The notes under the pieces: generated by a model
The model's database searches: none
The model's input: only the letters and a program-made list of their open reading frames with translations
What the model was told of the DNA's origin: nothing
From: a virus
Taxonomy: Duplodnaviria; Caudoviricetes
Strand: one strand, 5' to 3'
Virus record (IMG/VR): IMGVR_UViG_2901150838_000002
Location: 4,005 to 68,004 of that record
DNA: 64,000 bases
Shown here: positions 1 through 64,000 of the stretch, piece after piece
How positions within the stretch are numbered: position 1 is the stretch's first letter
Layout: every line of letters starts with the position of its first letter
Position numbers and translations under genes: made by a program

Positions 1-899
1 ATTGGATTGCTAGGATACTCCTGATAAAACTCCTGCAAAGTCATATCAAGCAATTTATATCTGCGCCACATCAGGAAACGTAAATTAGCCCCTTTTTCAT
101 ACAGTATCTTCTCATCTGGTTCTAAATCCTTTTCTCTGAGCCGATTCCCTTTATTGTTTGCCTTAAACCATTCTTCCGCTTCGTCATGTTCTGCTCTAAA
201 CTGTTCCTTATACAAACTTGCATAAAACGGAACAAAGAACGCTTTATATTTAGAATCGCCTTTCCATGCACTCATAAACAATTTCTGATAAAAATTAAAG
301 CCGTTACTGGTTGTTTCAATGACCAATTTACCTGTTCCTTTTGCAAGGGCTTGTTCAGCACTCAACAATTGCTTCTCTTGGTTCTGATAGAAAGCAAACT
401 CAGACAGGTGAATCATAGAATATGTTGATCCACGCCCAACATCTTTATTTCCTGCTACAACACAAGTGATACGGCTACCATTTTCTAACAACAGTTCATT
501 TCGATTATCCCGTTTAGTAGCAGGAAATACCTTTGTCCCATATTTCTCTCTAAACTGGTCTAAATCCCGATTCATCATTTTCAACTTCTCAAACAATGCC
601 ATTGAAGAATCTTGTTTGTAAGAGACAATCAGGATATTGCTATTCTCAAAACGAATGGCTTGCCATAAAGCCCTACCAAGTGCATATGTACTGAATCCAC
701 CCTGTCGGCTCTTGGATATAATCATATAGCGATTCTTTTCCAATAAGTCATTAAACTCTTGCTGCTGTGGATTAAGCAGGAAATTAATCTTATCGCCATT
801 GTTGTCTACAATATATATAAAGTTCTTCGCAAACAGTTTAAAATCGTCCATTATCAACTGTAATTTTTCTTGTTTTGTCAATTGCTTTGTTTTAGCCAC
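1..899 (-). CDS. terL: Terminase large subunit, N-terminal ATPase part (runs off window start; not in ORF track)
   Basis: GTG at 899 after GAAAGGAG; manual translation gives KSRQGGFST (Walker A), IHLSEFAF (Walker B) and LVIETTSNG (motif C). Confidence 0.88.
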   Translation of the reverse strand, partial: MAKTKQLTKQEKLQLIMDDFKLFAKNFIYIVDNNGDKINFLLNPQQQEFNDLLEKNRYMIISKSRQGGFSTYALGRALWQAIRFENSNILIVSYKQDSSMALFEKLKMMNRDLDQFREKYGTKVFPATKRDNRNELLLENGSRITCVVAGNKDVGRGSTYSMIHLSEFAFYQNQEKQLLSAEQALAKGTGKLVIETTSNGFNFYQKLFMSAWKGDSKYKAFFVPFYASLYKEQFRAEHDEAEEWFKANNKGNRLREKDLEPDEKILYEKGANLRFLMWRRYKLLDMTLQEFYQEYPSNP

Positions 900-924
900 C
901 GTTTCAACTCCTTTCAAGCAAAAC

Positions 925-954
925 AAAAAAGGCAGCCGAAACATCGACCGCCTT
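925..954 (-). terminator. Intrinsic terminator between TerS-like gene and terL
   Basis: AAGGCGGTCGA-loop-TCGGCTGCCTT followed by a U-tract on the minus strand. Confidence 0.6.
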
Positions 955-994
955 CTACCGCCGGAATAAATCGCCGGTTTAAAATTGACCCATC

Positions 995-1384
995 TTACAA
1001 CTCCAAATCGTCATCCTCTTCCTCTTGTTCAACAATATTACCAAATGCCTTTAACGCTTGCTGTTTGTGCTGTTCAATCTCTTTTTGAAGAGTAAGCAAT
1101 AATTTAACTGATTTCTCATCACCTTTAACCGCCTTATCCCTTACGGCTTCGTACATGTCAATTAAATCCTGTGCGGTTTTTGTCGCCAATACCATGCTGG
1201 CTATATTTTTAAATTCGTCAGTACGCTCCCATTTATGGAAACTGTTCATCGTCTTTTTGTTTACGGTTTTCAAAAACTCTTCCTCGGTCATGGTCTTGTT
1301 TGTGTCATACCAAAGGTTAAACCGATACTTTATGTATTGTTGCTTCGGAAACGGTAACTTGGCAATTACATCATATATGTTCAT
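995..1384 (-). CDS. HTH protein, probable terminase small subunit (phBC6A51-like)
   Basis: Immediately upstream of terL; FHKWERTDEF helix and KAVKGDEKSVKLLL oligomerisation-like segment. Confidence 0.6.
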   Translation of the reverse strand: MNIYDVIAKLPFPKQQYIKYRFNLWYDTNKTMTEEEFLKTVNKKTMNSFHKWERTDEFKNIASMVLATKTAQDLIDMYEAVRDKAVKGDEKSVKLLLTLQKEIEQHKQQALKAFGNIVEQEEEDDDLEL

Positions 1385-1617
1385 TGTGTGTCACCACCTT
1401 GATACTTTTCCAGCATTCTTTCTAAAGCAGCTCTAACATCATAATTAGGATCGTATTCAATCCCGTATTTCTCCATTAATCGCGTTAATGTTGCATTTAC
1501 ATCAATATTGGGATCATATTTGATTCCGTACTTTTCAGCCATTGCTGTAAGTTTACGGTTCGTTTCCTTTAAGCTATCTAATATCTCGTCCAATTCCTTC
1601 AAGTGTTTATTATCCAT
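1381..1617 (-). CDS. Small hypothetical protein with tandem EKYGIxYDPNxDV repeat
   Basis: ATG at 1617 with GGAGG RBS; stop overlaps next start. Confidence 0.7.
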   Translation of the reverse strand: MDNKHLKELDEILDSLKETNRKLTAMAEKYGIKYDPNIDVNATLTRLMEKYGIEYDPNYDVRAALERMLEKYQGGDTQ

Positions 1618-1728
1618 AGAGAAAATCCTCCTGAGTTTTAGTTTTAAAATAGAAAAGGTGACTACCTTGATAAATAGCCACCATGAATAACTCAATTCCC
1701 AGTATTCCTATTGGATATTAAATATGTA

Positions 1729-1765
1729 TGTACGAAATCACTATTAATACATTATTTATTATTTT
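1729..1765 (+). repeat. 37-bp perfect inverted repeat, copy 1 (partner 7936-7972)
   Basis: TGTACGAAATCACTATTAATACATTATTTATTATTTT; exact reverse complement at 7936-7972. Confidence 0.9.
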
Positions 1766-1848
1766 AGCAATCTTTTTGGGGAGGATTTTTGCTTTCAGGG
1801 AATGAGCATACAATTAGTTGAACATGTCATAAATTCCAACTAATAATT

Positions 1849-3318
1849 TTAACCAACTAAACTTTCATATTGTCGTCTAGGTAATATCTTCTTCAATTCC
1901 TTATCAGTGAAATAGAATTTCAGACAATCAGAAAAATCATTTTGCTTATTTGGTATATAATTCTCAAAATCCAAACTTGGATTGTCATTACGTTCGGCAG
2001 AATTCTGCCACACGATGTTCATTCGATATAAATTTGGCAACTTTTTCTGTAATCCTTTTCCTTTTTGTTTCCTGTTACGTTCAACTACTTCAATGACTCC
2101 AAGTTCAATTAGTTTATTTACTTGTCGCTGTACCGCTTGGTCATACAATCCAGTAACCTTCTCAATATCCTTAAACGTCATATAAAAAACGCCTTGTGCA
2201 TTAGCAAAGCGTTTAGAGTGTATCAACATAGCGTATGCAATTAGTTTCTGATTCTTCTCTGGACAATGTTCGATTATCCATTTGATTTCAGTGTAGGTTA
2301 CAGTTAAATCTTTAACATTGGCTGTCAAATTGTAATTTTTCTCATACATATTTTTTACTGTGCGGTCAATTTCTTTGTAACACTCTTCCAGCTTGGTTGT
2401 ATATGTATCTGGATTCTGCAATTCCATCCATTTATACAATTCTACAATCGTTTGTTCCTGCTCAAGTCCCATGTACTTAAAATACAATCCGACTAGGAAT
2501 ATTGAATTGTTACGGCTTCCTTGTATCTGTAATCCATTGTGTAACAAGTTAATTGCCCGATCAATCGAATAATCTTCATTTGGTTCATAACTTGGTAATG
2601 GTTTATGTTGTGCAAGTGCATCCTCTGTCTGGATTATGGTTTTCTTCTTGATTTTTTCGCCACTTTCACCAATGATATCAATGATTGTTTCAGATTTCAT
2701 TTTTTCAATGGATAATAGGTATTCTTGGCTTTCTTGTGCATCCATTACCCTTAAACCATCTTCAATCAAACAGAATCCGCAAAAGTTACCTGTTCTTTGG
2801 TGTATGCCAAGCGGTATTTTAACGCCTAATTTATCCGTTACCCGAAATTCTACTTTATTTGCTTCGTCAAAGTATTGTTCTATATCTGATTGAGATATGG
2901 CGTATTGGAAAAACTTCTCGGCGTAATCGACTCGGATTAAATCCTCAAAGAATAAATCAATATGATAACCCTTGTTACCGCTGTAACTTATGTAATAGTG
3001 ATTGATTCCTAATCCATTTAGTGTATTGGCGACATTGTATGTAATCCATTTTGCCATTTGTTTATCTTGAAAATCTACATCAAACGTCATAAACTTACTG
3101 AAAAACTTTGCAAAAGTTCCAATTGTATATTCACCTTCAAGATGTTTTTCAAATTGCCAATCTTGAAGCGGTTTTACCTTTTTACCTTTACTGTTAATGT
3201 GTCCTGCTGTATATTGCCGATATCCAATTGGCTCTTTATATTGGATTAGATAATGCTTCCGTTGAATAAAATATAAGTCATTCAGTTTGTTAATGATTAT
3301 TTTTTGGTCAATTGTCAA
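1849..3318 (-). CDS. Archaeo-eukaryotic primase (AEP/TOTE-like) replication protein with C-terminal wHTH
   Basis: FDVD acidic motif, SYSGNKGYH motif II, VKIPLG motif III, GSRNN PriCT-like segment, HTH ending PNLYRM. Confidence 0.8.
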   Translation of the reverse strand: MTIDQKIIINKLNDLYFIQRKHYLIQYKEPIGYRQYTAGHINSKGKKVKPLQDWQFEKHLEGEYTIGTFAKFFSKFMTFDVDFQDKQMAKWITYNVANTLNGLGINHYYISYSGNKGYHIDLFFEDLIRVDYAEKFFQYAISQSDIEQYFDEANKVEFRVTDKLGVKIPLGIHQRTGNFCGFCLIEDGLRVMDAQESQEYLLSIEKMKSETIIDIIGESGEKIKKKTIIQTEDALAQHKPLPSYEPNEDYSIDRAINLLHNGLQIQGSRNNSIFLVGLYFKYMGLEQEQTIVELYKWMELQNPDTYTTKLEECYKEIDRTVKNMYEKNYNLTANVKDLTVTYTEIKWIIEHCPEKNQKLIAYAMLIHSKRFANAQGVFYMTFKDIEKVTGLYDQAVQRQVNKLIELGVIEVVERNRKQKGKGLQKKLPNLYRMNIVWQNSAERNDNPSLDFENYIPNKQNDFSDCLKFYFTDKELKKILPRRQYESLVG

Positions 3319-3363
3319 TGTCTCATCTCCCTTGGTCTTAAAAGAAAAAGCGCAGTCATTTGA

Positions 3364-3561
3364 CTACGCTTGTGCTTGTTTCTCTCGTTCTCGCATCTGT
3401 TTATAATCATTCAATGCCTGTGACAGTTCTTCGCTCTGTTCAAAGAGCCAAAATCGGCTTCCATTCTTGGGCTGTACGGCTTCCGTAATAAATGGAATCC
3501 CTTTAATATGTTTCAAATAACTCGCAACTGATCCGTTGTAGCAGAAAAAATATCCTTTCAT
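3364..3561 (-). CDS. Small DUF5659-like hypothetical protein
   Basis: 65 aa, FFCYN...FWLFEQSEEL pattern, RBS AAGGAGG. Confidence 0.6.
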   Translation of the reverse strand: MKGYFFCYNGSVASYLKHIKGIPFITEAVQPKNGSRFWLFEQSEELSQALNDYKQMREREKQAQA

Positions 3562-3617
3562 AATATCCTCCTTGATTATAAAGGTGAGTTTCTTTATCGA
3601 AACCCACCTTTTTTTGA

Positions 3618-4430
3618 TTAGTTCATTTTTTCCGTATATGAAACATGATTCTGAAAGGTTAACGCAAACGAAAACATTTTGTTCATATCGAATGACTTTC
3701 TTCCGTCTATGTCCTCGCCTTTACGCTTGTATCTTCTGACCAGTTGGAATGGCTCATTGGGTAAAGCGATCTGAAAATCAAAAAAACCTTGCAACTTTGC
3801 AAGGTTAATGTCTGTCGTCAATATTCCATTGTCGTCTATCTTTATTTTGCCGTATAGGTTGTATTCATCGACAATCTGATACATCTCTTTAATTGAATGT
3901 CGGTTAAGTACGTCTATAAGTTCCTCAAAACCAAGTTCTTTGAGATAGCTATTATGTATTGGATTAAATCGGGAATTATAATGACCTTTAAAAGCGATAT
4001 CCACGGCAAGCAATATTTGCTTCCCACGCTCTGATTGTGGGAGTGGTATATCGTAGTATGACCAGATTTGTAACAAAGTTGAACCGGCATATTTGTTGCC
4101 GTAATGCCCTCTATGGTTCTTTTTGATGTTGTTGATGTTGGCCGATTGTGGATTAAAGTAATCATTGGCATGTAGCATGGTTACATGATTGTCCCATGTT
4201 TTATGATGCACTAATGCCATGTCTACGCCAATTGGCTCCTTCTTGCTTGTAAGATCAAGGCCAAACATATTGCTGAAGTCGTAAAACCATTTGATGGTGT
4301 ATCCTTTTATGTGCTTGAGTAATGAGCAACTTATCAAACTGTCGGCATCGTCACCTAAAACGGTATCAAATTTTCCAAAATCATTATCTGAACACCATGC
4401 TGGATACTTTTGTTTTAATTCCTGATTCAT
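3618..4430 (-). CDS. Hypothetical protein, DHH-phosphoesterase-like
   Basis: 270-aa ORF; GDDADS, GVD and WDNH metal-ligand-like motifs. Confidence 0.55.
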   Translation of the reverse strand: MNQELKQKYPAWCSDNDFGKFDTVLGDDADSLISCSLLKHIKGYTIKWFYDFSNMFGLDLTSKKEPIGVDMALVHHKTWDNHVTMLHANDYFNPQSANINNIKKNHRGHYGNKYAGSTLLQIWSYYDIPLPQSERGKQILLAVDIAFKGHYNSRFNPIHNSYLKELGFEELIDVLNRHSIKEMYQIVDEYNLYGKIKIDDNGILTTDINLAKLQGFFDFQIALPNEPFQLVRRYKRKGEDIDGRKSFDMNKMFSFALTFQNHVSYTEKMN

Positions 4431-4431
4431 T

Positions 4432-4579
4432 AGCGACTGCGAAAGATACGCAACCGCTCAAAGTACCTAACTTAATTTCCTCCCTAAATTACCTTGACTG
4501 TATCATTTTCTCTCTCTACCGATACAGGCCAGGTACAGGGAGGGTTACGTTTTAATTTCTTTCAACAGTTTTCACCTCC
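4432..4579 (-). promoter_or_regulatory. Structured leader: SD + 6-codon uORF (MKEIKT) + two hairpins before the DHH-like gene
   Basis: GGAGGTG-TTG AAA GAA ATT AAA ACG TAA (4565-4545); long hairpin 4479-4543; 10-bp hairpin 4432-4458 abutting the ATG. Confidence 0.55.
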
Positions 4580-4597
4580 ATAAATTTGATCGAAAGT

Positions 4598-4631
4598 AAA
4601 AGAGGATAGAGCAATTAGCCCCATCCTCGGT
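4598..4631 (-). terminator. Intrinsic terminator after capsid gene
   Basis: GAGGATGGGGC-loop-GCTCTATCCTC-TTTT. Confidence 0.7.
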
Positions 4632-4642
4632 TATGTATGAAA

Positions 4643-5536
4643 TTATGCTTTAAGAGTGTAAACTGCTACGGCTTTCTTAGAAGCGACTTTTAGTGTACCT
4701 TCTGCCACAACATGACCGCGAACACTATCGCCAATTGCTGCGAGTGGAGCAAATTGTGCTTCACGCAGAAATGCAAGAGAAAGGTAATTTGGATCGAATA
4801 CGGTCAACTTGTCAGCAGAAGCATGGCGAGAGAGAATCAGATTAAGATTACCGTAGTTTGTGCGGATTGTATCAACAACCAGACCGAATACATTTTGTTG
4901 GGCAATGTAAGAATAAGAATCTTTATACAGTGCGTCAATTTGCTCTTTCATATCAGCATTTACCAATCCAAAATATTCACCAGTTGGTAGACCTTGATCC
5001 CACAATTTCTTCACAGTGGCTTTTACTTCGGCTTCCGTAATCTTTCCGATAGTAGCACCTGTAATCAGGTTAGCAGGATCAGCCCATCCTTCAAGCCCTT
5101 GCATTTTACGGATGAATGGAGTTGCAGAGCCATCATTTTTTACACCTTTTGTAACGGCTTTTTCCATGTTCACTTTTAATTCGATTAGACGGTCAGCCAC
5201 TTCACTAGAAAAGATATTCCCTTGACCATTTACACTAATAGCGTTTGCAGTACCAGATACGCTAACACCCTTTTGAAAGATTTCCAATACGTTAGATAAT
5301 TCTGCCCGACCTGATTGATAGAAGGTTACACTTTCGTTGCCCTCTGGTACGCTAATGTCGGCTGTTTGATCAAGTGAACGTTCTCTCCAAGTGTGAACAG
5401 TTGAATTTGTCTTTTCAGTTAAACCTTTGGACATAAGCAAGGAAACAAGTGGTGTATCCTGTACACCAATTTTCGTAATTTCCTTTGCCAAAGAAATAGA
5501 TTCACTTGCAGTTAGATTGTTAGATTTAAACATCAA
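4643..5536 (-). CDS. Major capsid protein (DUF5309 / SU10-type)
   Basis: DTPLVSLL, HTWRERSL, NVLEIFQKGVSVSGTA and GHVVAEGTLKV motifs; follows scaffold gene. Confidence 0.85.
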   Translation of the reverse strand: MMFKSNNLTASESISLAKEITKIGVQDTPLVSLLMSKGLTEKTNSTVHTWRERSLDQTADISVPEGNESVTFYQSGRAELSNVLEIFQKGVSVSGTANAISVNGQGNIFSSEVADRLIELKVNMEKAVTKGVKNDGSATPFIRKMQGLEGWADPANLITGATIGKITEAEVKATVKKLWDQGLPTGEYFGLVNADMKEQIDALYKDSYSYIAQQNVFGLVVDTIRTNYGNLNLILSRHASADKLTVFDPNYLSLAFLREAQFAPLAAIGDSVRGHVVAEGTLKVASKKAVAVYTLKA

Positions 5537-5592
5537 AAATCATCTCCTTAAAATATTTTTAATAAAATGAAAAGTAGCCATACATTAGTTGA

Positions 5593-6012
5593 CTACTTGA
5601 ACAAACTCGCCAATTTGGATTCGATCATTCCAACGACATTTCCACTCTTTTCATATTGAGAGTATTTGTCGGTTGATTTATGGTCATTTGGCTTGTATGA
5701 GTTATCAATCTTCATACCGTTAATTATTTCTTTTAGCTTCTTAACCTTCGCAGTAAGTTCATCAGTATCTTTGACTTGAAAGAAATCGGCAAATGCTTCA
5801 AGGCCTTCTGACTTAAGCGTTAATTGAATTTCCTTTTGCCACAACTCGGCTTGTTTTTGTTCTAATGCCTTTTCAGCATCAGATTTCTCGGCTGGCTTAT
5901 ACTTTGCCAATTCAGTTTGAATCGGATTCAATACTTCTGACTCCCATTTGGATTTTTCTTGTTGTAGTAATTCATTTACTTGCTCTTGTGTAAAAGTTTG
6001 ATTCTCTTCCAT
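5593..6012 (-). CDS. Capsid scaffolding protein
   Basis: TFTQEQV N-terminus, coiled coil, YKP..H C-terminus; directly before capsid gene. Confidence 0.75.
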   Translation of the reverse strand: MEENQTFTQEQVNELLQQEKSKWESEVLNPIQTELAKYKPAEKSDAEKALEQKQAELWQKEIQLTLKSEGLEAFADFFQVKDTDELTAKVKKLKEIINGMKIDNSYKPNDHKSTDKYSQYEKSGNVVGMIESKLASLFK

Positions 6013-6025
6013 TCAAATAACCTCC

Positions 6026-6250
6026 TTATGTTTTCGTTAAAGCAGAAACTTGTTTCTCCAATCGTTCAATCGCCTGAACAATTCTGTCCTGTGCCTGATT
6101 CTGCTTGTCAATTTGCTCAAGCAATCTTGATTCTCTATCCTTGGACTCTCTACGTGTATCAATAAAGAGCCAGACGAACAGGACTGCAAAGATACCTTGT
6201 GAGACAATCATTTCAATAGGTAGACCGCCTACATCCATTTGATCAATCAC
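6026..6250 (-). CDS. BhlA/UviB-family holin-like peptide
   Basis: SQGIFAVLFVWL transmembrane segment then RESKDRESRL coiled coil. Confidence 0.85.
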   Translation of the reverse strand: MIDQMDVGGLPIEMIVSQGIFAVLFVWLFIDTRRESKDRESRLLEQIDKQNQAQDRIVQAIERLEKQVSALTKT

Positions 6251-6277
6251 CTCCTTTTAATGTTAAAAAATTTTAAT

Positions 6278-6312
6278 AAAAAAAGAAAAAGATCGGGGAT
6301 GACCTTTCTCTT
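6278..6312 (-). terminator. Intrinsic terminator between the module array and the holin gene
   Basis: AGAAAGGTC-ATCCCC-GATCTTTTT followed by a long U-tract. Confidence 0.6.
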
Positions 6313-6536
6313 CTTAAAAGGGGAGAGTATTAGATATATTGAAAACTGAAATTGGAAGGGAGTAGCCCTTCATTCATCGTCTACACTTGGTAGGCAATCA
6401 ATGAAATTTACTCCATAGATATTACCTATTCTGATAAATACCAAGTTTTTCGCTACTATTCTTCCCATAATAGAAAAATCAAGGCAAATCGCTGAAACCC
6501 ATGTGGCTGTAGGAGAGAAGGCACTACTAAAAACTT

Positions 6537-6638
6537 CTAGCGTCTATATTTTTGCTTATTTTCATGCCATACGCGTCTTTTTATTTCTTTTTCGTTTTTC
6601 TTCCAGCATTCACGGCACATCTTATGGTTTTTTCCAGT
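6537..6638 (-). pseudogene. 3' gene fragment, Zn-finger C-terminus TGKNHKMCRECWKKNEKEIKRRVWHENKQKYRR*
   Basis: Manual translation; no start or RBS; paralogous to 7314-7448. Confidence 0.7.
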
Positions 6639-6907
6639 ATTACCTATTCTGATAAATAAACTTCTATTGGTGGTTATTTTTTCCCTTATAGACGATTAAC
6701 TCAGTAGCAAAAAGTCCAGTAATATCAAGGCATTAAAAAAATAAGGTATGTTCGTTTTCGCTAGTTCCCTTATAGGCGATTATCTATAATAAATATGACA
6801 TGTTGTAAACGTTGATATATCAACATTCTTTGTAAATCACTTAAAATCACATATGTTTATTTTCGTTCAACTTTTTATTTTCTCTAAATGGTATAATTAA
6901 ACGGTAT

Positions 6908-7054
6908 ACAATATTAGTATTCATAATTAGTTGCCCATATTTTTTGACAAGATTTAACGACAATATTTTTTGACATACAATATTAGTATTCATAATTAGT
7001 GGTTATATTTTATGGTACTATTTTGTGGTACACAATATTAGTATTCATAATTAG
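6908..7054. repeat. Three identical 23-bp direct repeats ACAATATTAGTATTCATAATTAG with variable spacers
   Basis: Copies at 6908-6930, 6977-6999 and 7032-7054. Confidence 0.9.
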
Positions 7055-7313
7055 CAAGAATTTTTTTACCAGTATTACCTATACTGATAAATACCATTCT
7101 AATTGGTAAAGTTTTCACCTCTTCCCTTAAAGACAATTATCTACAATTTGAAATAAGTGCTACAAATGTTGATATATCAATGATTGTTGAAAAATACCGT
7201 GTTTTCAGTATGTTCGTTCGGTCGTTATTTTTCTTTTATATCCATAATAGAAAAATCAATATGGAACGCTGAAACCCTTGGGGCTGTAGGGGAGAAGGCG
7301 GTTTTAAAAATGA

Positions 7314-7448
7314 TTAGAATTGTTTTTTTTGCTTGTCATACCAGCGCTTGAAATTTTCTCTATTTTGTTCTTTTCTATGTTCCTTCCAACACTCACGACA
7401 CATTTTATGATTCTTGCCAGTGGGCTTTATTCTTTTAGAGCAAACTTT
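7314..7448 (-). pseudogene. 3' gene fragment, Zn-finger C-terminus KVCSKRIKPTGKNHKMCRECWKEHRKEQNRENFKRWYDKQKKQF*
   Basis: Manual translation; no start or RBS. Confidence 0.7.
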
Positions 7449-7575
7449 GAATATTGTTTCTATGCTTCCCTTAGAGACCATCCTGTTTTAAATGGTCTTT
7501 TGCACAAGTGTTGATTTATCAACGTTTTTCAGGTATGTTGTATTTTTATTTATTAAACTAGTTGCTCGAAAATCC

Positions 7576-7932
7576 TTATGTATCAATGGTTTTCAAGATT
7601 TTTTCTATTTTCCTAAGATGATAATAATATTTATTTTGCTCGTTTTTAATTTTCTTAGCACAAACATTGCAATACTTATTTTTGTTATTTTTTAATCTTA
7701 TTCTATCACCGCAACCATCACACTGTATATTCTTTTCACCATATTTTCTTTGAAGATTTCTCTTTAGATTCTCAACTAGAATATCACCAAAACTTGACCA
7801 TAATGTTGTTTTGTAATTGCTTTTTTTATAGTTATATAAATATTTAACTAGCACATCAACTAATTTATAAATATCAGGTTCGATATTTATGTGTTGGAAG
7901 TAATGATACCTGTTGTACCCCATTTCGTACAA
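7576..7932 (-). pseudogene. C-terminal fragment of a YonO-like phage single-subunit RNA polymerase
   Basis: DVLVKYLY..KKSNYKTTLWSSFGDILVENLKRNL plus CxxC..KYCxxC matches my recollection of the SPbeta YonO C-terminus; no RBS upstream. Confidence 0.7.
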
Positions 7933-7935
7933 ACA

Positions 7936-7972
7936 AAAATAATAAATAATGTATTAATAGTGATTTCGTACA
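7936..7972 (-). repeat. 37-bp perfect inverted repeat, copy 2 (partner 1729-1765)
   Basis: Exact reverse complement of 1729-1765. Confidence 0.9.
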
Positions 7973-8091
7973 AACGCTCTCAGACCGTCTATATCGCCGT
8001 TTAAGGCGTTTTATATTTAGGTTAGATAAAATATACCTACTTTATATAAAAATTGCTGTATCGGGCTTATAGAGCGTCTGGTGACGTGTTT
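7972..8091. other. ~120-nt imperfect hairpin
   Basis: Nested pairings AAACG/GTGTTT, CAGAC/GTCTG, TCTATA/TATAGA, TTTTATAT/ATATAAAA, TAGGT/ACCTA. Confidence 0.6.
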
Positions 8092-8210
8092 AACATCAAT
8101 TCTATTTCAAAATTTCACACAGTAATTAATAAATTTTTGACATGTCGTGTTGGGCGGGCATGGTTAGAGTGGGCAAGGGGAAAGGGGAAAAATTTATTAT
8201 CCTGACAATG

Positions 8211-8238
8211 AAAAAGAAGCGGATTGACCGCTCCTTTG
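8211..8238 (-). terminator. Terminator of the satellite integrase operon
   Basis: AAGGAGCGGTCAATCCGCTTCTTTTT. Confidence 0.7.
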
Positions 8239-8244
8239 AATGTG

Positions 8245-8349
8245 CTATTCTGCTTGTCTATATACTTGATTCATTGCTTTAGCGTACCGTTCAAACTCAT
8301 CCGTCATCAACCATTCTTCATACATCTGGATTTCTTTTTCTTGATCCAT
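8245..8349 (-). CDS. 34-aa hypothetical peptide (MDQEKEIQMYEEWL...)
   Basis: Coupled TAATG start with GGAGG RBS; below ORF-track cutoff. Confidence 0.5.
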   Translation of the reverse strand: MDQEKEIQMYEEWLMTDEFERYAKAMNQVYRQAE

Positions 8350-8618
8350 TACGCAGCTACCTCCTGAATCAATTGATAACCAGCCGAATCAATTTCCCCA
8401 TCTTCATCATAATCAATGACGTACTTGCAAAGCCCTTCTTCAACTTTGATAATCCCGTCAATTGGATTATCACCCAAGCATACTGCATCTTTCAGATCAT
8501 CAATTGTCGCCAGATAATGTTCATATTGTTTCGCTTCCTCTTCATCTACTGTGACGAACCAATTCTCCATTGTTGGGCAGTAGAAAATGAACGCTTTTTT
8601 GATTTCAGTTTTTTGCAT
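8349..8618 (-). CDS. Acidic hypothetical protein (start MQKTEIKK)
   Basis: RBS AAGGGAGG before ATG at 8618. Confidence 0.65.
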   Translation of the reverse strand: MQKTEIKKAFIFYCPTMENWFVTVDEEEAKQYEHYLATIDDLKDAVCLGDNPIDGIIKVEEGLCKYVIDYDEDGEIDSAGYQLIQEVAA

Positions 8619-8634
8619 GGGTTTAATTCCTCCC

Positions 8635-8823
8635 TTAGTTTTTGTTAAGAATTTCATTTCGTTTCTGCCGCAATGCTTCAATTTCTTGCATGATTGCTTG
8701 GCGGCGTTCAGTTGTCGTGGCTTTCTCGGAAAACTCTTTCGCCAAAGAAATATGACGAAAAGTAATGGACTGTAATTCCTCATGTAAAGCGTCATCTTGC
8801 CATAGACGTAATGCAATCGACAT
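8635..8823 (-). CDS. Hypothetical protein
   Basis: Coupled to upstream gene, RBS AGGGGGTG. Confidence 0.6.
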   Translation of the reverse strand: MSIALRLWQDDALHEELQSITFRHISLAKEFSEKATTTERRQAIMQEIEALRQKRNEILNKN

Positions 8824-9032
8824 TATTTCACCCCCTTTGGCTTTAGGGCTGTGAAATAAAGGATGTGAAGTGTGTTCAGGTCTGGTTTGACTGGTACACG
8901 ATGATTGGCATATTTAATGTGTAATCCTTGGCTATCTTCATGCAAAACACGTTGATAGAATCTACTAGCCATTAGCACTTTAACTTTTTTCCCGATAAGC
9001 GATTGTAAATCGGATTGTTGAAGTGGTGTCAT
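8823..9032 (-). CDS. Hypothetical protein
   Basis: RBS GAGGAGAGG after integrase stop. Confidence 0.6.
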   Translation of the reverse strand: MTPLQQSDLQSLIGKKVKVLMASRFYQRVLHEDSQGLHIKYANHRVPVKPDLNTLHILYFTALKPKGVK

Positions 9033-9047
9033 AGCATTGTCCTCTCC

Positions 9048-9968
9048 TCATATCTCTAAGGAGTTTAAAGGATTAAATTTTTCATTTTGAGAAGCCAAAG
9101 CAACACCCCAAATTGCCAAATACCTTTGAGTCATAGCAATATTCGAATGCCTAAGCATTTTTTGCAATGTGAAAACATCACAACCGTTCATCAACATCCG
9201 ATGGGCAAACGTGTGTCTAAAGGTATGAGCTGATAAGCGGCAATCAGGGAAATTCATGATTTCCTTCAACCGTTTAAAAACACATTTAACTGCATTGTCC
9301 GTAAGTTTTTTACCTTCTACATCAGTAAAAACATATTGAGGAACTTCACCAAACGTCTGCTCACAATATACCCTGTACTCACACAGTTCTTTGATTAACT
9401 TTTCCGTAATCGGAATGGAACTTTGTTGACGTTTCTTTCCGAAGACGATGATAGTGCCATTCTTCAAATTAATTTCATTCCAAGACAGATTGACCATTTC
9501 ACCTAGACGAACACCTGTCCCAAGCAAGAACACAATCATTGTATAGTCCCTATAAGCAAAGAATGATTTTTCACGCTGCTTCAATCTTCTGTAATAACCT
9601 AGCATTTGTTGAATATGCCGATCCTGAAACACTTCAATCTTAATGTCCTCTCTGCCGTAACCAATTTTCTTGGCTGGATTCTGTTTCTGTGTAATGACCT
9701 CGATCTCTTCAAGATAGTTAAAGAATATCTTGAGGACATGCAACTTACTGTTTCTGGTTGTGGCATTGTTGTTTCTTTCCTTTTGGCAGTAGATAAGATA
9801 ATTCTTAACTGTGTTCGGAGTCACATCACTAACATCGACAATTTCTTGTTTACCGCAAAAATCCTGAAATTCATTGAGGGCAGACATGTACGATTCGATT
9901 GTTTTAGGCGACAAGTTTTTAAATTCCCGATCCTCCTTGAAATCTTTAATGGCGAACTTTAATAACAC
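9048..9968 (-). CDS. Tyrosine integrase of the satellite (XerD-like, no arm domain)
   Basis: TGVRLGE, GK, HTFRHT, LRHS and QRY catalytic R-K-H-R-H-Y set; probable GTG start at 9968. Confidence 0.92.
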   Translation of the reverse strand: MLLKFAIKDFKEDREFKNLSPKTIESYMSALNEFQDFCGKQEIVDVSDVTPNTVKNYLIYCQKERNNNATTRNSKLHVLKIFFNYLEEIEVITQKQNPAKKIGYGREDIKIEVFQDRHIQQMLGYYRRLKQREKSFFAYRDYTMIVFLLGTGVRLGEMVNLSWNEINLKNGTIIVFGKKRQQSSIPITEKLIKELCEYRVYCEQTFGEVPQYVFTDVEGKKLTDNAVKCVFKRLKEIMNFPDCRLSAHTFRHTFAHRMLMNGCDVFTLQKMLRHSNIAMTQRYLAIWGVALASQNEKFNPLNSLEI

Positions 9969-10099
9969 GAAAAAGCACACTCCCTTCCAGTTTTCTGATA
10001 CTGAAAGAAAGTGTGCTTCCTATTTGAAAGCGTGTTTGTATGCGACCACTTATTTTTCAAAGTGTTAAAAAGTCGCTCAAACCCTTGATATATCAATTA

Positions 10100-10144
10100 T
10101 GGTGATCCGGACTGGGTTCGAACCAGCGACCCCCACCCTGTCAA
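10100..10144 (-). other. att core: 3' half of tRNA-Val(GAC), anticodon loop to CCA
   Basis: Minus strand TTGACAG GGTGG GGGTC GCTGG TTCGAAC CCAGT CCGGATC ACCA; 5' half of the tRNA absent. Confidence 0.9.
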
Positions 10145-10263
10145 TTTGATGTCTGACGTTTCTTTCTATTTCTGACCTTATCAAAAATGGCTTTATTATG
10201 CTGATTTCAACAAATTAATTCTAAGTATTATTTCCTTATTAATCCGTTCATTTCTGCATTTGC

Positions 10264-10283
10264 GTGGTCAAAAATGTGGTCAA
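10264..10283. repeat. GTGGTCAA direct repeat, putative integrase arm-type sites
   Basis: Two copies 12 bp apart, ~120 bp inside the att core. Confidence 0.5.
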
Positions 10284-10462
10284 CTTGCCTACCCCCTGAG
10301 CACCTTACTGTCAACAAGAAGTCCTGCATTTCCTTCCTTTTCTGAATGATGCAAAGCGCTTCCTCTTATGCGGTTTCTTATCTTATATATCGCCTTAACA
10401 CTTCTTTTCATTTCCGCCTTTTGCAAACAGCGCGTTTGCAGTTTTGTTTGCAAAGACATCAG

Positions 10463-11236
10463 TTATTTCTTCTGATCCTGATAAACCTCCATTAGGAACC
10501 TAGCCAGGGTTACCCCAGCATTGACTACCAATCGAGCATGATACGGTTTGAGTCCACTCTCATTCTTTACTTTCCCATGCCCAGTTCCATAAGCATTGCG
10601 TAGTTCTGTGATACCTATAACTATTTGTCCTAAATTATTTAGAGTACGTTTAACCGTGTCTGTGGCTTTATTTGCCTGCGCTACATCGTCAGGAATAAGC
10701 TTCAGGTGGCTTTGTACTAATTTTATTAATTCTGGCATCTCGAGTTTATCCAAATTTTCAGCCTTACCACTAAGTATTGTTTTCAGTACTGTTTCAATCA
10801 TCTCTTTTGTTGTACCAAGTGCGAGTTCAGGGTCTTCTTCAAGTGAGTTATATATTCTGCTAATTTGTTTTGTTACATCAAAGGAATCAGTATCCAGTGG
10901 ATTTTCATCTAAAATATGACTTGGTTCACTATCATCAAAAAGTTCTTTGTAAAGATCTGGTCTTCTTGCTTGAAGCCATCCCTCCAGATTAACTTTTTCA
11001 GCAATAAAAACTAATTTCTCAGTATTTCTTCCAATTCGTTTGAGTACTTCAATAACATTTTGCGTATAATCAGGATCTCCCCAATTTAGACTTCGTATCA
11101 GTCTATTATGTCCCTCGATTGCATCAACTTCGTCTATCTCATAAGCTAGCTTCGTCCAATCACTCGCATCAAATTTAGCCTCGATAATAAGTGAAAGCGC
11201 ATAAATTAATCGATTTTTATTTTCTGTTTTTAGCAT
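10463..11236 (-). CDS. Abortive infection family protein (AbiJ-type N-terminus + Abi_C/HEPN)
   Basis: LRNAYGTGHG RxxxxH motif and HARLVVNA C-terminus. Confidence 0.8.
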   Translation of the reverse strand: MLKTENKNRLIYALSLIIEAKFDASDWTKLAYEIDEVDAIEGHNRLIRSLNWGDPDYTQNVIEVLKRIGRNTEKLVFIAEKVNLEGWLQARRPDLYKELFDDSEPSHILDENPLDTDSFDVTKQISRIYNSLEEDPELALGTTKEMIETVLKTILSGKAENLDKLEMPELIKLVQSHLKLIPDDVAQANKATDTVKRTLNNLGQIVIGITELRNAYGTGHGKVKNESGLKPYHARLVVNAGVTLARFLMEVYQDQKK

Positions 11237-11269
11237 TTTTTGTTCCCCTTATCACCATAGTCGCTTAAG

Positions 11270-11992
11270 TTAAACTGCTTTTGTATTTCTGCATTTTGGA
11301 TAACTGGAGCATCCGTAAAATTCACCTTTCGCACCTTTTCGCAAAATCATTTTTTCTCCACATCTTTCACAGAGCATTTCCTTCTGAGGTAATTGTGCTA
11401 TTACTTGTTTAGGATTTGGCTTAGTAGTGGGGTTCATTTGCAGAATCATCTCAATGAGCTTATCGCGGTTTATGAGTCTCACGCTATTTGATGATGCAAG
11501 ATTACGTGCAGCATCAGTATAATCACGATTACTTACAACCCATGCTTCGTGAGCTTTATAGTGAGCAATCGATGCCTGCGCCTGTTGAACAGCTTCGATG
11601 CCAACATTCTTACTATATCGTTTCGCCTGAACTACAATTTTCTTGCCGTCTTTTTGAATAATCAGATCGGCCCCATAATCACCTGCCGCTCTGGTTACTT
11701 CTACCTTATATCCTTGGTTCCTAAATAATAGTCCTAGATAGTGTTCAAACTGTCTCCCATCCATTTGGTCAATATCTTTTATTCCGGAACGTTTAAGTCT
11801 CTCCTGCGCTTTGGCGTCAAGGATGAACCTTATCCCCATTGCTACCCCTAGCAACACTCCAAATGTTACCCCTGCCATTATTAGTGATCCAGTCTCTAAA
11901 TAAATATAGCCCGAAAGTGCAATTACGAGCAGAGCTGCTAAATTAATCAATGAATCTTCTAAGCTGTTTGCCTTTTTTCTTCTTCGTGCCAT
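11270..11992 (-). CDS. Membrane-anchored Mrr-family restriction endonuclease with topoisomerase Zn-ribbon
   Basis: Two N-terminal TMs; DYGADL...VQAKRY; CERCG...GCSSYPKC. Confidence 0.85.
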   Translation of the reverse strand: MARRRKKANSLEDSLINLAALLVIALSGYIYLETGSLIMAGVTFGVLLGVAMGIRFILDAKAQERLKRSGIKDIDQMDGRQFEHYLGLLFRNQGYKVEVTRAAGDYGADLIIQKDGKKIVVQAKRYSKNVGIEAVQQAQASIAHYKAHEAWVVSNRDYTDAARNLASSNSVRLINRDKLIEMILQMNPTTKPNPKQVIAQLPQKEMLCERCGEKMILRKGAKGEFYGCSSYPKCRNTKAV

Positions 11993-12143
11993 TTCTCCTA
12001 CCTCCTAATTATTCAAATTAAAGGATATAGGACAAATTGCACCCAAACAAGGGTAACCTAATGACACAATTCGACAAAAACCCACCTCCTAAGAAGTGGG
12101 GAGTATTCGCTTATAGCTACCCGTACATATTCGGGAGATAATT

Positions 12144-13154
12144 TTAGAATGGGAAATCAAAATCATCATTCTTTTCTCTTAATTCAGCTGGTTCATAAAT
12201 AAAGATACTGGGCTTACCTATCTTTTCTAAGCTATTATTATCCCATTCGAATAAAACAACATTGGCGCCATAAGCGCGGGTTGAATTGTAGCAAATACCA
12301 CTATAACCAGCTAGCCTTGCACAATCGGCAATAAACTTTGTTATAAAGTATTGCGGCTTCCATGTGCTTTTTCGATCTGGAACCTTTTGTTCTAACAATC
12401 CTGATGATAATATGGCAGCCAATACTGCACTTGTTGATGAAGGACCTATATAATCAAAATCGCTCCTTAAATCAAGCAAGTTTTCTATCTCCTTCACTTT
12501 AAACTTTTGAGTCCAGATTAGCTGAGACTTATTTTCCTCAAGCACAACTTCATTAACTGCAGTTTCCTCACTTTTGGCCAAATAAAGAACACTTTGTCCG
12601 GTATGATGATATCTGCCATCTCCCGCTATTCCCGTTCCAGGTGCATCAAGGTCGGAACTGTCAAACACTCTATTATCTTTTACACTTCGTGCTCTATACC
12701 ATTCGCCATATATTTTTGTTGATGGTACTTTCTTTGATAAAATTTCTTTATGTAATTTCTTTCCCAATGTCTTGGTGAGAGCCAGTGAAGGGTATAATTG
12801 GAGGTGTTCTTGCAACTCAGTGATTTGATTTCCATACTTTTTTATCGCTGTTTTAAGGTGATGCTTGGTTTGGATTACGTATCGATCTTCAGTCCCAATT
12901 GTGTCATACCGATCAAAACCGGAACATCCGCAGTTGGGACAGGTGATATGTTCAGAAATGGCATCCCTATATCTTTCTGGCACATTTAAATTTTCATAAA
13001 TTTCCTCAAGAGTGGTTTTTTCGCCTAAAATCCAAACGTAACTTCCTCCATCATAAGGCTGACATGTTGGACAATATTTTACTTTCGCTTGTGTACGAAC
13101 CCTGTGTCGTTCTGCCGTTTTGTTTAAATCGGGAAGAAAATCATAGTAATCCAT
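12144..13154 (-). CDS. RES-domain (NAD+-degrading) protein with N-terminal Zn-binding region
   Basis: WYRAR, GRYH...LYLA, E and GICYNS RES motifs; two CxxC pairs. Confidence 0.85.
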   Translation of the reverse strand: MDYYDFLPDLNKTAERHRVRTQAKVKYCPTCQPYDGGSYVWILGEKTTLEEIYENLNVPERYRDAISEHITCPNCGCSGFDRYDTIGTEDRYVIQTKHHLKTAIKKYGNQITELQEHLQLYPSLALTKTLGKKLHKEILSKKVPSTKIYGEWYRARSVKDNRVFDSSDLDAPGTGIAGDGRYHHTGQSVLYLAKSEETAVNEVVLEENKSQLIWTQKFKVKEIENLLDLRSDFDYIGPSSTSAVLAAILSSGLLEQKVPDRKSTWKPQYFITKFIADCARLAGYSGICYNSTRAYGANVVLFEWDNNSLEKIGKPSIFIYEPAELREKNDDFDFPF

Positions 13155-13238
13155 CGAAATGCCTCCAAATTTAGTTAATTTTCTCTATTATAAATTAAAA
13201 AATCCCCGCTCTAACCAAAGGAAGAGGGGAATTTTATA

Positions 13239-13580
13239 TTATGCCTTAACATCAGTAATTTTATCTATATCAATCCATTCAACACTTTCGTCGTTTGCGA
13301 TCTTAATCCGGCGTGTATTCTGATCAATCCACTTGATCATACCCCATAAGCTGCAAAAGGTACCGAGGTTCGCCTTGACAGGTTTCCACCATGTGACTGT
13401 TACAGCATAATCCTCTCGCGCCGAGTCTTTAATAAGATACTGGAAGTTCGCCAGCTCATCTTCTTCAAGTGTTGGCTGCTCCGAAAGCTTCTGGTCCTCC
13501 TTGAGCTGCAGGTACAATTCCCTTTGCTCAGGCAAAACGAATCGACTCGCGGCAAAGATGTTTTCTATTCTGCTTGCCAT
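13239..13580 (-). CDS. YolD-like protein
   Basis: SRFVLPEQRE...P.LEEDEL pattern. Confidence 0.8.
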   Translation of the reverse strand: MASRIENIFAASRFVLPEQRELYLQLKEDQKLSEQPTLEEDELANFQYLIKDSAREDYAVTVTWWKPVKANLGTFCSLWGMIKWIDQNTRRIKIANDESVEWIDIDKITDVKA

Positions 13581-13825
13581 CTGAATGTATCCTTCCTTTC
13601 CCATGCCTCCAGGAGTGTTATGTCATCCGGTCGCATGCGATCCCATTCAATGTATTCTTCTCGGGCGAGTACGTCTAAGACTTCCATAACGCCCCCGCGG
13701 GATCGCCCCGTTTTCACACATAGTTCATCTATAGTCGGCAACCGCCGGCGACCAGCTGAAAAATTCGCGATTATACGGAGAACTTTCCTCTCGATATCAG
13801 ACAGCAACGTCCTCATCCTCCACAA
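13565..13825 (-). CDS. Winged-HTH protein (LexA DBD-like)
   Basis: LSDIERKVL...PTIDELCVKTGRS...YIEW. Confidence 0.7.
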   Translation of the reverse strand: MWRMRTLLSDIERKVLRIIANFSAGRRRLPTIDELCVKTGRSRGGVMEVLDVLAREEYIEWDRMRPDDITLLEAWERKDTFRWQAE

Positions 13826-14027
13826 CCTTGATGGTTCGTGGAAAAGACGGCTCCCAGGTGATCAAGCCAAGCAGCTTTAGGTTTTCCAGGTGCCGGTGCA
13901 TCGTACTGGATGATCTGAGGCCGACCATCTCGCACAGCTCACGAATGCTTGGTGCATATTTATTTTTTTCGGTATACTCCATGATCGCGGACAAAATCGA
14001 TTGTTGTCTTTCAGTGACTCGTGGCAT
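13797..14027 (-). CDS. LexA DNA-binding-domain-only protein
   Basis: TERQQSIL...PSIRELCEMVGLRSSSTMHRHL...PRTI; no peptidase domain. Confidence 0.82.
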   Translation of the reverse strand: MPRVTERQQSILSAIMEYTEKNKYAPSIRELCEMVGLRSSSTMHRHLENLKLLGLITWEPSFPRTIKVVEDEDVAV

Positions 14028-14030
14028 GGC

Positions 14031-14246
14031 TTATGCCCCCTTCTTTTCAGCTGCAGGATATATAGCAAGAATGTTTTCAATCGCAAAAACACGGGGAGCA
14101 CTGCGTGACAAGCAAAAGACTTTTACTAGATTTCCATCGATTGCCCGCAAGCGTAGCGTTCGCCTACTCGTCTGTCCGTAGCGATCTAGATAGATGACAT
14201 CAACGAGCTGACCCGCCTCTAAATACCTCTGTAATTCACGCAGCAT
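14031..14246 (-). CDS. Small WYL-like hypothetical protein
   Basis: VIYLD..G..SRR...FC..R..R.F pattern; RBS AAAGGGTG. Confidence 0.65.
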   Translation of the reverse strand: MLRELQRYLEAGQLVDVIYLDRYGQTSRRTLRLRAIDGNLVKVFCLSRSAPRVFAIENILAIYPAAEKKGA

Positions 14247-14268
14247 GTTGCTCACCCTTTCACAAACA

Positions 14269-14315
14269 GGAACATTTGTTCTCTTATTATATGCGAACAG
14301 CATGCGAACATGCAA
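14269..14315 (-). promoter_or_regulatory. SigA promoter with LexA (SOS) box
   Basis: TTGCAT-18-TATAAT; GAAC-ATTT-GTTC at 14270-14281. Confidence 0.8.
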
Positions 14316-14333
14316 ATAAAAAACCACTTCCAT

Positions 14334-14771
14334 TTAAGGAAGTGGTGGTAAAAGTCCTATTACTTTTGCGACTGTGACACCAGCTGCAGAAGTTCGAAGC
14401 GTTTCTGAGAAGAGTTTAAATATCCCCTTAGCTCGTTCCCAGTTGCTTTTTTTCACTGCTTCTTGAAGGTTCTGAAAATCAGATATCGCATCTGTTTTTT
14501 CTTGGCCTTCGGGTAATTTTTTAATTTCTGACAAAAAAGCTGCTAATGCTTCTTCAGAAATACCATTTGTCTCAGTATATTTTTGTTCCACCTGGTCACC
14601 TTGTGCGTTTAGGTTCCCACGGAATTCGGAGTTATTAAAGCTATTGGAGATATTTCTCTGATCCAAATTTAATTCTCCTCCAGTTATGATGATTTGTTGC
14701 ACCAGTATTGTAGCCAGCTTCTCAGGTGTTAACCCAGCCCTTGCAAGATCATCAAGGGTAGTTCCCACCAC
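14334..14771 (-). CDS. Hypothetical protein, probably the -1 frameshift extension of 14777..15148
   Basis: Poor RBS; reading frame open back to the A9G run at 14816-14825. Confidence 0.65.
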   Translation of the reverse strand: MVGTTLDDLARAGLTPEKLATILVQQIIITGGELNLDQRNISNSFNNSEFRGNLNAQGDQVEQKYTETNGISEEALAAFLSEIKKLPEGQEKTDAISDFQNLQEAVKKSNWERAKGIFKLFSETLRTSAAGVTVAKVIGLLPPLP

Positions 14772-14776
14772 CCCTT

Positions 14777-15148
14777 CTATTGCGTTTGGAGCGGAAGATT
14801 GGGTTGTCCTTTCAGCTTTTTTTTTAGGTGTTCCACATATGGTGGAAGAAAGTCAAACGCAATCCATACTTTTTCCGGACTGGGTATATAATTAATGCCG
14901 CAAATATGGCACTGTCTTTGTTCCTGAACAATGTCCAAAGGGGAATCAACTGCGTAATCACTGTCACCCTCAGGGCATTCAACTTCAAAATATACTCGCA
15001 GTTTTCTTCCAACATGTGTAAGCATATGTTCAGTGACGAATTTCAGATCTGCTATTCCTGATCGTGCACATACATAGTGAGGTGAAAAATGCTTCTTGCC
15101 TTCTAACGCCATTTCTTCTAATACATCATCAATAAGAAATGTAGACAT
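14777..15148 (-). CDS. wHTH/Zn-ribbon protein (possibly Azaca ZacB-like)
   Basis: HFSP...VECP...CHICG; RBS GAGGTG. Confidence 0.7.
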   Translation of the reverse strand: MSTFLIDDVLEEMALEGKKHFSPHYVCARSGIADLKFVTEHMLTHVGRKLRVYFEVECPEGDSDYAVDSPLDIVQEQRQCHICGINYIPSPEKVWIAFDFLPPYVEHLKKKLKGQPNLPLQTQ

Positions 15149-15174
15149 GCATGATCACCTCACTTCAGAATTCA

Positions 15175-16140
15175 TTATTCACTAGTTTCAACTACAAGTT
15201 CTTCTTCGTCAAGCCCCTGATCACTTTCCACGTCTGTCTGTGGAAATTTGATAAGGAGTATTTCATGTAGAACATGCTCGATTACTTCTTCCCCGACTTT
15301 GGTTCGGAACCAGAGGCCTTCATCGGTTATCACGTATGAAATGTCCTCTTCAAAACCAAAGGAATACTTAAATCGAAAAACTAATGTTTTCTTTTTCATC
15401 GGAGTACCAGTAAATTCCTTCTTATACTCCTCAGTTTGTTCTAAATCTTCAACTTGGGTGTTTGCAGTTACCTCTTTGGTAGCATATACCCCTTCAGTCA
15501 TTTTATGCTTAGCAGCACGAAGTTTTGCTCCTAATCTTCGGGCCAATTCGTTCGCTTGAAGATCGTTTAACTTTGTAATCTTGTCCCAAATAACCTCGCC
15601 TTGAATATCCATTACCTGAAGAACTGCTTGTTTAAACACTTCATTTTGTGATTGGCTCGCTCGGATTTCAAAAGCAAATGGTGAGAAATGAATAACTACG
15701 TACTCCAAAATCTGTGGCGAACGGACTACAATTTCAAAGTCCTCAAGAAATCTTCGAGGACTCCCCAACAACGAGAAGGCAAGAACCATTTTGTTACCGA
15801 GTTCGTAAGCCCTGATAAGCTGTGGTTTCTCGTTTAGCTGTGGCCGAATTCCTCGAGTAAAAATGGTGCTACCATATTTTTGAATTAGGTGATCCCTGAA
15901 GAAATCCTTGTTATGCCATTCAGCTGGGATACCGCTCATCATAACGTGAATATTTACTGCAGTAGCTCCAGCGAATTGGAACTGATCAGCCAAAGCCTGT
16001 CCTACGTCAGGAACCTTGTCGGATATTTCTTCGGCCATTTCATCTATTGAATTTTTTCTAGCATCCAGTTCTCGTTCAGAAATTATTTGTTTGAGTGCAC
16101 CTGATGGCACTTCCATTATAAGGATATCCTTCAAAGCCAT
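15175..16140 (-). CDS. Hypothetical protein, putative anti-phage defence component
   Basis: 321-aa ORF heading a three-ORF cargo operon after the lysis module. Confidence 0.7.
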   Translation of the reverse strand: MALKDILIMEVPSGALKQIISERELDARKNSIDEMAEEISDKVPDVGQALADQFQFAGATAVNIHVMMSGIPAEWHNKDFFRDHLIQKYGSTIFTRGIRPQLNEKPQLIRAYELGNKMVLAFSLLGSPRRFLEDFEIVVRSPQILEYVVIHFSPFAFEIRASQSQNEVFKQAVLQVMDIQGEVIWDKITKLNDLQANELARRLGAKLRAAKHKMTEGVYATKEVTANTQVEDLEQTEEYKKEFTGTPMKKKTLVFRFKYSFGFEEDISYVITDEGLWFRTKVGEEVIEHVLHEILLIKFPQTDVESDQGLDEEELVVETSE

Positions 16141-16269
16141 CCGCTAATCAACCCCCGTACAAAAGACCTAGAAACAAATTTACCACTGATGTATTTTTTT
16201 GACAATCGAAAAAATGTGAATAAAATAAAAAAACTCCCTGATGGAAACCATCCATCAGAGAGAGTATTG

Positions 16270-16596
16270 TTATTCTTCCGTGTTACCATGCACCTTCTTA
16301 ATTCTACTGCGTAGATAACGATACAGCCATGTCACCAGCCACGCCCACGCTATCTTCCCACCAAAAACTTTGAATCCATAGTGGATTCGAGCAGGCAGAT
16401 ACTCGTACCGATCGATGAGTTCTTGTTCCTTTGTCAGCACGTACAACTCGAATCCGGGATAGTGGCTCTCGATTTGAGCAATAAAACCGAAGATGCGCGG
16501 GAAAAGATCGGCTGCCATAAAGAGCAAAATAAATAGGAGTAAAGCGATCAGCGCGCCCCACTCCTGCACGAATGGAATGACATGATCAAGTATCAA
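16270..16596 (-). CDS. Membrane protein downstream of endolysin
   Basis: Hydrophobic N-terminal and C-terminal helices; start uncertain. Confidence 0.6.
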   Translation of the reverse strand: MILDHVIPFVQEWGALIALLLFILLFMAADLFPRIFGFIAQIESHYPGFELYVLTKEQELIDRYEYLPARIHYGFKVFGGKIAWAWLVTWLYRYLRSRIKKVHGNTEE

Positions 16597-17453
16597 TTGC
16601 AGACACATCCTTTCGATAATTTCACGGTTTTGGTCGTCCCGTCCCATTCCACCTGCAGACCGAGAGCCTCAGCAAGTTCACGAGCCGGGGCATAGGAGAC
16701 GCCAGATTCTATCGACTCCGTCAAATCGTGACAGTTGACCGTCACCTGTTTGGTGGCGGCATCGTATACCGGCTCCACCCCCAGCGCCTCTGACACCGCT
16801 CTGACCGGGAGCATGGAAACCCCGTCCTTCAGGTAGCCATCAGCTTTTAAGTGGACGCCGTTGATCTCAATGGAAACCTTATCCACAGGTTTTGGGGTTG
16901 GTTGTGGATTTGGTGTGAGTAAATTCTGCACATCCGCTTTGAACTTTCCCCAAGCCTGCGCCGCTGTCAGACAGGTAAATCGGCGGGCGAATTCATCAGA
17001 AACGAAATAGGCTGGGCAGTTTTTTCCTGTGATGTCAAAATGCCTCCACAGTCGATCCACTCCCCAGCCATACCGCTTCAGGATATCAGCTGCCAGCTCA
17101 ACCGTTCGCTGATACATCGATTTAAAATCTCCGTCCGAGTTGACGCACATCTCGATCCCGATCGTGCAGTTGTTCGGGTAGGAACTGAGCAGTTTGAGTG
17201 CTTCAGGCTTGTACGACTTGGCACCTACGTGGTAGCCCATCTCAGTTTCCGGAAGGCAGCGTACAATTTGCTTGTCATCAACAATATAGTGGGCGCTAGC
17301 TTCGGTAGTAGGTTTATTGAAGTAGTTGCGGTTGGCCACGGCGTTGGCTCCTTTTCCTTCATTGGCCGTCCAGTGAATAACAAGGCCCCGGGGAGTGATT
17401 CTGGTCCCGGGGCGCGCATTTCTATTGGTCAAAAGCATATCCGTAATTTGCAT
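16593..17453 (-). CDS. Endolysin: N-acetylmuramoyl-L-alanine amidase (Amidase_2) + copper-amine-oxidase-like stalk domain
   Basis: VIHWTAN, SAHYIVD, IGIEMC, RHFDITGKNCP; PVRAVSEALG repeats. Confidence 0.92.
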   Translation of the reverse strand: MQITDMLLTNRNARPGTRITPRGLVIHWTANEGKGANAVANRNYFNKPTTEASAHYIVDDKQIVRCLPETEMGYHVGAKSYKPEALKLLSSYPNNCTIGIEMCVNSDGDFKSMYQRTVELAADILKRYGWGVDRLWRHFDITGKNCPAYFVSDEFARRFTCLTAAQAWGKFKADVQNLLTPNPQPTPKPVDKVSIEINGVHLKADGYLKDGVSMLPVRAVSEALGVEPVYDAATKQVTVNCHDLTESIESGVSYAPARELAEALGLQVEWDGTTKTVKLSKGCVCN

Positions 17454-17454
17454 G

Positions 17455-17919
17455 TTACTTCCCTTCCTTCTGCTTAATTGCACGATCAGACTTGGCCTTG
17501 ATCTCGGTAGCCACCATATTGACAATAGCCTTTGGCACCGGCCATCCTGCTCGATGAGCATTTGCCGTCAGGCTGTTCCATGTATGATAAATTAGCCCGA
17601 ACGTGACACCGTAAAAGAGGAACCCAGGAGTCGCCATCACCCGATCAAGCAAATTGGCGACCGCTGGAAGGACCAAGAGAAACAATGTCCGAGGAATTCG
17701 ACTCAGCCCATATTCGGATGAATAGGTTTTGTCCTTTTTCTTTGCCGCTTGGATACCTGTGATCCAATCCAATGCGATACATAGCAGAAGCACAACCATG
17801 ATATCTGTTCGGCCAGTGCCGTAAAAATATTGAAAAATAGGTGCCAGCACCGCCCCCATAGCTGCCGCTATACCGTTCGCTGGGGTCACTACATTCTCTA
17901 GGCTCTGGATAAATTTCAT
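17455..17919 (-). CDS. Phage holin (holin_4_1 family)
   Basis: LDWITG and SLTANAHRAGWPVP motifs; precedes endolysin. Confidence 0.85.
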   Translation of the reverse strand: MKFIQSLENVVTPANGIAAAMGAVLAPIFQYFYGTGRTDIMVVLLLCIALDWITGIQAAKKKDKTYSSEYGLSRIPRTLFLLVLPAVANLLDRVMATPGFLFYGVTFGLIYHTWNSLTANAHRAGWPVPKAIVNMVATEIKAKSDRAIKQKEGK

Positions 17920-18012
17920 ATACTCATCTTCCTCCTCACCCCCTCGGGGCAAAAAATAAGCTCCGATCGGTTCGGGGCGGGCTTTCAGTCATGATGAAGA
18001 GGGGCGCGCCCC

Positions 18013-18492
18013 CTATGCAATCTTGGAAAGCTTCTCTGATGAAGCCAGCAGACCAGGCGGCAGGAAATCTTTTGGTCTATCCGGAAGCAACTCGATCCAC
18101 GCGGTCTGATACATCTTGTAAGCCGACTCGCAGCAGTTCATCTTGTTTGCTGCATCCATGACATGGATTCTGCCTTGCGAAAGAATAAACAAGCCATTGC
18201 TGAGCGATTGCCTCAGGTCGTATGGTGTGCGCAAATGCTCGTTGATAAATTGCTGCATCCGATGTTTTTGTAAATCAGATAAGGTCTCCTTGAGACGGAA
18301 AACATCGTATTCATCTGGCCGGTATTCCAAATGACGGATCTGAAAGGGATACCGCCAATCGGTTTCCGCGAGGTGGAGCTCGTCCAGGACGATAGCAACA
18401 TGAGAATAAGGGGAGTCCGTGACCCCCCTGATGATCTTTCCTATCCATGAATCCCCCTTGTAAAAAAGGAGGTCGAAGCGTCTAAGTCCCAC
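18013..18492 (-). CDS. Permuted papain-like amidase (YaeF/YiiX, NlpC/P60)
   Basis: SPYSHVAIV, PYD and NCCE motifs. Confidence 0.8.
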   Translation of the reverse strand: MGLRRFDLLFYKGDSWIGKIIRGVTDSPYSHVAIVLDELHLAETDWRYPFQIRHLEYRPDEYDVFRLKETLSDLQKHRMQQFINEHLRTPYDLRQSLSNGLFILSQGRIHVMDAANKMNCCESAYKMYQTAWIELLPDRPKDFLPPGLLASSEKLSKIA

Positions 18493-18504
18493 ACGCCTCG
18501 CCTC

Positions 18505-19119
18505 CTACCAGTTGATGGAGTCCACTTCTTCTTTGGTTGTTGCAGCTTCAACCTGCGCCTTCAGCGTCCAATACTTGCCGATCTGTTGCTGTTTGTGCTG
18601 ACCAGCTTCAAATACCACTTCGATGAATTGATCGCGGGTCAGGGTAACGATCCCTGCATCCTCCGTTTTCCATTGCGTTTCAGCGAGATCTGGCTTCAAA
18701 AGGAACAGGGTGCTTTGCTGATTAAAGTTTGCTTGGTCCTCCTCGTTGAACCGGAAAGTGTGACCGGTGGATGCAGAGATAAACCCTGCATAGATCGCTT
18801 TGAAGCATTCGTTATTCAGGAAGTCAATTTTCGCTGTCTTTACCTGTTCCAGAGGTGCGGTTGGAGGTGTCAGGTCCCAGATGATGGTTTGGTTGTCTGG
18901 ATCGACTCGATACCGATATTGAGCAAACTTGTCCGAGTCTTGTCCATATTCAAGCTGCAAGCATCCTACTGTATCAGGATTGCGTTCATCTAACGCCGTG
19001 TATGTTTTGAAATCCTGTTCCTGTGTGGTTTCTACGACAAAACCTGCTCGTTCGCCTGTATCAATAAGTACGTTCCCTGTGAGCTTGTCGAAATATATCT
19101 TTCGTCCGATTGTGATCAT
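18505..19119 (-). CDS. Tail fibre assembly protein (DUF4376)
   Basis: IGRKIYFDK N-terminus; DQANF, WKT and INW C-terminal motifs. Confidence 0.75.
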   Translation of the reverse strand: MITIGRKIYFDKLTGNVLIDTGERAGFVVETTQEQDFKTYTALDERNPDTVGCLQLEYGQDSDKFAQYRYRVDPDNQTIIWDLTPPTAPLEQVKTAKIDFLNNECFKAIYAGFISASTGHTFRFNEEDQANFNQQSTLFLLKPDLAETQWKTEDAGIVTLTRDQFIEVVFEAGQHKQQQIGKYWTLKAQVEAATTKEEVDSINW

Positions 19120-19130
19120 GTTATCTCCTC

Positions 19131-19670
19131 CTATTCGTAAGCAAACCAATAAATTGGGTTGGGGAAGCTAATGCTTGAAGCATCTGTTTTAAGAGTAAAT
19201 CCGTTTGTGTCAAGTAACGTAACCTCAAACGGGCCGCCGATGGCATTTGCGAATGTTGATTCGGTGGCATCTTGGAATAGTGCGCGCACAGAATACCTGT
19301 TTCCGTTAGAACTGACCGTACTGGCTATAACCACCCTTGGTTTAAACCCGAGGCCAGTTACGACAGTAGAGTTTGCCTGCCTCATGAGGTTTCCGTTTGC
19401 CGATCTCTTTACAGGAATTGCAGCGACTTTACCAGCCAATGAAGAAAGGCTCTCGCTACCGTTTGCTGTGTTCAGACCTTGTGTATTGATATTTGTTGCA
19501 AGAGTATTTTTAGCGTTCTGCAATTTCGTAATAATCGTTGCAACGTCATCCGTACTTACTGCCGGACTTCCAACCACTGCTGCAAGATCAGCTTTTTGGT
19601 TGACTGCTTCCATAGTTTGAAGCGCTGCAATAATGTCTTTTATTGTTGCTGTGCTTGGTAATTGAGCCAT
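19131..19670 (-). CDS. Tail fibre/receptor-binding-like protein
   Basis: Coiled N-terminus, VTGLGFKP, ends WFAYE. Confidence 0.65.
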   Translation of the reverse strand: MAQLPSTATIKDIIAALQTMEAVNQKADLAAVVGSPAVSTDDVATIITKLQNAKNTLATNINTQGLNTANGSESLSSLAGKVAAIPVKRSANGNLMRQANSTVVTGLGFKPRVVIASTVSSNGNRYSVRALFQDATESTFANAIGGPFEVTLLDTNGFTLKTDASSISFPNPIYWFAYE

Positions 19671-19685
19671 GTCTGCCCCTCCTTT

Positions 19686-20213
19686 CTACTCAAATGCATA
19701 CCATCGAGCGTACATGGTATATGAAGATGAGAATGCCTGTGTAACCACAAAGCTGTTACCAGTAGGTTTTGCTGCAGGCAGGGTTTTTGTAGACATCCCT
19801 GCTACTGATTGCTTCCATGTCGTTGTTGACCCGCCGTACGTTTTCGCCTGAAGGGCGACATCTATAGTGGCCGTTGGGTCATCAGAGGTAGTAGCATAAT
19901 GGAGCAAAATCATGGAAGGAACAAAACCTAATCCTGTGACAGTATAGCTAGATGATGTTCCTGGCAAAGAAAAAGTACCCATTGCCCACTTTTTTCCGAT
20001 GTATATTGATGGGATCGCTGCGATAATATCGGCAAAGGTGGACGCGTTTGAGAGTGGGAGATTGGCGTCTTTTGCTAATAGCGCGTTGATGATGTTCGTT
20101 TTTACTGTACTTTGATTCGTATCAGCTGCATTCACTGCATCGATCAACGCTTTTTTGTCCGCACCATTAAGTCCTTTCCCCAAGCCGTGATCCCGAAGAA
20201 TTTCGCTCATCAT
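19686..20213 (-). CDS. Tail fibre/receptor-binding-like protein (paralogue of neighbour)
   Basis: KKWAMGT, VTGLGFVP, ends WYAFE. Confidence 0.65.
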   Translation of the reverse strand: MMSEILRDHGLGKGLNGADKKALIDAVNAADTNQSTVKTNIINALLAKDANLPLSNASTFADIIAAIPSIYIGKKWAMGTFSLPGTSSSYTVTGLGFVPSMILLHYATTSDDPTATIDVALQAKTYGGSTTTWKQSVAGMSTKTLPAAKPTGNSFVVTQAFSSSYTMYARWYAFE

Positions 20214-21253
20214 GCGCTTGGCACCTCACTTATCACGTCACCGTCAGCATCGTAGGTGATGGTGACGGTGACAGTGTAATCCACTGTGACACCATCCGTT
20301 TTGTAATACACCCTAGTGTCGGTCTGGTAGTTACCTTTGGCATCCGGATTCGAAAAGGTCGATTTCATGTAAAGAGTGTTGTCAGCAATTCTTCGATATT
20401 CGACTACGGTGAAAATTCCGTTTGCATCCTTGCCACTTTTCGTTTTCTTGTAGTTGGTCAGTTGATCAGCAATGAGTCGACCGACTGCATCCCTCTTTGG
20501 GATGTTATTCGCAGCTGTACCAACATGGTAGCCGTCGACCATATCAGCACTAAGGTTTGTGACTGTAGTTGTGCTCGACACGGATAAAGGAGCCGTTCCT
20601 GTCGCCACACTAGACTTCAATTGACGAGCTGAGAGATCACCGCTTGCATCACGGAGAGCAACTGTATCGGCTGTGCTGTTTGCGCTTAACGACTTCCCGC
20701 CGACTGTCGCAGCATCACCGGTGATACTAAAAGCTCCCTTCCCCTGAGCGTCAAGACGAGGAATCTTATTCACTCCACTGGTGGCAACATCCGTTTGCTT
20801 AACAAAAGTATCTTTGGATACGATGTTACGGTTATCGGTTGAAGTAATGACTGAAGTTGCATCAGTAGCGAAGTACCAAAGTTTACATTTGGCATCCGCG
20901 GTTGCCTGAGCAGTGGTGTTTTTGACCATTCCGTCTGAGTCCAGGTAGATGAACTGTCCTTGAGTCGCATTCAACTGGATGCTTCCAGCAGCTACATCAA
21001 ATTTCACTCCGTTCACATACGCGGAACCGGCAGAATAGTTGGCCGTCAGCCCATTCGCTGTGAACGCTAGCCCCGAGATGACGGAGCTGCCCAGAATATT
21101 TTGAGCCAACCCTTCAACCAACTGATGGGCTTTTTCAATTCCAGTTTCAATATTATTTGCCCGGGTGGCTGTAAACTTGGTCCCTTGTTGAACGATTTCT
21201 CCGGTACCAGGATCTACAATGTGATCAACCCACGTGTTTTTTTGGTAGCTCAA
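20210..21253 (-). CDS. Tail fibre protein
   Basis: WVDHIVD..GTKFTA..NNIETGI baseplate anchor; ADMVDG fibre repeat. Confidence 0.8.
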   Translation of the reverse strand: MSYQKNTWVDHIVDPGTGEIVQQGTKFTATRANNIETGIEKAHQLVEGLAQNILGSSVISGLAFTANGLTANYSAGSAYVNGVKFDVAAGSIQLNATQGQFIYLDSDGMVKNTTAQATADAKCKLWYFATDATSVITSTDNRNIVSKDTFVKQTDVATSGVNKIPRLDAQGKGAFSITGDAATVGGKSLSANSTADTVALRDASGDLSARQLKSSVATGTAPLSVSSTTTVTNLSADMVDGYHVGTAANNIPKRDAVGRLIADQLTNYKKTKSGKDANGIFTVVEYRRIADNTLYMKSTFSNPDAKGNYQTDTRVYYKTDGVTVDYTVTVTITYDADGDVISEVPSA

Positions 21254-21570
21254 GATGTGCCCACCTCCACTTTCACCTCAAATTCAAAGGCGATCAGCAG
21301 GCCGCTATCGCCCTTTGTTATGCTTAATGGCTTTACTGCCAATGCATTGCCGCCGCTGTCAACCAATGATGCAGCCTGAATCTGTCCCTGGGATTGCACG
21401 TCGTCCAGATAGATATACTTGGTGACCTTCATGCCGCTGATGCTTGTCTTAAAGATTGGATAAGGCTTCAGTTGACCATCGACATTGATCAGCGCATTCG
21501 CAACATGATTGCTAAGGTCGTCTCGTAGAAGCTCCAACAGCCTATTTTGAACAATAGCCAATGCTCTCAC
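21250..21570 (-). CDS. Baseplate/tail-fibre attachment protein
   Basis: Position and overlapping start/stop. Confidence 0.65.
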   Translation of the reverse strand: MRALAIVQNRLLELLRDDLSNHVANALINVDGQLKPYPIFKTSISGMKVTKYIYLDDVQSQGQIQAASLVDSGGNALAVKPLSITKGDSGLLIAFEFEVKVEVGTS

Positions 21571-21573
21571 CCC

Positions 21574-22221
21574 CTATTCAGGAACAGAGTAGAACGTATT
21601 GGTCAGAGGGTGGTCCACGGAATTGGTCCGGGCTGCTTCTCCCACCATTACGCTCTCTTTATAAATGCGTCCTTCCAGGTCATCCTCGGCATAAAACAAC
21701 CCACAAATCGGATACTCAACCTCGAAGGAACGAGATGAAACTGACACCGTGATCGCTTCCGGCTTTGTCTTAGCCAAAACTGAGAAACTCAAATGTTTTG
21801 GCCGCATTTCGAAAACAGACTCAGCAAGTCGTTCATAATCGAGAAGATCGTCGATATCAACGACCACCTCGAAACGCTTCTCACGTCCATACTCCACAAC
21901 ATTTGCCTGCTTTGATTTCGTGAATTCCCCAGCTATCTTCTCCATTTCCTTTGGGGTGATAAGGGGAGGTATATTCAGCCGAGACAAAACCCTTGCCCGC
22001 CTGGTCTCAATGGCAGTTCCCTCTGGCACCGGCGGGAGTTTTAACTGCCTCTCCCATTCCGTCAGCCCCCACGTTGCAAGAATGGGATTTCCTTGCTTGA
22101 TGACGTCCAGCGCAAAGTCAACACGGCGATCCGATTCACTCTCGATTGCCCCCAAAATGCCATTGGTTATTTTCGACTTCCTGTAATAAGGCGGTATGAG
22201 GAAAATAAGCCGCTGACTCAT
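21574..22221 (-). CDS. Baseplate wedge protein (DUF2313/XkdU-like)
   Basis: ATWGLTEWE, RRARVL and PKHL motifs. Confidence 0.85.
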   Translation of the reverse strand: MSQRLIFLIPPYYRKSKITNGILGAIESESDRRVDFALDVIKQGNPILATWGLTEWERQLKLPPVPEGTAIETRRARVLSRLNIPPLITPKEMEKIAGEFTKSKQANVVEYGREKRFEVVVDIDDLLDYERLAESVFEMRPKHLSFSVLAKTKPEAITVSVSSRSFEVEYPICGLFYAEDDLEGRIYKESVMVGEAARTNSVDHPLTNTFYSVPE

Positions 22222-23327
22222 GCCATCACCTCAAGCGTCACGGAACCAAGAACAGGCACCTCATCGGGTCCGAAAGTGCTGTTTCCTGCCACTCCATTGA
22301 TGGTCAACCCGCCGTAGTCATCGACACCCTTAATTCCCAAGAGGAGAGCGCCTGCTTTTGTCCAAACGACCGGACGAATTGTTTCCTCGGCATCTGTCGA
22401 TTCCAGAAGGTCCAACAGGTATTCGGCCAGTGTTGCCTCATAAGCCGTTGTCACGGTGGCAAGATCGAAATTCTTTGCCAACTTGGCCTTGGCGTAGAAA
22501 TTGAATATTTTTGGCGTTGCAGCAACGACAAATATTCCATCATCACCAGGACCAAGCGGACGATTCGCTTGGATATGTGCCCGGGCTGCTTCCACAATCG
22601 TTGCGTCCGGCGAGGTACCATTCTGACCGAGCAGCACCACGCGAACGGTGTTTGGTCCATCAAGGTTTTCAAAAACCCTAGCGCCGGCAACCCCCGGGAC
22701 CTCCAAAGCCCATTCAATGTAGTGAGCCGCATTCCCAGATGTCGCTCGGCGCCGCACTTTTTGCCAGTATCGGCTCCTAAGGTCCGGATCGGACTCGTCA
22801 TCCGCACCACCTTCCAAATCTGCGAGAAGCTCAATCGTTTGTAATCCGTTAATGTTTTGAACAGGCAATAGCTTCATTCCAGCCTTCAGATTACCTTTCT
22901 GGCCTGTTTCCTCTGCCTGCAGCAACCCCATTCCTACACCCGAACCATCCAGATTTATATCCTCTGGGACAACAAAAAATAGAGGAGCAGCCCCCTCTGT
23001 CATGAAACGAGACCCGGAAGAAATCTTATCTCCGGGAATGCCCGTCAATTTTAATTGTGGTGTGGGGAGCCTGGCCTTTGTTGCCATCTTCCGTGTAATC
23101 CCCTGCGTGCTTACAGCAAGGTCAAGGTTCTCACCCTCTGCATATTCCACCCACAGGGCGTAATAAAGCGCCAAAATATATCGATAACCTTCGGCGTGTT
23201 CCATGGCGTCTACTTTGAGGAAGTCATACGGGATGCTTCCTTCCTCCACATTCATTGGCCCAGTGATAGACAGGTACTTTGCCACTAGCCTGTTAAAAAT
23301 TTCGTCTTCGGTTGGAATCGTCATCAT
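22218..23327 (-). CDS. Baseplate J/gp47-family protein (XkdT-like)
   Basis: GGADDESDPDLR, GNAAHYIEWALEVPGV. Confidence 0.9.
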   Translation of the reverse strand: MMTIPTEDEIFNRLVAKYLSITGPMNVEEGSIPYDFLKVDAMEHAEGYRYILALYYALWVEYAEGENLDLAVSTQGITRKMATKARLPTPQLKLTGIPGDKISSGSRFMTEGAAPLFFVVPEDINLDGSGVGMGLLQAEETGQKGNLKAGMKLLPVQNINGLQTIELLADLEGGADDESDPDLRSRYWQKVRRRATSGNAAHYIEWALEVPGVAGARVFENLDGPNTVRVVLLGQNGTSPDATIVEAARAHIQANRPLGPGDDGIFVVAATPKIFNFYAKAKLAKNFDLATVTTAYEATLAEYLLDLLESTDAEETIRPVVWTKAGALLLGIKGVDDYGGLTINGVAGNSTFGPDEVPVLGSVTLEVMA

Positions 23328-23764
23328 TCAACTATCACCTCCTGCGGGATCGCCCCCTGATCTGTGACAAGCAAATAGCTTATTTTGAGGCCGGCTCCAA
23401 TCCATGCAAATGAGAAGCCCTCACATCGATCGATACCATACAGAAACTCCACTGCTTCCCGAACAAGGCGCTTTGCTTCTGCCTGTTTCCATTCCCGAGT
23501 ACCTTCGCCCCTGATCAGCTCCTTTAATTCATGGCCGTAAGCAGAAGTATAAATAGGGTAGGTGTAGCGATCCGTGCTCAACGCCTTCTGTGCATTTTGC
23601 TGGAGAGCCTCTACTCCATCGATAATGATCGGTATCCCGTTCGGGTGTAAGAGAAATTCTCCCTGCTCAATGTCAAATGCGTAAGTTCGTAGAGAGGGTT
23701 GCTGCTGCTCTTCTGTTGCTTGTGATTGTTCAACCTGATCAATAATTTCAGGGAAAATGCTCAT
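23324..23764 (-). CDS. DUF2634/XkdS-like baseplate protein
   Basis: KALSTDRY..Y...YGHEL. Confidence 0.85.
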   Translation of the reverse strand: MSIFPEIIDQVEQSQATEEQQQPSLRTYAFDIEQGEFLLHPNGIPIIIDGVEALQQNAQKALSTDRYTYPIYTSAYGHELKELIRGEGTREWKQAEAKRLVREAVEFLYGIDRCEGFSFAWIGAGLKISYLLVTDQGAIPQEVIVE

Positions 23765-24186
23765 GGCCGCACCACCCTATCGATGATGTAATAACGCGAA
23801 CCGACTGAAGCAACAAGGACCCTGTCCCCTTTTTTGAGGACATCCTCATACTTCAACTCCACAAAGTTGTAGGAGAATTTTGTGAGCTCAGGTGATGGCG
23901 AATCGTCATCCGTATCCAGAAGGTCCTTTTCTGTCTTGTCCCCCAGATTACGCTCTTTCTGCTCTTCATGAGCGATGGTGACGATCCGCGAATGCCTTGT
24001 AAGGTGCTCCGCGATCATAAGAAAATCCTTACCGAATGGTTTGTTTATGCCATCGATAAGGATTGATAGGTTGGGGGGCGGGGTCTGCACGGTAGCCAAT
24101 TCAAGGCGCATTTCTTTCGGGACTGAATTTGCATCTGACTTATTCGGCCCTCCAAGCACATGGGCAAGTTTTTGAAACCCGTTCAC
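23761..24186 (-). CDS. DUF2577/XkdR-like spike protein
   Basis: ATVQTPPP...LKKGDRVLV...YYIIDRV. Confidence 0.8.
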   Translation of the reverse strand: MNGFQKLAHVLGGPNKSDANSVPKEMRLELATVQTPPPNLSILIDGINKPFGKDFLMIAEHLTRHSRIVTIAHEEQKERNLGDKTEKDLLDTDDDSPSPELTKFSYNFVELKYEDVLKKGDRVLVASVGSRYYIIDRVVRP

Positions 24187-25181
24187 GCACCGCTCACCTC
24201 CATCTGCAACTGTAACTTCATTTCATGATAGCCAGGACGAATCGTATGACTATCTCCCCAAACTGTATAAATCCCGTTCAGCTCCGTGATTTCCTCAAAT
24301 ACCTCGATCTTTGTACCGGAAATGATATCATCGATACCCAGTGAGCTGACGGAGGCTTCGTCTTTTACCTTGTTCAGGTTGCTCAGTTCCTGCTTTGCAA
24401 GAGACGATGCTGTCCCCTTTTTCTCATCTTGGACCTCGATTACTTTGACCATTTTGCCGTATCGTTTGGCGTTGGTCTGATCCAACTGCTCGTGCAGAAT
24501 CGCGCTGCTTTCGTTGTCGCTACCAATCACCCTGACCGCCGTCCTCATTTCGCTGATCGAGCGTTTGCGGCTCGCATCGAGTAGGCTGGTGCCCTGACTG
24601 ATCTTCCACTGCTTTGTTTGGCCCCTTTGGGTTCCCACGAACACTTTCCCTTGCTCAAGCCAACACCAGTATCGAATGCCGCTGCTGCGATACACCTGAT
24701 TTAAGATGTCCACCACCGCATCCCAAAGGCTTTTCCGGATAACCTGTTTCTCAACGTATGGCATCGGGCCGATTTGTCCGATTGGGATGCCCACTTGCTG
24801 GAACATCCTTGTCAGCAGCGCATCGGATCTCTCCCCTGTTGTGACCTCCACCACGTCGTTATTAAGAAGGTAAAAGCCGAGATCATACGCGACGGGATTG
24901 ATATCTCCCTTTGATGTTTTCCCGAGATCAACAATCATGCCGGCAAATAGAGAGCGAGGCGCACCAGTAAAATAGGAGATCATCTCCATCAAGTCGCCTT
25001 CTTCAACATCAATCTTCGGCCAAAACTTATCCCGTCCCCTATTTGTTTTCACCGCCAATGTCCGCTTTGCTTCTTGCCGACTGCCCGACCATGTGGCTTC
25101 CGTGAAAGGAATTCGTTGAGCCGTTTTACCGGGCTTTTGAATGCGAATCTCGTATCGATAATTGGGCTGCATGGCGGACAC
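24183..25181 (-). CDS. Baseplate hub protein (XkdQ-like)
   Basis: WSGS...AYDLGFYL...HEMKLQL. Confidence 0.85.
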   Translation of the reverse strand: MSAMQPNYRYEIRIQKPGKTAQRIPFTEATWSGSRQEAKRTLAVKTNRGRDKFWPKIDVEEGDLMEMISYFTGAPRSLFAGMIVDLGKTSKGDINPVAYDLGFYLLNNDVVEVTTGERSDALLTRMFQQVGIPIGQIGPMPYVEKQVIRKSLWDAVVDILNQVYRSSGIRYWCWLEQGKVFVGTQRGQTKQWKISQGTSLLDASRKRSISEMRTAVRVIGSDNESSAILHEQLDQTNAKRYGKMVKVIEVQDEKKGTASSLAKQELSNLNKVKDEASVSSLGIDDIISGTKIEVFEEITELNGIYTVWGDSHTIRPGYHEMKLQLQMEVSGA

Positions 25182-25182
25182 C

Positions 25183-25770
25183 TCACTTCTTCAGCTTTGG
25201 TTTCCCGCGGGAAAGGTATTGGTCAACCAAGCTCTCTTTCTCTTTATCCTTTGTGGAAGATACCTTCGCTGAGCGAGTATCGGGGCGTATTTTCCCGCCA
25301 TTCACTGTCTGGAAGGAAATATTCACGTTGGTGCTTTCCAACGTAATAAAGCGGTATTCCTTCAATGTCAGACTGAATTCTATGTCAAACCCATCCCACT
25401 CGTGAGAAAAGTCTCGTATGGTGGCCGGAGTGTTAATGGAGCTGCCGGTGACTGTAAAGCGGATCGGATAGCCTGAGTTCTTCCATCGTTTGATCGTCTC
25501 GACAAACTCCTCTGGGGAAGGGAATCCCTCATAGTCACAAATCCCAGGGTCATATGTTTCCGGCCAGATGGTAGAGAAAGAATACTCGTCCAGCTGCGGG
25601 TCGCCGATGATAGTCGCTTCCCCTACCGCGACCAGCTCAATGTCGGTATAGGAGTGACCAATCTTCACGGATATCTTTGGCGGCAGGACGGGCAAGCGGA
25701 GCCTCTCTGCGTTATTGTTCCAGGTCAACCAGAACTCAAGATGTTTGGATTTCATCTCACCTACCCCCAA
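25183..25770 (-). CDS. Tail tube initiator (XkdP-like, no LysM)
   Basis: LPVLP...FSLTLKEYR. Confidence 0.8.
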   Translation of the reverse strand: MGVGEMKSKHLEFWLTWNNNAERLRLPVLPPKISVKIGHSYTDIELVAVGEATIIGDPQLDEYSFSTIWPETYDPGICDYEGFPSPEEFVETIKRWKNSGYPIRFTVTGSSINTPATIRDFSHEWDGFDIEFSLTLKEYRFITLESTNVNISFQTVNGGKIRPDTRSAKVSSTKDKEKESLVDQYLSRGKPKLKK

Positions 25771-25820
25771 TAGAAAGAGACGCCCGATCTATTTGAAAGG
25801 GCGCCTCTATTACACTTGTT

Positions 25821-26321
25821 TTATTTCATTTCAAAAATATATTCTTCAATACTTTTGGTTCCGACAGCGGCCATCCCAATTTTTGAGTTGCCAAATCTCG
25901 CTGCAGCTTTTAAGATGCCGTACCCAAATCCGTTCGGGTTGTTGTCTGGCTCATGAATATACAACCATACCGCCTCATCGGTTTGATATTTATTTCGGAT
26001 GTCTAAAACAATTTTTCTCAAATCCTCTTCCGATGATGCACTTGTTGTAACTCTAATATTCTTGTGAGTTTTGTTGCTTTCCTGATCAGCAATTGAATAC
26101 TTGGGAACGTCTTTCACTTCATAAAGATTTTCCTTTTGCTGTACCGTTTCTTTGGCGGAATTTGCATCTGAAATAACACCGATAAACGCTAATACCATTG
26201 AAACCAGTGCAATCAGAAAGTTTCGTTTGGCTTTTCCATTTTTTCTAATTGCACTAATGATTCCAATGATTATAAAAACCAGGAAAGCCAATATACCCAA
26301 AATGCCCAATGCCTTCCACAT
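25821..26321 (-). CDS. Membrane protein moron inside tail operon
   Basis: Two N-terminal TMs; AT-rich; own RBS and downstream hairpin. Confidence 0.75.
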   Translation of the reverse strand: MWKALGILGILAFLVFIIIGIISAIRKNGKAKRNFLIALVSMVLAFIGVISDANSAKETVQQKENLYEVKDVPKYSIADQESNKTHKNIRVTTSASSEEDLRKIVLDIRNKYQTDEAVWLYIHEPDNNPNGFGYGILKAAARFGNSKIGMAAVGTKSIEEYIFEMK

Positions 26322-26381
26322 CCAAGAAGCCTCCTTTGTAGTTTGTAGGGGATATTCTCTATTTTTACAAAGAATACCTCT

Positions 26382-28724
26382 TCACTCAAGGACAAGCGTT
26401 CCTTTTCCTGCCAAAACATGTTGTAATTTGTCGGCAAGAGTATCAGCAATCTTTTCGGATAGACTGTCCAGATCCTCTTTGCTGTTTACGCTATTGCTCT
26501 GGAGTGTCAGTTGGATAGTTGGTCGGAAATCAACGTATGTTGATCCAGCAGTTTGTTCCCCAACTGCTGCCTGAGCAACCCCTGTATTGGCGAGGGAAGG
26601 TGTATAGCTTGGCACCTTGCTAAATGAATCTTCCATAGCCGTCGCAAGAGAATCACCCGAAGCCTCAACACCGATCGCCATTGTCTCAGGAATAGCCATA
26701 CCGCTGTCTGTGAGTCGGGAGAACGGCCCCAAATCTGCGTCTGAGTGGGGCAAGAATTGATCCGCCCATTCAAAAACGCTCGAAAGTGCGTCAGCAACCT
26801 TATCCTTCACAGACAATATACCATCGACAATCGTGGTGATAATTTTCTGTCCGCTCTCAAATAACCCGCTGATCCACCCGCCAAACCAACCATCGATAGT
26901 CGTGAATGCGTTCAAGAAGGTATTCTTGATGGTCTCCCATGCACCTGACCAGTCACCAGTGATGAACTGAGTGAAGGCTGTGAAGATGCCCTTCCAAAAA
27001 GCAATAACGGTATTGAGATAGGCAGAGATTCCTTCCCACACTGCTATTCCTGCGTTCTTTACCCATTCCCACGCGGCTACCAGATAGGCACTCACCATAT
27101 CCCAATTCTCGTATAGCCACCAGCCAGCAGCAATAAGTGCGATTACGGCGGCTATCACCAAGAGGATCGGCCATAGAGCTGAAAGTGAAGCTATTCCGAA
27201 CCCACCCATAGCAGCGGACATGGCTGCAAATCCTGTTGTTACCGGCATCCAAATCCCAGCAAGAAACACAAGTGGAGCGACCAGCAATAAGAGTGCAGCT
27301 ACGACCATTAAGAAGGCAACTGCAATTTTAGTAATCAGAGGATGATCTTTAGCAAACTCACCAATTCCTTTTGTAATATCTGCGATGAAACCAACGATTG
27401 GTTTAACTACATCCAGCACCGCGTCACCAACTGGTTCAAAGGCGAGTTGCATCTCATTGGACATCGCCTGCCAATCACTTGCTACTTGGTCAGCTATTTC
27501 TCCGGCCTTTCCCCCGAATTCTTCAAGAGGTTTTGCGTTCATCATGGCCTTTACTGCAGCTCGTCCAGCATCCTCGAACTGGGTGCCGAAAACTTTGGAC
27601 ATAACATCGTCCTGCACGCTAGCATCTTTGATTGATGCAATACCCGTTGTAATTGCCATGATCGCCTGTTCTGCCTCTTTGCCCCCGGCCTTGATTTGAT
27701 CGAGTATCTTGAACAGTTTATCCTTACCGAATATTCCCTCAAGCGCTCCCAATGCGTTTTCGTCCAGGGCCTTATTCAAGCGGATGCCAAACGATTCCTT
27801 GAAAGCATCCCCTAACTTGTCAAAGTTGAAAGCACCGGACTCTGCTCCCGCCACGAACATACCCATCATTTTTTCAGCGCTGATTCCGGCCTCTTTGAAT
27901 TGCGGAGAGTATTCCCAAATGGTATCAAGCAAATCATCCGCTTTATCTCCGACTCGTTGATACGCAGCGGAAATCATATCAAGTCCTTTGACTGGCTCTG
28001 TTCCCCACTGTCCTTGCATCATGTCCAGGGCCTTAGCAATACTGTCCTGATCGAGATCGCCAAGAGAAACCTTCTCCAGAGCAATGGCACCCTCAGCGAC
28101 TTTCCGAATCTCTTCATCAGTACCCTCAAGGAGATGTCTGAATCTCCCGAATGACTCCGCAGCTTCCTGGGGAGCTTCGACCAGACCGGACGTGAATAAT
28201 TTTTTTACTGAGTCTGACATTGACACCATTTCCGAATCTGTTGCACCCACACGAGCTTGCAGCAAGTCAAGGGAATGGTCCATGTTGTATGCTGATACTG
28301 CCGCGGCAGACAAACCAGCGGTAACCACCGCACCACCTGCAGCAGCAACACCCGCAATTTCTTCCATATGCCCGGCTGCTTTATCAACATACTCGAGTGA
28401 TTCTGCCGCCTCATCCCCGGCCTTGGAAGCAGCCCGAAGTGCTCTTTCCAATCGTGTGATATGTTTATCATCGACCGAATCCGCTTCGTGATCCACATCG
28501 GCAATTTCGCGGGCCAGCTTTGTAGCTTGGCGATGGGCGTCATCCATAGCATTATCCAGTTGGGTTATTCCAGCGTGGTCTATGCTATCCAACGCATTTT
28601 CCATTTCGGTTGCGGCATCTTCAACATCATCGAAAATGTCCAGAACATCACCAAGGTGCTTCAGAAGGGAGGAGAGCTGCTTGGACATCTTCTCTTGAAA
28701 CGCAAGCGTTGTCGTTAAAGCCAT
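26382..28724 (-). CDS. Tail tape measure protein
   Basis: DDLLDTIWEYS TMP motif, TM region and Trp-spaced repeats. Confidence 0.92.
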   Translation of the reverse strand: MALTTTLAFQEKMSKQLSSLLKHLGDVLDIFDDVEDAATEMENALDSIDHAGITQLDNAMDDAHRQATKLAREIADVDHEADSVDDKHITRLERALRAASKAGDEAAESLEYVDKAAGHMEEIAGVAAAGGAVVTAGLSAAAVSAYNMDHSLDLLQARVGATDSEMVSMSDSVKKLFTSGLVEAPQEAAESFGRFRHLLEGTDEEIRKVAEGAIALEKVSLGDLDQDSIAKALDMMQGQWGTEPVKGLDMISAAYQRVGDKADDLLDTIWEYSPQFKEAGISAEKMMGMFVAGAESGAFNFDKLGDAFKESFGIRLNKALDENALGALEGIFGKDKLFKILDQIKAGGKEAEQAIMAITTGIASIKDASVQDDVMSKVFGTQFEDAGRAAVKAMMNAKPLEEFGGKAGEIADQVASDWQAMSNEMQLAFEPVGDAVLDVVKPIVGFIADITKGIGEFAKDHPLITKIAVAFLMVVAALLLLVAPLVFLAGIWMPVTTGFAAMSAAMGGFGIASLSALWPILLVIAAVIALIAAGWWLYENWDMVSAYLVAAWEWVKNAGIAVWEGISAYLNTVIAFWKGIFTAFTQFITGDWSGAWETIKNTFLNAFTTIDGWFGGWISGLFESGQKIITTIVDGILSVKDKVADALSSVFEWADQFLPHSDADLGPFSRLTDSGMAIPETMAIGVEASGDSLATAMEDSFSKVPSYTPSLANTGVAQAAVGEQTAGSTYVDFRPTIQLTLQSNSVNSKEDLDSLSEKIADTLADKLQHVLAGKGTLVLE

Positions 28725-28727
28725 TAC

Positions 28728-28931
28728 CTATCTCCCCCTTCCTCTTCGCCTGCGGCTTTTCATTCGCTCCATTTTCTTTGCCTGCTCGGATTTGCGCTCC
28801 ATCTCCATAACGGTAGAAACCAGGACGAATTGCTTTTCCCGCTCAGGGAGAGTTAGGATTTCCGAAGGCAGGCGGTTTTTTTCTTGCCAGATATAAGAAT
28901 AGAGAGCCAGTTCCGGGCTCTCCTTGATTAG
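28728..28931 (-). CDS. -1 frameshift extension of tail assembly chaperone (gpGT-like)
   Basis: A-AAA-AAC slippery site at 28937-28931; -1 frame reads LIKESPELALYSYIWQ...RGRGR*. Confidence 0.75.
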   Translation of the reverse strand, partial: LIKESPELALYSYIWQEKNRLPSEILTLPEREKQFVLVSTVMEMERKSEQAKKMERMKSRRRRGRGR

Positions 28932-29359
28932 TTTTTTACCTCTTCCTCTGCCTCCTCATCGTCTGCAAAATCACTTATTTCAGCGATCGCATCATACAGG
29001 TCATCCAGCTCTTTCGGCGATGGGAAGATGCAGGGAACAACTTCATAGGCAGCCAGCTTTCCATACTTCGCCAGCGCCTGCTGCGAGTCAATCCGGAAGT
29101 TTGTGCGATCGGTATCGATGCCGGCGATGATGATCTCAGCCTTGAAGCGCAGATCATCGAATTCAACTTTCCGCTCTGCCTTGCTCTTTTTACCTGTGAC
29201 GGATACCTTAAGCGCTGCTTTACGGGCTTTGTAATACACGTCACCAGGTACAGCACGGATAGGGAGCTTCACGCCTTTCCGTTTCCACTCCCATTCCCCT
29301 TTTGCATCGACCTGGGTGTTCATCCCCAGAAATTCTTCCATCGTGAGAAATTCACTCAT
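28928..29359 (-). CDS. Tail assembly chaperone (XkdN-like)
   Basis: Between tube and TMP; ends EEVKN at the slippery site. Confidence 0.85.
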   Translation of the reverse strand: MSEFLTMEEFLGMNTQVDAKGEWEWKRKGVKLPIRAVPGDVYYKARKAALKVSVTGKKSKAERKVEFDDLRFKAEIIIAGIDTDRTNFRIDSQQALAKYGKLAAYEVVPCIFPSPKELDDLYDAIAEISDFADDEEAEEEVKN

Positions 29360-29386
29360 GTAAAACGCCTCCTTGTCTTATTGGAA

Positions 29387-29800
29387 TTAATCGATCGGAT
29401 CGTAATCGTCCACAGTTCCTTCAAGCGATGTATCTTCGTCCAGCTCGCCGTGACTCCACTTGGCAATAGACAACGAGTCGGGGGAGAATCCGATAACCGC
29501 AACGCGGTATTTACCGGCGATCGGGTCATCAAGCTCGCCAATGAAGTTCACTTTCCCCTCAGGGTTTTTGGCGAGCTCCATGATGAGTTTCTGGACATTC
29601 GATGTCCGTTCAAATGTGGCCGTCATGCTCACGGATGACGAAACGACACGGTGCCCCTTTCGAAGCTTACCGGCTCGCTTGCTTTCGGCCTTGTCAAACT
29701 CCTCGGTCAATTCAAAACCAATGCACTCGGTCAATTCGTTACCGTTCTGGTCGTAGAAATGCCCGTGCGTACCGGAGTAGGTTTGAGCGTCCTTTGACAT
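29387..29800 (-). CDS. Tail tube protein (XkdM-like)
   Basis: SGTHG...LDDP motifs; follows sheath. Confidence 0.85.
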   Translation of the reverse strand: MSKDAQTYSGTHGHFYDQNGNELTECIGFELTEEFDKAESKRAGKLRKGHRVVSSSVSMTATFERTSNVQKLIMELAKNPEGKVNFIGELDDPIAGKYRVAVIGFSPDSLSIAKWSHGELDEDTSLEGTVDDYDPID

Positions 29801-29811
29801 TATCAGTCACC

Positions 29812-31224
29812 TCATTTCGCTTTGTTGTAGGTGTAAATCTTCTCGAGTGCATCCTGATGACGGAAGCCAGCGATGAAGTGCCCTGCGTTTCTTGCTGGCG
29901 TGTAAATCGGATCTGGTCCGTGGTATTCAGGGTCTTCGATGTATTCATAGTCAGCAGCAATAACCTCCAGCGCTGCAAGTGGACGGAATACTTCCCGCTT
30001 GATCATCTGGCAGAACGCGGCGCGGCGCGCCGGACTGTTGCTGTTCGGTTGCTGGCGTACCCACTCCTTGCCCGCCTCTTCTTCCGCATACATGATCGAA
30101 TGGAAGGTATCTACCACACGGATTTTCCCGAAGTCCTTGGATTGATCGGGTCCCGGAGTTGTGAGCGTATTTACCGGTTCCTGAATGATTACCTTGCCAT
30201 TGTCCATGTTGAGCATCAGCGTGCCGGATTGTACCAGTTCGATCAGATCGGTTTCGTCCCACTCTTTGGTGAGTGCTTCGAACTTGGTCACGTAGAGGGC
30301 CATTGTATAGTTCAGAGGCATGGCAGCCATCAGCGAGCCAATAAACACCGCTGTTTTGGCGCTTGAATAGGTTTTGCCCTTCCACTTGAAGCCGCTACCG
30401 ACGTTCACCACAACCATGTTGTTTGCATCAGTGGACGACTTTTTGATCGCCGCTTTATCCTGATCACGCGTGGAGTCCCCACCGAAAATAAACTTGATGT
30501 AATTCCCGAGGACGTTTTGCTGATCCGCCCAATCCTGAGCGGATGCGTTCAATGCCGCATCAGAAATCCCCAATGTGAAGACGCCAAACTTCCCTTTTTG
30601 GGTAGCCAGAGCGTTTTGATAGGCGGTATATTTGGTGGCTTCTACACTCTTCCCGCTGTCTCCGCCGGTTAAATTCGTCCCCGCGGTGGAATCGGGCAGC
30701 TGATCTGCCAGTTTAGTCAGAACGATGTAATCGCTGAAAGCATACGCAGCGACCAACTCATCCACTGTACCGCCTGTCTGACTGTCAACCAGTTCCGCAT
30801 CTTTATAAACCAGCAAATCACGCTTGGTGTTGTCCAAAAGGTTCGGTTGAACAACGACTTTCAGACTGTTACCAAGCACGCCTTTATACTTCGCCTCGAT
30901 TTTCAGTACGTCAGTCGCACCGCTTTTCAATGTAGCACTCGCAACCTTCGCGCTTTCTCCTGCCACACGATAAAGCAGCACCTCAGTCGGCTGTGGGTCT
31001 GCCGCCCATACCAAGTCAAAGTCATCGACCTGGCCGAATTTCTTCTCTGCGGCCGTTTTATTGCGGACCGTGATAAACTCTCCGATCGGGCCCCAATCGG
31101 CAACGATCGGCAGCGCGAATTTTCCACGCAGCCCTGCTGTGGTCTGCTCTTCAATAAACGATTTGAGGAAAGAGTAGGCGCCGGAAAGCACCTTCTCTTC
31201 CCCCGGTTGGTATTTACCAGACAT
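29812..31224 (-). CDS. Tail sheath protein (XkdK-like)
   Basis: EKVLSGAY, DWGP, KIRVVDT, DALEKIY. Confidence 0.92.
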   Translation of the reverse strand: MSGKYQPGEEKVLSGAYSFLKSFIEEQTTAGLRGKFALPIVADWGPIGEFITVRNKTAAEKKFGQVDDFDLVWAADPQPTEVLLYRVAGESAKVASATLKSGATDVLKIEAKYKGVLGNSLKVVVQPNLLDNTKRDLLVYKDAELVDSQTGGTVDELVAAYAFSDYIVLTKLADQLPDSTAGTNLTGGDSGKSVEATKYTAYQNALATQKGKFGVFTLGISDAALNASAQDWADQQNVLGNYIKFIFGGDSTRDQDKAAIKKSSTDANNMVVVNVGSGFKWKGKTYSSAKTAVFIGSLMAAMPLNYTMALYVTKFEALTKEWDETDLIELVQSGTLMLNMDNGKVIIQEPVNTLTTPGPDQSKDFGKIRVVDTFHSIMYAEEEAGKEWVRQQPNSNSPARRAAFCQMIKREVFRPLAALEVIAADYEYIEDPEYHGPDPIYTPARNAGHFIAGFRHQDALEKIYTYNKAK

Positions 31225-31524
31225 CTATTCCACCGTCCTTTCCTTGAACTTCGTAACGAACTCTTCCGCCTCCTCGACGGTCATTTCGTCAGGGGCATCA
31301 AAAAAGGCAGTGATTGCTTCCGTCCGGTTCAAGCCGAACTTCTGCTCCGCTACCTGCATGATTTGGTGTTTTGCGTACTTCACTGTGCCGACACTGTCGC
31401 TGTCATTTCTTTCTTCTTGCGCTAATTGAGCAGCAGCTTCATCCGTCGATGCTTCTGCAGTCGGTTGTTCTGCATTAACTTTTGTAGTTTCTTCGATGTC
31501 CGTTTCCGTTTTTTTACGTACCAC
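31225..31524 (-). CDS. Hypothetical virion-region protein
   Basis: Coupled ORF between tail terminator and sheath. Confidence 0.65.
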   Translation of the reverse strand: MVRKKTETDIEETTKVNAEQPTAEASTDEAAAQLAQEERNDSDSVGTVKYAKHQIMQVAEQKFGLNRTEAITAFFDAPDEMTVEEAEEFVTKFKERTVE

Positions 31525-31981
31525 TTGGTTTCCCTCCTTTCTTCAAGGTAGGATCATATCGGTTATGAATCACTTCTAGCGGGTCGTATTCGATCGGCGT
31601 GTACGGGATATAAACCAGATATTTCAGCTCCATCGATTGATCGAGGCCATCCGGTTTACTAAAAGTCAGCCGGCACTCCCTGATGTATCCAACCTGCTGG
31701 CGATTCGTATCGTAAAGCGGAAGAATCCAACGTCGATCAGCAAGGTCTTGCCTCACTCGTTGCACAATATCCTTCCGTTGGCCGACATCCTTTGCCAGAA
31801 ATACCGCATTCAGCGTGACTCTTTCACGGTATGCATCGGGCCTTCTTGGATCCGGAACTCGCATTGGTTCTTCCACAAACCATGTTGGCCGTGTAAAGTC
31901 CTTGGGCTTCGGCAGTTCCTCTGCACCGATGTTGGTCAAGGAATACAGCCAGCGCCGAATGGAAAGTACATCATCAGCCAT
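31514..31981 (-). CDS. Tail terminator/completion protein
   Basis: Position after HK97-gp10; start MADDVLS with AGGAGG RBS. Confidence 0.7.
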   Translation of the reverse strand: MADDVLSIRRWLYSLTNIGAEELPKPKDFTRPTWFVEEPMRVPDPRRPDAYRERVTLNAVFLAKDVGQRKDIVQRVRQDLADRRWILPLYDTNRQQVGYIRECRLTFSKPDGLDQSMELKYLVYIPYTPIEYDPLEVIHNRYDPTLKKGGKPSGT

Positions 31982-32519
31982 CGGGGAACAACCTCCTTGC
32001 CAACTCGTCAAGCTCTTCTTGCACCAGTTCATCCATGATGGATTCAACCTCGGCTTCCGAACGAGCCAAATAGTGAACGCCGGGAATGCGTTTGCCTGTT
32101 AAGATCATGCCGTAATCCCAGATGTTCGGGTTCTTGCCTGCCGCCTGATCATAAAGAAACTGCACATAGGCTTTCGGGTCATAGATGAATTTTTCATCAT
32201 CCCAATGCCCAGGCACGAATTGCCCCTTCCGCTGTGTGAATCCTTCCTCCACATATCGGGCGTATTCAAGATGTGTCCCGACAGTGATTTCCGCTTTCGT
32301 CCCCCGAAGAATCAGGTCGAAGATGTTATCTGGATTCCCGATCATGAGCGATTCCTGAAGGACGCCGTCTCGAACCGGAGCACGATCCTGCGCGCCTCTC
32401 AGAATTTGAAACCCTGCCTTTCTGGCTACCCGATCCATTGCGGCTTCGACTTCCCGTTTGCTTTGCTTTTTCAGGCGGCGATACTGTCGCTCCAAGTCCT
32501 TTTTGTTGACGGTAGCCAT
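31974..32519 (-). CDS. HK97 gp10-family neck protein
   Basis: APVRDGVLQES, YARYVEEG. Confidence 0.85.
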   Translation of the reverse strand: MATVNKKDLERQYRRLKKQSKREVEAAMDRVARKAGFQILRGAQDRAPVRDGVLQESLMIGNPDNIFDLILRGTKAEITVGTHLEYARYVEEGFTQRKGQFVPGHWDDEKFIYDPKAYVQFLYDQAAGKNPNIWDYGMILTGKRIPGVHYLARSEAEVESIMDELVQEELDELARRLFPDG

Positions 32520-32905
32520 TAGATTTCAGGCTCCTCTCCCGTTGCTGCATCGATCAGGCTGATCACAACCTCGTAGTGATGCAGGCCAGCGTCTCCGTAA
32601 ACGGGATAAGGCAATCCAACTTGATAGACAAGCCCGGAAAACTCAGGCTGTTCAAGTTGAATTCGCATGCCAGCTTTCATCCCGCCATGAAGGGTATGCA
32701 GAAGGAAGTCCTGAGACGTTGCCTGCCGCCCTGTAAGCTGCTGAATACGACCGGGGGAACCAGATACCCTGCAAGGCACGTTCTGGGCTACTGTGCGCCA
32801 TTCTGAGCTGTCTTTACCTCCTGTGAAGGGGTCAGTCTCCCCTCCGACATCCAGAAGGGTAAATGAGTGGCACAGAAGCCGTTTGTAATTGGTCAAATCA
32901 TCCAC
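32519..32905 (-). CDS. Head closure protein
   Basis: VPCRVS and HHYEV; position. Confidence 0.7.
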   Translation of the reverse strand: MDDLTNYKRLLCHSFTLLDVGGETDPFTGGKDSSEWRTVAQNVPCRVSGSPGRIQQLTGRQATSQDFLLHTLHGGMKAGMRIQLEQPEFSGLVYQVGLPYPVYGDAGLHHYEVVISLIDAATGEEPEI

Positions 32906-33210
32906 AGCTTCTGCCCCCGTTTCTTACTGTATTTCAAGAGAATATCCTGCACCTTCGGATCGTTTGACGAGTAGGATATTGACTCCTGATAGTCCCCTTG
33001 CTTCACGCTGGTTACACGCTTTTCCTGCGCCATATCCTTCGCAACCATGGCCGTAGCCAATCGCAATTCTTCAGGCACCGGGTCAGGAAGATTCACCTGA
33101 CCCAGCACATAGATGTTTGCATTCAGAACGACTGAGCTCAGCTTGTCAGGCGACAAAGAAGCCAGTTCAGGAAAATGAGCCAGCAGCTGCTCGTTACTGA
33201 GGATTGTCAT
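32893..33210 (-). CDS. Head-tail connector/adaptor
   Basis: PEELRLA, SVKQGDYQESISY. Confidence 0.75.
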   Translation of the reverse strand: MTILSNEQLLAHFPELASLSPDKLSSVVLNANIYVLGQVNLPDPVPEELRLATAMVAKDMAQEKRVTSVKQGDYQESISYSSNDPKVQDILLKYSKKRGQKLWMI

Positions 33211-33388
33211 CGGTCGTCACAGCCTGACTGCCGCCTTCGTCATCCCCGGATGGGTCTTCCACAACCTTGTATTCATGCTGGGAGTAGATGACCTCATAAG
33301 CTTTGCGACTGACTTTCAGTTTTTCTTTACCCTTGCTGATCACAAGGATGTCATTTGGCTTTTTCATTGTGGGGAACTCCTTTCTCAC
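33194..33388 (-). CDS. Small hypothetical protein after capsid gene
   Basis: KAYEVIY motif common after this MCP type. Confidence 0.55.
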   Translation of the reverse strand: MRKEFPTMKKPNDILVISKGKEKLKVSRKAYEVIYSQHEYKVVEDPSGDDEGGSQAVTTDDNPQ

Positions 33389-33396
33389 TGAATTGA

Positions 33397-34383
33397 TTAA
33401 CCTACGAAGCCTGCAGGACGCAGCACGCCAAACGCGGCTTCTTTGACTACCAGGAATGCCACTTGGAACGTAGCTTTCAGCGCAACCATGTCCTGTTCAG
33501 CAAGAGAAAGAGGCTTACCATCTGCTGCATTAACGCTTTGCAAGGTAGCCTCTTTCAGGATTTCGTATTCGATTTGTTGCAGAATGCCGACCTTAGACTT
33601 TTTGTAGTCGCCAGCAATGAGATCCGCTTTTGTTTTGTCCCATGCTCCATTGCGGCAGTATTCGATCGGGAGAGCGTACAGGGAGTCTTCCGCAACCCCT
33701 TCACGAACGGAAGTCAGATAGAGCGGATCACCCTGGCTGTTTTTCAGACCGCGCAGAGAGGACTTCAAGCCAAAGTGGGCAGCGAATGCGCGTGGTTCTT
33801 GATCATCAGCTTCAATCAACGCCATAACGCTGTTCACGTCATCCGCGAGATTTTGCCCTGCGACCGATCCGCGGGTAAAGGTGTTGCCGGAGTTTACCGC
33901 AGCGGTCAGTATGTTGGTTGCAAACGGCGACTCCGTACCGATGAAGGCAGCTGCATCCAACTTGGTGTAGAATGCTTCCGCGATGTAAGGCTTCAATTCC
34001 TCGAAAACGTCAATACGCGGGCGGTTGAGTGCTTCCTTCGACATCGGAATGATGACACCCAATTTTTTCGCCTGCAGCGTTACCTGTGCCCAGGTTGCCT
34101 TTGATGTTTTGATTCGCTCTCCCTCACCGACCCAGTAGGCGCCCGGACCATCAAGCAGGACGGGAATCTTCTTTGTGGCCGTGGTCATCGGTTCCAAATC
34201 GGCAAGCTTCATGATCGCTGAGCCGCGAACCACGTCCTTGACGATGTCCGTTGCGGTTTCATCTGGAATCAAGCCAGTCAGTTCCGTGCTGAGGGTAGCA
34301 CCTTCTGCAAATTTTTGAATGTCAAACGAAAAGGTTGCGGCCATAGCCATTACCGGCAATACGCTTATTTGTTTTTTCATCAT
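33397..34383 (-). CDS. Major capsid protein (HK97 fold)
   Basis: AYWVGEGERIKTS, AKKLGVIIPMSKE, EQDMVALKAT. Confidence 0.92.
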   Translation of the reverse strand: MMKKQISVLPVMAMAATFSFDIQKFAEGATLSTELTGLIPDETATDIVKDVVRGSAIMKLADLEPMTTATKKIPVLLDGPGAYWVGEGERIKTSKATWAQVTLQAKKLGVIIPMSKEALNRPRIDVFEELKPYIAEAFYTKLDAAAFIGTESPFATNILTAAVNSGNTFTRGSVAGQNLADDVNSVMALIEADDQEPRAFAAHFGLKSSLRGLKNSQGDPLYLTSVREGVAEDSLYALPIEYCRNGAWDKTKADLIAGDYKKSKVGILQQIEYEILKEATLQSVNAADGKPLSLAEQDMVALKATFQVAFLVVKEAAFGVLRPAGFVG

Positions 34384-34397
34384 GGATAAGTTCCTCC

Positions 34398-35096
34398 TTA
34401 GATACGCTGCATTTTTCGCAGGTCAGTAATGTTTGGAATGGTTGATTTTTGTTGCGTTGGCGGTTTGGACTGTGGCGTGGTGCCACGCGGAGTACCATCT
34501 GATTTGAGCCAAGGTTTCGATGTGATCAACTCGGACACGTGCTTGTCGATGTTCTTGATCTTCCCGCTGTCGGTGACTTCGACTTTGGTCAGCTCAGCCA
34601 ACCGAATCGCATCAGCCAGTTTGTCAGGATCAACCCCTTGTTTAATGGCTTCCACGATAAAGGCATTTTCAATGCGGAGGGATTGAATGGTCCCATTAGC
34701 AGTCTTCAGATCGGTTTCCCGCTCTGCCAGCTTTTGCTCCGCCGTTTTTTGCGCTTCCTGCTGCTGTTTATGGGCATCGACAATCCCCTTCAGATCGTCA
34801 GCTTTCTCAATGCCCAAGCCTTTAAGGAAATCGCTGACTGCTCCTTGCAGCGCGGAGTCATATTCCTCTTTTGAGGAAAAGGCTACCGCAGGTTTACTCC
34901 CTTCCCCTCCCTTATCGCCTCCTGCAGCTGCTTGACCGCCTCCTCCATTGGCAGCAGCTGCTGCTCCGGTACCACCACCGCCATTGTTCCCGGCCTGTCC
35001 ACCCTGACCACCTCCATTCCCGCCGTCACCGCCGCCGGCAGCACCACCTCCTTCGTTGAATCGTTGCACTTTAAAGCTCCATTGCCACTTTTTCAT
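34398..35096 (-). CDS. Capsid scaffolding protein
   Basis: VQRFNEG leader, Gly-rich linker, KTAEQK coiled coil, KPWL. Confidence 0.85.
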   Translation of the reverse strand: MKKWQWSFKVQRFNEGGGAAGGGDGGNGGGQGGQAGNNGGGGTGAAAAANGGGGQAAAGGDKGGEGSKPAVAFSSKEEYDSALQGAVSDFLKGLGIEKADDLKGIVDAHKQQQEAQKTAEQKLAERETDLKTANGTIQSLRIENAFIVEAIKQGVDPDKLADAIRLAELTKVEVTDSGKIKNIDKHVSELITSKPWLKSDGTPRGTTPQSKPPTQQKSTIPNITDLRKMQRI

Positions 35097-35304
35097 TTTG
35101 ACTTTCTCCTTCCTCAGATTGAATTTCCATAGAAACGTATTCGGGGTATTGCTGTGCAACAGCTTGGATACCAAGTAGAGCTGTCTGCATAATGGTGGAG
35201 ATTGCGGCACAAACAATGTCTTTCCCATGCTCTGCATAACCCGCATGCCCCACCGCATGAATCTTCATTTCGCCATTATCCAGGTACGCTTTGATCTTGA
35301 TCAC
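35071..35304 (-). CDS. prp: Prp-family cysteine protease (ribosomal-processing protease homologue)
   Basis: GHAGYAEHGKDIVCAAIS. Confidence 0.9.
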   Translation of the reverse strand: MIKIKAYLDNGEMKIHAVGHAGYAEHGKDIVCAAISTIMQTALLGIQAVAQQYPEYVSMEIQSEEGESQNEKVAMEL

Positions 35305-35359
35305 ATCGATGCCCCCTCCCTTCCAGGCAATAAAAAAACACCTTGATAAAAAGGTGAGA

Positions 35360-36271
35360 TTACGTTGCTATGCCTTTTGCTTTTGCCCATTCTTCATAGT
35401 TGCGAGCTGACGTATAGCCGCGCTCTTCCTTGCCGATACGATAAGATCGCTCACGCTGCAGCCTGTCAAGCACAGCCGACTTGATAACGGGTCTCCAGTA
35501 CGACCGGCAGTTTGGATGATTTGGGATGCGCTCGCCCTCACGCCCGGGATTCTCTGGCGTGTCATAATCAAGCGGATACCTTTTCCCGTCAGCCTTTCGA
35601 CATTGGGAGGAAGTCCGCTTATCCAGCGTGGCACAAAATTCTTTCTCGCCAATGATGTCTGAATTCGCTTGATAGGCGGTGGACTGCCCCTGTGCTGCCG
35701 CTCTATTCAACTCGGTACGTGCCAGCCGGAGCGCGTTTGACCAACTCTCTGAAGTCCGTAGCGTGATTTCTTTGGCTGCCCTGGTAACACCCCATCCCTG
35801 AACCGCAGCTTGCGTGATGACATCTTCCATCGATGCCGCCAACAAATCAGTGCGCAACCGAATCCGCTTCGAGAAGTGCCTTCCCTCCCACGGCTTTTCG
35901 ATGGCCGCAAGGATCATTGGGAAGTTCACTTGCGGAAGTGCCACACCGATTTCAAAATCTTGTTCAAGAAAATACAGGTGGTGGTATACGCTTCGCTTGT
36001 ATTCTTCCCCCCACACGATGCGAAGCTGCTGCTCCTCTTCGTCGCGGAGGCTGTACAGAATGGTGCGGATGCTGTCCATAATTTGATCCAGCCGCGAGGC
36101 ATTGTAAATCAACGAGACGAGATCCTGTCCGCTTTCGTTATAGCGGGCATACAAGTCTGTAATCTCTTTGACGATACTGGTGTTCGCTTTCCCAAACAGC
36201 TTTTTGAGCCGCATGCCATGCTTTGCGATCCGCGCTTCTAGCTCCTCTTGGTAGCGTTCCTCTCTGCTCAT
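35360..36271 (-). CDS. Minor head protein (SPP1 gp7 / Mu F)
   Basis: RLARTE, ATLDKRTSSQC, HPNCRS. Confidence 0.9.
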   Translation of the reverse strand: MSREERYQEELEARIAKHGMRLKKLFGKANTSIVKEITDLYARYNESGQDLVSLIYNASRLDQIMDSIRTILYSLRDEEEQQLRIVWGEEYKRSVYHHLYFLEQDFEIGVALPQVNFPMILAAIEKPWEGRHFSKRIRLRTDLLAASMEDVITQAAVQGWGVTRAAKEITLRTSESWSNALRLARTELNRAAAQGQSTAYQANSDIIGEKEFCATLDKRTSSQCRKADGKRYPLDYDTPENPGREGERIPNHPNCRSYWRPVIKSAVLDRLQRERSYRIGKEERGYTSARNYEEWAKAKGIAT

Positions 36272-37824
36272 GCAGCATCACCCGGCGGGTCATTCCCGCC
36301 ATCATCATTCTCATTTCCCTCATCACCGTCAGGGTTATCCCCTTCATCTACAGCCATAGGATCAAGCAACGCCATACGACGCTTGGACTCTTCTTCCTGT
36401 TCGGCCAGAACTTTGTCACGCGAAGCTTTCGGATCATCAATGAATGGCAGGAGGGCCAAGCGCTCTTCATGCGACACCTGACCGACAAGCTTGGTCACGA
36501 TATCTACCATCTCTACCAGATTGACAGGCAGGTTTTTGCTGAACCGGATATCGATGTCTTGATAGTCCCATTGCTTTTTGTACTTGGCATTCAGCATGCC
36601 CGTCAGGATACGGATACGGTTTCTAAACCCTTTTCCGTACTGACGCATTTTCAAGCCAGCTTTGATGTCCGCATGGTAGAAGATGATCTTCAAGGCAATG
36701 CCAGAAGGCGCGGAGCCCACTTGATCAGGCCGCAGATGGGGCGTTCCCGATTGATCGAGAAGGGATTCAATCAGCCGGTTGATGGTGTTTTCCTCGTGGG
36801 TATCTTGAAGGTCCCACGTGATTGGCACCGCCTTACCTCCGATGAGGATTTGAGAGGTTGCCCACATTTTCGCAAGATACTGCTTTTTCCTCTCCGTGTC
36901 GGTGATCAGATTCCCCTCTTCGTCATAAAGCAGTAACTCGTCCAAATCGAGGTCTTCAAACAGCACCTTCGGATTTTTGAAGTATTCCTGGACGTTCACC
37001 TTTCCGGTTACCGCTTTATTAATCGCATCCATGAGGTTTTTCAGATCAGCCAGATCACCCATGCCTTCAATTAATCCATCGTCTCGGTATTGCTGATGTT
37101 TACGCCTGCGGTTCACGTAATGTGTCCAGGGCACAACTGGTTTCTGCTGGAGCTTGCCGTCTTGGTCCTTTGTTAATACAGTCACCTGATGTGCGACCGG
37201 ATTGACCTCTCTACTCGTATCCAGTACGAGCACGGCGCCCTCCTGCCGAAGATAGGTAATTTCGTTTTCGTCGTACACCTCGACGATCAGCGATTTTTCA
37301 TTCCGCTGCATGTCGGTCAGAGAATAATAGCGGATGACAGCGATCAGCTTGGCCTTCACTGTTGTGTCATATACAGCAATGCACTCATCCGCTTTGAACT
37401 CGGTCATGCAAATCTGGCCGTCTTCGTCAAAATAATAGTATTCAAAGACCTCTCCATCGATAGAGCCATCCTCTATCAATTCGTAGGACAAACTTTCTTC
37501 ATCGTTGTCCACCAGAACCGCCTGCAGCTTTTCCGTATACTCATCGATGCCATCTTCTTCGACGTTGGCCGTATAACGGATCGGGTTGCTGGCGATGTAG
37601 GCAGTCCCAAAGTCGATGATCTTGCGGGCGAAGTTTACCACGATTCGGTTATTTGGCTTGCCCTTTTCCTCTTGCTGCTTCAGGATGTCATGATCACCAT
37701 CCACGTACTTCCGCATCAGGGAGTAGTCTTTTTGCTTGTGTTTGGAAATCAGATCGGATACCCAGCGCCAAGTATTGTTGGCTTTGTTCTCCTCGTAAAA
37801 CTGCTCAAGCAGCGTTGTTTGCAT
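36268..37824 (-). CDS. Portal protein (SPP1 gp6-like)
   Basis: NNRIVVNFAR, SGIALK, FSKNLP. Confidence 0.92.
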   Translation of the reverse strand: MQTTLLEQFYEENKANNTWRWVSDLISKHKQKDYSLMRKYVDGDHDILKQQEEKGKPNNRIVVNFARKIIDFGTAYIASNPIRYTANVEEDGIDEYTEKLQAVLVDNDEESLSYELIEDGSIDGEVFEYYYFDEDGQICMTEFKADECIAVYDTTVKAKLIAVIRYYSLTDMQRNEKSLIVEVYDENEITYLRQEGAVLVLDTSREVNPVAHQVTVLTKDQDGKLQQKPVVPWTHYVNRRRKHQQYRDDGLIEGMGDLADLKNLMDAINKAVTGKVNVQEYFKNPKVLFEDLDLDELLLYDEEGNLITDTERKKQYLAKMWATSQILIGGKAVPITWDLQDTHEENTINRLIESLLDQSGTPHLRPDQVGSAPSGIALKIIFYHADIKAGLKMRQYGKGFRNRIRILTGMLNAKYKKQWDYQDIDIRFSKNLPVNLVEMVDIVTKLVGQVSHEERLALLPFIDDPKASRDKVLAEQEEESKRRMALLDPMAVDEGDNPDGDEGNENDDGGNDPPGDAA

Positions 37825-37839
37825 GCTTTTTCACCCCCT

Positions 37840-39243
37840 TTACGCCGCATCGTCGGCAACTTTCCACGGAATCACTTTGAACCGGGCTATCAGTAACTGA
37901 TGGAATGTCTTGCTGTTCCAAACAAGGTACCGCAGCGCGTCCATAGAGTGATCATTTTCCTTGAGCGGAATCTCCGCTTTTTCTCCGGAAGCTCCTTCTG
38001 GATACCGGTAGTTTGTCAGCTCCTGAATCACATCTTTCAGGTGATCGCTGATAAAGATGTTTGGCCGCCCGTTGTCCGATTTCACTGTGAACAGCGATGC
38101 AACGGCACGAATACTAGGCTTTAGATGCTTCTTGGCCGCTTTTGCCGGCAGGCCGTTTGTCTGATAGGTCTTGATGTTACTCGGGTCTTCCTCGTCACAC
38201 CAAAACAGTCTGATCTTCCACTTTTTCATCAGCTCTTTATCCTGAGCCACCCAGCAATTCGGATCACCCGGAATGAGGATTTCCATCTGACGCTTATAGA
38301 TGGCATCGACGATCCACAGTTCCCCATTGGCTGTCATGGCACCAACCAATGTCACACCGGGATTTGTAAAGCCCCAGTCTTTACCGGCTTCAACCAAAAC
38401 AAAGTCGCCGTTTTCAAACTTCTGACGGCAGAGGGATTGCGGGACAACGTGAACAGAGCGGTCAAATTCTTCATACACCTGCCCAAAAAACACATCAAAC
38501 CGGGCAAAAATCTCCCGGTCAACATATCGCTTCGGCATGGTCTCGATCATGCGCTGTATATTCCTCTGCAGCTCAGGCAGTGGATTATCCTTGCTGGTCC
38601 AGTAGAAGTTTCGCCACTCTGGATCGTTTCGGTATTCTTCCAAATGCCCTCCAGCTGGCGTGTGTTGGCCGTTCAAGACGATTTCATGATAGAACCAGTT
38701 CATTCCTTCAGGCGTGGTCGTCCAAACGCTCCAGCCGCCTTTATCAGCGAGAGCATAGGAGAGATAACCACTCCATGTATCGGCCTTCATTTTCGATGCC
38801 TCATCCAGCCACACCCCACTCAAACCTTTACCAACGAGCGTTTTCGGCCTGTCAGCGGACTTGAACTGAATGAGAATGTACCCTTTCAGCCAGATACGGT
38901 TTTTTGACGCGTCCCAGTTCTCAATCATCTCTTCCGGGATTACCGCTGCCAGCTCTTCCTGCTGAATTTCCGACATGGAGTAGGTCGGCGATACGCACCA
39001 GTATTCCAGCCGCGGCTTCGGCTTTTTCATGACCTTCAAGTTTCGCGGGGGCTTATACGGCAGGCCCTTTCCTGCCTCAATGTCGGCCAGGATGTTATCA
39101 AAGAATTTTCGGGCCCCTACGTTGGTTTTGCCACCACGACGACCGCAGTTCATGACCACATTTCGAGCGTCGCACTCCATGACCTCAATCTGTTTTGCAT
39201 GAGGAGTCCAATCCGTGAAAGGATCAAGCATTAGGCTTGTCAC
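37840..39243 (-). CDS. terL: Terminase large subunit
   Basis: GRRGGKT, WLDEAS, TTTPEG, DWGFTNP, DHSMDALRY. Confidence 0.92.
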   Translation of the reverse strand: MTSLMLDPFTDWTPHAKQIEVMECDARNVVMNCGRRGGKTNVGARKFFDNILADIEAGKGLPYKPPRNLKVMKKPKPRLEYWCVSPTYSMSEIQQEELAAVIPEEMIENWDASKNRIWLKGYILIQFKSADRPKTLVGKGLSGVWLDEASKMKADTWSGYLSYALADKGGWSVWTTTPEGMNWFYHEIVLNGQHTPAGGHLEEYRNDPEWRNFYWTSKDNPLPELQRNIQRMIETMPKRYVDREIFARFDVFFGQVYEEFDRSVHVVPQSLCRQKFENGDFVLVEAGKDWGFTNPGVTLVGAMTANGELWIVDAIYKRQMEILIPGDPNCWVAQDKELMKKWKIRLFWCDEEDPSNIKTYQTNGLPAKAAKKHLKPSIRAVASLFTVKSDNGRPNIFISDHLKDVIQELTNYRYPEGASGEKAEIPLKENDHSMDALRYLVWNSKTFHQLLIARFKVIPWKVADDAA

Positions 39244-40006
39244 GTGACCACCTCCGCACGATGATTTCCTTCTCAGGACCACCGCCGTTGTTGACCAGCT
39301 GCGCCTTCAATTGAATGGCCTTCAATTTTTTGTCCTGGACGCGGGTCAGAGCTTCTTCCAAAGCGAGAATATCCTCAATTGCTCGGTACTCAGTCTCCTC
39401 TATCTCCGTTGTGACCAGCTCGTCGCGGGAACGGATGAAGGTTTTCGTTTCCCCGGATTTCTCATCATGAATTTGCACCGGCTCTTTGATGGTCAATCTC
39501 TCCTGCAGGACACGCCGTTGCTTCTCGGTTAACCCTTCGGTCAGTTTGCGAATGCGCATCATCATTTCCCGTTCGCGCCAAGCCAGCAAACGAATTTCAT
39601 CATCTGCTTGGCTGACAGGATCAAGGTCGATGCGATCAAGCACTTCCGCCTGCTCAGGAGTCAGAGCGTCCATCCAGATTGATTGATGTTCCCCTGTCCT
39701 CACAGCATTGGTGTTTCGTGGCGGTGCCCCGCCGCTGTTCCCGACAGCATTTCTGTTCCCAGGGGGAGCGCCCCCGCCGTTGCCTACGGCGTTCTTGTTA
39801 CCTTTCGGCGCGCCCCGTTTTTTTGTTGTACAACTTTCATCAGGCGATTGTTGTACAACATTCCATTTGTCGCGCTGCTTCCACACAGCAATGACCTTTT
39901 CATTCTCTCCAAGCATTTCCGCGATCTGGCGATTTGTTATGTCTCCATTGTGTTCAAGCCATATCTTGTATGCTTTATCACGATTGGGATTTCTCTCCCT
40001 CGGCAT
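39224..40006 (-). CDS. terS: Terminase small subunit
   Basis: MPRERNPNRDKA, WKQRDKW, repeated GAP.GN.NA. Confidence 0.9.
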   Translation of the reverse strand: MPRERNPNRDKAYKIWLEHNGDITNRQIAEMLGENEKVIAVWKQRDKWNVVQQSPDESCTTKKRGAPKGNKNAVGNGGGAPPGNRNAVGNSGGAPPRNTNAVRTGEHQSIWMDALTPEQAEVLDRIDLDPVSQADDEIRLLAWREREMMMRIRKLTEGLTEKQRRVLQERLTIKEPVQIHDEKSGETKTFIRSRDELVTTEIEETEYRAIEDILALEEALTRVQDKKLKAIQLKAQLVNNGGGPEKEIIVRRWSRDKPNA

Positions 40007-40117
40007 TACATCTCACCCCACCTCCGGACTCGGTTTTGTGTTGTGTTGTTTTTCAACGCCAGCATGCCGGAAAAAGTTTCTACCGGATTCACCTCTTTAT
40101 GAAAGGAGGTGGTTCTT

Positions 40118-40240
40118 GTGATTCGATTCATCATCAGCTTGCTCGGAATCGTTTTGGTTTGCAGCCATATCGATGATCACCCAGTGGAGACTTTGATTGC
40201 ATTGGGCGCAATGTTTTATGTCTGGCAAAAGGGCAACTAA
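40118..40240 (+). CDS. 40-aa hydrophobic peptide, antisense to the late operon
   Basis: AAAGGAGGTG RBS, GTG start; MIRFIISLLGIVLVCSHIDDHPVETLIALGAMFYVWQKGN*. Confidence 0.55.
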   Translation: MIRFIISLLGIVLVCSHIDDHPVETLIALGAMFYVWQKGN

Positions 40241-40470
40241 AGCTCATCTTTCTGCAACTCGATGTCCAGCTCGATCAGCTTTTTCAGATCATCCACCGTT
40301 TTGATTTCGATGTGGCCGGATTGAAAGTCTTTCACCCATTTGCCGATTGCTGCTTTGACGACTTTCCTGTACTGCGCCTTTGACTCCAAGATGCCTTCCA
40401 ACACTTCAATTTCATGCTGCAGCAAAAGGTCGTCAGGAGCAGAAGGAGAACATTCGTTTGTATTTTTCAT
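40237..40470 (-). CDS. Hypothetical protein
   Basis: IKTVDDLKKLIELD motif, commonly upstream of terS. Confidence 0.65.
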   Translation of the reverse strand: MKNTNECSPSAPDDLLLQHEIEVLEGILESKAQYRKVVKAAIGKWVKDFQSGHIEIKTVDDLKKLIELDIELQKDEL

Positions 40471-40606
40471 TGAGACACCCTCAGCTTTCCTGTAAAATGG
40501 AAAACGAGATAGCGAGTTCAGGAATCTGCGGCCGCAGGGTTTCGCTATCTCTGCCGGGGGTGTCCCGGTGGATCTGGGAGGGCGTTGGAGCGTCCTCCCT
40601 TTTCAT

Positions 40607-41902
40607 TTATGCTGCGTCGTGTTTTCTGCTGACAAGCACAGGTTCTATACCGGTGCTCTCATAGAAACGTCGCTTAATGACATCGCAGAATTTCGGATCA
40701 AGCTCCATCGTTCTGCATTCACGCCCCATCTGTTCACAGGTCATCAGTGTTGCACCGCTACCACCAAAGAAGTCAGCTGCAATATCCCCTTTCTGGCTGC
40801 TGTTACCGATCGGGATTGCAAGAAGATCCAGTGGTTTTTGTGTTGGATGGACATACTTACTGACGTCCCCGCGGGATACCTCCCATACTGTCTCTGGTTC
40901 CTGCTGTTCATCAGGTAATCCAGCCCGCCAAACAGTGGTTTGCTTTCGATCACCGTACCAAGCTGGTGCCTTGCCCTTCAAATGAGCATAAAACACAGGT
41001 TCATGCTTGTATTTGTACTGAGCAAACCCGAAGGTTGCCGCATTTTTCACCCACACACATTGCGTTCTGACCACGATGCCGGCTTTATTCATGGCATTTT
41101 CAAATTCACGCTGATACAGTGACGGATGGAAAACATAGATCGCAGCCTTTGGGTCCATGACAGTTGCATAGTTTAGGAAAACCTTGTCCAGAAATTCAAC
41201 GAACTGCTCCATTGGCATATCATCGTTGAGGATGCTTTCCCGCCCATCTGCTGCAAGCTCAGCTGACTCGCTTTCAAATGCGACGTTGTATGGAGGGTCC
41301 GTTACGACCAGGGCAGCCTTCTTACCATTCATCAACTGCAGGACGTCATCCAGATTTGTGGAGTCGCCGCACATCAGAAAATGCCTTCCCAGCTGCCAAA
41401 CGTCTCCATACATCGTCTCCGGCTCTTTGATATCATCAAGCGCTTTTCCGACGTCGAAATTATCGTCTACCACCGGCTCGTCGACTGCAATGTCCTGGTA
41501 CTGTACAAGCAGCGAGTTGATCTCCTCTTCTCCGAAACCGGTCAAACTGATATCAATGTCTGTCTGCTGCAGATCCGAGAGAACCTGAGCCAGCTTCTCC
41601 TCGTCCCAGCCCCCGCTGATTTTATTCAGGGCCAAATTGAGAGCCTTCTCTCTGCTATCGTCCAGGTCCACAACGGAAACCTCTACCTCGACGGCCCCCT
41701 GCTCGTTGACGAGGATTTTATACCGCTGATGCCCCCCAACGAGATTTCCGCTTCGCTCATTCCAAACAAGCGGCTCGACGTAACCGAATTCTTCAATCGA
41801 TCGTTTCAGCTTTTCGTAATCGGGATCACCAGGCTGCAGATCAATTCTTGGATTGTACGGAGCTGGGTTGATCAAAGAGACAGGTATTTTTCGTATGTCC
41901 AT
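40607..41902 (-). CDS. ParB-N fused N6/N4 DNA methyltransferase
   Basis: PAPYNPR, GGHQR, TDPPY, HPTQKP, DFFGGSG. Confidence 0.9.
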   Translation of the reverse strand: MDIRKIPVSLINPAPYNPRIDLQPGDPDYEKLKRSIEEFGYVEPLVWNERSGNLVGGHQRYKILVNEQGAVEVEVSVVDLDDSREKALNLALNKISGGWDEEKLAQVLSDLQQTDIDISLTGFGEEEINSLLVQYQDIAVDEPVVDDNFDVGKALDDIKEPETMYGDVWQLGRHFLMCGDSTNLDDVLQLMNGKKAALVVTDPPYNVAFESESAELAADGRESILNDDMPMEQFVEFLDKVFLNYATVMDPKAAIYVFHPSLYQREFENAMNKAGIVVRTQCVWVKNAATFGFAQYKYKHEPVFYAHLKGKAPAWYGDRKQTTVWRAGLPDEQQEPETVWEVSRGDVSKYVHPTQKPLDLLAIPIGNSSQKGDIAADFFGGSGATLMTCEQMGRECRTMELDPKFCDVIKRRFYESTGIEPVLVSRKHDAA

Positions 41903-42120
41903 GCTTTTCTGCTCCTTCTGGCAATAGTAGTAAGAATAAAGAATATTGCCAGCCCGAAAACGGCTGAATGCCTTGAGAGGCAAGGGCTGACATCGTTTTT
42001 TTGAGCGCTACAAAGTAACTACTTTTCGAGCGGAAAAGTATACGTTTTGTATCACTGCCAAAATCTATGGTCGTGCTTAGAGCGACAAGGCTTCTGAGCC
42101 TATGTGATTCCGGCGACCCC

Positions 42121-42639
42121 CTATTCGGAATTCGGGTCTTCCCCGGCCTCCGTGATCTCCTGTCTAAATAGCTGCAGGAGAGATGTTTCCGCTGCCTTCC
42201 CGTTAAGCGAGAACAGCGGGTTTATTGCCAGGGCTGTCCTTCCATCGGTTTCGACGCGCCGGAGAATCCGCTGCTCAATAAATGATTTGACGATCTTTCT
42301 GGCCTGCGGATAGGAGCAGTCGGCAACTCTGGCAAGGTCCTTGACAGTGAGCGGTATGCCTTTCTGGCCGCGCTCATTGTCTCCTTCAAGAAGATTCGTC
42401 CCCTCGCTGGCATACGGAGTGATCTTCAATAAAAAACCAGCCTCAGCGAGTGACAGCTTCCTGAGCCGTCGCTTTGCCTTCTGGCTGGCTTTGATCTTTA
42501 CGAATTTTGCGCTGCGCCCTGCTGGACGGAAAACCTTGACGATCTCATCCGGGCGCCGGAGGATTTGCTCCTCATAGAAAACCTCTCCGGTCTCTGGGTC
42601 AACGAATTGACGCACTACATGATCACCACCACCTGCCAT
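42121..42639 (-). CDS. RepL-like winged-HTH protein
   Basis: VDPETGEV, FVKI, HTH, INP...G. Confidence 0.6.
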   Translation of the reverse strand: MAGGGDHVVRQFVDPETGEVFYEEQILRRPDEIVKVFRPAGRSAKFVKIKASQKAKRRLRKLSLAEAGFLLKITPYASEGTNLLEGDNERGQKGIPLTVKDLARVADCSYPQARKIVKSFIEQRILRRVETDGRTALAINPLFSLNGKAAETSLLQLFRQEITEAGEDPNSE

Positions 42640-42695
42640 AATTACGCATAAAAAAGGGAGTCACGACTTCTGCCGCACTCCCTTTAGTGTTTTGC

Positions 42696-43097
42696 CTATA
42701 CAACTGTAATTCCAGCCTGGCGTAGATATTCATCAAAGCTGTAACCGTGAATAGAATTTACGATTTGACCAAGCTTATACTGTTCCTCTGTGATAGTCAT
42801 GCCGTCCAACTTAGGATAAGGGATATAGGAACGGTGGCCATCAACAGCAACTGTAAAAAACTGCTCAATAATGCTGTCATTGAACTGCAAAAAGTATATT
42901 TTTCTTCTTGCATTCTTATCAGGGAAACTTCTTGCCCAATCCTCGTAAAAACCGTCATCCCCTACTGGTTCAGAACGATCTGATAGAATTGAGATTCTGA
43001 TGTCCCCTTTGAAAATAAACTTACCTAGTTCGTCGTCGTAAAGCCAATCCTCTTCATCGGAATTGGTAATCAACGACTTAAAATCATCATATCTCAC
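42696..43097 (-). CDS. Hypothetical moron protein
   Basis: GTG start after GAGGAGGTG; AT-rich. Confidence 0.7.
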   Translation of the reverse strand: MRYDDFKSLITNSDEEDWLYDDELGKFIFKGDIRISILSDRSEPVGDDGFYEDWARSFPDKNARRKIYFLQFNDSIIEQFFTVAVDGHRSYIPYPKLDGMTITEEQYKLGQIVNSIHGYSFDEYLRQAGITVV

Positions 43098-43159
43098 AGA
43101 CAATTCACCTCCTCTTGTCATTCTTCGACATTTAGGAGGATTTTCCTGTAACATTTTTA

Positions 43160-43700
43160 CTATTCCCCCACTTCCTTCGGCAGGGGGAGCTCCGCCGCGA
43201 GCCAATCCTTATGCCTGCTGCGGTCACAGACTGTAGGAGGTGGTGCAGCTGGGCCTGCAAACCCAAACCAGCAAGCATTTGCCCCTTACTTGCTGCAAAT
43301 GACACGTCCACTGCACTCTTAGGGAGGATCGGCGTATCGAATATGAGAGGTACTGGACAAGGGGCGAGGGGCCGGAGCCGTAGGTCTCGCATGTAATCCC
43401 CTGTCCGGTATATCCCAGATGTATACTGTCGCTCTCAGCGTTCACCCAGGCAGATGGGAGTCATGTGAATCGTGATCGCGACGGACACAGACACAAAGAT
43501 CAAACAGAAATCTTGTTCCTCCGTAGCGCCCGCCGCACCTAACACCCCAATAAGGAATGTGCATGCTCTCATCGTCATGCGCGCAAATAGGACTCCAGCT
43601 GCTCTGCCTGTTCGACTGCAACGCTCATCGCCCCTACGTATCGCCCCGAGTACCGCCGTTGATAAGGGAGGATACGGTATCTCCCAAGAGCAAAACTCTT
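43160..43700 (-). ncRNA. Large structured ncRNA candidate at 5' end of late operon
   Basis: No credible ORF; at least six nested long-range helices plus 3' hairpins (see findings). Confidence 0.65.
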
Positions 43701-43741
43701 AACTCAAGGGTACCGATCCGGCCAAATAAAAACGTCCAGCA

Positions 43742-43808
43742 TTTTGTCCTCATTTTTTTCCATATTTTTCTCCGGGTTTTGTCCTACTTTTTGTCGGACT
43801 TTTTTCGA
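43742..43808 (-). promoter_or_regulatory. Phased ~12-bp repeats (GGACAAAA-like), putative ArpU activator sites of late promoter
   Basis: Six TTTT(G/T/C)TC(C/G) units just downstream of arpU. Confidence 0.6.
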
Positions 43809-43826
43809 GAAATTGAAAAACGGCAC

Positions 43827-44213
43827 TCAAATGATCCGGAGTGCCGTCGCGAGCTGGAATATCGCCTCTCGCTTTTTGATGTAGTATTGGTCTTTCGTCA
43901 GACCCAGTTCCAGATACACATTGATATCGTTCACTCTGGCCGGGCTGAGATATTTCTCCTCGATGATCTTCCTTTCTATTTCATCCAGTGAGTATTGGAG
44001 TGCCCGCTCGATCTGTCTGGCTTTCAGGTCGTTTTTTGTCTCTGACTGATGCAACCTTGGAAAAAGCTGATCAATTCCCTTCTCGGCCTGCTCTTGTTTG
44101 TTTTGTACGGCGACACGGAGGGCTTTGTATGCCTTCAGCTCTTTTACAACAGCCTTACGGACCTCTCTTTCGTTCACTGGTTGCAGAAAGGATAATTGCT
44201 CTGGAGCGCTCAT
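43827..44213 (-). CDS. ArpU-family late transcriptional activator
   Basis: ERKIIEEKYL...YYIKKREAIFQLATAL. Confidence 0.88.
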   Translation of the reverse strand: MSAPEQLSFLQPVNEREVRKAVVKELKAYKALRVAVQNKQEQAEKGIDQLFPRLHQSETKNDLKARQIERALQYSLDEIERKIIEEKYLSPARVNDINVYLELGLTKDQYYIKKREAIFQLATALRII

Positions 44214-44297
44214 CTTCCATTCCCCCTTGTCCGGTTCCAATGGTATAATTTTCTTGGCTGAAATACCTTGGGCTCCCGGATAGGGGGCTATTTTTGT

Positions 44298-45110
44298 TTA
44301 CTGTTTTTTCAAGAGCAACTCACTGCCCGATGCTTTCACAAGCTTTGTCACCTCGTCCACGTCTCTTTTTATGCGCTCTATAGCTCGTTTCATATCAGGA
44401 TGGATACCCTGCCCGATCATTTCCACGACATCCCTCGGCCACCATGAGTACCGGACGTTTATTCCTGCTTTTTCGGCAGCTTCTTTGATTAGAGCTAGCT
44501 GTTCACCCTTATTTCCGCCGTATCTCAGCTCATCTTCCAGCTCCTTCACCTTTTTCCTCAATGCACTGATCTCATCGAATAACCGTCCCTTAAATTCCTG
44601 GCCGATACGCAGACGTGCTTCTTTTTGCGAGAGGTATGATTCGATCATCTCCCGTCGATCACTGAAAAACGGATGGCGGTCAGAGTCAGTCCGAGACAGA
44701 AGGATGTAATACAACAGGTCAGCTGGCATCTCGATTAGGCGATATTTTGCTGGGCGCTTTGTCACCAACGCACCAGAATCTGGGTAGTACCAGATCAGCC
44801 CTACTTCGGTTGTTAGTTCCTCTGGTGCTATCAATCCTTTTGGGCAAACAAAGCTGAAACAATGGCAATGCTGCAGGTATCCAGGCCACTTTTCGTCTTT
44901 GAGGAAGTCACTACGGCTTACCTTTACTTCGTATCCTGTCAGGCGCGGCTTTGCCCAGCTTTTCTTTATCGCAAATGCATCGAACTTCAACAACTCATTG
45001 CTTCCCCATGTCGCTCCGGTCTTTACCTCTGTAAGGAAAACATCGTCAGTGTGCCGCTTAGCCAACGCGCGTTTAATCTCGTCCGCCTTGACGTTTGTCT
45101 TTTTGGTCAC
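44298..45110 (-). CDS. MmcB-like PD-(D/E)XK nuclease
   Basis: FDAFA...GYEVKVSRSDF. Confidence 0.7.
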   Translation of the reverse strand: MTKKTNVKADEIKRALAKRHTDDVFLTEVKTGATWGSNELLKFDAFAIKKSWAKPRLTGYEVKVSRSDFLKDEKWPGYLQHCHCFSFVCPKGLIAPEELTTEVGLIWYYPDSGALVTKRPAKYRLIEMPADLLYYILLSRTDSDRHPFFSDRREMIESYLSQKEARLRIGQEFKGRLFDEISALRKKVKELEDELRYGGNKGEQLALIKEAAEKAGINVRYSWWPRDVVEMIGQGIHPDMKRAIERIKRDVDEVTKLVKASGSELLLKKQ

Positions 45111-45136
45111 GTTCTTCCCTCCCGACTAGTTTTTTT

Positions 45137-45289
45137 CTAAAACTGACGATATGCCTTAGCTGCCTCCTCTTCCGTTTTCATATCCATCATGTAAAGCATG
45201 GAGCCCTCGATCTCTCTGATCTGCTCCTCGCTGTACCCCTTCCGCTGCATCGCCAGAATCATATAACCAATTGCAGCTTGATTCGTCAT
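45137..45289 (-). CDS. Small hypothetical protein
   Basis: MTNQAAIGYMILA phage family-like pattern. Confidence 0.6.
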   Translation of the reverse strand: MTNQAAIGYMILAMQRKGYSEEQIREIEGSMLYMMDMKTEEEAAKAYRQF

Positions 45290-45360
45290 AATAAACATCA
45301 TCCTTTTCTTTTTTTGTCCCAACTGAAAGGGTTATGCTCTACCAAAAGGAGCGTGATTCT

Positions 45361-45558
45361 ATGAACAAGTCTTTCTATTACCTCATCCCCTGGAGCCGAC
45401 AGAAGGATATCAAGCGCAAACTCATGGGGTTGAGGGTACCCTTCACATTTGAAACTGCTGACGGAGAGTGTGCCGTCGTCTTTCCGGATCTCCCCGTCAG
45501 GCAATATGCAGAAGTTAGAAAGCTGTTCAATGGTGACGGTGCGCCTTATCCAAACTAA
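45361..45558 (+). CDS. Small hypothetical protein, opposite strand
   Basis: AAGGAG RBS; VFPDLPVRQY motif. Confidence 0.6.
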   Translation: MNKSFYYLIPWSRQKDIKRKLMGLRVPFTFETADGECAVVFPDLPVRQYAEVRKLFNGDGAPYPN

Positions 45559-46397
45559 GTGCCATATTCAAAAAGGCTTTGTTCCATCGGCTTGTAATTC
45601 ATAAGGAGAAGCTCGGTTGCATCTGGCCGTGTGTAGCCTTCGCCAGAAACAACCGTATTTTTCTTGGCCTTGATCTCCTTTCGATACCATCCTGGATACA
45701 ATTCGCGGACCAAATCGCAATCGTAATAGGAGAGAATCACCTTTCCCTTGGCTTTATTCAACAGTTTGGCAAGATCCCGATGGTCATTCTCATCAAAATC
45801 TCCTGGGTAACGGTGTTCGCTGCCTACATAAGGCGGATCAACGTAATGCAGCGTTCTCGGGGTATCGTACGTCTTGATGTTGTCCCGGAAATCATGACGT
45901 TCGATGATCACCAGCCGCATGCGATCTGCAAACTCATGAATTCTTTCACATACCCCCTGGTAAGATTTCGGAGAATTGTGCTTCGGGCTGTGCTTAAATC
46001 CTGACTTATGATTCAGTCCGCCGCCGTTAATTCCTAGCCGATTCACATAAAAGAATCGTACAGCACGGTCGAAATTGCTGATGTAACCACCGCGGCGCCG
46101 GTAGTGAAACAACTCTTCTTGCCACTGTTCGAACAAGGATCTCGAGTACGGCAGTTTTTTCACCGCCTGATAGAATCTTTCCGGATCCTCGTTGACGACC
46201 ATCAGAAAGTTAACTGCATCGTCATTGATATCGTTGTACACGTCGACCTTGCCGGGCGGCTTTTCTGCAATGACCCGAGCAGAGCCACCAAACGGCTCAT
46301 TATAGGTATCGTGGTCAACCTGCTCGATCAGTTCTAAAATGTGCCCGAGAATAGTCGCCTTTCCTCCGAACCAGATGAGTGGTGATTTCGCTCCCAT
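45555..46397 (-). CDS. Dam-family DNA adenine methyltransferase
   Basis: WFGGK, EPFGGS, YNDIN, YVDPPY. Confidence 0.92.
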   Translation of the reverse strand: MGAKSPLIWFGGKATILGHILELIEQVDHDTYNEPFGGSARVIAEKPPGKVDVYNDINDDAVNFLMVVNEDPERFYQAVKKLPYSRSLFEQWQEELFHYRRRGGYISNFDRAVRFFYVNRLGINGGGLNHKSGFKHSPKHNSPKSYQGVCERIHEFADRMRLVIIERHDFRDNIKTYDTPRTLHYVDPPYVGSEHRYPGDFDENDHRDLAKLLNKAKGKVILSYYDCDLVRELYPGWYRKEIKAKKNTVVSGEGYTRPDATELLLMNYKPMEQSLFEYGT

Positions 46398-48304
46398 CAG
46401 TGGATCACCGCCAGTTCCCCTTTTGATTCCTCTTCTTTGACCCATATCTCTTCCCAGCTGAGCTCAAACCCGATACCGGCTTCCGCTTTAGCTGCGGCCA
46501 ATAGAATCACATTCCCCATTGCCTCTGCCGCTGCCGGTGGCACTGCATTTCCGATGTACTCCCGCGCCTTGGCATCACTGCATCCCTCAAGTTGGAATGG
46601 ACGTCCGTCTGGCAAATGAGTATCAAATCCCTGCAGCATCGCCAACTCGTACGTCGTGAGCGGCCTGTGCCATGTCCCATCCTCGGCAATAATGATCCAG
46701 ATACCTCGATCGGAATCAGTCGGGAATGGTCGTGGATCAGCCACGGCGGACGTACCGGAATGCACATCGCTGCTGCCGGTTACTGTCGGAGCTGGCTGTT
46801 CCCAATCAGCCACGCCCATCGTTCCTGATCGAGGGCTGCATGTCATTCGGACATCTGCGACGAGCTGCGCACCGCTCTGTACATCCGTAACGCCAGTAAC
46901 GGTTGCTGCCGGTTCATTCATTGGCTGCATGCGAAACTTATCAGTGTACCGACCTGGTCGATCGGAGATACGCGGATCGCTGATGCTCGCCGCGGATTGC
47001 ATGATTCGAGAAGCAGAGCGTACCGTTTTGGATGACCCATGCCACTCCTGTACGCCATAGCTGTCTGGATGCAACTTGGTCAAAACTTTCGGGTCAGCCA
47101 CGGCGATGGCGCCACTGCCAAACCTTGTTCCTGTTACGCACGGAGATGTTTCGTCGGGCCCCACAATCCGGTACACGCCCGGGTGCCGCCCTTCCCGTTC
47201 CGTGAGCTTTGGATCAGAGATGCAAGCCGCCCCATTCGATGGGCCAACTGCTCCCGTTACGCAGTCCGCGGCTTGGTTGTAGGGCTGCACATGATACAGA
47301 TTTGCTTTGCCGTCGCCGCTGATAGCGAGACGCGGATCGGATAGCGCGGTCGAACTGTTGCTTCTCCCCGGTCCTGCAGCGCTTGTAACTGTCTTCCCTG
47401 GCTTGTTCCAATCCTCAACTCCCCATGCCCCACTGCGTGGCTCGTGAATGATTCTGTACTGCTCATATGGGATGTTCTGGAGGTCCCGCCAATCGCCGCC
47501 CGCTCGGATCAGTGCGAGGCGTACCCACGTTTTCCACTCCAGACGTGGCAACCGGTGCAACGGTCCTCCTGCTTCGGTATCACCCGGCATGGGCAGAGGA
47601 CCAATGACATCCCCAATCGTCAGAAGTGGCTTTTTCGGCGGAATGTAAACAAAATTCGGGACCTGAATTTCGTCTCTGGCTAAAATTAGGAACCTGACAC
47701 GGTTCTGACCCAGCCCACCGATCTCCCCAAGGTTGTGATCAGCTCGCATATTCACCGCGTATCCGAATTTTTTAAGCAATTTCTCGATTTTCTTCAAAAG
47801 GGCCTTGCCCCGTGTCTGGATGCGGGGCACGTTCTCCAGTTGAATGAATGCCGGCTGCCCCCCACCATATTCCTGGCATGCACGAAGCGCCAAATCGATT
47901 CCCCTCAATGTAAGCTGGTTCAACGCTTGATATTTTTTCGACTCCGCGGATTCTTTAGGGAGAAGAGCACTCAGACCTTTGCATGGGGGCGAAGTAAACA
48001 AGAAGTACGGGATCTGATAGCCAAACGCCACCCACATATCCCAAGGCGTAACTTCCCGCCACTCTGGAGGAGGCTCATGCCCATGCCAGTCAATGTATTG
48101 CTCACGTGTGAATAAATCCATGACCACCGCTGTGTTTTCGCCTGTTATGGCGTCGTGATTCAGGCATGCTACAGGGTCATAGTCAATCGAGCAGAGAAGC
48201 TTCAGTTTGTGGATTCTCCCGCCGTACTCGATCTTGGAGCGCATGTATCCTGCGGAAGCTCCGCCGATGCCGCCAAAAAGGATTGCTGCCGTTCTTTCGA
48301 TCAT
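46397..48304 (-). CDS. DNA cytosine-5 methyltransferase with six internal repeats
   Basis: FGGIGG, SPPCKG, ENVP, QNRVR, IGNAVPP. Confidence 0.9.
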   Translation of the reverse strand: MIERTAAILFGGIGGASAGYMRSKIEYGGRIHKLKLLCSIDYDPVACLNHDAITGENTAVVMDLFTREQYIDWHGHEPPPEWREVTPWDMWVAFGYQIPYFLFTSPPCKGLSALLPKESAESKKYQALNQLTLRGIDLALRACQEYGGGQPAFIQLENVPRIQTRGKALLKKIEKLLKKFGYAVNMRADHNLGEIGGLGQNRVRFLILARDEIQVPNFVYIPPKKPLLTIGDVIGPLPMPGDTEAGGPLHRLPRLEWKTWVRLALIRAGGDWRDLQNIPYEQYRIIHEPRSGAWGVEDWNKPGKTVTSAAGPGRSNSSTALSDPRLAISGDGKANLYHVQPYNQAADCVTGAVGPSNGAACISDPKLTEREGRHPGVYRIVGPDETSPCVTGTRFGSGAIAVADPKVLTKLHPDSYGVQEWHGSSKTVRSASRIMQSAASISDPRISDRPGRYTDKFRMQPMNEPAATVTGVTDVQSGAQLVADVRMTCSPRSGTMGVADWEQPAPTVTGSSDVHSGTSAVADPRPFPTDSDRGIWIIIAEDGTWHRPLTTYELAMLQGFDTHLPDGRPFQLEGCSDAKAREYIGNAVPPAAAEAMGNVILLAAAKAEAGIGFELSWEEIWVKEEESKGELAVIH

Positions 48305-48494
48305 CCTTACTTCCTCCCGTTCCAAGGCTGCATGCCGCCACCAATCTTGTAGTTATTCACCCAAGGGTTGGTGCCTGATTGCTTGATAAATTCGTTCACA
48401 TCCCGCCTGAGAATGCATGACCGTCTCCAGGGATGGTTTGGTTTCGGTTTTACCGCTGGCATACATTTCCCCGCCTTTCAGGAAGGGAGCAGCA

Positions 48495-49433
48495 TTACGC
48501 TGCCCCTTGTTCCCCGTCATTGTTGGATTTTGCCATATGCTCAGCAACCAGCTTTTTGTATTTGGACCAGGCGCTCTGCATTTTCGTTGACGACTCACCG
48601 ATCGAGTTCGCGATCTGCATCCATGTTTCTCCGGCCAACTTTCGTTTTAACAGGCTAGGGAAGTCGAAGGGGATATCTGCAAAAACAGGTGCTTGTCCGC
48701 TCAAAATAAACTGCTCAAGTGCCTCTTTATCAACGGTAGCAGCAGTCTCTTCGGAACCTGTGGTTTGTGAATTGTCGTCCTGTTCAGATTCGCCGTCGTT
48801 TTCCTGCTTCGCTTCGGGTTCAGGATTGTCACCATCTGCCTTGTCTTTTCCATTTTGAGGATCTGCTTTGTCTTTTCCTTGTCTCCACTCATTCCATTTC
48901 ATTGCAAGTGGGGCGACACGCTTCCGGTACTCATCGACCAGCTCGACGATCTTCCCGCTGGAGATACCAAGCTCACTTGCCATCTTCATGTAGGTTTCGC
49001 CATCGTATTTGCGCTTGATGATGCTTTGGAAGTCATATGGCAGGTCATCATAGCTAGGCGACATACCGCTCGTGATGAACTCATCGATCACTTCCAATTC
49101 GGCTTGCTCAGTTTGTTCTTTGGTAGGTACTTTTTCTGGGGGCAGACCTAAGTCTGCTTCAATTTGTTCCCCTTGTGGCTTCACTTCCGAGACCACGCCC
49201 TTATCATCCACTTTGTATGTTTTCAGGGGCTCATTTGTCTTCGCATTAATCGTCACGTTGTAGTTAACAATCAGGGATTCCATCGACACGTCAACTTTGC
49301 AATCGATCATCTCGGAAAGGCTGTCGAGCTTCCCATCCAAACCGTTATCCGATACCTCCAACACGATTTCTTTCTTGCCACCTGGTTTCAAATTGACTTT
49401 CTTCACAACGGATTTGAAATCAATGTACGGCAT
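48495..49433 (-). CDS. Hypothetical protein with duplicated C-terminal HTH
   Basis: Two P.F.D.P.DF...KRK..GET...A..G.SS repeats. Confidence 0.75.
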   Translation of the reverse strand: MPYIDFKSVVKKVNLKPGGKKEIVLEVSDNGLDGKLDSLSEMIDCKVDVSMESLIVNYNVTINAKTNEPLKTYKVDDKGVVSEVKPQGEQIEADLGLPPEKVPTKEQTEQAELEVIDEFITSGMSPSYDDLPYDFQSIIKRKYDGETYMKMASELGISSGKIVELVDEYRKRVAPLAMKWNEWRQGKDKADPQNGKDKADGDNPEPEAKQENDGESEQDDNSQTTGSEETAATVDKEALEQFILSGQAPVFADIPFDFPSLLKRKLAGETWMQIANSIGESSTKMQSAWSKYKKLVAEHMAKSNNDGEQGAA

Positions 49434-49499
49434 TCTATTTTCCTCCCTAATTTGGAATGGTGAGGGGGGACAGCTCATCTTCCACACCCTCCCTTGGGT

Positions 49500-49988
49500 T
49501 TATAAATCCAAGGCCATCTGTTTTTTGGTTGAATTTTTATTCCGTTTTGGCTTGTCTTTAATGATCGGACCGCCAATTATCGGCTCAATCTCAATGCGCG
49601 GGTTTACCCGGTCAATTTCAAAATCCTGATACTGGATGAGGGCCTGACTATCGTCTTCGTAGATAATTCCTTCCAGAGCATCAGCCCACGCCTTATCAGT
49701 GTTGTGGCAGTCCTTGTCCTTCCCGTCGTTCCAGTAAATCCATGTCCGGAGTATGACTTTCCTACCTTCAACCGATACCCAGTCATTATCCATAGCCCAT
49801 TCGAACGCAGCATCAGCTACTCGCTGTTTGTATAGCTCCCCCCACTTCCCGAGCGTAGGCCTGTTGTTGACGATCACGTAAAGGTGATTCCATGTCGGCA
49901 CGACCCAAATGTTCTCCATGTTCCTAGTCGTTGGGTTTCTCCGGCGTTTTTCCATCAGCAAGGGGATCACGAGTCGAGGTGGCAACAT
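49500..49988 (-). CDS. rusA: RusA-family Holliday junction resolvase
   Basis: PTWNHLY, DCHNTDK..DALEGIIYEDD, NPRIEI. Confidence 0.85.
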   Translation of the reverse strand: MLPPRLVIPLLMEKRRRNPTTRNMENIWVVPTWNHLYVIVNNRPTLGKWGELYKQRVADAAFEWAMDNDWVSVEGRKVILRTWIYWNDGKDKDCHNTDKAWADALEGIIYEDDSQALIQYQDFEIDRVNPRIEIEPIIGGPIIKDKPKRNKNSTKKQMALDL

Positions 49989-50000
49989 CAGCCCTTCACC

Positions 50001-50153
50001 CTAAGCCGTTTGTTTTGGATTGCGCTGCAATTCAAACCGATGCCATTCGTCTTGCAATTCATCGAGTGATGCTTCTTCAACCGGTTTGCCGCAAGCCTCT
50101 GTAATGCCGTGTTTGATCAGATTGGCAAGCAGCACTTCACGTAGTAATTTCAT
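50001..50153 (-). CDS. FbpA-like small protein
   Basis: LIKHGI...EASLDEL; below ORF-track cutoff. Confidence 0.5.
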   Translation of the reverse strand: MKLLREVLLANLIKHGITEACGKPVEEASLDELQDEWHRFELQRNPKQTA

Positions 50154-50165
50154 GCTTCATCTCCC

Positions 50166-51545
50166 CTATCTCCATGTTCTATCCTTTTCATCATCATCTG
50201 CCGGCTTGTCCGCAGTTGTTTGCCTTTCGTACCGGTGATCGATGCTGACGAACTTGTTATGCTCTTTCAGGAATGCGAGCTCGACTGTGCCAGTCGGGCC
50301 GTTCCGTTGCTTGGCAATGATGACCTCGACGACGTTCTTGTTGGCAGATTCCTTGTCGTAATAGTCGTCACGATACAGGAAGGCAACGATGTCCGCGTCC
50401 TGCTCAATGGATCCCGATTCACGGATATCGGACATCATTGGGCGTTTGTCTTGACGCTGCTCGACCGAGCGACTGAGCTGTGACAGTGCGATCACGGGCA
50501 CATCCAATTCCCGGGCAATTGCTTTAAGCATGCGGGAGACCTCGGAGACTTGCTCTTGTCTGTTCCCCTTAGAAACGCAGTGAACTAGCTGCAGGTAATC
50601 GATCAAGATCATTCCGAGTCCATGCTGCTGTTTGAGCTTTCTCGCCTTTCTCCGAATCTCCTGAACCGTCAGACCAGGGGAGTCATCGATGAAAATTTTC
50701 GCTTTCGCCAAGTTTCCGATTGCTCTGGTCATTCGCTCCCAATCGTCACCCTCAAAGCCGCCATTCCGCATCTTGGAAGCATCGATGTTTCCTTCCGCAC
50801 ATATCATCCGCTTGACCAGCTGCAGTGTGCTCATCTCAAGTGAGAAGATGGCAACCGTTTCCCCGGTCTTGATTCCTACGCTTTGGGCAATATTCAATGC
50901 AAAAGCGGTTTTCCCAACCGAAGGCCGCGCAGCAAGGATGATCAAATCTGATCGCTGGAACCCGCCAGTCATCGCGTCCAAATCGGGATATCCGGAAGGT
51001 ACGCCTGTGATCTCTGTCTTGCGGGTACTGAGGCGGTCGATCTCCTCATAGGCATCCATCATGGCATCCTTGATGGGAACAAAGTCTGAGCTGCTCTTTC
51101 GTTGTTCGCCCAGGCTCATGGTAATGCGGTCTTGCTCTGCGATTAATTCCTCAACCGTTTCGCTCTCAAAAGCTAAGGTAATTTCTCTGGTTTTTGCTTC
51201 GATCACACGCCGACGGTAAGCTTTTTCCGCCACGATCTCCGCGTAATATCCCACGTTCGCTGCGGTTGGCACCGAGCTGGCCAAATTGGTCAGGTAAGCG
51301 ATCCCTCCAACTTCATCAAGCAGCTTTTTGTCTTGCAGCTCGGCAGTCACGGTAACCAGGTCGATAGGCTTGTCCGCATCGTAGAGCTCCAGCATGACAC
51401 TGAATATTCGCTGATGATTGGCCGGATAGAAATCCTCGACAGTCAGCCGTTCAGATGCCGTTTCCATCGCTTGCTTGCTGAGGAAGATGGCGCCCAGGAC
51501 GGACTGCTCTGCCTCAATGTTCTGAGGTGGTAATCGATCGAACAT
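50166..51545 (-). CDS. dnaB: Replicative DNA helicase
   Basis: AARPSVGKT, FSLEM, IDYLQL, ALSQLSR, SGSIEQDAD. Confidence 0.95.
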   Translation of the reverse strand: MFDRLPPQNIEAEQSVLGAIFLSKQAMETASERLTVEDFYPANHQRIFSVMLELYDADKPIDLVTVTAELQDKKLLDEVGGIAYLTNLASSVPTAANVGYYAEIVAEKAYRRRVIEAKTREITLAFESETVEELIAEQDRITMSLGEQRKSSSDFVPIKDAMMDAYEEIDRLSTRKTEITGVPSGYPDLDAMTGGFQRSDLIILAARPSVGKTAFALNIAQSVGIKTGETVAIFSLEMSTLQLVKRMICAEGNIDASKMRNGGFEGDDWERMTRAIGNLAKAKIFIDDSPGLTVQEIRRKARKLKQQHGLGMILIDYLQLVHCVSKGNRQEQVSEVSRMLKAIARELDVPVIALSQLSRSVEQRQDKRPMMSDIRESGSIEQDADIVAFLYRDDYYDKESANKNVVEVIIAKQRNGPTGTVELAFLKEHNKFVSIDHRYERQTTADKPADDDEKDRTWR

Positions 51546-51550
51546 GGCTC

Positions 51551-52333
51551 CTATGCCCTCCCTTCCAAGCGATAGTTCAAACCTTCGCCACGCAGGGTCA
51601 CGTTGTAGTCTCTAGTCATCTCGTAAATCCGGGAGCCAATTGCATCGTCGATATCCGATATCTCGTCAATGTCTCGCTCCGAGGATACGAGCATCGGCAG
51701 ATTGTTCAAGTACCGGAAATTGACGATTGCGAATAGTTGCTCGAGCTGGAACGCAGTAGGAGTCGTTCGGCCTTTGAAAAGATCATCGATGTAGAGCACA
51801 TCGACCTGCTGCAGCTTCGTCACCTTCTCATCCAGCCTGTCCAGGTCGTCCTTGATGTTGTTGAACCCTTCCACCCACGGGAAGTACATCACAGGGATTC
51901 GCTGCTTGATGAGGTTGTTTGCGATTGCCATCAGCAAATGTGTTTTTCCGCTGCCGACAGCCCCCAGAAGTGCGATGCTGTTTTGTCTTGTCTTCCGGAT
52001 CTCGTGAAATGCCTTGTAATAATCCGTTGCTGCCACGTAAGCATCCAGTACCACTTGTGGCCGATCCAAATCAAAGTTTTTGAATCCCATATGCTGAAAG
52101 CCGGGAGTGATTTGGCTTGCGCGGAACAATCGCTCAATTTTCGCTTGCTCCTGGCACTCGCAAACCCGCCACACCTCATGGCCGTCAGATGACGTCGTCA
52201 GGAAGCCACCCTTGTCCATGCACTTGGAGCATGCGCTCGTTGTAGTTGTCCGGCTTGTTGAGGCGTCCTGCTTCGCCTTTTGTGATAGGTTTTGGAACAT
52301 CTGTATGAGTTCTTCTGCGCTGATTGACTGCAC
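51551..52333 (-). CDS. DnaC/IstB-like helicase loader ATPase
   Basis: CxxC..CEC, GAVGSGKTHL, YIDDL. Confidence 0.9.
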   Translation of the reverse strand: MQSISAEELIQMFQNLSQKAKQDASTSRTTTTSACSKCMDKGGFLTTSSDGHEVWRVCECQEQAKIERLFRASQITPGFQHMGFKNFDLDRPQVVLDAYVAATDYYKAFHEIRKTRQNSIALLGAVGSGKTHLLMAIANNLIKQRIPVMYFPWVEGFNNIKDDLDRLDEKVTKLQQVDVLYIDDLFKGRTTPTAFQLEQLFAIVNFRYLNNLPMLVSSERDIDEISDIDDAIGSRIYEMTRDYNVTLRGEGLNYRLEGRA

Positions 52334-53042
52334 CAGCGTCCCCCCCTCTAATTGGCGTTACCTTTGCCAGTTTGGCTTGTTCATGATCGGCTTTCTTTTG
52401 GCGCATTTCCTCCAGGGTCTTAACATTCTCCTGCAGACAGCGACGAAGAACCCGGTCAATGTAAGCCCATGATCTCTTCTCATGGATGGCAGCCTCTTTT
52501 ATGGCCTCGACGAGAATCGATTTTGGCTCTTCAAAATAGCCACCATCGAGCCAATCAATCATGTTGTCCTTGATTGTCTCCGTGAACTTACCGATTTCTT
52601 GCTGATAGATCAGAAATGGGTCATCATCACTTCGCGCATGCGTAGCAGGTAGAAGATTAATTGGTTTAGTATTGTTTTGTTTAAATAATGCGGAAGCATT
52701 GCCGGAAACACTGTCGGAAGAACTGTCGGAAAGATTGTAGGAAAAACTGTCGGCATTTATTGCCGACAAACTGATCATTTTGTACATTGCTGATTTGTTG
52801 CCTTTACGCGACTGGAAGTCGATAAAACCTTTTTGTTTCAACTCATGCCTTGCGTTGGTGATGGTTCGCTCAGAGAGGCCGGTCTTAATGCTTAACACAG
52901 ATACAGCTACAGCAAACGTATCTATCCATCCAGCTTTATTGTTTATGTGCATTAACGCATGCCATAAAGCAATTGCAGATGTCGATAGTGGGCTTGTTTC
53001 GAGCCGATCGTAGAAGGCATTAAGCTCACGTATGTAGTTCAA
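52185..53042 (-). CDS. Phage replication initiator (wHTH + DnaD domain)
   Basis: ELNAFYD N-terminus; SWAYIDRVL DnaD motif. Confidence 0.85.
   Translation of the reverse strand: MNYIRELNAFYDRLETSPLSTSAIALWHALMHINNKAGWIDTFAVAVSVLSIKTGLSERTITNARHELKQKGFIDFQSRKGNKSAMYKMISLSAINADSFSYNLSDSSSDSVSGNASALFKQNNTKPINLLPATHARSDDDPFLIYQQEIGKFTETIKDNMIDWLDGGYFEEPKSILVEAIKEAAIHEKRSWAYIDRVLRRCLQENVKTLEEMRQKKADHEQAKLAKVTPIRGGDAGAVNQRRRTHTDVPKPITKGEAGRLNKPDNYNERMLQVHGQGWLPDDVI
52698..52770. repeat. 12-bp iterons inside initiator gene (putative phage origin)
   Basis: ATTGCCGGAAAC/ACTGTCGGAAGA/ACTGTCGGAAAG/ATTGTAGGAAAA/ACTGTCGGCATT next to an AT-rich tract. Confidence 0.7.
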
Positions 53043-53265
53043 CCATCATCACCTCCGCTTTTTTCGATTTTGTTTTGATCAAGACACTTTCCGTGTTTTC
53101 TCCATCAAGGTGAGGAAAGTCATTGGGACATCCCAAGGCTTTTTCCTCTTGGTAAGGCACTTTAGCCTTGCCCATTGTTCCCCATTGCGCCAGAAGGTTT
53201 TTGCAACCTCCCAGCGCATAAAACGAAACTCATAAACGTCTCCAACCATCGCGACCTCCTCATTG

Positions 53266-53430
53266 TTATGAGGCTCTTAATTCAACGACCTTTACCTTGC
53301 CTGATTCTTTATGCTCCAAAAGCCAAGCAGTTGGAAGCTTCTTAATGATCAACCAGTTGTCCGGTTGCAAATTCGGTGCGAGTTGTTTGAGTAGAATCTT
53401 TTCTTTCAGCTGCAAGCTCCGCCGTTTCAC
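53266..53430 (-). CDS. Small DUF6906-like protein
   Basis: L.PDNWLIIKK...HK.SG; coupled GTGA start. Confidence 0.55.
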   Translation of the reverse strand: MKRRSLQLKEKILLKQLAPNLQPDNWLIIKKLPTAWLLEHKESGKVKVVELRAS

Positions 53431-55301
53431 AGTCCCACCTCCTCCACCGCGGGCATGAGGCCCATTTCCCTGATGAACTGGCTGGGACCAGGCTGGAAGA
53501 ACTTTTTGCCGTATAAAGCGATCTCACGTGGCCGAGTGAGAATGAGCCTTCTCTTTGCCCGCGTGACTGCGACATACATCAGGCGCCGTTCTTCCTCCAT
53601 GTCGACTGTCCGTTTGGAAGGAAATGTGCCTTGATTCATCCCGACCAGGATCACCGTGTCGAATTCAAGACCTTTGGAACCGTGAACGGTGAGCAGTTGA
53701 ACCGCGTCTTCATCTTTGCGAAAGTAGTCCTGTATGTCTCGGATTCGCAGCCATTTCAGAAATGCTTCGATGTTATTCCGCTCGCCGGCAGCCTCTTGCT
53801 GAATGCACCAACGCTTCACGTATCGAAGAGCTGCCAGCATATCGTCGATGCGGTTCTGCAGACCCTTCTCTTCGTAATAAGCTTTCAAGCCGATCGCGTA
53901 CCCAGCTTGTCTCATCGCCTCGTAAGCATCGATGTCAAAGAACTGGATCTCATCAAAGTTTCGTAATGTATCAACGATTCGGGCGAAATCCTGCACCTTT
54001 GGGCTTCCTTCCGCCCGCAATACATCCAATGGTCGCTCGCTTGACCAACTTGGTTTCGAGAGCAAAGTCGCCCGTTCAAGGTCCGTCATCCGGTTTGCTG
54101 GGAAGTTGATGCAGGACCAGAGCGCCTTTTCATCCTTTGGGTTGACCACCAGGGACATGAAGCTGATTAGTTTTTTGATGTCCGTCCGTTTAAGCGGATC
54201 AGCGTCCTTGTTCACGACCAGCGCTGCCATCTTTGCCTCGGCAAGCTTGTCCTTTATGATTTCAAGCTGTCCATTCGTCCGCGCCAGCACTGCGATATCC
54301 GAGAGCTTCCCTCCATTCTGGACATGGAAGTAAGATGTTGCCACCACGTAATGCGCCTCTTCCTCAACCGTCAGCGGAGCTTCAACCAGCTCGATCGGAA
54401 GGCCGTCCCGTTCGTTCACAAGCTTTTTATCCGTTCGATTCTCGTTATGTCTGATCAAAGTGTTGGCGGCTTCCACAATGGGCGCCGATGATCGATAATT
54501 CCGTTCCAGCTTGATCACTTCACAATTGGGATACTGTTTTGGGAAGTCCAGTATGTTCTGCACATTCGCACCGCGAAATCCGTAAATCGCTTGATAATCG
54601 TCACCCACAACGAACAGATTCTCTGGAGCCATTGCCCGAATAATGTCCATCTGCACATTGTCGGTGTCCTGAAACTCGTCCACATATACGTACTTGTACT
54701 GATTTCGATAGTATGTAGCGATGTCGTCTTGTCTCATCAGTTCCAAGGTTTTGGTAAGCAAATCATCCAAGCTAATGGCATTGCTCTGTTTTAACCGAAA
54801 GAGATATTCCCGTGCTGCTTGCTCCGATTCGTAAGAGCGGAAATTCCCTTCTCCGCCACGAGCCAGCAGGGCAATATCGTCCAATACTTGCCGCACCTTC
54901 GCATCGTACCTGAACTCATCGAGGATGGCCGCAATGATCGCCTCTTGGTCCTCTTGGTCATAAATTGAGAAGTTGGGTTCCAGTCCAACCCGATGGCCCC
55001 ATTCACGCAGCACGCTGACGCAGAAGGAATGAAAGGTATTGCAGAATAGTTTCTTGGCCTGTTCTTCACCGATAAGGTGAGCGATCCGTTCCTTCATTTC
55101 CAGCCCTGCCAGGCGGGTGAAGGTGAGTGCCAGCATATTGCTGGTCCCCACCCTCTTTTCCTCATGCAGATAGGAAATGCGCGTCGTGAGCGTCTTTGTC
55201 TTACCTGTACCGGCACCAGCCAAACATAGAATGACCGGCTCCTTCGATGTGACAGCAGCTGCTTGTTCCTCGTTTAATCCCTGAAGAAGGTTAAGCGACA
55301 T
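53427..55301 (-). CDS. UvrD/PcrA-family helicase
   Basis: AGAGTGKT, VDEFQD, GDDYQAIYGFRGA, NYRS, KGLEF, YVAVTRA. Confidence 0.93.
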   Translation of the reverse strand: MSLNLLQGLNEEQAAAVTSKEPVILCLAGAGTGKTKTLTTRISYLHEEKRVGTSNMLALTFTRLAGLEMKERIAHLIGEEQAKKLFCNTFHSFCVSVLREWGHRVGLEPNFSIYDQEDQEAIIAAILDEFRYDAKVRQVLDDIALLARGGEGNFRSYESEQAAREYLFRLKQSNAISLDDLLTKTLELMRQDDIATYYRNQYKYVYVDEFQDTDNVQMDIIRAMAPENLFVVGDDYQAIYGFRGANVQNILDFPKQYPNCEVIKLERNYRSSAPIVEAANTLIRHNENRTDKKLVNERDGLPIELVEAPLTVEEEAHYVVATSYFHVQNGGKLSDIAVLARTNGQLEIIKDKLAEAKMAALVVNKDADPLKRTDIKKLISFMSLVVNPKDEKALWSCINFPANRMTDLERATLLSKPSWSSERPLDVLRAEGSPKVQDFARIVDTLRNFDEIQFFDIDAYEAMRQAGYAIGLKAYYEEKGLQNRIDDMLAALRYVKRWCIQQEAAGERNNIEAFLKWLRIRDIQDYFRKDEDAVQLLTVHGSKGLEFDTVILVGMNQGTFPSKRTVDMEEERRLMYVAVTRAKRRLILTRPREIALYGKKFFQPGPSQFIREMGLMPAVEEVGL

Positions 55302-57438
55302 CTTCTGCTGCCTCCTTCAAGCCGATGGGATGCACCCTCCACCCGACTGGGACAATATCATGCGGGTCAACCACGCCAGCAATCAGGATGTTGTCCAGTT
55401 TGTCGGAGAGCTTGTCCAAACCGTGCAGGACGTTTCTCAGGTTCGTTTCATCGAGGTTCTCGATGTTATCCAACGCAAGCACCTTGATCGGAGGTTTCGC
55501 CCGATCCAACACAGCCACCAGGAAAGCGATCAGGAAGATCATCTGCTGACCGGTAGAGAGCGCATCGAAATTACGACGCTGGCTGCTGTCCTCCCAGCCA
55601 AACTGGAAGATTTCCTGCCCGGTGTCCGATTCCGTTTGGAAGAAAACAGGGTAATTGATCCCCAACACTCGCAGATTGGCCTCAATATCTTCCCTCATTG
55701 GCTCCAGCATTGTCTTGACAATCTCTCCCTGAATCCCTTTTGCTCCAAGCGCTTGATCCAGCATTTTGAAAGCCTCTGATTTGAATTCCGCCTCTTTGTT
55801 CGCCAGCATGGAGGTGCGGAGAGTAGCCATCTGATTCCGTACCTTTTCCTGCTCCTCAACCTTTGCCTGCAGTTGAGTGATTTGGTCACGCAGACCGTTC
55901 CGACGGGTCTCCAACAAATCAAGGGGAGCAATGGCTTCGACTGGCTCATTTTGCAGCTTGTCCCGTTCTTCCTGGGCACTCTTCAGGTCATCAAGTCGTT
56001 TTTGCTCCGCGCCCAGTATGGCCGATTTCTGTGCTTGCAGGTTTTTGATGGATTTGGCTCGTTCCGCATTTTCCTGCTGATATCGGTTAGTCTGCTGCAT
56101 AATGAGTGACAACCGCTGCTCGATCTCCATAATCCGTTCACGCCGTTGCTGAATGGCTTTCTCAGCGGTGTTCAAGTATTCATGATGCCTGTTTATCGCT
56201 TCGTCTTTTTGGGCAATCTCCGAAGCAGCGTATTGGATGTATGCTGAAAAATCTTTGTTGCAAGCGATCTGACTCTGAATCACGCAGACCCCTTTTGTTT
56301 TGTTGATGGTATCCAATGTTTGCTGTATGGAGGCTTTTTCCGCGGTAAGGCGGGCAATATCCTGATTCAATTGAGTGATTTCGTGTTGCTGAATATTGTT
56401 GACTTCTTTTTGCAGGTTGGCTCTTTCTATGGAAAGGGCATCGAATTCGGTAGTGTCGGCAATATGAGTCATCTGAGCTTCCAACGCCTCGATTTGCTGA
56501 TCAATCCAGTCTGTAGATTCTGGCGTCTGAGAAGATAGGCGTTCAATCAGCGTTGCCAGTTCTTGCAGTCTGGAGAGCCTGCGATCAATTGCCTTTTTCT
56601 TCTCCGTATCCCTTGCCAACTGAGCTTCAACTTGCACCAGCTGCTCACGAATCTCGGCCAGCTCCTGCTTGTTTGCCTCAATGTTCCGATCCGTCTCCGC
56701 CATCTTATTTTTTTGCTCAGCCAGCTGCTTAATGGCGCCTTCTGCATTCTTGGCCTTCTCTTTCCACGTGGACCATTCCCGGGAAACATACCCGCGCATT
56801 GCGAGCAGACCCTCATCAATCGACATGCCGTCCTTGTATTCGGACAAGACTGCGGCGATGGTTTCCGTTAATGCCTGATGAAGATCAGGAGAATTGACCT
56901 CAATCTCCATCGTCAGCAGCCGTTCCTCCAGATACTGCGCCACTCGTTCTTTGTTCCATCCACCTTCGATGCCGGCACTCAGGCCATAGATGAAATCACG
57001 GCGTTTGGCATCGGAAAGGGTGAGAAATTCGTTGAAATCCAACATCACCGGGAAGTTTCCAACCTCTGCGGAAACTCGAGCCTTTCGGTCAGTTTCAGTC
57101 CGTTCCCCGCGTGCTGGCGAGACGGTAATCGATTCGGAAATGGTTACGTTCGGTATGCCCTTTGTAAGCTTCGTGGTTCGTTCAAATGTTCGCGTGAACT
57201 TGAATCCCTCGAGCTCCAGCCCTACACTCATCACGTTGTCATCAGAAGAGAATTTGTAATTGTCCAGTGCTCTCTTTCCGTTCCCTGGCACATAACCGAG
57301 CATGGACATTTGCAACGCTTGGAGGCGGGTGGTCTTACCCGATCCGTTCCGGCCGATGAAGATGTCTTTTCCGGTCAGCGGCTGCTTGGCCGTGGTTCCT
57401 TTGAGATTCTGCATGGTGATCGCTTGGATTTTGCTCAT
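55291..57438 (-). CDS. Rad50/SbcC-like SMC ATPase
   Basis: GRNGSGKT, long coiled coil with central Cys pair, LSTGQ signature, ALDNIE Walker B. Confidence 0.88.
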   Translation of the reverse strand: MSKIQAITMQNLKGTTAKQPLTGKDIFIGRNGSGKTTRLQALQMSMLGYVPGNGKRALDNYKFSSDDNVMSVGLELEGFKFTRTFERTTKLTKGIPNVTISESITVSPARGERTETDRKARVSAEVGNFPVMLDFNEFLTLSDAKRRDFIYGLSAGIEGGWNKERVAQYLEERLLTMEIEVNSPDLHQALTETIAAVLSEYKDGMSIDEGLLAMRGYVSREWSTWKEKAKNAEGAIKQLAEQKNKMAETDRNIEANKQELAEIREQLVQVEAQLARDTEKKKAIDRRLSRLQELATLIERLSSQTPESTDWIDQQIEALEAQMTHIADTTEFDALSIERANLQKEVNNIQQHEITQLNQDIARLTAEKASIQQTLDTINKTKGVCVIQSQIACNKDFSAYIQYAASEIAQKDEAINRHHEYLNTAEKAIQQRRERIMEIEQRLSLIMQQTNRYQQENAERAKSIKNLQAQKSAILGAEQKRLDDLKSAQEERDKLQNEPVEAIAPLDLLETRRNGLRDQITQLQAKVEEQEKVRNQMATLRTSMLANKEAEFKSEAFKMLDQALGAKGIQGEIVKTMLEPMREDIEANLRVLGINYPVFFQTESDTGQEIFQFGWEDSSQRRNFDALSTGQQMIFLIAFLVAVLDRAKPPIKVLALDNIENLDETNLRNVLHGLDKLSDKLDNILIAGVVDPHDIVPVGWRVHPIGLKEAAEDVA

Positions 57439-58373
57439 CAGAACTTCACCTCGCCTTCACCAGCGGAAGCAGCGCGGCTGAACAGATCGCCCTGATTCCC
57501 AGAGGATACGGAAAACTCATCTTCTTCCTGATCGATGATCATATCTTCGGTAGTGGCTTCGGCAGTAGTTTCGATGATCTCAGCACGTTGGCCGTTCACC
57601 TTGATTTCTTCTCCGCGCTCAGCCTGGGCGGATATTTCCAAAAGCTGTTTACGGTCAAACTCGTTCACATAGCCGACCACGGTAACAGCTGCTACACGAT
57701 TTTTTTCAGGGCCACTTACTTCCACGTATGGATAAGCCAATGCAGGATGCTTGGACATAACCAAGCGCTCGCAAATGGTTTGAGCATTCCGCTCAGCAAA
57801 TTGCTTTTTATTAATGAAGGTATCTACTGCTTTGAGAATTTCTTTGTGGGTGAAATCCACGTATACACCAAGAGGGCCTTGGATTTTGTAGAATCCGCCA
57901 CTTCTCTTTTCTTCTTCTGTCAGCATGGCCTCCATGCAAACCCGACCAGCGTCTTTGTTATATTTGACCTTGTTGGTTAGGTCTTGAATGAAATACATGT
58001 TTACGTCGTAGAGAAGTGTTGCAGATGTAATCACGAGGTTCCCAATAGGGCTGAAGCCGATCGCAAGTTTTTTGACCCAGACCTTGCTGATCGTTCCACT
58101 CTCGGGATCAATGATCGGATACGGATTGACCACCGTGTGCCCTTCAGGAAGCGTTAGTTTTTCGGGGGTTACAATGGAAAGGCCAGCTATTTGATTCAGT
58201 TTGTTAAATCCCTTTGCCGTTACCATCCCTTTGTCTTGAATCACTGCGATTTCGCCTTGCTTTTCGGAAAGGGCCATTCTGCCTTTAACAGAGCGAATTT
58301 GCCCTCCATCCGTTTTCTTGACAAAAACATTGCCATCACCGAGGCTTGTAATTACCGCCAGCTCATTACTCAT
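57438..58373 (-). CDS. Hypothetical protein, possible single-strand annealing recombinase
   Basis: Position in recombination module; AERNAQTICER motif; acidic tail. Confidence 0.55.
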   Translation of the reverse strand: MSNELAVITSLGDGNVFVKKTDGGQIRSVKGRMALSEKQGEIAVIQDKGMVTAKGFNKLNQIAGLSIVTPEKLTLPEGHTVVNPYPIIDPESGTISKVWVKKLAIGFSPIGNLVITSATLLYDVNMYFIQDLTNKVKYNKDAGRVCMEAMLTEEEKRSGGFYKIQGPLGVYVDFTHKEILKAVDTFINKKQFAERNAQTICERLVMSKHPALAYPYVEVSGPEKNRVAAVTVVGYVNEFDRKQLLEISAQAERGEEIKVNGQRAEIIETTAEATTEDMIIDQEEDEFSVSSGNQGDLFSRAASAGEGEVKF

Positions 58374-58455
58374 TTACGTACCTCCCACTTGTTTTTTGGA
58401 GGCGAACACGCTAGGCTAGAAATAACCGGATTCTAACAGCGTTTCACCTGAAGGC

Positions 58456-58635
58456 TCAGCGTTCCAGCGCTGGGTCTTTTTCGATTGCTATACTTGTGAT
58501 GACCATCGTCCCTGTACCGACATCGCGTAGATTATCTGATTGGCAATCAGGACAAACAATGTGGCTCTGGTCCGCAGTTGCTTCAACAGCAAAACCGAGG
58601 CAGCAATCTTGGCATTCATAAACGTGATACTCCAA
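58456..58635 (-). CDS. Small Zn-ribbon protein
   Basis: YECQDC...VCPDCQS; RBS GAGGAGG; below ORF-track cutoff. Confidence 0.6.
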   Translation of the reverse strand: MEYHVYECQDCCLGFAVEATADQSHIVCPDCQSDNLRDVGTGTMVITSIAIEKDPALER

Positions 58636-58734
58636 TTTCCCCCTCCTCTCGTTTAGTCACGAGGTCGCCACCATCCCAACCTCTACGGCGGCCGTTGTAG
58701 TTCCTTGCCTACTCCCGTTGTGACCTCGCTATGT

Positions 58735-58801
58735 ATGACCTGTCTCATCAGGCAGGGATGGTCATTCCCCTGCGACTGAGGCGGAAAGCCCCAGTTTCGA
58801 C
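58735..58801 (-). ncRNA. Type II hammerhead ribozyme
   Basis: GTC-GAAA-CTGGGGC/GCCTCAG-TC|GCAGGGG/TCCCTGC-CTGATGA-GAC, with loop ATGACC pairing to downstream GGTCAT. Confidence 0.88.
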
Positions 58802-58804
58802 TCT

Positions 58805-59338
58805 TTAACCGGCGAGAAAATCTCGCTGGCTTAATCCGTGGTACCCAAGTGGATTTTTCCGATATGCCACGGAATCCTGATACATTTCACGAACGGTTTC
58901 CTCTGCTTCGGTAAACACAGAATGGTCCAGCTTCTCCCGCACGTAATCGCGGATATATTCGCGGCTGTAAACCTGATCGTGATATTCAAAGAGGTCCAGC
59001 AATTCCTCTGTCTCCTGGGCAAAGAGGTCATCCTGCTGCAGATCAATTGTTCCATCCTCTTCAACGAACCGCTCAGGATTGCTGCTATACACGTTTTCCA
59101 AGCGATCTCTGACCAACTTTGCCAAAATGGTCACCAACTCCAGAATGTTATCGCCGATGGACATGTCCAAATGGTTCACCTTGTTTTGCACATCGATTTG
59201 TTTTTTTGCCAGCTGCTCCAACTGCTGCTCCGTATCGTGCAACGCCTGCTTTTCTTCGTTGAGAAGCGCTGTCAGGTTAGTGGTCTCCGTAATCAGTGAG
59301 CGAGCTCTAGTGATGTTGCTCAGCGTGCTGCTTTTCAT
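58805..59338 (-). CDS. Coiled-coil hypothetical protein
   Basis: RBS GGGAGG; ends YHGLSQRDFL. Confidence 0.7.
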   Translation of the reverse strand: MKSSTLSNITRARSLITETTNLTALLNEEKQALHDTEQQLEQLAKKQIDVQNKVNHLDMSIGDNILELVTILAKLVRDRLENVYSSNPERFVEEDGTIDLQQDDLFAQETEELLDLFEYHDQVYSREYIRDYVREKLDHSVFTEAEETVREMYQDSVAYRKNPLGYHGLSQRDFLAG

Positions 59339-59393
59339 ATGGGTTGCCCTCCCTTTAAGGAATGTGGTATTCTTCCGGTATCGAATATTTTCA

Positions 59394-59564
59394 TTAGGCC
59401 GTCTGTTGCGAGCAGGCGGTTTTTTCTTTGTCTTGGATTTGTTCGGTCAGTTCCCGTGTGATCTGCTTGTAGACTTCATGAGCAACCAAGTCTCCTGCCG
59501 TTTTGGCAATGATCATCATCCGTTGATAAAAGTGGAGCTGCATCCGCAGTGTTTGGATATTCAC
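59394..59564 (-). CDS. Small hypothetical protein
   Basis: GTG start with GAGGGAGG RBS. Confidence 0.5.
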   Translation of the reverse strand: MNIQTLRMQLHFYQRMMIIAKTAGDLVAHEVYKQITRELTEQIQDKEKTACSQQTA

Positions 59565-59733
59565 GCTGTTCCCTCCCTCGCTTCAACTTGTTTCCTAAAT
59601 TCGGTCAACCGCTCAGCATACAGCTGATTTTGCCTTTCCCCATCTTGAACAAAGAGAGCCATCAACTTTGCGTCATATGGATAGGTCTGCTCCAGAACTT
59701 CCAGCACCCGGCGATTCCATTCTTGGGCTTTTG

Positions 59734-60300
59734 TCATTTCACCCCACCTCCCCCGGTCACCATTTTTAGAAATCCGCGTTTGGCAAGCTTGGCTTTATGG
59801 GATGTCCACTGATAGACCCATGAAAGCTTGACCTCCCTGCAAATTACTGCCGTCATGTTGGTGGTTGAGGTGATCACATCGAGGGTTTCCTGAATCAATT
59901 GCTCCAGCTGCTGGCGTTCTTGCGTCGTGAGGCTCTTCGGCGGCTTAATTAGAATTGCTTGGGCCTTCTTGATCGCATCCAGGAGCTCTTCTACTTCCTC
60001 GACCGTCTTGGCAACTGCCGTGTGCCGGTTGAGTTCTACGTTGTCACCGTCGAGAATGACAGGGCTTGTCCCGGCTGTAGATTCGTGCGCGGCAGCCATT
60101 GCCAGGAACGCATTATCTGTAAGAAGAATCGATTTTGATTTCACATCCGGCGGCGCTACGGCTCGTCCATTTTTGTAAGCAGAAACCGCTTCTCTGCTCA
60201 CATGTGCTTCAAACCCAAATGACATTTGCGTCATATTGGCTTCCATCAGCGCATTTCCCAATTGATGACCGAATTCATTTGCGCTCATTTGTTCGTTCAC
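59734..60300 (-). CDS. XRE-HTH / CII-like regulatory protein
   Basis: MTQ..F....HVSREAVSAYKNGR HTH, then EEVEELL helical domain. Confidence 0.7.
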   Translation of the reverse strand: MNEQMSANEFGHQLGNALMEANMTQMSFGFEAHVSREAVSAYKNGRAVAPPDVKSKSILLTDNAFLAMAAAHESTAGTSPVILDGDNVELNRHTAVAKTVEEVEELLDAIKKAQAILIKPPKSLTTQERQQLEQLIQETLDVITSTTNMTAVICREVKLSWVYQWTSHKAKLAKRGFLKMVTGGGGVK

Positions 60301-60344
60301 TCCTTACCGTCGATATGTAGTTGTATGAGGTATAATGAAGTTGC

Positions 60345-60563
60345 TCATCTTCCAGACTCTCCCTCGGCACCCACCGAGGGTTTTTTGTCAAGTTGCCGCA
60401 ACAGGTTGAATATCTCCACATCCTGTTTCAGTACGTTGAACATCATCTTTTCGACCTGTTCCGATAGTTCCGGTGCTACCATCTTCACCTCGTGAACACA
60501 GTTGACGAGCGCCGCTTTCAATTCGTCTGCTGCGGTGACATAGCGCTTGTGGTTCATGATCAT
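60345..60563 (-). CDS. Hypothetical protein
   Basis: RBS GAAAGGAG before MIMNHKRY. Confidence 0.6.
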   Translation of the reverse strand: MIMNHKRYVTAADELKAALVNCVHEVKMVAPELSEQVEKMMFNVLKQDVEIFNLLRQLDKKPSVGAEGESGR

Positions 60564-60582
60564 CTGGCTTACTCCTTTCTTG

Positions 60583-60819
60583 TTAAGCTGAAATTTCGGA
60601 TGGTTTGTCACCCGGCATCTCGATTCCAGCCCAGCGACAGAAAGCATCGCGCGGTATCCTGATGCTCTTCCCTAAGACGATCTTCGGGAATGTGGGATCT
60701 TGGGCCAGTTCGTACGCTCGGCGCAATGCAATGTCCATTACGTTGGCAACATCGCGCATTTTCATCATCAGAGGCAGTTGCTCAACATCAGTGATCCGTT
60801 GTTTTGCCATATTATTCAC
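60583..60819 (-). CDS. Excisionase-family HTH_17 protein
   Basis: PLMMKMRDVA...AYEL...FPKIVLGKSIRIPRDAF. Confidence 0.8.
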   Translation of the reverse strand: MNNMAKQRITDVEQLPLMMKMRDVANVMDIALRRAYELAQDPTFPKIVLGKSIRIPRDAFCRWAGIEMPGDKPSEISA

Positions 60820-60828
60820 TCCTTCTCA

Positions 60829-61092
60829 TCAAGCTGGCTTCTCTCTGTCACACTCATGAGACACCTGATCCAAAAAAAAGATGTCTTCAAAGGTGTGAGA
60901 CGAAAAAGCGTTGAGGATTTTAGCAATAAAATCTTGTCCTAATGAAAAGCGTTTATCATGTGGTGGTAACTTAGCTCGCCACAGTTGGCTCCTAGAAACA
61001 CCAACGAATTCAGCAAATTCTTGATCTGTAAGTTTCATTTCAATCTGCAAATTATCAAGCACACCGGGTATTAGTAGGACTCTCACCTCCAC
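60829..61092 (-). CDS. Cro-like XRE regulator
   Basis: QEFAEFVGVSRSQLWR, FEDIFF; divergent from repressor. Confidence 0.8.
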   Translation of the reverse strand: MEVRVLLIPGVLDNLQIEMKLTDQEFAEFVGVSRSQLWRAKLPPHDKRFSLGQDFIAKILNAFSSHTFEDIFFLDQVSHECDREKPA

Positions 61093-61103
61093 CCCTCCTT
61101 TCG

Positions 61104-61201
61104 TGTCTCACGCTTGTTACAAATATAAAATAACACATCTGTAACACGCATGCAACAAAAAATTTCATGTATGATACAAAATTTGTTTCACGCATGCAAC
61201 A
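61104..61201. promoter_or_regulatory. Lysis/lysogeny switch operators, 18-bp TGTnnCA-N4-TGnnACA
   Basis: Copies at 61104, 61140, 61184, degenerate at 61161, plus one at 60846. Confidence 0.75.
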
Positions 61202-61232
61202 GATGTCTGTTATGATAATTATGGGTGATGAA

Positions 61233-61667
61233 ATGATGAACCTTAAGGAATTCGGCATTTATTTCGCTGAATTAAGAGAAAAAAGTGGATACCGAAGTCA
61301 GCGTGAACTTGCCGATAAATCTGGGGTCAGTCATTCAACTATTAACAGAATTGAGGCAGGAACTCATAAAGCAAAACCGGAAACCTTAAAAGCGGTCGCT
61401 CCTTTCCTAAAAGGAGTTGATTATGAGGAGTTGTTGGAGAAGGCTGGTATTCTAAATGAGGATCAGTCAAATGTCTCCACTAAGAAAGACGATCTAGCTG
61501 AGTTACATAAAGCCATCAGCAGGGCCTTCCATGACTTTGACTCTTTACCTGAAGATGAAAAGAATTTCTTGTTAGAGGAAATACCCGAGACGGTACAATG
61601 GAAGCTAAATGAATTTCGCAAGGCTAAAGCGAAATTTTTAGAGCAAAAAAACAACAAAAATAAATAA
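61233..61667 (+). CDS. ImmR/CI-like XRE repressor
   Basis: SQRELADKSGVSHSTINRIEAG. Confidence 0.9.
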   Translation: MMNLKEFGIYFAELREKSGYRSQRELADKSGVSHSTINRIEAGTHKAKPETLKAVAPFLKGVDYEELLEKAGILNEDQSNVSTKKDDLAELHKAISRAFHDFDSLPEDEKNFLLEEIPETVQWKLNEFRKAKAKFLEQKNNKNK

Positions 61668-61703
61668 CCCTGATAACCAGGGTTTTTATTTTAAACACAA
61701 AAC

Positions 61704-61717
61704 CGAACATACGTTTG
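61704..61717 (+). promoter_or_regulatory. Putative LexA box before immA-like gene
   Basis: CGAAC-ATAC-GTTTG. Confidence 0.55.
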
Positions 61718-61735
61718 TTGTTTAAGGAGGTTACT

Positions 61736-62359
61736 ATGCTGAATTTTTACGAACCAACAGTCTTGGAAGAATGGGTTGAGAAATTTTACATCAAGCACAA
61801 CATCAGAACCCCCTCAAATTTAAGCATTGAAAATATGTCTGCTATTTTGGGAATCGGTGTCACATTCGCACCTGGCGTTGATGATGAAGTGTTATTTGAT
61901 GAAGAATATACCCACGTCTTCATCAATTCACTGCACTCTCGGCAGCGTCAATGGGAAGTGTTCTGCCACGAAATATGTCATCCGCTAAGACATCTCGGGA
62001 ATCAGATTATGCTTCCTGATGAATTCCGAAAAATGCAGGAGATCGAGGCAAATGCTTTTCAGTATTATGCCGCTATCCCCTTCTTTATGGTACGTGATAT
62101 GAAATTGCCCGATCATCAAAATGAAATCATTGACTTACTTGCTAGAGAATTTGGAGTAACACATGAATTTGCAAAAAAGCGATGGGATCAAATCCTTCGC
62201 AGGATCGCACGTGGCCGATCACATCATGAATTTATTACAGCTCTTGCAAACCAATACAAAAGAGCTGATCCTGCTAACTGGTCACATGAAACAAAAAAGC
62301 TGTTTAGTTTAGCAATCCAAAGAAAACTTCAAAAAGGACAAGGAGTTGTTATCCGATGA
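61736..62359 (+). CDS. ImmA/IrrE-family metalloprotease (anti-repressor)
   Basis: FCHEICH HExxH and QEIEANAF. Confidence 0.9.
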   Translation: MLNFYEPTVLEEWVEKFYIKHNIRTPSNLSIENMSAILGIGVTFAPGVDDEVLFDEEYTHVFINSLHSRQRQWEVFCHEICHPLRHLGNQIMLPDEFRKMQEIEANAFQYYAAIPFFMVRDMKLPDHQNEIIDLLAREFGVTHEFAKKRWDQILRRIARGRSHHEFITALANQYKRADPANWSHETKKLFSLAIQRKLQKGQGVVIR

Positions 62360-62718
62360 AAATCACTGTTTATTACGACTATATGGAAGAAAAACTGGCA
62401 CCCATTTGGTACGTGGTTGGGTTCCGTAAGGGTGAGTTTGACTGGTCAAAAAATACTCTATACATCCCTGTAGATGCACCCTTTCAAAGACAAGGTGCAG
62501 AAGATTTTCACTCCGATACATTGGGCCTCTCTGTAACAGTTGGCGACTTAACACTGAACCATGAAAAGCCAGGGAAGTTCGGCATACATCTTCCATCATT
62601 GCGGCAAAGAGCTGCCACGGCTAACGTCGACTATTGGGACGTTGAACAATTAATCATACAAGTTTGCGACATTGAAGAATTGCTGCAGATGAATGTATTC
62701 AGTGAACGAATAGCGTAA
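62356..62718 (+). CDS. Hypothetical protein
   Basis: ATGA-coupled to immA-like gene. Confidence 0.7.
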   Translation: MKITVYYDYMEEKLAPIWYVVGFRKGEFDWSKNTLYIPVDAPFQRQGAEDFHSDTLGLSVTVGDLTLNHEKPGKFGIHLPSLRQRAATANVDYWDVEQLIIQVCDIEELLQMNVFSERIA

Positions 62719-62762
62719 ATTTACCAGACGCCCTTTTTGGGCTTTACTTTTGACCTCAAATC

Positions 62763-62776
62763 AGAACGTACATTCC
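62763..62776 (+). promoter_or_regulatory. Putative degenerate LexA box before integrase
   Basis: AGAAC-GTAC-ATTCC. Confidence 0.4.
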
Positions 62777-62854
62777 TATACTGTTTGCCATTGTAATTAA
62801 TAAGTGCCGTTAACATTGAGTGAATGAGGAAAGTCAATTAGGAGGTTAAGCGGA

Positions 62855-64000
62855 GTGAAAGGCTATTTTAGGAAGCGAGGAAATTCATGGTCGTATACAG
62901 TAGACTTAGGAAAGGATGAAATAACCGGGAAAAGAAAACAAAAAACAAAGAACGGATTCAAAACAAAAAAAGACGCTGAAAAAGCTTGTAATGAACTAAT
63001 TAATCAACTTAACAAGGGGACGTATATTGAGCCCAGCGAAAAAACAATCAAGGAATACATCATGGAATGGATGGACATCAACGCTAAACAAATTCTCCGT
63101 CCCTCTTCATATGACAACCATTTGATTGTTATCGAAAAGCACATTATTCCAGAGTTAGGCAGCCTGAAACTCAGCCAGTTAACCCCAAGCCATATTCAAA
63201 AATTCTATAATCAACTATCAACTGAAGGATTGTCACCTGATTATATTCGCTACATGCATTCAATTTTAAGAAAATCGATTGGACAAGCAGTAAAGTGGCA
63301 GTTGGTAGCAAGAAATGTTGTTGAATTGGTTGAACCACCAAGATTAGCTGATAAAGATATTGTTACCTGGTCTTTGGAGGAAGCTACAGAGTTTTTAGAT
63401 TATGTTGAAGCACACGGAAAGAGATTTTTTGTTGCATATGTCCTTGCTATATATACTGGAATGAGGCGAGGAGAGATTTTGGGATTAAGGTGGAAAGACA
63501 TCAATTGGGAACATGGTAAATTAAGCGTTAGACAGACTGTTTATAGAACTAGGCAAGGGCTGCTCTTTCAAGAACCGAAGACAAAGAATTCAAAACGTCA
63601 GATCTCACTACCAGAATATGTTTTGTCCTCGTTAAGACGTCATCGATCCGATCAAAATAAACAGAAACTTCTTCTTGGTGGATTATACAATGACCATGAT
63701 CTTGTAATATGTACTGATGAAGGGAAACCTATTGAACCCAGGAACCTTGTAAGGCACTTTGATCGAATGATTCAAGAGACAGGGCTCCAAAAGATTCGTT
63801 TTCACGATTTACGTCATACTCATGCGACAATTCTCCTCCAGCTTGGGGAACACCCAAAAGTTGTATCCGAACGATTAGGACATAGTCGTGTAGGTGTTAC
63901 TTTAGATACTTACAGCCATGTATTACCTGATATGCAGAAAGATGCTGCCAATAACTTTGAACAAGCAATGAATGAGAAAAAAGCAAAGAAATCACTTTAG
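62855..64000 (+). CDS. int: Prophage tyrosine integrase with arm-binding domain
   Basis: GFKTKKDA arm domain, TGMRRGE, HDLRHTH, RLGHS, DTYSH; stop at 63998-64000. Confidence 0.95.
   Translation: MKGYFRKRGNSWSYTVDLGKDEITGKRKQKTKNGFKTKKDAEKACNELINQLNKGTYIEPSEKTIKEYIMEWMDINAKQILRPSSYDNHLIVIEKHIIPELGSLKLSQLTPSHIQKFYNQLSTEGLSPDYIRYMHSILRKSIGQAVKWQLVARNVVELVEPPRLADKDIVTWSLEEATEFLDYVEAHGKRFFVAYVLAIYTGMRRGEILGLRWKDINWEHGKLSVRQTVYRTRQGLLFQEPKTKNSKRQISLPEYVLSSLRRHRSDQNKQKLLLGGLYNDHDLVICTDEGKPIEPRNLVRHFDRMIQETGLQKIRFHDLRHTHATILLQLGEHPKVVSERLGHSRVGVTLDTYSHVLPDMQKDAANNFEQAMNEKKAKKSL

What the first reader, a model, noticed from the sequence alone, without database searches (positions are those of the whole stretch)
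6462..7932. Array of captured helper-phage gene-end/promoter modules upstream of the satellite's structural operon
Seen: six head-to-tail modules, all oriented toward holin-scaffold-capsid. Each ends (minus strand) in TCTCTAAGGGAA, TATTATGGATA, TCTTTAAGGGAA, CCTATAAGGGAA, TCTATAAGGGAA or TATTATGGGAA. Each has an upstream palindrome (GTTGATATATCAAC-type or CCCTTG-N-TAGGG-type) at 35-36 or 44-46 bp, i.e. two classes one helical turn apart. Four also have AACATA(C) further upstream. Three modules begin with start-less 3' ends of Zn-finger genes: one YonO-like and two divergent TGKNHKMCRECW variants. Known: SPbeta YonO is a single-subunit RNAP that transcribes late genes lying downstream of it. 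Inference: the satellite has collected the late-promoter regions of several different helper phages, so that any of their RNA polymerases turns on satellite packaging. This would act as a helper-sensing memory that widens helper range, and it may also titrate the helper RNAP. I know of no description of such an array.
Basis: partly seen in the sequence, partly recalled or inferred. Interest (0 to 1): 0.92.

Follow-up and report, generated by a model that had tools for sequence, protein, structure and literature searches.

The report
Captured phage-polymerase promoter array in satellite
A small capsid-making phage satellite carries, in front of its packaging genes, six copies of the DNA that normally follows the private RNA polymerase gene (yonO) of large SPbeta-type phages, which probably lets that polymerase switch the satellite on.

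Summary
All six motifs sit at the stated places. Four are the four best matches in the whole 3.88-Mb genome to a matrix built from phage sequences.

The modules are captured phage DNA. Three begin with start-less 3' ends of yonO genes. Their non-coding parts match the yonO-to-HU-gene spacer of different prophages: G017 for module M1, G061 and G023 for M2 and M6. The SPbeta core motif matches M4 and M5.

In phages the motif lies 40-200 nt after the yonO stop in 45 of 61 loci. It occurs once per phage genome.

Related satellites carry one to five strong copies, all co-oriented with their capsid gene. Module content differs between strains.

That these are YonO promoters is inferred, not shown. 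I found no RNA data and could not place the published SPbeta start site.

The six modules fall into three sequence types, not six. The island is a roughly 13-kb element resembling capsid-forming PICIs (cf-PICIs).

Earlier notes of this scan describe similar logic on other DNA: T7 islands and a nut-site array.

The parts
9048..9980 (-). Tyrosine integrase of the island. It lies next to a 45-nt tRNA 3' fragment (att) at about 10100-10145.
   Evidence: Pfam Phage_integrase E 4e-33 and phrog_1. tRNA fragment and copies elsewhere in the genome.
8213..8237 (-). Terminator-like hairpin that closes the integrase-side genes before the array.
   Evidence: It is the only terminator-like site in 6000-8400.
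7936..7975 (.). One copy of a 40-nt inverted repeat. The partner is at 1726-1765.
   Evidence: 98% over 40 nt. Conserved in G001.
7576..7932 (-). Remnant of the 3' end of a yonO polymerase gene (unit A). It is open here as 118 aa, but frameshifted in relatives.
   Evidence: phrog_8308 positions 780-845 of 847. tblastn to yonO of 24 phage records. Frameshift in G001. One extra base at 7820 in contigs of runs X2, X4 and X7 (table 4).
7461..7575 (-). Module M1: spacer with GTTGATAAATCAAC, then type Ia motif GGATGGTCTCTAAGGGAAG (GGG at 7470-7468).
   Evidence: Matrix score 21.1. 74% over 148 nt to the G017 yonO-HU spacer. Nearest phage site is that of G017, 4 differences in 22.
7314..7440 (-). Second yonO 3'-end remnant (..KPTGKNHKMCRECWKEHRKEQ..stop).
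   Evidence: Matches the yonO C-termini of G061 (KPSGKNHKMCRECWKD..) and G017.
7236..7313 (-). Module M2: spacer CCCTACAGCCCCAAGGGTTTCAGCG, then type II motif TTGATTTTTCTATTATGGATA.
   Evidence: Same layout after yonO in G061 and G023. 76% over 199 nt to G061 together with the remnant.
7110..7235 (-). Module M3: ATTGATATATCAAC, then type Ib motif GATAATTGTCTTTAAGGGAAG. No gene remnant.
   Evidence: Matrix score 19.8.
7073..7096 (-). Leader copy 1 (GGTATTTATCAGTATAGGTAATA), just downstream of M3.
   Evidence: Repeat family D6. The element occurs only in satellites, in none of the phage loci held.
6885..7054 (-). Three tandem repeats of 55-69 nt inside the array. Absent from G001.
   Evidence: Repeat families D2 and D5. 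No G001 match.
6755..6879 (-). Module M4: GTTGATATATCAAC, then type Ib motif GATAATCGCCTATAAGGGAAC.
   Evidence: Matrix score 21.7. The core is the same as SPbetaL2 GAGATAATCGCCATAAGGGAG after yonO, apart from one extra T.
6670..6754 (-). Module M5: CCTTGATATTACTGG, then type Ib motif GTTAATCGTCTATAAGGGAAA.
   Evidence: Matrix score 22.8, the best in the genome. The layout is that of SPBc2 CCCTTGGTGCTACTGGG..GATAATCGTCATAAGGGAG.
6638..6661 (-). Leader copy 2. It runs straight into the third yonO remnant.
6537..6637 (-). Third yonO 3'-end remnant (..NTGKNHKMCRECWKKNEKEIKRRVWHENKQKYRR stop).
   Evidence: 97% identical copy in G001.
6455..6536 (-). Module M6: TCCTACAGCCACATGGGTTTCAGCG, then type II motif TTGATTTTTCTATTATGGGAAG.
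   Evidence: 73% over 191 nt to G061 together with the remnant. 102-nt repeat D1 shared with M2 at 74%.
6420..6443 (-). Leader copy 3, heading the transcript into the holin gene.
   Evidence: Contigs of runs X4 and X7 join 6456 directly to 7077, which is recombination between leader copies (table 5).
4643..6250 (-). BhlA-type holin (6026-6250), scaffold (5593-6012) and SU10-type major capsid protein (4643-5536). These are the first genes downstream of the array.
   Evidence: Pfam Holin_BhlA E 8e-9 and SU10_MCP E 7.5e-77; PHROG scaffold.
1..3318 (-). Rest of the same-strand operon inside the window: AEP primase/replication protein (1849-3318), a 104-aa ORF, a TerS-like 129-aa ORF (995-1384) and the 5' part of TerL (about 1-890). 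The rest of TerL and an SPP1-type portal gene lie before the window start.

Best explanation
The window holds one end of a roughly 13-kb integrative phage satellite of the capsid-forming kind. It encodes an integrase, an AEP primase, a scaffold, a capsid protein, a TerS-like ORF, TerL and a portal. No tail genes were seen.

Between a terminator-like hairpin and its 10-kb same-strand operon lies an array of six modules. These were copied by recombination from the DNA that follows the yonO gene in large SPbeta-like phages. yonO encodes a single-subunit, two-barrel RNA polymerase.

Each module ends in the motif that, in those phages, occurs once per genome. There it sits between yonO and the HU gene that opens the late gene block. 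The motif has two forms:
- type I: TAAT-N3-C-T-x-T-A/T-A-GGGAA;
- type II: TCTATTATGG(G/A)(A/T)A.

Most likely this motif is the late promoter read by the phage's own YonO polymerase, with initiation at GGGA. When a YonO phage infects or is induced, its polymerase would start at the cognate module. It would then transcribe the satellite's holin, capsid, replication and packaging genes at the helper's late stage.

Three sequence types, two of them still attached to distinct yonO gene ends, suggest service by more than one polymerase lineage.

What is shown:
- the homology and the phage origin of the modules;
- uniqueness of the motif in phage genomes;
- multiplicity and orientation in satellites;
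- turnover of modules between strains.

What is inferred:
- that the motif is a promoter;
- that YonO reads it;
- that the array broadens helper range.
For: Origin of the modules:
- Full-length yonO genes in G017 (857 aa), G023 (933 aa) and G061 end in GKNHKMC(R/S)(E/D)C. Each is followed by the same spacer types as the modules, and then by an HU gene.
- The identities favour capture over duplication. One G001 module is 94.7% identical over 245 nt to the G017 stretch, while its array paralogues match that stretch at 82% and 76%. Units B and C of the window are each closer to G061 (76% and 73%) than to each other (70%).

Motif in phages:
- 45 of 61 non-redundant IMG/VR yonO loci have TA?AGGG[AG] 40-200 nt after the stop. 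Shuffles give a mean of 3.4 and a maximum of 10.
- Flanking positions that were not used for selection are also conserved.
- There is one strong hit in the 136-kb G017 prophage contig (19.9, next best 14.5). There is one in SPBc2 1-100 kb (17.3, next best 14.6).
- The type II motif has one exact copy in the 166.6-kb G061 record.
- In G017 the motif opens a co-directional block of HU, further genes, TerL and portal.

Link to YonO:
- Forrest et al. 2017 (PMC5467207, passages) show that YonO transcribes the SPbeta late genes as one operon. They state that the promoter sequence is still to be determined.
- The conserved non-coding RNA block upstream of yonK starts with TTAGGGAA in the 3 SPbeta-like loci that hold this 8-mer, of 11 loci scanned.

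Satellite side:
- The own genome has no yonO, only the remnant.
- There is no excess of sigma-70-like sites in 6000-8400 (9 found against 11.4 expected), and none coincides with a motif. A terminator-like hairpin stands upstream.
- I scanned 24 of the 25 capsid relatives. They give 17 hits of score 18 or more, in 8 loci. All 17 are on the capsid strand and 16 lie upstream of the capsid gene.
- The metagenomic relative L161 has three hits between integrase and holin.
- Module order and number differ in G001 and in contigs of four other runs.
- The gene ends are dead. The 118-aa frame is frameshifted in G001 and in X2, X4 and X7. It is start-less, and interrupted by a stop just upstream, in G029.
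Against: - No transcript data exist for any of these elements. No RNA holder was listed.
- The one mapped YonO start in SPbeta is described as lying upstream of yonK and a non-coding RNA, not upstream of yonN. The consensus motif lies upstream of yonN. The yonK-side site shares only the proximal half (CAC-TTAGGGAA) and scores under 12 with my matrix.
- I could not convert genome position 2225998 to the phage record, so the link to the mapped start is unproven.
- 16 of 61 phage loci lack the strict core.
- 16 of 24 capsid relatives have no hit of 18 or more. The closest relative, L122, has a 402-aa ORF in that slot instead.
- M3 to M5 are similar to each other, and no phage donor for type Ib was found. 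Of 44 metagenome matches, 0 lie beside a yonO end.
- L161 combines Ia and Ib, which weakens the idea that one type equals one helper.
- The matrix core was chosen with a regular expression, so only the flanks are independent evidence.
Confidence: 0.65

Rival explanations
1. The conserved motif is a cis-element of YonO phages, but not the polymerase's promoter. It could be, for example, the site of a phage late activator or anti-terminator that works with the host polymerase, or a processing or stabilising signal at the head of the late transcript. The satellite would still use it to couple to the helper.
For: The published SPbeta start is described upstream of yonK, not at the yonO-yonN motif. 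Upstream TTGATAT-type palindromes look like binding sites for a dimeric protein. Forrest et al. leave open whether YonO needs extra factors.
Against: SPbeta late genes are silent without yonO. The motif is single-copy and sits exactly at the head of the late block, next to the polymerase gene, in distant phages. No significant RNA fold was found: z from -1.24 to +1.78 in 6 folds. No Rfam family matched.
Confidence: 0.15
2. The array is a pile of non-functional scars. Repeated recombination between satellite and YonO phages left gene ends and spacers that happen to sit upstream of the operon.
For: The gene ends are dead. One G001 module has lost its GGGAA. Arrays vary freely between strains. 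The closest capsid relative lacks the array.
Against: All 17 strong hits in relatives are co-oriented with the capsid gene, and 16 lie upstream of it. Satellites whose capsid proteins are only 51-79% identical keep the motif without any yonO remnant. The motif core is better conserved than the rest of each module.
Confidence: 0.08
3. The six modules arose by duplication and divergence of one ancestral module inside the satellite, without repeated capture.
For: M3, M4 and M5 differ at 3-4 of 22 core positions. The leader is repeated three times. Joints in other strains lie at the leader copies, as unequal crossing-over would give.
Against: Units B and C are each closer to a phage locus than to each other. 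One G001 module is 94.7% identical to the G017 prophage, against 82% and 76% for its paralogues. Types I and II correspond to two kinds of phage spacer.
Confidence: 0.05
4. The Zn-ribbon gene ends are the functional part. They would be made as small proteins that mimic the C-terminal domain of YonO and interfere with, or redirect, the helper polymerase.
For: The 118-aa frame is open in this window. It matches a PHROG of 214-aa proteins (phrog_37506, E 3e-24). A 55-aa frame over the second remnant is open here, and by my reading of the sequence it is also open in G001.
Against: No ribosome-binding site precedes either frame. The 118-aa frame is frameshifted in G001 and carries the same extra base in X2, X4 and X7. 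The G029 copy is start-less, with a stop just upstream. The other two remnants keep only the second CxxC knuckle.
Confidence: 0.05

Closest known systems
Late operon start of phage SPbeta read by YonO (Forrest et al. 2017, PMC5467207; passages read)
   Same: The modules are homologous to the DNA just after yonO. The core GATAATCG(C/T)C-ATAAGGGAG of SPbeta phages recurs in M4 and M5. The direction is the same, toward structural genes.
   Different: In the phage the motif is single-copy and heads the phage's own late genes. Here six copies of three types head a satellite operon in a genome without yonO. The paper gives no promoter sequence, and its mapped start could not be placed by me.
T7 islands: enterobacterial islands with an integrase, tandem T7-like promoters and no polymerase gene (Chen and Schneider 2006, Nucleic Acids Res 34:1133). 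Look-up and search failed.
   Same: A chromosomal island carries several promoters for a phage-encoded polymerase that it lacks itself. This implies switching on by an infecting phage.
   Different: The polymerase is unrelated: T7-type single-subunit against the YonO two-barrel type. As far as I recall, those islands have no gene-end remnants and no mixture of promoter classes. The present island also makes its own capsid.
Capsid-forming PICIs (cf-PICIs; recalled from the literature, no paper read here)
   Same: An integrative island with its own capsid, scaffold, portal and terminase genes and no tail genes.
   Different: No recognisable Stl/AlpA-type switch. Head-tail connector genes were not identified. 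Control appears to rest on captured polymerase promoters. The relationship to described cf-PICI families was not tested.
P4 satellite late promoters activated by the P2 helper's Ogr (recalled), and SGI1 promoters responding to the helper plasmid's AcaCD (PMC7826253, abstract in the search listing only)
   Same: The parasite times its morphogenesis or transfer genes by carrying cis-sites for the helper's late transcription factor.
   Different: Those sites recruit an activator of the host polymerase. They are not visibly copied together with neighbouring helper gene ends, and they are not arrays of several helper types.

Membership tests
yonO-downstream late-start element of YonO phages | Lies within about 40-200 nt 3' of the yonO stop and upstream of the HU gene and late block | tested here: met
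   Phages: 45 of 61 loci, plus G017, G023, G061, SPBc2, SPbetaL2, Perkons and D-1873. Window: 3 of 6 modules still follow a yonO 3' remnant.
yonO-downstream late-start element of YonO phages | Core T-A/T-A-GGG-A/G with TAAT-N3-C upstream (type I), or TCTATTATGG(G/A)(A/T)A (type II) | tested here: met
   Four sites score 19.8-22.8 against a phage-derived matrix. The two type II sites match G061 and G023.
yonO-downstream late-start element of YonO phages | Single copy per genome | tested here: not met
   This is true of the phages. The window has six copies. That is the point of difference: it is a satellite array, not a phage locus.
yonO-downstream late-start element of YonO phages | Transcription starts there and depends on YonO | not testable with these tools
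   No RNA run was listed. The paper's start coordinate could not be mapped. Its supplements are closed.
cf-PICI-like capsid-forming satellite | Integrase next to an att site | tested here: met
   The integrase at 9048-9980 abuts a 45-nt tRNA 3' fragment. In G001 the same element abuts the complete tRNA.
cf-PICI-like capsid-forming satellite | Own capsid, scaffold, portal and terminase genes | tested here: met
   SU10_MCP E 7.5e-77, PHROG scaffold, SPP1_portal E 2.7e-68, TerL frame with Terminase_6C, TerS-like ORF.
cf-PICI-like capsid-forming satellite | No tail genes; head-tail adaptor and connector genes present | tested here: inconclusive
   No tail or connector family was hit among the ORFs searched. 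The contig ends about 1.4 kb past the last homology with G001, and several ORFs have no family.
cf-PICI-like capsid-forming satellite | Induced and mobilised by a helper phage | not testable with these tools
   Needs infection experiments.
T7 islands | Integrase-bearing island with tandem phage-polymerase promoters and no polymerase gene | tested here: met
   Array. No full yonO in the genome.
T7 islands | Promoters of the T7 group | tested here: not met
   The motifs derive from yonO phages and do not have the T7-type consensus (the T7 consensus itself is recalled). The resemblance is in logic only.

The most novel reading that the evidence does not exclude
The array is a growing library of helper-polymerase promoters. 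Each encounter with a new YonO phage can add a cassette (yonO end, spacer, promoter) by recombination at the satellite-specific leader GGTATTTATCAGAATAGGTAATA. This leader flanks cassettes in this window, in G001 and in G029.

The satellite would thereby record past helpers and respond to several polymerase specificities. With six strong sites against the phage's single one, it would also draw the helper's polymerase away from the helper's late genes.
Probability: 0.2. Interest if true: 0.9.

Novelty: new variant of a known kind. Interest (0 to 1): 0.8.

Why it matters
There are two reasons.

First, the promoter of the YonO family of single-chain, two-barrel RNA polymerases has been open since 2017. 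This comparison yields a concrete candidate of about 20 nt with two classes. It is single-copy in phages and multiplied in their parasites, and it can be tested directly with purified YonO or reporter fusions.

Second, it shows a way for a satellite to sense its helper without a repressor-antirepressor pair. The satellite copies the helper's own late start region, gene end included. Several versions are kept side by side and reshuffled between strains.

My three targeted literature searches found no description of satellites of YonO phages or of such arrays. The nearest precedent I know is the T7 islands, which use an unrelated polymerase.

Tried and rejected
Packaging-site idea. I considered that the modules are captured pac sites. 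In SPbeta the genome opening point lies between yonR and yonP, which is upstream of yonO (bioRxiv 10.1101/2021.11.22.469490, passages; PMC8270828, passage). The satellite also has its own terminase genes. Rejected.

RNA element idea. Rfam gave nothing in the array at E up to 0.1. Six folds gave z from -1.24 to +1.78. Rejected as the main reading.

Expression. No RNA holder was listed for window 6251-8350. This says nothing either way.

Mapping of the published start site 2225998. I looked for B. subtilis 168 coordinates in four papers (which was a term error, 53, 73, 74) and found none. The supplements of PMC5467207 (primer table, Supplementary Fig. 2) are closed and may settle it.

Donor search:
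- blastn of 6250-8350 against 50,697 phage records hit only the yonO remnant, in 2 records.
- The peptide-derived pattern found 1 stretch in genome contigs and 3 in viral contigs.
- The type Ib pattern found 44 metagenome stretches. Of these, 0 carry a yonO end and 2 are satellites. The other 42 are probably chance.
- No donor phage for type Ib was found.

Helper relationship. The satellite's head and packaging proteins have no tblastn match in the G017 prophage contig or in SPBc2 1-100 kb. The heads are therefore not helper-derived.

Literature. One search (YonO alone) returned unrelated papers. One search (T7 islands) returned nothing, and one search showed that the paper is not held.

Structure, complex, atlas and large protein searches were not used. 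They would not bear on a non-coding element.
Full report
**What is there**

On the minus strand, window 6455-7932 lies between a terminator-like hairpin (8237-8213) and a BhlA-type holin gene (6026-6250). The holin gene is followed by a scaffold gene and an SU10-type capsid gene.

Repeat analysis recovers the shared blocks:
- the TAAGGGAA family (D3, D7);
- the TTGATATATCAAC palindromes (D4);
- a 102-nt block shared by modules 2 and 6 at 74% (D1);
- a 24-nt element repeated three times just downstream of modules 3, 5 and 6 (D6).

**The gene ends**

The 118-aa frame at 7576-7932 matches the last 66 positions of the 847-position profile phrog_8308 (E 2.5e-12). By tblastn it matches the 3' end of yonO in 24 phage records. 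These are 22 Bacillus records (SPbeta relatives), Psychrobacillus phage Perkons and Clostridium phage D-1873.

The genome holding the window has no other yonO sequence.

The two TGKNHKMCRECW pieces match the C-termini of full-length yonO genes found in the same bacterial family:
- G017: 857 aa, ending ..GKNHKMCRDCWKDHRR..;
- G023: 933 aa, ending ..TGKNHKMCSECNKEYRR..;
- G061, an IMG/VR provirus: ending ..KPSGKNHKMCRECWKD...

These pieces are remnants, not genes. The 118-aa frame is frameshifted in an A-run in the sister element of G001. Contigs of runs X2, X4 and X7 carry the same extra base at 7820 (table 4). The G029 copy is start-less, with a stop just upstream.

**The non-coding parts are phage DNA too**

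In every full-length locus the yonO stop is followed by a short spacer and then an HU-type gene.
- In G017 the spacer holds CCCTTGATACATAAGG, CATTGATAAATTAAGG and GGACGGTCTCTAAGGGAAAC. That is the layout of module M1.
- In G061 the spacer reads CCCCTACAGCCACAAGGATTTCAGCG..CCTTGATTTTTCTATTATGGATAG. That is the layout of M2 and M6. G023 has a variant ending TTTTTGTATATGGAAG.
- SPbeta phages have GCCTTACTCCCCCAAGG..ACAGCG, followed by CCCTTG(G/A)TGC(T/G)ACTGG and GAGATAATCG(C/T)CATAAGGGAG. The last two parts match the palindrome and core of M5 and M4. Perkons and D-1873 show the same motif between polymerase and HU genes.

The identities favour capture over internal duplication:
- One module of the G001 array is 94.7% identical over 245 nt to the G017 yonO end plus spacer. 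Its paralogues in the same array match that stretch at 82% and 76%.
- The window's unit B (second remnant plus M2) and unit C (third remnant plus M6) match G061 at 76% over 199 nt and 73% over 191 nt. They match each other at only 70% over 184 nt.

**The motif in phages**

A search of IMG/VR with the last 199 residues of G017 YonO returned 80 loci.
- 61 are non-redundant and have at least 250 nt downstream. Of these, 45 carry TA?AGGG[AG] 40-200 nt after the stop. Shuffles give a mean of 3.4 and a maximum of 10.
- Several of the 16 exceptions carry near-variants at the same distance from a downstream CTAAT.TACA block.
- A matrix from 40 distinct sites also shows information at positions that were not used for selection: TAAT at -13 to -10 and C at -6.

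Scanning with this matrix gives one strong hit in the 136-kb G017 prophage contig (19.9, next best 14.5). It gives one in SPBc2 1-100 kb (17.3, next best 14.6). Both lie right after yonO. The type II motif has one exact copy in the 166.6-kb G061 record.

So the phages have one such site each. It sits at the head of the co-directional block that runs through HU into terminase and portal genes.

**The motif in the satellite and its relatives**

In the 3,878,741-base genome the four type I sites of the array are the four best hits (19.8-22.8, within 785 bp). Two other hits reach 18.

- Homology with G001 runs from window 10144 to about 2.8 kb before the window start.
- It includes a TerS-like ORF, TerL and an SPP1-type portal gene.
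- It begins at a 45-nt tRNA fragment, which in G001 is the complete tRNA.
- Its head and packaging proteins have no match in the G017 prophage contig or in SPBc2 1-100 kb.

The capsid protein finds 25 IMG/VR loci, on contigs of 4-34 kb. I scanned 24 of them.
- There are 17 hits of score 18 or more, in 8 loci.
- All 17 lie on the capsid strand, and 16 lie upstream of the capsid gene.
- Only two of these loci also keep yonO remnants.

A metagenomic relative, L161 (capsid 57% identical), has three sites between integrase and holin. The closest relative, L122 (capsid 91%), has a 402-aa ORF of no Pfam family in this slot instead.

The leader element TTATCAG(A/T)AT(A/G)GG follows promoters in several satellites. 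It occurs in none of the phage loci held.

**Turnover**

G001 has about nine modules in another order, one of them with the GGGAA deleted. Contigs from four runs of other organisms hold parts of the array joined differently. For example, 6456 is joined to 7077 in X4 and X7, which removes M4 to M6 by recombination between leader copies (table 5).

**How it most likely works**

Forrest et al. (PMC5467207, passages) showed that YonO transcribes the SPbeta late genes as one operon. [quoted passage not shown] They state that the promoter sequence remains to be determined.

A motif that is single-copy, adjacent to the polymerase gene, at the head of the late block and conserved from Bacillus to Clostridium phages is the obvious candidate.

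The satellite places it where no sigma-70-like site stands out (9 found against 11.4 expected, none at a motif). I therefore read the array as helper-polymerase promoters that switch on the satellite's operon late in helper development (confidence 0.65).

**Caveats**

- I could not map the published start.
- In SPbeta the consensus motif precedes yonN. The yonK-side conserved block begins with CAC-TTAGGGAA, which shares only the proximal half.
- There is no RNA evidence.
- M3 to M5 may be duplicates of one type.
- No phage donor for type Ib was found.
- L161 mixes types Ia and Ib.

**Comparison with what is known**

The logic resembles three systems:
- helper-activated promoters of P4 (recalled);
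- SGI1 (abstract in a search listing only).

The gene set resembles cf-PICIs (recalled). The differences are the polymerase family, the visible capture of helper gene ends, the mixture of promoter types and the strain-to-strain reshuffling.

Three targeted searches found no description of satellites of YonO phages or of a YonO promoter consensus. A fourth search returned unrelated papers.

**Verdict**

This is a new variant of a known kind. It also provides a directly testable candidate for the unknown YonO promoter.

Noticed in passing
window 1726-1765 (+) and 7936-7975 (-): A 40-nt inverted repeat (98% over 40 nt) brackets the 6.2-kb stretch from the array to the primase gene. Both copies are kept at 97.5% in G001, although the elements are otherwise 85-92% alike. 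It contains the 13-mer ATTTCGTACAAAC, which also recurs 41 nt away. Possible roles are a replication-protein site, an operator or an inversion site.
   Followed up: partly
window 6885-7054: Three tandem units of 55-69 nt, each ending in the same 23-nt block, sit between leader copy 1 and module M4. They are absent from G001 and from the contigs of the four runs laid.
   Followed up: partly
window 6420-6443, 6638-6661, 7073-7096; also L129, L130, L131 and G029 (L006): The leader GGTATTTATCAG(A/T)ATAGGTAATA follows promoters in satellites whose capsid proteins are only 69-70% identical to this one. It is found in no phage locus. New yonO remnants start right after it, so it may be the place where modules are inserted or exchanged.
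   Followed up: partly
L122:2199-3407: The closest capsid relative (91%) carries a 402-aa ORF of no Pfam family, with an HTH-like stretch, exactly where this element has the yonO remnant and promoter array. This suggests that the control cassette of the late operon is exchangeable.
   Followed up: partly
window about 10100-10145; G000:C8 about 68250-68330; G000:C16 about 4332: A 45-nt tRNA 3' fragment marks the satellite's integrase end. The complete tRNA lies 54 kb further on, just past the window end, and a third partial copy is on contig C16. Several islands therefore seem to be stacked at one tRNA gene. The 54 kb include AbiJ, Mrr-like and RES-domain genes at window 10463-13154.
   Followed up: partly
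L020:5275-6010, L001:6790-7550, L063 about 4820 onward: The non-coding RNA block of about 700 nt between yonN and yonK of SPbeta phages has no Rfam match in L001. It begins with GGGAA(G/T)G(T/A)AGATGCGTCTCCCTTCCC, which can form a 5'-terminal hairpin. SPBc2 has about 540 extra nt between yonN and this block.
   Followed up: partly
L018:7630-7650 and window 7480-7500: Just upstream of TCTAAGGGAA, G017 has ACCGT..ACGGT and module M1 has ACCAT..ATGGT. This is a short hairpin with a change on both sides. It is not seen in the other types.
   Followed up: no
G000:C8:142-1335 and 1454-1642 (before the window start): Past the portal gene lie a 397-aa protein (zinc ribbon, TPR, DUF5780) and a 62-aa MqsA-like zinc-ribbon ORF. 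These may be satellite cargo. Homology with G001 ends here.
   Followed up: no

Follow-up and report, generated by a model that had tools for sequence, protein, structure and literature searches.

A modular, pseudoknotted leader RNA between an ArpU-like activator gene and the late genes of a temperate phage, probably from an undescribed family

What occupies the long stretch between the late activator gene and the first late gene of a temperate phage when no protein seems to be encoded there? This question was raised by a window of 64,000 nucleotides (positions 4,005 to 68,004 of the IMG/VR virus record IMGVR_UViG_2901150838_000002), in which all genes around the locus lie on the minus strand (Table 1). 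The activator is ArpU-like, with its nearest phage relatives at 35-51% identity in the Bacillus phages phi105, rho14 and others, and a terminator-like hairpin overlaps its stop codon, with a U run next on the minus strand. Then come direct repeats of the GGACAAAA type, which are kept upstream of the RNA in relatives and which we presume to be a putative late-promoter or activator-binding region. From the activator gene to ORF1, about 730 nt are devoid of a credible ORF: on either strand, the ORFs in 43160-43720 are short (47-86 aa) and overlap, and the G+C content there is 52-56.5%, compared with 39.5-43.5% just downstream and 43-48.5% upstream. An earlier sequence-only reading of this DNA had noticed such a GC-rich gap lacking a credible ORF right after the repeats, and the G+C values, the ORF list and the repeats at 43742-43804 confirmed it. 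ORF1 itself had no Pfam or PHROG family match, and a strong terminator separates it from the conserved late genes. With the flanking genes in this orientation, an RNA at the head of the late genes can only be a minus-strand RNA.

We conclude, with a probability of roughly 0.95, that the RNA of this locus is a member of an undescribed, modular, pseudoknotted family that is encoded by temperate phages on the strand of their late genes and is confined to a single bacterial class, which the ArpU relatives and the small-protein types suggest to be the Bacilli. The prophage RNA is modular and is placed between the promoter region of the ArpU-like activator and ORF1, with a 5' domain, a long hairpin (B1) and a core of 176 nt. 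The proposal of the sequence-only reading that a conserved structured phage RNA heads the late region was borne out by covariation and position, whereas its single nested multi-helix fold of ~530 nt gave way to a modular RNA in which the conserved unit is the pseudoknotted core, 102-179 nt long in most matches (exceptions: one of 270 nt and one of 85 nt).

Table 1. Positions of the leader RNA, its helices and the neighbouring genes in the window (listed 5' to 3' on the minus strand).
Feature	Position	Strand	Remarks
ArpU-like late transcriptional activator gene	43827..44240	-	phrog_248 'transcriptional activator', E 2.1e-25; context, outside the RNA
Terminator-like hairpin of the activator gene	43820..43847	-	arms ACGGCACTC/GAGTGCCGT; inverted repeat, 9 nt, 100% complementary
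Direct repeats, GGACAAAA-type boxes	43742..43804	-	repeat family; TTTTGTCC on the plus strand
5' domain of the leader RNA	43420..43726	-	24 distinct homologues (nhmmer)
H1 hairpin	43686-43700	-	AAGAG/CUCUU; in the 5' domain; pairs covary
Long-range helix of the 5' domain	43591-43610 with 43447-43462	-	
B1, long hairpin	43345..43416	-	four stacked helices, tip GGC-UCCG-GCC
Core RNA	43164..43339	-	covariance model R1 match, 154.8 bits; helices P1-P4
P1	43325..43332 with 43202-43209	-	5' strand CCGAUCCU with AGGAUUGG
J1/2	43317..43324	-	CCCUAAGA; contains CCC(C/U)
P2	43311-43316 with 43243-43248	-	GUGCAG/CUGCAC; encloses P2a
P2a, optional hairpin	43289-43295 with 43269-43275	-	CAGCAAGU/GCUUGCUG
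P2a loop	43277-43288	-	conserved GGGGCAAAU motif
J2/3	43232..43242	-	CACCUCCUACA
P3 hairpin	43227-43231 with 43213-43217 (span 43213..43231)	-	loop UGACCGCAG
Pseudoknot	43220-43223 with 43195-43198	-	P3-loop CCGC with GCGG
P4 hairpin	43165..43187	-	CCCCC/GGGGG; conserved 13-nt loop UGCCGAAGGAAGU
'Type i' tail	43098..43163	-	AGGA/UCCU mini-hairpin and CCUCCU segment; conserved upstream of unrelated first genes
ORF1, variable first gene of the cassette	42696..43097	-	133 aa; likely GTG start 9 nt 3' of GGAGGU
Intrinsic terminator closing ORF1	42650..42682	-	GGGAGU...ACUCCC then U6; terminator scan and sequence
ORF2	42121-42639	-	unknown, winged-helix-like; downstream of the ORF1 terminator
ParB-methyltransferase fusion gene	40607-41983	-	
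Small terminase gene	39224-40006	-	

The helices of the core were first derived from 17 sequences, in which 96.8% of the cells pair compared with 31-47% when the partners are slid, and the covariance model R1 was then built without the pseudoknot. Searches with R1 gave 68 matches and 52 distinct cores. In these 52 cores, 95.5% of the pair cells were standard (35-49% with slid partners), two-sided changes were present in 33 of the 34 pairs with 241 doubly changed cells (against 25-44), and the covariation score was 0.374 (against 0.035-0.065), in an alignment that was fitted to R1 and favours the modelled helices, with the pseudoknot outside the model; none of 500 shuffles reached any of the measures. 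By helix, two-sided changes were found in 7 of 8 pairs of P1 (95.3% of cells paired, 52 sequences), and covariation was present in every pair of P2 (6/6), P2a (7/7, 97.1% of cells paired), P3 (5/5) and P4 (4/4, 95.2% of cells paired). The hairpins GUGCAG/CUGCAC and CAGCAAGU/GCUUGCUG, which had been assigned to a separate 3' domain, are P2 and P2a of the core, and both covary. The P3 loop carries GACCGCAG and pairs with a GCGG three nucleotides 3' of P1; this pseudoknot covaries in 4/4 pairs with 97.9% of cells paired in the 52 cores, though it is outside the search model, and CCGC/GCGG is replaced by CCAC/GUGG, CCGU/ACGG, CUGC/GCAG and UCCC/GGGA. Folded as a single sequence, the region does no better than chance: the MFE z-score is -1.46 for the minus strand, matched by 10 of 100 shuffles, and -1.02 for the plus strand, matched by 17 of 100, and we attribute these weak z-scores and the misleading MFE structures to the pseudoknots.

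P2a differs from the other helices in being optional, and its stem sequence changes while its loop sequence is kept. GGGG in the P2a loop and CCC(C/U) in J1/2 were present together in 22 of the 52 cores, absent together from 24 and discordant in 6, a pattern from which a second, loop-junction pseudoknot is probable, as a lead rather than a proof given that the sequences are related. Two other pairings were given up: J2/3 CCUCC with the GGAGG after the pseudoknot, where GGAGG varies without compensation, and the P3 loop with the downstream conserved terminator, which amounts to ~5 bp at most without consistent covariation. A whole-element MAFFT alignment of 30 loci was too gappy for use.

The paired columns contained 114 G-U cells and 25 A-C cells, and because of this asymmetry we read the RNA as the minus strand and its helices as RNA helices, not DNA cruciforms. 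The same evidence bears on the view that the locus is a feature of the DNA itself, such as a cos/pac packaging site, a recombination or mosaic boundary, or an activator-binding region. The element does lie between the late activator and terminase genes, mosaic breakpoints follow B1 in 6 loci, and among 15 IMG/VR contigs 5 have an end no more than ~0.9 kb from the motif; however, compensatory changes preserve the helices while the sequence changes, the pseudoknot covaries, the G-U/A-C asymmetry is strand-specific, and contig ends are expected from assembly at a repeated conserved element. A DNA-level feature is therefore very improbable, being largely refuted by the covariation of the core together with the asymmetry. 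As for RNA libraries, contigs from four runs over 42000-44600 had a depth of 2.8-12.8 in the region, like the activator gene and the flanks, while a contig with ORF1-ORF2 of a 95%-identical relative had a depth of 101-182 and a metatranscriptome contig covering ORF1 alone a depth of 202, and such contigs cannot reveal strand, ends or transcription. One RNA-library contig ends within P4 at 43168, which is probably an assembly effect at a repeated conserved element.

Upstream of the core, the fold departs from what the letters of one sequence had suggested. The complementary segments listed in the sequence-only reading do exist, and 57 base pairs can be drawn in them on the minus strand. In 14 full-length relatives, 66.3% of the cells of these 57 pairs were paired, compared with a shuffle mean of 64.9% and 33-49% with slid partners, and two-sided changes occurred in 6 pairs, compared with 5.4 in shuffles. 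All four outer helices (43671-43690/43316-43338, 43641-43654/43349-43367, 43633-43638/43379-43384 and 43620-43625/43437-43442) were unsupported in the 14 relatives and clash with covarying helices. From the nested long-range fold only the innermost helix, 43591-43610/43447-43462, held up, and the other subtype has a different perfect complement, CGAGAGGGG/CCCCUCUCG, in its place. RNAalifold of the 5' domain missed this long-range helix because the subtypes were misaligned, and the 5' domain fold is only partly resolved. The H1 hairpin at its 5' side changed from A-U to G-C in 2 and from G-C to A-U in 4 of 20 sequences. The hairpin GGACAGGGG/CCCCUUGUCC, formerly regarded as an alternative pairing, is B1 and is supported by covariation: in 31 distinct sequences, 93.3% of its cells were paired compared with 42-55% with slid partners, and two-sided changes were found in 9 pairs (31 cells) compared with 2-7 pairs (2-13 cells).

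These upstream parts are also exchangeable. Some relatives have a terminator-like hairpin and a small basic ORF in place of the 5' domain, with the ORF stop inside B1; in others the 5' domain is missing and a terminator-like hairpin leads directly into the core. Unrelated DNA interrupts 6 loci right after B1, and in one locus the 5' domain and B1 are separated by ~300 nt of inserted DNA that contains a small Cys-rich ORF.

Two further identities had to be considered for so large an RNA in a prophage, namely membership in the ROOL or GOLLD class, which the sequence-only reading had brought up, and a protein-coding gene that had been missed. The large size, the prophage location and the stop-free stretches of 89-191 codons in relatives speak for one or the other, but searches with Rfam 15 (cmscan), run at gathering scores for the whole window, at E up to 10 for 42900-44000 and at E up to 0.5 for 12 diverse relatives, matched no family, and the sole output was chance snoRNA and miRNA matches far under gathering scores. 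A conserved coding signal was likewise absent: different relatives are open in different frames, pairwise indels are multiples of 3 in 91 of 1110 cases, and variability over codon positions is flat (0.68/0.69/0.68 and 0.35/0.36/0.33). At the sensitivity of these tools both identities are refuted, and we give them next to no probability. The RNA is not described in the article texts that were searched, although the motif lists in the supplements of PMC5737381 could bear on novelty; the family is apparently new to science.

When characterizing the distribution of the element, we found pieces of it by blastn in 31 of 60 further genomes from its family (7 of 10 genera, the window's own among them; up to 10 matches per genome), and we regard it as modular because these matches fall into blocks. 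The leader element is single-copy in its own genome. The R1 core was present in 27 of 60 other genomes of the family and in 10 of 150 further genomes drawn from the class, spread over five families and with 8 copies in one of them, but in 0 of 150 further genomes drawn from the phylum. When the window element and three divergent cores were compared by blastn with the 50,697 phage records of INPHARED, there was no match, and with filters off R1 found no core in the ArpU-bearing Bacillus phages phi105, vB_BteM-A9Y and 0105phi7-2 (best score 3.8 bits).

Among the 34 upstream ORFs scanned, 10 match phrog_248, phrog_1058/36 or phage sigma-factor families, and because these are ArpU-like, phrog_1058/36-type or sigma regulators, the RNA follows late regulators of several families. 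The next gene is always co-oriented with the RNA, with a strong Shine-Dalgarno sequence 35-110 nt past P4 in most loci. Its identity varies, since relatives have unrelated genes in the ORF1 slot: of the downstream ORFs, 25 of 39 could be placed in no PHROG family and 27 of 31 in no Pfam family, those with a name comprise integrase-like, HNH, small terminase, ParB-like and protease genes, and several further ones are small membrane peptides. In 22 of 52 loci a sequence-conserved AGCACC-N-GGUGCU-Un terminator, different from the terminator at 42650-42682 of the window, lies on the same strand 175-1379 nt past the core and abuts the stop codon of the first gene.

From this comparison we tentatively favour, at well below even odds, a cis-acting processive antiterminator. 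The RNA would be made as the 5' leader of the late transcript, would fold co-transcriptionally and would act in cis on the elongating RNA polymerase, which would become resistant to the terminator of the ORF1 cassette and to those that come later; the terminase and morphogenesis genes would then be transcribed only from the late promoter that depends on the activator. The logic is that of HK022 put, EAR and Tn916 canT. Antitermination was among the roles named in the sequence-only reading, and it stays a candidate. In its favour are the place of the RNA downstream of sigma-like or ArpU-like regulators and its co-orientation with the next gene, its independence of the identity of that gene, and the terminators between the RNA and the essential late genes (42650-42682 here, the conserved type in the 22 loci). 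In addition, canT, as described in PMC11658703, offers the precedent of a cis-acting RNA of 350-450 nt in a Firmicute mobile element. However, a terminator-like hairpin lies no more than 120 nt upstream of at least 14 of the 52 cores, where the polymerase would meet it before the RNA is made, and some cassettes past a terminator have a sigma-A-like promoter of their own. Tandem core-gene-terminator cassettes in genomes G095, G034, G036 and G027 fit a per-cassette regulator equally well or better, several cores of G095 are followed by a U run and opposite-strand terminators with no nearby gene, and anti-Shine-Dalgarno segments in the conserved tails point to translational control. Moreover, the core has no Rfam-detectable likeness to put or EAR, and canT is set beside it by description only.

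The tails deserve attention for this reason. Two conserved tail types join P4 to the Shine-Dalgarno sequence and both contain anti-Shine-Dalgarno segments; in the window, the CCUCCU of the tail could pair with the ORF1 Shine-Dalgarno AGGAGG. Within the core, J2/3, which we take to resemble the 3' end of 16S rRNA, has a CCUCC-like motif in 34 of 52 cores and, as read from the sequence, is complementary to the ORF1 ribosome-binding site AGGAGGUG, which makes it a possible candidate anti-Shine-Dalgarno sequence. The RNA may accordingly be a cis-regulatory leader of the first gene, riboswitch-like or protein-binding, with the core as the sensor domain whose state decides whether the anti-Shine-Dalgarno segments (CACCUCCU of J2/3 and CCUCCU of the tail) sequester the ribosome-binding site of ORF1; we hold this to be possible with the odds clearly against it. 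It would account for the aptamer-like anatomy (conserved junction and loop nucleotides, variable peripheral stems, pseudoknots), for the Shine-Dalgarno-complementary segment and competing mini-hairpin in each tail type, for the absence of the J2/3 motif from several G095 copies without a nearby downstream gene, and for the tandem cassettes, which resemble self-contained expression units. Against it, the downstream genes are heterogeneous and mostly of unknown family, whereas a classical riboswitch follows a single pathway; complementarity to CCUCC is by definition a property of every strong Shine-Dalgarno sequence; G095 copies retain the full core without a gene to regulate; and the core did not covary with the tail or with the Shine-Dalgarno sequence. 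Of the generic features of riboswitches, the RNA has a covarying, structured, aptamer-like core, whereas association with the genes of a single pathway was not observed. The upstream hairpins, the tandem cassettes and the anti-Shine-Dalgarno tails count against an antiterminator and would fit a translational or ligand-responsive leader of each cassette about as well, though we put such a leader, too, at well below even odds.

The G095 copies raise a different possibility, namely that the RNA stands alone as a trans-acting or structural phage RNA (a decoy for defence or host factors, or a cofactor of assembly or packaging), co-transcribed with the late leader or processed from it. In 5 of the 8 core copies of this genome, a tiny membrane-peptide ORF and a terminator hairpin precede the core and a U run ends it, and copies flanked by the upstream terminator hairpin and by P4 with a U run have no adjacent downstream gene; furthermore, the core fold is kept whatever the neighbours, and the element lies near terminase genes. 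Yet in the window P4 is not followed by a U tract, the DNA immediately upstream of the core showed no conserved promoter, and at most loci a same-strand gene with a strong Shine-Dalgarno sequence follows within ~35-110 nt, which leaves a stand-alone RNA unlikely.

The repetition of the core along a genome (up to 8 model matches), its heterogeneous phage-associated gene context with tandem arrays, and its compact form with a pseudoknot, a probable second one and near-invariant single-stranded nucleotides would also suit a ribozyme, self-cleaving or processing, by which the late polycistronic transcript would be cut where one cassette meets the next. HDV-like ribozymes have a nested double pseudoknot with P1, P1.1, a long-range P2, P3 and P4, and cleave 5' of the G that opens P1. 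The order found here resembles part of that topology: P1 encloses the P3 hairpin, whose loop pairs with nucleotides immediately 3' of P1, and P4 comes next. In contrast to HDV-like ribozymes, however, P2 is a local hairpin and a long-range P2 is missing, a 3-nt linker precedes a loop pairing of 4 bp, and P1 opens with C (39 of 52 cores) rather than G. No Rfam ribozyme family was matched, the 102-179 nt of most matches exceed most small ribozymes, and the contig end in P4 at 43168 is not evidence of cleavage. We rate a ribozyme as improbable, and an antiterminator remains the reading that we tentatively prefer.

In Gram-positive temperate phages, the step from the late activator (ArpU, RinA or sigma-like) to full expression of the late operon is poorly understood, and a covariation-supported RNA at the junction of activator and late operon is a concrete, testable element. 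It is conceivable, though still the less probable side of an even bet, that the RNA acts as an RNA-only 'licence' for transcription or translation of the late genes, a doubly pseudoknotted leader that would either make the host RNA polymerase disregard terminators or sense a host or phage signal before the cell is committed to virion production. If so, one RNA would be reused as the standard head of exchangeable cargo-gene cassettes across a bacterial class. As a processive antiterminator it would be roughly the fourth RNA of that kind to be known and the first whose fold is backed by covariation, and would offer a well-defined fold for the study of RNA control of RNA polymerase; as a sensor or a ribozyme it would represent a new class. 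The conserved 'slot' that the RNA marks (leader RNA, variable gene, conserved terminator) holds dozens of unknown phage accessory genes and provides a handle for mining them.

The arrangement can be set beside several known systems. In the late control of phage lambda, a late regulator gene is followed by the PR' region with its binding boxes, the promoter-proximal terminator tR' and the late genes, and each accessory gene has a terminator of its own that transcription passes during lytic growth; antitermination is the work of the Q protein, which is loaded at the promoter and does not need a structured RNA. Here, by contrast, the leader is occupied by a conserved RNA, and the regulators are of the sigma-like or ArpU-like types. 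HK022 put and Bacillus EAR are promoter-proximal, cis-acting leader RNAs of long operons with internal terminators; put consists of two simple stem-loops of ~70 nt, and EAR is in Rfam. Compared with put, the core is larger (mostly 102-179 nt, 176 nt in the window) and has a pseudoknot, a probable second one and optional domains. ROOL and GOLLD share with the leader RNA that they are large, ornate, prophage-associated Firmicute RNAs, but they lie close to tRNA genes according to PMC5737381, whereas the leader RNA has a far smaller conserved unit and a fixed place, with the late activator on one side and the first late gene on the other. Another parallel is with canT of Tn916, also a several-hundred-nt RNA in a Firmicute mobile element. 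In PMC11658703, which does not mention Rfam and where put and EAR are named beside it as RNA-only processive antiterminators, canT is described as an RNA region of several hundred nt past the main promoter and before terminators that insulate a long operon, orientation-specific and indifferent to the identity of the downstream gene, with its function shown by reporters and its structure given as an MFE prediction only. Measured against that description, the leader-RNA family often has terminator-like hairpins upstream of the core as well and, known from sequence, has a fold supported by covariation.

A terminator hairpin of conserved sequence, AGCACC-N(3-10)-GGUGCU followed by a U run, abuts the stop codons of the first genes after the core (the pseudoknotted RNA, 176 nt long in the window), which are themselves unrelated to one another. 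This terminator lies about 176 nt after the core in the loci L004, L006, L025, L067, and L012 and 253-1379 nt after it in 17 further loci. Four cores also have it on their upstream side, at 65-87 nt. It possibly marks either the border of a cassette or a site of recombination. Another conserved type of hairpin, GCCACUCGG...CCGGGUGGC and then a U run, was observed upstream of the core in L017, L021, L023, L028, L029, L031, L038, and L052 and after the cassette terminator in L012, L014, and L025. Sigma-A-like promoters or repeat boxes precede it by about 40-60 nt and a Shine-Dalgarno sequence follows it; it has the look of a promoter-proximal attenuator or of a hairpin on which an antiterminator acts.

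Sequences resembling the upstream activator boxes (UAGUAAAAA, UAGUCAAAA or UAUAGACAA) recur directly 3' of P4, the last hairpin of the core, a hint that a promoter, or a second site bound by a regulator, lies downstream of the core. The gene that follows in the window, ORF1, was assigned to no family of Pfam or PHROG. In run X19, one metatranscriptome contig covered ORF1 alone (42688-43084, depth 202) and none of its neighbours, which might point to an accessory gene expressed in lysogeny.

Just 5' of hairpin B1, which precedes the core, a small basic ORF of about 43-60 aa (...VKIT.P..W.DCV.A.REKEKRKWQRKLEAQRTG...) was present in L017, L021, L023, L029, L031, and L038, and it stops within the 5' strand or the loop of B1. 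Translation of this ORF would unwind B1, and its Arg/Lys-rich tail recalls RNA-binding peptides. In L010, whose leader is otherwise typical, an insertion of about 300 nt separates the 5' domain from B1 and carries a small ORF (about 73 aa) that is rich in Cys and has CxxC motifs.

In G095, a genome with eight copies of the core, five of the eight are preceded by a cassette whose parts are a terminator hairpin, a hairpin of 8 bp (CACCCCUC/GAGGGGUG) that sequesters the Shine-Dalgarno sequence, a tiny ORF (about 45 aa) for a membrane peptide with a Gly/Tyr tail, and another terminator hairpin. The same region contains a degraded ArpU-like gene as well as transposases of the IS110 and Mutator types.

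Positions of the features described, by locus
Feature	Locus	Position	Strand	Remark
Box-like sequences after P4	window	43098-43163	-	likewise in equivalent tails of relatives
ORF1	window	42696-43097	-	133 aa, N-terminal part acidic
Insertion before B1	L010	~1180-1500		
G095 cassette region	L084	7900-10800	-	
G095 cassette region	L085	5200-6300 and 7700-8800	+	
G095 cassette region	L070, L075, L079, L082, L083			
Two annotated terminators	L099 (phi105)	5092-5166		

Five of the 15 IMG/VR viral contigs with the motif (L104, L113, L106, L105, and L114) start or stop within about 0.9 kb of it; the assemblies may have broken there because the element is repeated and conserved, or the physical genome ends may be close by.

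Phage phi105 has an ArpU homologue and lacks the core RNA. Two terminators are annotated in it between the region of the late activator and the HNH, cos, and terminase genes. Terminators ahead of the packaging genes may therefore be a general trait of this phage group.
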